From: Candidatus Thorarchaeota archaeon
GTDB lineage: Archaea; Asgardarchaeota; Thorarchaeia; Thorarchaeales; Thorarchaeaceae
Length of the DNA: 12,302 nucleotides
Assembly: GCA_048882385.1 (NCBI GenBank)
Contig: JBHLRQ010000087.1
Span: 1 to 12,302, forward strand
Reading direction: 5' to 3'
Position 1 is the stretch's first letter; each line of letters opens with the position of its first letter. Below the pieces are notes generated by a model. That model worked only from the letters and a program-made list of their open reading frames with translations. It did no database searches and was not told the origin of the DNA. Position numbers and translations under genes: made by a program. Shown one piece after another: positions 1 to 12,302 of this stretch.

Positions 1-543
1 TATGCTTGCATCATGGATGTTGCCGATGAATTCGAACCAGTTATTGCACCGACACCAAAACCAGAAGCCAAACCTGTGCCAGAGCCTGAAACAGTTGAAG
101 AGGAACATGTTGAGGAGTATGTACCTGAGGTTGAAGCTCCCGCCGCGAAACTTACTAAACTACCCATTGAAACCATAGAAGGTATCGGAGATGTCTATGG
201 AAAGGAACTCAAGGCAGCTGGTATTGCTACTGTTGCAGATCTAATGGTTGCCGATGCTGACAAGGTAGCTGAGGTAACTGATGTCAAAAAAGAACAGGCT
301 GAACGTTGGATTGCAATGAGTAGGTTCGCTTGGCTTGATGAAGTGTCAGAGGAGGATGCTGAGGCAATAGTGTTTGCCACTGGTATCACAGACCTCGAGA
401 CACTTGCAAAAGCGTCTGCGGATGACATCTACAATAAGATTCAGGTAGCATTGGACGAGGGTGATGTCAGAGTACCTGCTGGATACAAGTTCAGCAAGGA
501 CAAGATCAAAACCTGGATTGACGCTGCGAAAAAGCTGACTTGA
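1..543 (+). CDS. DUF4332-like helix-hairpin-helix protein, C-terminal part (probably 5'-truncated by the window)
   Basis: The frame is open from base 1 (TAT GCT TGC ATC ATG...). A Pro/Glu-rich linker is followed by IETIEGIGDVYGKELKAAGIATVADL and a second repeat, LDEVSEEDAEAIVFATGITDLETLA, typical of DUF4332 tandem HhH domains. Stop is TGA at 541-543. Confidence 0.75.
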   Translation, partial: YACIMDVADEFEPVIAPTPKPEAKPVPEPETVEEEHVEEYVPEVEAPAAKLTKLPIETIEGIGDVYGKELKAAGIATVADLMVADADKVAEVTDVKKEQAERWIAMSRFAWLDEVSEEDAEAIVFATGITDLETLAKASADDIYNKIQVALDEGDVRVPAGYKFSKDKIKTWIDAAKKLT

Positions 544-610
544 TTTCAATCAGATACCCGGTGAAACACTTTCAGGTCCCAATCATTTTTCAGAACCTAG
601 CCTTTCATCT

Positions 611-841
611 TCACCTTCGTCTATAGACCAACCCTGCAATGATAAGTCCAATGACTATTGCTGGCAAACCAGTGAACATGGCCAAGATCAGAGCATTACC
701 ATAGATGTAAGTACCAATATGTTCAGCGACCAGTTGTAGATTGATGATTGTTACAACACCATAGATGATGAGTATAACTGCAATCAGTATTCCTGCAAGG
801 TTTCTCCTATTGCTTCCTTCTGCCAAACGACTACTCTCCAA
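611..841 (-). CDS. Small membrane protein with two predicted TM helices (76 aa from TTG; possibly longer, see findings)
   Basis: Two hydrophobic stretches (LAGILIAVILIIYGVVTIINL; ALILAMFTGLPAIVIGLIIAGLVY) are flanked by basic residues (RRN, RRR), consistent with positive-inside topology. Confidence 0.75.
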   Translation of the reverse strand: MESSRLAEGSNRRNLAGILIAVILIIYGVVTIINLQLVAEHIGTYIYGNALILAMFTGLPAIVIGLIIAGLVYRRR

Positions 842-853
842 GTATGCTGGAAC

Positions 854-946
854 TCATTCACACTTAAGCTTCTTGAAATGGAAATGCACTACCCCCTGTC
901 CCCTTTCCTTCTTTTGGAACTCAAAATGTAAGGTGTGTTTCTCCAT
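854..946 (-). CDS. Possible 30-aa ORF MEKHTLHFEFQKKERGQGVVHFHFKKLKCE, in frame with 611-841
   Basis: ATG at 946-944 follows an SD-like AGGCGTGA. It ends at TGA 856-854 and has an internal xHFxFxK repeat. I recognise no homology. Confidence 0.3.
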   Translation of the reverse strand: MEKHTLHFEFQKKERGQGVVHFHFKKLKCE

Positions 947-1125
947 GAGTTCACGCCTTCTAGTAGCCCTCTGTGGGTATATTGTCCACATGTACTCCGT
1001 GTATTATCCAGGTATCACCAGGGAACAGTGCCACATAACGCCAAGTATTATTAAGAATTCCAGTGGATACATAAGAAGAAGAGGTGTGTTGTACCACACT
1101 AAATGAAACACGCGGTGAAGCGAAT

Positions 1126-1266
1126 ATGACCAAGGAAACACGACCAACATCAACCCTCCAAAAGAACGCGGAAGTCCTCCATACACTCTATGGTCTGTTG
1201 GACAGTGACCGTGAACCAACAGACCAGGACGCGCAGAGTCTTCGTTACCTCTATGCAAGTTCCTGA
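1126..1266 (+). CDS. Small hypothetical protein, 46 aa (MTKETRPTSTLQKNAEVLHTLYGLLDSDREPTDQDAQSLRYLYASS)
   Basis: GGTGA SD at 1114-1118 precedes ATG 1126. An AT-rich TATA-like TATTATTAAG lies near 1046-1055. The sequence has an amphipathic helical pattern. The ORF-track start at 1084 is probably too early. Confidence 0.65.
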   Translation: MTKETRPTSTLQKNAEVLHTLYGLLDSDREPTDQDAQSLRYLYASS

Positions 1267-1275
1267 CTTCCTTTA

Positions 1276-1376
1276 TGATCCTCATTTTCCAATGAGGTCA
1301 ATTCGCTGTCTCCGTGTGCACCTCCCGGCATCATTGAGACACAGTGGGGGCGAGCTCCCCTAGGTTCGTCCCCCAC
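1276..1376 (+). ncRNA. Three tandem hairpins (structured 3' UTR/terminator or small RNA)
   Basis: Stems are TGA(T)CCTCATT/AATGAGGTCA (1276-1300), TGTCTC/GAGACA with inner TGC/GCA (about 1307-1341), and GTGGGGG-CGAGC/GTTCG-T-CCCCCAC (about 1344-1376). Confidence 0.4.
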
Positions 1377-1434
1377 ACCAAATTGCGTGACTTGTGGTTA
1401 ACACCCTCTTCCCTTCCCATCCGTGGTGATCAAG

Positions 1435-1551
1435 TTGGCGACGACTGAAAGAACAAAGTTGGCCCGTTCCAAGGGCACATCTACCATCCTCAGAAAGCAT
1501 CGTCTCAAAGCCGATAGAACATTGCGTCGCCGTCTCAAGACAAGGAAGTAG
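1435..1551 (+). CDS. Small highly basic protein, 38 aa (MATTERTKLARSKGTSTILRKHRLKADRTLRRRLKTRK); absent from the ORF track
   Basis: GGTGAT SD at 1425-1430, TTG start at 1435, TAG at 1549-1551 followed by TTTT. Composition is 9 Arg and 6 Lys against 2 acidic residues. Confidence 0.7.
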   Translation: MATTERTKLARSKGTSTILRKHRLKADRTLRRRLKTRK

Positions 1552-1592
1552 TTTTGCAGACTCATTCAGTGCATCTTGAACTTTGGATATCA

Positions 1593-1610
1593 TTAGAACA
1601 CGTGTTCTAA
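1593..1610. promoter_or_regulatory. Perfect 18-bp palindrome TTAGAACACGTGTTCTAA, putative transcription-factor operator
   Basis: Exact self-reverse-complement in intergenic DNA about 65 nt upstream of the likely ATG at 1675. Confidence 0.55.
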
Positions 1611-1674
1611 ATAATCAGCAGACTTATTGTGTGGGACTGATGATTTCTCTCAAACTGTTTTATCGGTGAATGAA

Positions 1675-2349
1675 ATGAGTGAGAGTTTGATTTCAAGATT
1701 GAAGTTGGTTTCCATATTCATCTTCTTGGGATTTCTCATGACGTTGGGCATGGCGGCTATAATCTTCCTCAACCCTGGAGGTGGAAACCTCTATGAGATT
1801 CGACCTATTGCAAATGTGATTAGTGATTTATTAGCAGCGTCTCCATTGGACATAACAATCAACCTTGCAAGTCTAATATTTGACAACTTCTTCATGATTG
1901 GCTATCTGGCTATATTCTATGGTTTGTATCTCGTAACAAAGGGAAAGGATGAACTATTTGCGAGGATAGCATTCCTCCTTGGAGTCGTCACGTTTGTTTC
2001 TGATATGATAGAGAATGCGTTTCAGGCCGCTCTCTTGACTGGAGTTCCCAATGGCTGGGTACCTGCAGACAATATGTTCTCAACATTCTGGGTTGTGATG
2101 TTCCTGAAGGACATTTCGAGCTATATGGCTGGATTTGTGTTCATCGTGATGCTTTTGGTTTCCCTGAATATTCCTCGAGACTTCAGGGAAGAGAAGCTCA
2201 TCTTCATAATTCTGCTGGGAGTCTATGTCATTCTTGGAGTCATAGCAATTATTGACCCATCACTTCTGGTGTTCAGGAATCTCAGCTTCATGATCGACCT
2301 ATTGATTGCATCAATACTCTTCAGGAAGATGGCATCTGACCTTGGATAG
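1675..2349 (+). CDS. Polytopic membrane protein (about 6 TM), function unknown
   Basis: GGTGA at 1665-1669 precedes the in-frame ATG 1675, so the ORF-track TTG at 1627 is probably too early. Multiple hydrophobic helices. The TAG stop overlaps the next GTG start. Confidence 0.8.
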   Translation: MSESLISRLKLVSIFIFLGFLMTLGMAAIIFLNPGGGNLYEIRPIANVISDLLAASPLDITINLASLIFDNFFMIGYLAIFYGLYLVTKGKDELFARIAFLLGVVTFVSDMIENAFQAALLTGVPNGWVPADNMFSTFWVVMFLKDISSYMAGFVFIVMLLVSLNIPRDFREEKLIFIILLGVYVILGVIAIIDPSLLVFRNLSFMIDLLIASILFRKMASDLG

Positions 2350-3119
2350 TGAACCCGGTGCGTACGCGCCCGAGTGAGAAGTACTACCGTGACACTGCAA
2401 AGTACTATGACCTCTTCGCCTACAGACCTGATGAGCAATTCTTCAAGGAAATAGCCAAGAGGTATGGTTCCCCCATCCTCGAACTTGCATGCGGTACAGG
2501 TAAAATCTCTCTTCTACTTGCAGAAGAGGGCTATCAAACTGTTGGAGTTGACTTATCACAAGAGATGCTGGAAATTGCTAGGGAGAAACTCCAACAGTTG
2601 TCCGATGATGTTCAATCTCGAGTGGCTCTTCATCGAAGGGACATTACCAATTTCAATCTTGAACGTAAGTTTGCTTTGGTCATTATCCCGTCTGCTTTCA
2701 AGTTCCTGCTATCAACTGAAGACCAACTAGATTGTCTGAAGCACGTTCGAGAGCATCTATTAGATGATGGTGTCTTCGTTCTCGATCTCTATCCTGGGGA
2801 GGTCACTGATCAACAGGGAACGCATATCACTGAACCCATTGAATTGGATGGGATGAAACTGGTTAAGACTTACAAATATTCAAATGACCTAAACACACAG
2901 CTCCGACACTGGGATGTTGAGATATCGAAAACACATCCGGATGGTTCCGAGGAGCAAATCAAAACACAGTCTACGACTTCACTCATTATGCCTCGGGAAG
3001 CTGACCTCCTGTTGAAACTTGCAGGATTCGAGATTGTAGAGGAATACGGGGGTTGGGAGTTCGGCACATACACTCCTGAAACCTGGACAAGGATTCTTGT
3101 CTTGAAGAAACAGCATTAG
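2349..3119 (+). CDS. Class I SAM-dependent methyltransferase
   Basis: Motif I ILELACGTG, motif II VGVDLSQEML, then RDITNF, FALVII and HLLDDGVFVLD. Translationally coupled to the upstream gene (TAGTG). Confidence 0.92.
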   Translation: MNPVRTRPSEKYYRDTAKYYDLFAYRPDEQFFKEIAKRYGSPILELACGTGKISLLLAEEGYQTVGVDLSQEMLEIAREKLQQLSDDVQSRVALHRRDITNFNLERKFALVIIPSAFKFLLSTEDQLDCLKHVREHLLDDGVFVLDLYPGEVTDQQGTHITEPIELDGMKLVKTYKYSNDLNTQLRHWDVEISKTHPDGSEEQIKTQSTTSLIMPREADLLLKLAGFEIVEEYGGWEFGTYTPETWTRILVLKKQH

Positions 3120-3395
3120 TAGCATCTACATGGTCTTTCGAAATTCCAACAGGAGTACAGCTAGAATGGCATTTACCATCCCTACAATGATGAAATAGAA
3201 TCCTAGTCCTTTTTTCGTATTAAGATTTCATAATGAATTATCATTAGATTGAGAACTGAGGAGATTTTCATCTGTGACATTGATGCACTTGGGATGCCAG
3301 TTCTGACAGCTACTGAAACTGAGATTCGTCCCTGTTATTTTGGTAGATAATAGCACAATTAGGATGGATGTACTAACCTATTATTCTGCTTTGAT

Positions 3396-3433
3396 GTGAA
3401 GTTAAAAATAGAAACAGGCTTGAACAGAGGAGA
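3396..3433 (+). promoter_or_regulatory. Putative BRE/TATA (GTGAA-GTTAAAAATA) and SD (GAGGAG) of the hgcA-like operon
   Basis: AT-rich box at 3401-3410 lies about 30 nt before ATG 3439. GAGGAG is at 3427-3432. Confidence 0.45.
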
Positions 3434-3438
3434 GTAAG

Positions 3439-5190
3439 ATGGCTGTAGCTTTTATGGCTGCTCTAGAGCAGTCTCCAGAAACCTATGACAAGGAGTTCAA
3501 CAAGGTTCTAGGAGGTAGACAGGTTCTCATCCGTGAGAGATTACTTGAACTCGTCAAACCTGGTATGCGAGTCCTCGATCTTGGATGTGGACCCGGTTCG
3601 TTTACACAGGAAGCATCCAGAATAGGAGCAGAAGCAGTTGGTGTTGACTCAAGTGAAATTATGATTAAAACAGCTCAAAAGAACTCAGCTCAGTTGGAGC
3701 GAAGTCCAGTTTATTTCGTAGCAGATGCGCTCGAATTTCTTGAAATTCTAGTACGGAACCTGTCAATTCCGAATGGCGGTCCTGCCTACGCTGATGTCCC
3801 ACAACTTAACAAGAAATATGATTTTATTGTAAGCTCTTTTCTTTTGTCTGAATTAAAACCTCATCAACGTGAGCTCCTTCTACAAGGCATTGGGCTGGTT
3901 TTGAATTCAGATGGGATATTTGGAGTGGCATCAGAAACACTTCCAGAAAAAGGAAGCGCACGGAATAACTTCTGGAAACAAAGATCAAAAGCTCAGAAAC
4001 TAGCTAATAAGAAACTAATGCCACCGGTTGAAAAACTTGAATCGATTACCGAAACATCAGGGCTGAAAATTACAGCGTTTGAAAAATATGGCCCTGAGAT
4101 CTCGTTGGTACTAGGAAAAATTGGGGACAATCCACCTCAATCGGTTTATGAGAATAGACAACGAGAATTCCAAGGCGTCAGGGCAAGGAGCAGAATCTGG
4201 TACGACCATCTTACAGGGGGATGGAGAGGCATTCCTCTTCCTGCCGGATTATATAGAGCGGGGAATCCATCGAAAGGAAGTCCTGTTGTTGTCACAGCGA
4301 ATTATGAGTTGACATACTACACGGTGATGAGAGCTCTTGCAAAAGACAGTGTAGATGCATGGGTCTTAGTTTGCGATACTAATGGGATTAATGTCTGGTG
4401 TGCAGCTAGAGGGAAACACTTCCATACAAGCGATGTTGTTGAAATGGTGAAGCTCACACAGCTTGAGAAAGTTGTTGATCATCGAGAGATTATCTTGCCA
4501 CAGCTCTCTGCAGCTGGTATGGACACTAAAGAGATTCGTCAAAGAACTGGATTTCGTTCTCGTTATGGACCGGTCAGGATTCAAGATTTAAAGAAGTGGC
4601 TTGATTTGGATAAACCTAGACCCAAACCCAGAGACATGGCCACTGTAACTTTCAATCTAAGAGAGAGAATGGAGCAGACAGTAGCGCATATCCCCTTTCT
4701 ATTAGCAGTACTACTTGGTCGTCCGCTTGCTGTTCTTTTAGGATCAATATTTCTGATCAATGTGGTAACCACTCTGTTCTTGCAATCCTTATCACTGCAG
4801 GTCTTTTCTGTTAGCCTTGCCATTGTGATATTTATCATTGAGATTTTCATTGCATTATATGGTAATGCAATCATCTTGGGGCTGATTTTTCCTATTCTTC
4901 CAGCAAAGGGAAATTCATTCCTCCGCCGGGGTCTTGGATTAGCTGCTATCACTCTCCCCTTCGCATTTATCCTCATGTTCCTGCTCGGGGCTCATTGGAC
5001 TGAGTATGTTGTCTGGTCAGTTGCACAATTCGTAATGGCTGTTTCATTGACTATGGACTGGTCTGGGATGACTTCAGTAAGCGACCCAAAAGTGATTGAA
5101 CGGGAATATCCCTACATGATCTACACTATTTTTGTTGGGATTGTCATAATCATAGGATTCAATATCATTGTTTCACTTATGGGATGGTGA
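3439..5190 (+). CDS. hgcA: Fusion protein: N-terminal SAM-dependent methyltransferase (CpaM-like) plus HgcA-like corrinoid-binding domain and TM domain
   Basis: Residues from 45 give VLDLGCGPG and GVDSSEIM (SAM binding). From about aa 265 come the HgcA/CdhD-family motifs PAGLYRAGNP..SPVVVTANYELT, DTNGINVWCAARGKHF (Cys321), ILPQLSAAG, GFRSRYGPVRIQDL and MATVTFNLRER. About five TM helices and MDWSGMTSVSDPKVIERE follow (compare HgcA MNFTGxTTxTSxSGVxKE). The symbol means hgcA-like; Hg methylation is not established. Confidence 0.88.
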   Translation: MAVAFMAALEQSPETYDKEFNKVLGGRQVLIRERLLELVKPGMRVLDLGCGPGSFTQEASRIGAEAVGVDSSEIMIKTAQKNSAQLERSPVYFVADALEFLEILVRNLSIPNGGPAYADVPQLNKKYDFIVSSFLLSELKPHQRELLLQGIGLVLNSDGIFGVASETLPEKGSARNNFWKQRSKAQKLANKKLMPPVEKLESITETSGLKITAFEKYGPEISLVLGKIGDNPPQSVYENRQREFQGVRARSRIWYDHLTGGWRGIPLPAGLYRAGNPSKGSPVVVTANYELTYYTVMRALAKDSVDAWVLVCDTNGINVWCAARGKHFHTSDVVEMVKLTQLEKVVDHREIILPQLSAAGMDTKEIRQRTGFRSRYGPVRIQDLKKWLDLDKPRPKPRDMATVTFNLRERMEQTVAHIPFLLAVLLGRPLAVLLGSIFLINVVTTLFLQSLSLQVFSVSLAIVIFIIEIFIALYGNAIILGLIFPILPAKGNSFLRRGLGLAAITLPFAFILMFLLGAHWTEYVVWSVAQFVMAVSLTMDWSGMTSVSDPKVIEREYPYMIYTIFVGIVIIIGFNIIVSLMGW

Positions 5191-5195
5191 AGGAA

Positions 5196-5525
5196 ATGAC
5201 AACTGTAACTACAATCTCAGACTCTGGCAGGACTGATTTTTCCTATGATCCAACAAAATGTAACAGGTGTGGTAACTGCCTTGAGGTGTGCGGGTTCAAT
5301 GTGTGGGAACTCCCTGAGTCTGGTCCAGCCATTTTTGCTAGACCTGACGACTGCACCAATTGCACTGCATGTGCTAAAAATTGTCTAGGTGACGCAATCA
5401 CAGTTATGAATCTGGGTTGTGGTTGTGTATGGAATCAAGCAAGAAAACGCAAAGGTGATTGTCAGGAAACTGTTGTTGGACCAAAACAAGAGAGCCGCTC
5501 AAGTAACACGAGCTGTTGTGGTTAG
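5196..5525 (+). CDS. hgcB: HgcB-like 2[4Fe-4S] ferredoxin with extra C-terminal cysteines
   Basis: Two CxxCxxCxxxC motifs (CNRCGNCLEVC; CTNCTACAKNC) are followed by AITVMNLGCGC and a C-terminal SCCG, matching the HgcB layout. GGTGA (5186-5190) overlaps the upstream stop and favours ATG 5196; ATG 5184 is the alternative. The symbol means hgcB-like. Confidence 0.85.
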   Translation: MTTVTTISDSGRTDFSYDPTKCNRCGNCLEVCGFNVWELPESGPAIFARPDDCTNCTACAKNCLGDAITVMNLGCGCVWNQARKRKGDCQETVVGPKQESRSSNTSCCG

Positions 5526-5750
5526 AATCTTCTCTCGTTTTTAGAATCTAATAATCGTTAGAGTTAAATCAGAACAAAACGCTGTTGCTGTAACCTACTT
5601 GATTGAAGGCGGGAAAAGAACTCAACGAAAGAAACGATAGAACACCTGTTTCAAAGGTCGTTTATGCGAGACACTTCAGAGTAGAGTATCTCACATTTTC
5701 TGCAGAGTTTCCGCATCACTTTGGAGTAGGTTATCAATATCAAAAGGAGT

Positions 5751-7814
5751 GTGACTAAACTGAGTAATTATCCAACCAAAGATCCAGTGCTTGTAACCTG
5801 CGGACTTCCATATGCAAGCGGTCGGATGCACATCGGTCACCTCAGGACCTACGTGCCTGCCGACGTGTTTGTCAGACTCCTGAAGAAAATGCGAGTGGAT
5901 GTCACGTTCGTCTGTGGGTCTGACACCCATGGTACGCCCGTCATCGTGCAGGCTGAAAAGGAGGGTCTCACACCAAAGGAGACTTATCAGAAGTACCACA
6001 AGATTCTGGAGGACACCTTTCCCCGACTCAACATCTTCTTTGACAACTATGGGCACACAGACAATGAGGAGAACCACAACCGGACCATCCAGATTGTCCA
6101 GACCCTCGTGGACAACGGACACATCTACGCAAAAGAGATTGAGACCCCATTCTGTGATACATGTGGTCGGTCTCAACCTGACCGTTTTGTACGGGGTGAG
6201 TGTCCATATTGTGGTGCAGATGCACGTGGAGATGAGTGTGACCAGGGATGTGGCCGATACATCGAGCCAGGTCTGATCCTAAACCCTCGATGCGCAGTGT
6301 GCGGAAACCCCACACGGCCAATCACTAGGAAACACCAGTTCCTTCGACTGAGTGCGTTTGAGGACTTCATCGGAGAGTACCTACAGACAGTTGACGGTAC
6401 CAAGAACGCGAGGAACTTCGCACTCGGGTGGGTCAAAGAGGGTCTCAGAGACTGGTGCATCACACGAGACCTAGACTGGGGAATCAAGTTCCCTGGGGAC
6501 GACTCACTTGTCCTCTATGTCTGGGTTGACGCACCGATTGGTTACATGTCGAGCACAGAGCAGTGGGCAAAGAAGATTGGTAAGCCTGATGAATGGGAGA
6601 AGTACTGGAAACCCGGTGACGGTCGATTAGTACACTACATCGGTCTGGACATTGTCCAACATCATTGCATATTTTGGCCTGCCATGCTAAAGGGCAGTGA
6701 CTACAATCTACCATTCGCTATTGTTGCATCAGGAATGGTCAAGATCGAGGGCCACAACTTCAGTCGCAGTCGTGGCTATGTGGTGTGGGTCGAGGAGGAC
6801 TATCTTGACAGGGGTCTTGACCCTGACTATCTCCGATACTATGTTGCTTCGTACACGTCGCAGACAAAGGACTTAGACTTCAGCTGGGACGCATTCGCTG
6901 AGAAGGTAAACAACGAGCTTGTGGCTACCTTGGGGAACTTCCTCTATCGAGCCATACACTTCACTCACAAGCACTTTGGTGAGGTACCAGAAGGGAAACT
7001 CGATTCAAATCTTAAGAAGGAACTTGAGGCTGCGATTGAAACAATAACTGATGCAGTGAATGAGTATGAGCTCAAAAAGGTCGCTGACGAAGTTCTCAGG
7101 ATTGCTTCAGTGGGTAATGAGTATTTCCAATCTCAGCAACCTTGGAAGCTTGTGAAAGAGGACAAGAAGAAGACTGGTGAGGTCTTGTTTAATGCTCTAG
7201 CCCTAGCTAAAGCACTAGCCATCTTCATTGAACCATTCCTCCCATCAACGGCTGAAACGATATGGGCTCAGCTTGGAAACGAACCCAATACAGTTCATGA
7301 ATCTCTATTGACCGAATCACTTACGCCTCCAAGCGTAGGGACCAAACTCATGAAACCAGCTCCAGTAATCTCTAAGATTGATGAGGATCTCCTCAAGGAG
7401 CTCAAACAGATAATAAGCGATCGAGTATCAGCTGCATCAGCAGCACAATCAGGAGAGGTTGAATTAAAATTGGCACCAATAAAGGACGCAATATCATTTG
7501 ATGAATTCCAGAAAGTAGACCTTCGAGCAGGTAAGATTCTGAAATGTGAGAAGGTGAAAGGAATGGATCGACTACTCAAGATCGAGGTAGATATCGGTAC
7601 CGAGAAACGCACCATGGCCACAGGTCTCGGACATCTTTACAAGCCTGAAGAGCTCGAAGGACTTACCGCTCTCTTCTTGGTCAATCTCGAACCCAAGAAG
7701 ATTGGTGGTATTGAGAGTCATGGCATGATTCTTGCAGTCGAACGGGCTGACAAGGAAGGCGAATGGGTGCCTGTGAAGCTTGAGGAAATTCCGCCTGGTA
7801 GTAAAGCTGCGTAA
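5751..7814 (+). CDS. metG: Methionine--tRNA ligase, archaeal type, with C-terminal Trbp111/EMAP-like tRNA-binding domain
   Basis: LPYASGRMHIGH (HIGH motif), GSDTHG, four Zn-knuckle Cys pairs (CDTC, CPYC, CDQGC, CAVC), DWCITRDLDWG, YVWVDAPIGY, NFSRS (KMSKS equivalent) and C-terminal DLRAGKI...ESHGMIL. The exact start codon is uncertain. Confidence 0.97.
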   Translation: MTKLSNYPTKDPVLVTCGLPYASGRMHIGHLRTYVPADVFVRLLKKMRVDVTFVCGSDTHGTPVIVQAEKEGLTPKETYQKYHKILEDTFPRLNIFFDNYGHTDNEENHNRTIQIVQTLVDNGHIYAKEIETPFCDTCGRSQPDRFVRGECPYCGADARGDECDQGCGRYIEPGLILNPRCAVCGNPTRPITRKHQFLRLSAFEDFIGEYLQTVDGTKNARNFALGWVKEGLRDWCITRDLDWGIKFPGDDSLVLYVWVDAPIGYMSSTEQWAKKIGKPDEWEKYWKPGDGRLVHYIGLDIVQHHCIFWPAMLKGSDYNLPFAIVASGMVKIEGHNFSRSRGYVVWVEEDYLDRGLDPDYLRYYVASYTSQTKDLDFSWDAFAEKVNNELVATLGNFLYRAIHFTHKHFGEVPEGKLDSNLKKELEAAIETITDAVNEYELKKVADEVLRIASVGNEYFQSQQPWKLVKEDKKKTGEVLFNALALAKALAIFIEPFLPSTAETIWAQLGNEPNTVHESLLTESLTPPSVGTKLMKPAPVISKIDEDLLKELKQIISDRVSAASAAQSGEVELKLAPIKDAISFDEFQKVDLRAGKILKCEKVKGMDRLLKIEVDIGTEKRTMATGLGHLYKPEELEGLTALFLVNLEPKKIGGIESHGMILAVERADKEGEWVPVKLEEIPPGSKAA

Positions 7815-7823
7815 TTCTAAATT

Positions 7824-7860
7824 TGAGAGATGAATCAATCATCTCTCATCATACTTTTTT
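7824..7860 (+). terminator. Hairpin plus T-tract terminator after metG
   Basis: Perfect 10-bp stem TGAGAGATGA/TCATCTCTCA with a 5-nt loop, then TTTTTT at 7855-7860. Confidence 0.65.
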
Positions 7861-7880
7861 CTACAGACCAAAAGGATAAT

Positions 7881-7896
7881 ATTAACAATTGTTAAT
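7881..7896. promoter_or_regulatory. Perfect 16-bp palindrome ATTAACAATTGTTAAT, putative operator
   Basis: Exact palindrome ending 10 nt before the likely ATG at 7907, overlapping an AT-rich promoter region. Confidence 0.45.
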
Positions 7897-7906
7897 TAGT
7901 TTCGTT

Positions 7907-8923
7907 ATGAAAAGACTAGTTTTCGTTTTAACAATTATGTTTACGCTCTCCCTTGTAGTACCAAATATCGTTGCGCATGTGCCAATTTCTGCACAGGATG
8001 GTGAAACGATGGAGACCGCATTCTTCATTGAGGAACCTACTAAGAGTTGGGTGATCTATTCTGAGCTCCATGAAGCTGGTCACCCTAAATATTTCGCATT
8101 TGAAATTGATGCTGGAACACGTATCAGGATGCTACTTTCAATTCCTGTTACCGTTGATTCATCGAGTTTCAATCCCTCGATTGCTCTAATGGGTCCTGGA
8201 ATTTCAAATTCAAGTTCAATTCCTGGGTTTTTGGAGATTCCAGAATCATCTGGCGTGATGATAATTGAAAGTGAATCTGCAACTCCTGAGTATGAAGGTT
8301 TTACGCCCACTAGTTTCTACGCACTTATTGACATTGATATGCATGCTCCAGCTACTGGAGAGTACTACTTTGCAGTTTACGATGAATCCAATGAAGGGTC
8401 GTTTTCTGTTGCTTTAGGATACGTGGAAACATTCACTCTTACCGAATGGCTTTTGGTACCTTTTAGTGTCATGACAATTCACCAGTGGAATGGACAGAGT
8501 CTTCTTTCAATTCTTACTCCAATGGTTACGACGGTAGTAATTGGACTGGGACTTCTATGGAATCGAAGGGAGGAAATCAAGGAACTCGAAAGCGGAATTA
8601 GCTGGATTGGTGCCGTTGGTGCGCTGCTCTTCTTTGGTAGTGGCATCACAATATTCTATCAGATAGTTTTGGCAGCACTGTTTGCTATCAACTTACAAAT
8701 AATCATCTCAGTTCTCTTTGGAATGCTACCTGTCCTACTAGGATTGTTTACAATTCGAATAGTACTGACTGAAAATTGGCAAAGCATGAGGTCAAAGCAG
8801 ATTCGGCTACTCATTCTGGGAGGAATATCACCATTTCTCTGGGCTGGTTTACTAATCGGTCCGACTTTGGTCATTCTCAGTGCTGTTTTTGCTTCAACCA
8901 TCACAAAGACCAAAACCATCTGA
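7907..8923 (+). CDS. Hypothetical membrane protein: signal peptide, extracellular beta-rich domain and about 5 C-terminal TM helices
   Basis: MKRLVFVLTIMFTLSLVVPNIVA-HVP resembles a signal peptide (ATG 7907 preferred to TTG 7889). A beta-strand-like domain (GEYYFAVYD..GSFSVALG) precedes the hydrophobic C-terminal half. Confidence 0.8.
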   Translation: MKRLVFVLTIMFTLSLVVPNIVAHVPISAQDGETMETAFFIEEPTKSWVIYSELHEAGHPKYFAFEIDAGTRIRMLLSIPVTVDSSSFNPSIALMGPGISNSSSIPGFLEIPESSGVMIIESESATPEYEGFTPTSFYALIDIDMHAPATGEYYFAVYDESNEGSFSVALGYVETFTLTEWLLVPFSVMTIHQWNGQSLLSILTPMVTTVVIGLGLLWNRREEIKELESGISWIGAVGALLFFGSGITIFYQIVLAALFAINLQIIISVLFGMLPVLLGLFTIRIVLTENWQSMRSKQIRLLILGGISPFLWAGLLIGPTLVILSAVFASTITKTKTI

Positions 8924-8943
8924 GTACTGCTTTGTTATTGTGA

Positions 8944-8967
8944 GGAGTCTGATAACTTTCAGACTCC
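8944..8967. terminator. Inverted repeat between convergent genes (probable bidirectional terminator)
   Basis: Perfect 9-bp stem GGAGTCTGA/TCAGACTCC with a 6-nt loop, between the stops at 8923 and 8993. Confidence 0.55.
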
Positions 8968-8992
8968 AATCAGCAATTTAACATGAGTATTC

Positions 8993-9982
8993 CTATCTAA
9001 GTTGAAACAGTTTTCGTCGTGACTTACTGACATCTTGAAACTGCTTCGTATCTTTGCTCTTTCCGAACTTATAGCCATAGATCTCTGAAAGTGTATTTTG
9101 AATTGATTCTCTTATTGTGAGAAGTTTTCGAGGGATAATTTTACGAATTCTATTATCTCTACATATGGTTTCATGACTCAAACCTTCAATCAATGGACGA
9201 GCTATGGTTGCTTGAATTGGTGTAACAAGCTCAACCCAATAACTACTCAAATTTGGTGTGAGCAAAGGAATCGGGAATGCAAGTCTTTGTATCAACCCTG
9301 CCTCAGTAGCATACATTGTCATTAGATCTTGGTATGTAGTTATTTCAGGTCCTCCAATATCAAACGACTGTCCAACTGTATCTGGTTTCGAAATACATCC
9401 AACAAGATATTCTATTGTGTCTTCGATTGATATTGGTTGGGTCTTTGTCCTGACCCACTTGGGAGTTATCATCACTGGTAATCTGTTAACGAGATAGCGC
9501 ATTATCTCAAATGATGCAGATCCAGGTCCTATGATCATTGCTGCTTGAAAAGTCGTAACTGGAGTTTTTGATGAACGCAGAATTCTTTCTACTTCTTTTC
9601 TGGAACGAAGGTGTAGGCTCAGCTCATCATCTTTTCTTCCTAATCCACCAAGATAGATTATTCTCTTTGTTCCTAATTCATCTGCAACTGTAACAATGTT
9701 CTTCGCTGCTTGTCTATCAAGATTTGCAAAGTCTTTTCCGGAATACATGGAATGAACTAGATAAAATACGACATCACAACCTTTCATGGCTTCTTTCAAT
9801 TCTTCGATGTCTAGCACATCTACATGTACAGTCTGAACTTTTGGATGAGCTTTCCAAGATTGCGATTTTAGTTTGCTCTCTGTTCTCCATCCTGCGTGTA
9901 CATTGTATCCTTCATCCACTAGCCGTTCCACAAGTCGTGAACCCACATATCCAGTAGAACCAAGGACAAGAATGTTGACCAT
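8993..9982 (-). CDS. NAD(P)-binding atypical SDR oxidoreductase (YbjT-like), without an extra C-terminal domain
   Basis: ILVLGSTGYVGSRLV Rossmann motif, then FYLVHSM, RIIYLGGLG, SLHLRSRKEVE, GSASFEIMRYLV, PVMITPKWV and IARPLIEGL. ATG 9982 follows SD-like GTGGGGA. Confidence 0.88.
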   Translation of the reverse strand: MVNILVLGSTGYVGSRLVERLVDEGYNVHAGWRTESKLKSQSWKAHPKVQTVHVDVLDIEELKEAMKGCDVVFYLVHSMYSGKDFANLDRQAAKNIVTVADELGTKRIIYLGGLGRKDDELSLHLRSRKEVERILRSSKTPVTTFQAAMIIGPGSASFEIMRYLVNRLPVMITPKWVRTKTQPISIEDTIEYLVGCISKPDTVGQSFDIGGPEITTYQDLMTMYATEAGLIQRLAFPIPLLTPNLSSYWVELVTPIQATIARPLIEGLSHETICRDNRIRKIIPRKLLTIRESIQNTLSEIYGYKFGKSKDTKQFQDVSKSRRKLFQLR

Positions 9983-10003
9983 ACAGTTCCCCACAGATTT
10001 CTG

Positions 10004-10471
10004 TTATTGATTCATTACTTCACCTAGAGCGTTTTCCAGTGAAGTAGCTTTCTCATCAGATATTTCACCAGACTCTCTCCAAAAGATAGTCCCGTTCTTA
10101 TCTACCAGATACAAGTAGAGTGTGTCTTCGGTTGGAATCTCTAATTGCTCCTTAAAGGGAGCTTTATCAATATACAGAGTTACTGTCCGCCCTCGTGTAT
10201 CTCGTGATGGTATTCCGCCACGCATTCCGCCGTCAATCATCCTTCTAAAGAAGACATTCATCTTTCTGATTGTTGGTAGTTCGTAATAATCGAACCATTC
10301 CTTTTTTTCCATCAGATGTTCCAGGAAGGGAACCCAGCTGTTTACTAGCCCCTGTTGCCACTGTTGAAAAGGTACTAGGAGAATATTGTAATCTCCTTTC
10401 AGTTCTGAAGGGATCCTGATTCGATCCCCATTCAGATTGCTTCCAACCACATTTGGAAATTTATTTGTCAT
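10004..10471 (-). CDS. ATP10-like thioredoxin-fold protein
   Basis: FPNVVGSNLNG..IP, PFQQWQQ..VNSW, YYELPTI, IDGGMRGGIP and YLVDKNGTIFWRESG resemble prokaryotic ATP10-family proteins. ATG 10471 (MTNKFP) is preferred to 10525. Confidence 0.7.
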   Translation of the reverse strand: MTNKFPNVVGSNLNGDRIRIPSELKGDYNILLVPFQQWQQGLVNSWVPFLEHLMEKKEWFDYYELPTIRKMNVFFRRMIDGGMRGGIPSRDTRGRTVTLYIDKAPFKEQLEIPTEDTLYLYLVDKNGTIFWRESGEISDEKATSLENALGEVMNQ

Positions 10472-10571
10472 AATAACAACAAAAATATTCACTATAGTTA
10501 TCAATATTTTCATAGGTCGATACAAGTATTATTGCATCAAGATGTTCTAAAAACATGCTTGAGGGATTATC

Positions 10572-11018
10572 ATGAAGATTGACGAAAAAGTGAAAGATAG
10601 AATAAAGAAAGTACTCGATTCTCAAAGCATTGCAGTTCTTGGTACATCTAAAAATGATGAGCCATATTCGTGCCTTGTTGGATATGAGATAACAAACGAT
10701 CTAAAATCAGCTATATTTGCAACAATGCGGAAGAGACTGAAATATGAGAACATTGCCGCCAATCCAAGGGTGACTTTGATCATTGATGACCGCGATCAAA
10801 AAGACAGTAGTTTCAATGAGACTACATCAATCACAATTGTTGGTAAGGCCAATGACATAGTAAATGAGGATCGAGAAAAGTACGCAGAGCTCCTTGTAAA
10901 GCGGCATCCTTCGCTAACCGATTTTGTGGAGTCACCAGACTGCGCAATCATTAAGGTTGATGTAGACAAAATCTATGTTGTGAGTGAGTTTGAGTCAGTT
11001 GTGAAAATTGGGAAATAA
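10572..11018 (+). CDS. Pyridoxamine 5'-phosphate oxidase-like flavin-binding split-barrel protein
   Basis: IAVLGT..EPYSCLV, FAT...KYENIAANPRVTLIID and ITIVGKA motifs. GAGGGA SD upstream. Confidence 0.88.
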   Translation: MKIDEKVKDRIKKVLDSQSIAVLGTSKNDEPYSCLVGYEITNDLKSAIFATMRKRLKYENIAANPRVTLIIDDRDQKDSSFNETTSITIVGKANDIVNEDREKYAELLVKRHPSLTDFVESPDCAIIKVDVDKIYVVSEFESVVKIGK

Positions 11019-11044
11019 AACACAATTCATGAATTAATATCATA

Positions 11045-11800
11045 TCACAATTCTGTGGTGTAACGAGTTTCTACATCCTCCCCTAATTTTTCCAATAGTG
11101 ATTCGATAGGTTCAACATAGAAATAATGACCACATTTTCTGCACGCTACCATTCCTTCTCGAGACCTGTCATCATTATAGTATCTGTTTGATTCTCTACA
11201 TAGTGGACACGTACTACGAGTTCCATTGAAGACAACGCGTTGACCATCCTTCTTAATCACTGTTGTAATCCCTGATCCTTGAACAGCAGGAGGTTGATCA
11301 AATACAGGAGGTGGTAATTTGAACCAGAATGCTACAGATCTTCCAATGAACCCAATCAGGATTGTGAAGAACACAATCGTGAAAATTGCAAACATAGTTG
11401 AGATACCTGATCCATAGTGCAAATTCCAGATATACAAGTAAGAAATCAAACCCGTAACAAGTAAAAGAGGTATAGCAAGCAACAGTCCCTGAACCAAGTA
11501 ATCAGTCAGAGCCCTTCCAGTTCGGAACTCCCATATCCAATTCGCCACCTTGAGATTGCTCCATCCTCCACCAATTATTAAAACCAAGAAACTGAGTAGA
11601 ATACCCACGAAATACAGGAAACTGTATCCAGAACTGATCAAACTACTTCCTACAAAGACTCCCCAGCCAGCAATCAAGATGTAAGTCAATAACGAAAGTA
11701 GTATTCCATGTGCAAAGAGCTTAGTCAATCCTATCGCCCAATTCTGATTACTAATAGGATTCAGACCTTGTCGGCTTCTTGACGGTGCATCTTCTATCAA
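11045..11800 (-). CDS. Membrane protein (4 TM) with Pro-rich linker and C-terminal zinc ribbon
   Basis: GGTGA lies 7 nt before TTG 11800. Four hydrophobic helices, LPPPVFDQPP linker and CPLC-x18-CRKC. Confidence 0.8.
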   Translation of the reverse strand: MIEDAPSRSRQGLNPISNQNWAIGLTKLFAHGILLSLLTYILIAGWGVFVGSSLISSGYSFLYFVGILLSFLVLIIGGGWSNLKVANWIWEFRTGRALTDYLVQGLLLAIPLLLVTGLISYLYIWNLHYGSGISTMFAIFTIVFFTILIGFIGRSVAFWFKLPPPVFDQPPAVQGSGITTVIKKDGQRVVFNGTRSTCPLCRESNRYYNDDRSREGMVACRKCGHYFYVEPIESLLEKLGEDVETRYTTEL

Positions 11801-11919
11801 GGTCGACTCACCTTCGCTCTTCTCAGATACCTACTGCAGACACAGGGTTTTAAGATTGCTGACTTCAGCCAATTGAAGAGATGCGAATCCTTTAGTATCA
11901 TGAAGTACTGTAAAAAGAT

Positions 11920-12004
11920 GTGGGCGTCCGTGAGGAATCATGGTAAACTGACCTTCCATTGGTTTACCACACCCAATGATCTCTTACTATCGCCCACCCC
12001 TTTT
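11920..12004 (+). ncRNA. Long imperfect intergenic hairpin, candidate small RNA
   Basis: Pairings: GTGGGCG/CGCCCAC (11920-11926 with 11991-11997), GTGAGG/TCTTAC, ATCA/TGAT and TGGTAAAC/GTTTACCA (11941-11948 with 11962-11969). TTTT follows at 12001. Confidence 0.35.
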
Positions 12005-12063
12005 GAAGTCATATATTACAGCGGACTTGCACATCTCGTTGGTGCGGCGGGGAGAAGAAGAAA

Positions 12064-12302
12064 ATGTCAAACTCGATCTATTTCCTTCGACATGCAGAAA
12101 CCAAATTTGACCCATCACTCTCTGTTCGTGAGTGGTCTATTACTCCTAACGGAGTAACGGAGTCAAAGAAACTAGCAGCAACAGAAGCCTTTGGTTTCAT
12201 AGAAGGGATAGTGCATTCGAGTGAAAAGAAGGCTCGCCAGACAGCTGAGGTCTTTGCTGAGGGACTCGATGTCCAGACATACGAATTGCCTGGACTGGAT
12301 GA
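12064..12302 (+). CDS. Histidine phosphatase (phosphoglycerate mutase-like) family protein, 3'-truncated; absent from the ORF track
   Basis: ATG 12064 gives MSNSIYFLRHAETKFDPSLSVREWSITPNG...IVHSSEKKARQTAEVF...LPGLDE, with the RH[A/G] catalytic motif and the SS..KAxQTA and LxE motifs. Confidence 0.9.
   Translation, partial: MSNSIYFLRHAETKFDPSLSVREWSITPNGVTESKKLAATEAFGFIEGIVHSSEKKARQTAEVFAEGLDVQTYELPGLD

What the first reader, a model, noticed from the sequence alone, without database searches (positions are those of the whole stretch)
3439..5525. SAM-methyltransferase::HgcA-like fusion with an HgcB-like ferredoxin: a candidate self-contained corrinoid methylation system in an archaeon
Seen: one uninterrupted 583-aa ORF joins an intact class I SAM-methyltransferase (about aa 1-230) to a full HgcA architecture (cobalamin-binding domain, cap-helix Cys, TM bundle). 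It is followed 5 nt later by an HgcB-like ferredoxin whose SD overlaps its stop. Known: canonical HgcA has only corrinoid and TM domains, HgcB reduces the corrinoid to Co(I), and SAM has been reported as the methyl donor of HgcAB. Inference: the fusion is a Rosetta-stone link in which the MTase loads the methyl group from SAM onto Co(I) in cis, and the ferredoxin's spare thiols present a soft metal(loid) or thiol substrate. It could be a divergent Hg methylator or a related system with another substrate.
Basis: partly seen in the sequence, partly recalled or inferred. Interest (0 to 1): 0.92.

Follow-up and report, generated by a model that had tools for sequence, protein, structure and literature searches.

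The report
Methyltransferase fused to HgcA-like corrinoid protein
An Asgard archaeon encodes a membrane-bound vitamin-B12 protein of the mercury-methylation type that carries its own SAM-methyltransferase domain and is followed by a thiol-rich ferredoxin, a gene pair that is widespread in these archaea but has never been tested.

Summary
ORF 3439-5190 (583 aa) joins a class I SAM methyltransferase to an HgcA-type corrinoid domain (cap-helix Cys321) and five membrane helices. A 109/113-aa HgcB-like ferredoxin follows 5 nt later.

It is not an artefact or a singleton:
- Contigs of four runs bridge the domain junction.
- 87 of 301 genomes sampled from the phylum hold an uninterrupted frame spanning both domains.
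- In 37 of 37 loci of this fusion type that I examined, a small dicluster ferredoxin gene follows.

The protein is not a canonical HgcA. It scores below the NCBIfam cut-offs for HgcA, HgcAB-like and CpaM, and it branches outside the canonical HgcA clade. Its methyltransferase domain is a divergent CpaM ("corrinoid protein-associated methyltransferase"), a family NCBI already named for this association. Separate cpaM/hgcAB-like pairs and triple fusions also occur, one in this same genome.

The ferredoxin keeps the Cys73-like and C-terminal cysteines that HgcB needs. Relatives have ArsR or ACR3 genes next door; this window does not.

Best reading (0.55): the domain loads a methyl group from SAM onto Co(I) in cis, for transfer to a thiol-bound soft metal(loid). 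The substrate is unknown.

Verdict: a new variant of a known kind; interest 0.64.

The parts
3439..5190 (+). Fusion gene, 583 aa: CpaM-like SAM methyltransferase :: HgcA-like corrinoid domain :: five membrane helices
3439..4143 (+). Class I SAM methyltransferase domain (aa 1-235), a divergent CpaM
   Evidence: The CpaM model NF043040 scores 106.5 bits over aa 4-217, covering profile positions 3-204 of 216; the cut-off is 180. Pfam Methyltransf_23/25/31/11 match. The fold is a Rossmann fold and Foldseek hits are class I methyltransferases.
3571..3597 (+). SAM motif I, VLDLGCGPG (aa 45-53)
   Evidence: G49, G51 and G53 are invariant and D70 is kept in 90% or more of 54 aligned fusion proteins.
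4222..4650 (+). Corrinoid-binding domain of the CFeSP/HgcA type (aa 262-404)
   Evidence: PF03599 matches at 3.7e-19. It aligns to the CFeSP gamma subunit 2h9a_A residues 318-430, E 4.6e-8.
4390..4416 (+). Cap helix NVWCAARGK (aa 318-326), with Cys321 at 4399-4401
   Evidence: N318, V319, W320, C321 and G325 are invariant in 54 fusions. C321 aligns with the Thr of the CFeSP cap helix.
4657..5181 (+). Membrane domain, five long helices (aa 407-447, 449-486, 494-515, 520-542, 550-581)
   Evidence: AlphaFold2 secondary structure, hydropathy, and the HgcA profile matched to position 321 of 325.
5186..5190 (+). GGTGA, a Shine-Dalgarno-like word overlapping the stop codon of the fusion gene
   Evidence: Read directly from the sequence; its function is inferred.
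5196..5525 (+). HgcB-like dicluster ferredoxin (109 aa from ATG 5196; 113 aa if from ATG 5184)
5259..5384 (+). Two CX2CX2CX3C [4Fe-4S] motifs (C26-C36 and C57-C67, numbered from ATG 5184)
   Evidence: all eight cysteines are invariant in 30 of 30 neighbouring ferredoxins.
5415..5432 (+). GCGCVW motif (aa 78-83); C79 lies 12 residues after the second cluster motif, where HgcB has Cys73
   Evidence: Invariant in 30 of 30. The position of Cys73 is taken from PMC7305189.
5514..5519 (+). C-terminal Cys pair C111-C112, the counterpart of HgcB Cys94/Cys95
   Evidence: The pair is kept in 90% or more of 23 aligned ferredoxins.

Best explanation
This is a two-gene operon for a self-contained, membrane-anchored, SAM-dependent corrinoid methyl-transfer enzyme. 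It belongs to the wider HgcA superfamily but is neither a canonical HgcA nor a member of the fused HgcAB-like family.

Shown here:
- The domain content of both proteins.
- Conservation of the fusion and of the ferredoxin gene that follows it.
- Retention of the residues that canonical HgcAB needs.
- The position outside the canonical clade.

Inferred mechanism:
1. The ferredoxin's two [4Fe-4S] clusters reduce the corrinoid to Co(I).
2. The N-terminal CpaM-like domain binds SAM and methylates Co(I) in cis. This gives methyl-Co(III) with Cys321 as the lower ligand.
3. The methyl group passes to a soft metal(loid) or thiophilic substrate held by the ferredoxin's C79/C81 and C-terminal C111/C112 thiols.

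The native substrate is unknown. Gene neighbours in relatives make an arsenic-type metalloid the best guess. Hg(II) may be methylated as a side reaction.
For: Domains:
- The Pfam and NCBIfam matches are given.
- CpaM is by far the best methyltransferase model for aa 4-217 (106.5 bits, profile positions 3-204 of 216). The 46 other methyltransferase matches in this genome outside the two fusion genes score at most 67 bits. Most of them cover only the central part of the profile.

Recurrent linkage of a CpaM-type methyltransferase and an HgcA-like protein, in three architectures:
- Separate adjacent genes (L050-L053).
- Methyltransferase::HgcA-like fusions followed by a ferredoxin gene. A ferredoxin follows in 30 of 30 loci and 7 of 7.
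- Triple fusions, including a paralogue on contig C57 of this genome whose CpaM part scores 246.9 bits, above the 180 cut-off.

Spread:
- 115 of the 120 best database hits carry both methyltransferase Pfams and PF03599.
- 87 of 301 genomes sampled from the phylum hold an uninterrupted frame across both domains. This is my count of the rows listed.

Conservation: SAM motif I (G49, G51, G53) and cap-helix N318-V-W-C321 are invariant in 54 fusions.

Ferredoxin:
- The eight cluster cysteines and GCGC.W are invariant in 30 of 30.
- C79 sits where HgcB Cys73 sits, and the C-terminal Cys pair is kept.

Structure:
- AlphaFold2 gives pLDDT 87.3 and pTM 0.81.
- The best Foldseek hit is the HgcAB integrative model 9a0b_A, E 2.9e-12 over 346 columns.
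- The complex model of the HgcA-like part with the ferredoxin scores 0.70 against a best control of 0.00. That mark was reached by 58 of 80 solved complexes and 2 of 110 mismatched pairs. The runs agree in at least 86% of contacts and the partner's pLDDT is at least 71. The pass may partly reflect likeness to the known HgcAB model.

Chemistry precedent: purified HgcAB forms methyl-Co(III) from SAM with Co-S(Cys) ligation (PMC11588087; abstract and passages).

Gene context in relatives:
- An ArsR gene with an ACVCE motif lies directly upstream in 10 of 19 loci of the window's family.
- An ACR3 arsenite efflux gene lies upstream in 7 of 11 loci of family f9 and in one locus of family f24.
Against: - No member of this clade, of CpaM, or of the HgcAB-like family has a demonstrated activity.
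- All four NCBIfam scores are below their cut-offs: HgcA 191/275, HgcAB-like 213/285, CpaM 106.5/180, HgcB 46.7/99.
- Purified canonical HgcAB uses SAM without a methyltransferase domain. A dedicated domain is therefore not chemically required.
- I know of no class I methyltransferase shown to methylate protein-bound Co(I). This is recalled, not tested.
- The only tested organism with a fused HgcAB, Pyrococcus furiosus, made no methylmercury above controls (PMC4646819).
- The methyltransferase-domain tree did not resolve whether this domain nests within CpaM.
- I had no model coordinates, so I could not check whether the SAM site faces the corrinoid.
- The ArsR/ACR3 context is missing from this window and from its nearest relatives. 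It is also missing from 6 of 6 loci of family f22 and from 3 of 3 triple fusions examined.
- The loci that do show the ArsR/ACR3 context come from few genera, which are not independent.
Confidence: 0.55

Rival explanations
1. MetH-like repair only. The SAM domain and the ferredoxin serve only to rescue the oxidised Co(II) corrinoid by reductive methylation. The routine methyl donor is something else, such as a methylated pterin or a methylated substrate.
For: The parts list (a SAM-binding domain, a corrinoid domain and a low-potential electron donor) is what reductive reactivation of methionine synthase needs; that is established knowledge, recalled. The genome has a Wood-Ljungdahl corrinoid system (CdhE, CdhD and CooC on C119), so methyl-pterin chemistry is at hand.
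Against: In HgcAB, SAM is the catalytic donor, and cobalamin methylation was reported to be about 50 times faster than in several other SAM-dependent cobalamin methylases named there (PMC11588087). No gene for a second methyltransferase of the MeTr/MtrH type sits in the 37 loci of this fusion type that I examined, judged by ORF lists only. The MetH activation domain has a different fold (recalled).
Confidence: 0.15
2. The methyltransferase domain methylates the final substrate directly, or a second position on it. The corrinoid domain does something else, such as reductive dehalogenation or electron transfer. The fusion would then reflect co-regulation or membrane anchoring.
For: A 2026 preprint reports CCl4 dechlorination by heterologously expressed HgcAB (10.64898/2026.04.26.720869; abstract only). 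Class I methyltransferases normally act on small molecules. Weak secondary NCBIfam hits go to ArsM- and TehB-type metalloid methylases.
Against: The methyltransferase domain has one cysteine (C50, inside motif I) and no thiol cluster of the ArsM kind (the ArsM cysteines are recalled). The linkage to HgcA-like proteins recurs in three gene architectures. That fits consecutive steps on one cofactor better than co-regulation.
Confidence: 0.12
3. It is a dedicated mercury methylase: a divergent HgcAB whose native product is methylmercury.
For: Counterparts of all residues shown to matter in ND132 are present: HgcA Cys93, and HgcB Cys73 and Cys94/95. The membrane domain is homologous to its end.
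Against: The protein lies outside the canonical clade. That clade has SH-aLRT 100, a branch length of 1.03 and 74 rows, all but seven with NVWCAAGK. The HgcA score is below the cut-off. The fused-HgcAB organism that was tested made no methylmercury. Even for canonical HgcAB, mercury methylation is doubted as the native role.
Confidence: 0.08
4. Assembly chimera, or two genes joined by a sequencing error.
For: The window comes from a 256-contig draft genome.
Against: Contigs in runs X7 (3300-5700), X2 (3300-5476), X1 (3300-4414) and X12 (4027-4267) bridge the junction with no indels. Full-length homologues occur in 87 of 301 genomes, and in a single-contig record of 3,157,342 bases titled 'chromosome'.
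Confidence: 0.01

Closest known systems
HgcA/HgcB mercury methylation pair (NCBIfam NF040863 / NF040864; Pseudodesulfovibrio mercurii ND132)
   Same: A CFeSP-type corrinoid domain with a cap-helix Cys and five membrane helices. A separate dicluster ferredoxin with a Cys about 12 residues after the second cluster motif and a C-terminal Cys pair. SAM as the likely methyl source. ArsR genes beside some loci.
   Different: It has an N-terminal methyltransferase domain. None of the 74 canonical representatives has one. I judged this by motif, with a Pfam check of the four longest N-terminal extensions. The cap helix reads AARGK, not AAGKG. It lies outside the canonical clade, and its scores are 191 and 46.7 bits against cut-offs of 275 and 99.
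HgcAB-like fusion protein (NF043039) with CpaM (NF043040), as separate genes or as a triple fusion
   Same: It lies on the same side of the HgcA tree. It shows the same pairing of a CpaM-type SAM methyltransferase with an HgcA-like corrinoid/membrane protein and a dicluster ferredoxin. A paralogue of that kind sits on C57 of this genome.
   Different: Here the ferredoxin is a separate gene and keeps the GCGC and C-terminal Cys thiols. By contrast, 12 of 20 fused representatives have no Cys after the second cluster. Both scores are below their cut-offs (213/285 and 106.5/180). It forms a separate clade of 5 rows with SH-aLRT 100.
Corrinoid iron-sulfur protein large subunit (AcsC/CdhE) with the MeTr methyltransferase
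   Same: A homologous corrinoid-binding domain (2h9a_A, E 4.6e-8). The logic is also shared: a methyltransferase loads Co(I) and the methyl group is then passed to a metal.
   Different: The donor enzyme there is a TIM-barrel methyl-pterin methyltransferase, not a Rossmann SAM enzyme. The cap helix has Thr where this protein has Cys321. The protein is soluble and has no membrane domain.
Methionine synthase (MetH) reactivation module
   Same: A SAM-binding domain covalently linked to a cobalamin domain, with an external low-potential electron donor (recalled).
   Different: The SAM domain has an unrelated fold, the cobalamin binds His-on, and the protein is soluble. No sequence similarity was found.

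Membership tests
HgcA, mercury methylation corrinoid protein (NF040863) | Whole-protein score at or above the curated cut-off (275 bits) | tested here: not met
   The score is 191.4 bits over aa 268-573, profile positions 31-321 of 325. Canonical representatives P0126 and P0138 score 425 and 394.
HgcA, mercury methylation corrinoid protein (NF040863) | CFeSP-type corrinoid-binding domain (PF03599) with a cap-helix Cys | tested here: met
   PF03599 scores 69.2 bits. C321 aligns with the cap-helix Thr of CFeSP and is invariant in 54 relatives.
HgcA, mercury methylation corrinoid protein (NF040863) | Cap-helix motif N(V/I)WCA(A/G)GK (motif as recalled from the literature) | tested here: not met
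   The motif reads NVWCAARGK, with R where canonical proteins have G. The 74 rows of the canonical clade read NVWC(A/S)(A/G)GK, with seven exceptions to GK.
HgcA, mercury methylation corrinoid protein (NF040863) | C-terminal domain of five membrane helices | tested here: met
   The AlphaFold2 model has five long helices between aa 407 and 581.
HgcA, mercury methylation corrinoid protein (NF040863) | Placement inside the canonical HgcA clade | tested here: not met
   In the quick IQ-TREE of 125 domains plus a CdhE outgroup, the canonical clade has 74 rows and SH-aLRT 100, and the window lies outside it.
HgcA, mercury methylation corrinoid protein (NF040863) | Methylates Hg(II) | not testable with these tools
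   This needs an assay.
HgcAB-like fusion protein (NF043039) | Score at or above the cut-off (285 bits) | tested here: not met
   The score is 213 bits over aa 262-550. Members score 336-396 bits.
HgcAB-like fusion protein (NF043039) | HgcA-like part and ferredoxin in one polypeptide | tested here: not met
   The ferredoxin is a separate ORF after a stop codon.
HgcAB-like fusion protein (NF043039) | Placement inside the HgcAB-like clade | tested here: inconclusive
   The window's clade, the second (Loki-type) clade of methyltransferase::HgcA-like fusions and the HgcAB-like clade emerge from an unresolved node.
CpaM, corrinoid protein-associated methyltransferase (NF043040) | Score at or above the cut-off (180 bits) | tested here: not met
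   The score is 106.5 bits. The paralogue on C57 scores 246.9.
CpaM, corrinoid protein-associated methyltransferase (NF043040) | Class I SAM methyltransferase with family-specific N- and C-terminal regions | tested here: met
   The match covers profile positions 3-204 of 216. L9, E10, P13 and Y16 are invariant across the fusions, including the true CpaM paralogue. The tree placement is unresolved.
CpaM, corrinoid protein-associated methyltransferase (NF043040) | Encoded with an HgcA-like corrinoid protein | tested here: met
   It is fused to one.
HgcB, mercury methylation ferredoxin (NF040864) | Score at or above the cut-off (99 bits) | tested here: not met
   The score is 46.7 bits.
HgcB, mercury methylation ferredoxin (NF040864) | Two CX2CX2CX3C motifs, a conserved Cys about 12 residues after the second, and C-terminal cysteines (PMC7305189) | tested here: met
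   The motifs are C26-C36 and C57-C67. C79 lies at +12 and C111/C112 form the C-terminal pair. The residue after each motif is G or L here, not P.

The most novel reading that the evidence does not exclude
Asgard archaea, including the cultured Ca. Lokiarchaeum ossiferum, carry a SAM-driven, cobalamin-dependent metal(loid) methylase in which a dedicated CpaM domain performs the SAM-to-cobalt step. Its native substrate would be an arsenic-type metalloid, so it would be an anaerobic route to methylated arsenic that is independent of ArsM. This architecture would preserve the ancestral state of the HgcA superfamily, from which canonical mercury methylases lost the methyltransferase.
Probability: 0.22. 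Interest if true: 0.86.

Novelty: new variant of a known kind. Interest (0 to 1): 0.64.

Why it matters
How the methyl group reaches HgcA's cobalt, and what HgcAB-type enzymes are really for, are open questions. SAM was shown to be the donor only in 2024, and the authors called the result unexpected. Here a SAM methyltransferase is welded to an HgcA-type protein across a whole archaeal phylum. That is independent genomic support for SAM as the donor in this superfamily.

The system looks tractable. It is one polypeptide plus one ferredoxin, with a homologue in a cultured Asgard archaeon. It could be used to dissect the two half-reactions and to screen substrates.

It also matters for surveys. 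These proteins are annotated only as 'methyltransferase domain-containing protein', so environmental hgcA surveys may either miss them or miscount them as mercury methylators.

Tried and rejected
**Assembly artefact.** Rejected.

**Canonical HgcA.** Rejected on score, motif and tree.

**Methyltransferase-domain tree.** The tree had 53 rows. The ten outgroup methyltransferases from this genome have very long branches and mix with the ingroup. It therefore says nothing on whether the window's domain nests within CpaM.

**Search with the window's methyltransferase domain alone.** It found 10 proteins, all truncated or short Thorarchaeota-type sequences (four still carry PF03599) and no stand-alone CpaM. 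The search is word-seeded, so this is weak evidence that no free-standing close relative exists.

**In-frame stops.** I considered that matches with one in-frame TGA might be selenoproteins. The four loci I fetched (L050-L053) are simply adjacent cpaM and hgcA(B)-like genes.

**Expression.** No RNA holder is listed for the stretch. This says nothing on expression.

**Membrane protein at 1627-2349.** It has no Pfam or NCBIfam family. The atlas returns only unnamed clusters.

**Domain geometry.** I could not obtain model coordinates, so I did not measure the distance between the SAM site and Cys321.

**Hg-MATE HMMs.** They are not on hand. I used NCBIfam models instead.

**Literature.** Supplementary files were not consulted. 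Supplementary trees and alignments of PMC10083202 may show the N-terminal extension that the authors trimmed ('first 327 positions'). My statement that I found no paper on the fusion rests on searches of the held library only. The papers PMC9879109 and PMC12013261 by the NCBIfam curators are not held and may describe CpaM.

**Rows dropped before the tree.** Of 157 candidate proteins, 33 were left out because they lacked an N[VI]WC motif or had fewer than 270 residues from the corrinoid domain onward. Seven close relatives and the C57 paralogue were added by choice. Architecture proportions should therefore be read only from the 117 unbiased representatives: a methyltransferase in 12 of 43 non-canonical rows and in 0 of 74 canonical rows.
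Full report
**What is in the window.** The + strand holds an open frame from 3439 to 5190 (583 aa) and a second from 5184 to 5525 (113 aa). The first ends in TGA at 5188-5190. An ATG at 5196, five bases later, is preceded by GGTGA at 5186-5190. An A/T-rich TTAAAAATA word lies about 30 bases upstream of 3439, and a run of T follows 5525. I did not test either.

**Domains.**
- Pfam places class I methyltransferase families on aa 32-179 and the CFeSP-type family PF03599 on aa 270-378.
- NCBIfam gives HgcAB-like 213 bits (cut-off 285), HgcA 191.4 (275) and CpaM 106.5 (180) for the long protein. It gives HgcAB-like 49.8 and HgcB 46.7 (99) for the ferredoxin. Every score is significant and every score is below its curated cut-off.
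- An AlphaFold2 model built on 54 homologues is confident (pLDDT 87.3, pTM 0.81). It shows a Rossmann methyltransferase, a second alpha/beta domain and five long helices at aa 407-581.
- Its best Foldseek match in the PDB is the integrative HgcAB model 9a0b_A (E 2.9e-12, 346 columns, 28% identity). The remaining matches are class I SAM methyltransferases.
- By sequence, the nearest solved structure is the CFeSP gamma subunit. There Cys321 aligns with the cap-helix Thr.
- The long protein has only three cysteines: C50 in motif I, C312 and C321.

**Not an artefact, not a singleton.**
- Contigs of runs from four studies cross the methyltransferase/corrinoid junction without indels. One contig spans 3300-5700. 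One of these runs may be the window's own source.
- Six Thorarchaeota genome records hold full-length relatives at 55-73% identity. That also names the organism's lineage.
- A database search gave 563 proteins at E up to 1e-5. Of the best 120, 115 carry both methyltransferase Pfams and PF03599 in one chain of about 550-590 aa. Source names include Thorarchaeota, Sifarchaeia, Odinarchaeota, Lokiarchaeota, Hermodarchaeota and Promethearchaeota, and also Ca. Lokiarchaeum ossiferum. NCBI names nearly all of them 'methyltransferase domain-containing protein'.
- In a sample of 301 genomes of the phylum, I count 87 with an uninterrupted frame that matches the profile across both domains. The count covers the rows listed; 235 weaker matches were not listed. 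The tool's own tally of 193 is inflated by methyltransferase-only hits.

**The ferredoxin partner.**
- In 30 of 30 loci, a 92-126 aa dicluster ferredoxin gene follows within -28 to +56 bases.
- The same holds in the 7 further fusion loci of this two-gene type, from other families.
- All 30 keep the eight cluster cysteines and a GCGC.W motif.
- C79 of that motif lies 12 residues after the second cluster motif. That is where canonical HgcB has its essential Cys73 (PMC7305189).
- The C-terminal Cys pair is kept in at least 90% of 23 aligned sequences.
- In contrast, 12 of 20 fused HgcAB-like representatives have no cysteine after the second cluster.
- A complex model of aa 240-583 with the ferredoxin passed its controls: 0.70 against a best control of 0.00. 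That mark was reached by 58 of 80 solved complexes and 2 of 110 mismatched pairs. Contacts agree in at least 86% and the partner's pLDDT is at least 71.
- The interface involves both cluster motifs, the GCGC segment, the invariant 354-360 loop and the last membrane helices. The pass supports binding but does not show it, and it may draw on likeness to the known HgcAB model.

**Where it sits.**
- A full HMMER scan with the HgcA-like part found 1061 representatives at E up to 0.001. Their cap helices sort into three kinds:
  - NVWCAAGKG, in plain proteins of about 330-400 aa.
  - NVWC..xGG, in proteins with a C-terminal ferredoxin.
  - NVWCAARG., in proteins with an N-terminal methyltransferase.
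- A quick maximum-likelihood tree of 125 domains plus this genome's CdhE gives a canonical clade of 74 rows (SH-aLRT 100, stem 1.03).
- The window falls outside that clade, in a five-row clade (SH-aLRT 100). Beside it lie a second clade of methyltransferase fusions (11 rows, 96) and the HgcAB-like clade (33 rows, 96). The order of these three is unresolved.
- NCBIfam scoring of ten representatives confirms the labels.
- Among the unbiased representatives, a methyltransferase domain occurs in 12 of 43 non-canonical rows and in 0 of 74 canonical rows. I checked the four longest canonical N-terminal extensions by Pfam.
- This agrees with the two-clade picture of PMC10083202. That paper places Thor- and Lokiarchaeota in the fused-HgcAB subtree and states that the first 327 alignment positions were removed.

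**The methyltransferase link is already half known.**
- NCBIfam has a model named 'corrinoid protein-associated methyltransferase CpaM'.
- This genome has a second gene, on contig C57, that is a triple fusion of CpaM (246.9 bits, over the cut-off), an HgcA-like part and a dicluster ferredoxin (643 aa).
- Stand-alone CpaM proteins of about 219 aa occur in Bathyarchaeia, Helarchaeota, Hydrothermarchaeota, Promethearchaeota and bacteria.
- Adjacent cpaM and hgcA(B)-like genes occur in other Asgard genomes.
- The window's methyltransferase domain is a divergent relative. CpaM is its best model by far and is matched nearly end to end, and four N-terminal residues are invariant across all fusions. 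A tree could not place it.
- I found no paper in the held library that describes CpaM or a methyltransferase-HgcA fusion. Two papers by the model's curators are not held.

**Context.**
- The genome also has the ordinary acetyl-CoA synthase corrinoid protein with CdhD and CooC. The organism therefore uses corrinoids. It has no canonical HgcA.
- In relatives, an ArsR/SmtB regulator lies directly upstream in 10 of 19 loci of the window's family. All ten carry ACVCE, which I recall as the As(III)-binding motif of ArsR.
- An ACR3-type arsenite efflux gene (281.1 bits, cut-off 282.8) lies upstream in 7 of 11 loci of family f9 and in one locus of family f24.
- The window itself and its nearest relatives lack both genes. 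They have instead a 227-240 aa membrane protein of no known family.
- Six loci of family f22 and three triple fusions show no ars gene.
- A link between canonical hgcAB, ArsR-like regulators responsive to arsenic and SAH, and ars genes has been reported (bioRxiv 10.1101/2022.10.17.512643; abstract and two sections).

**Mechanism.** I commit to SAM-to-cobalt loading in cis by the CpaM-like domain. The ferredoxin reduces the corrinoid. The methyl group then passes to a thiol-bound soft metal(loid) (confidence 0.55).
- The first step is inferred from the recurrent fusion, the invariant SAM motif and the SAM chemistry shown for HgcAB (PMC11588087).
- The last step is inferred from the retained HgcB thiols and from gene context.
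- The rivals are repair-only use of SAM (0.15), an unrelated role of the methyltransferase or a dehalogenase role of the corrinoid (0.12), a dedicated mercury methylase (0.08) and an artefact (0.01).

**Verdict.** This is a new architectural and phylogenetic variant of a kind that annotators already recognise. It is untested, widespread in Asgard archaea, and useful for the open question of what HgcA-type enzymes do.

Noticed in passing
G000 contig C57, locus L004:1498-3429 (+): A 643-aa paralogue in the same genome is a triple fusion of CpaM (over the NCBIfam cut-off), an HgcA-like part (cap helix NVWCASCGK) and a C-terminal 2x[4Fe-4S] ferredoxin without tail cysteines.
   Followed up: partly
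window 1627-2349 (+): A 240-aa multi-helix membrane protein with no Pfam or NCBIfam family. It shares its stop/start with the methyltransferase gene at 2349-3119. Homologues lie next to the fusion gene in the nearest relatives (L012/L028, L033, L036). It may belong to the system in this genus.
   Followed up: partly
window 2349-3119 (+): A separate 256-aa class I methyltransferase. Its best NCBIfam hit is the daptide-type RiPP methyltransferase (108 bits, cut-off 175). It was not seen beside the fusion in the relatives' loci, which reach only about 1.5 kb (L020-L049) or 4 kb (L012-L017) to either side.
   Followed up: partly
loci L020, L023-L025, L027, L029, L031, L034, L035, L041 (upstream gene); L038-L040, L042, L044, L048, L049, L062: ArsR regulators with an ACVCE motif, or ACR3 arsenite efflux genes, lie directly upstream of the fusion gene in relatives. 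They are not present in this window. The window's genome has ACR3 on contig C204, and tblastn at E up to 1e-5 found no homologue of that ArsR.
   Followed up: partly
proteins P0131, P0153, P0155, P0188, P0212, P0213: A subgroup of HgcAB-like fusions (SH-aLRT 100) has an N-terminal extension of about 139 aa with no Pfam family (checked for P0131 only) and an unusual cap helix, N[VI]WC(A/S)S.
   Followed up: no
loci L057, L058, L063: A further type of methyltransferase::HgcA-like fusion (cap helix NVWCAAGG.) is followed by a short 87-89 aa ferredoxin. That ferredoxin lacks the GCGC motif but ends in one or two cysteines.
   Followed up: no
G000 contig C119, locus L003: Genes for the acetyl-CoA synthase corrinoid protein (CdhE, 482 aa), CdhD and a CooC-type ATPase. 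The CdhE cap helix has no cysteine.
   Followed up: partly
window 5751-7814 (+), 1-543 (+), 7889-8923 (+): From the translations, the ORF at 5751-7814 looks like a methionyl-tRNA synthetase with a C-terminal tRNA-binding domain; no family search was run on it. The ORF at 1-543 is a DUF4332/helix-hairpin-helix protein by Pfam. The 344-aa ORF at 7889-8923 looks membrane-anchored and was not searched. None is linked to the finding.
   Followed up: no
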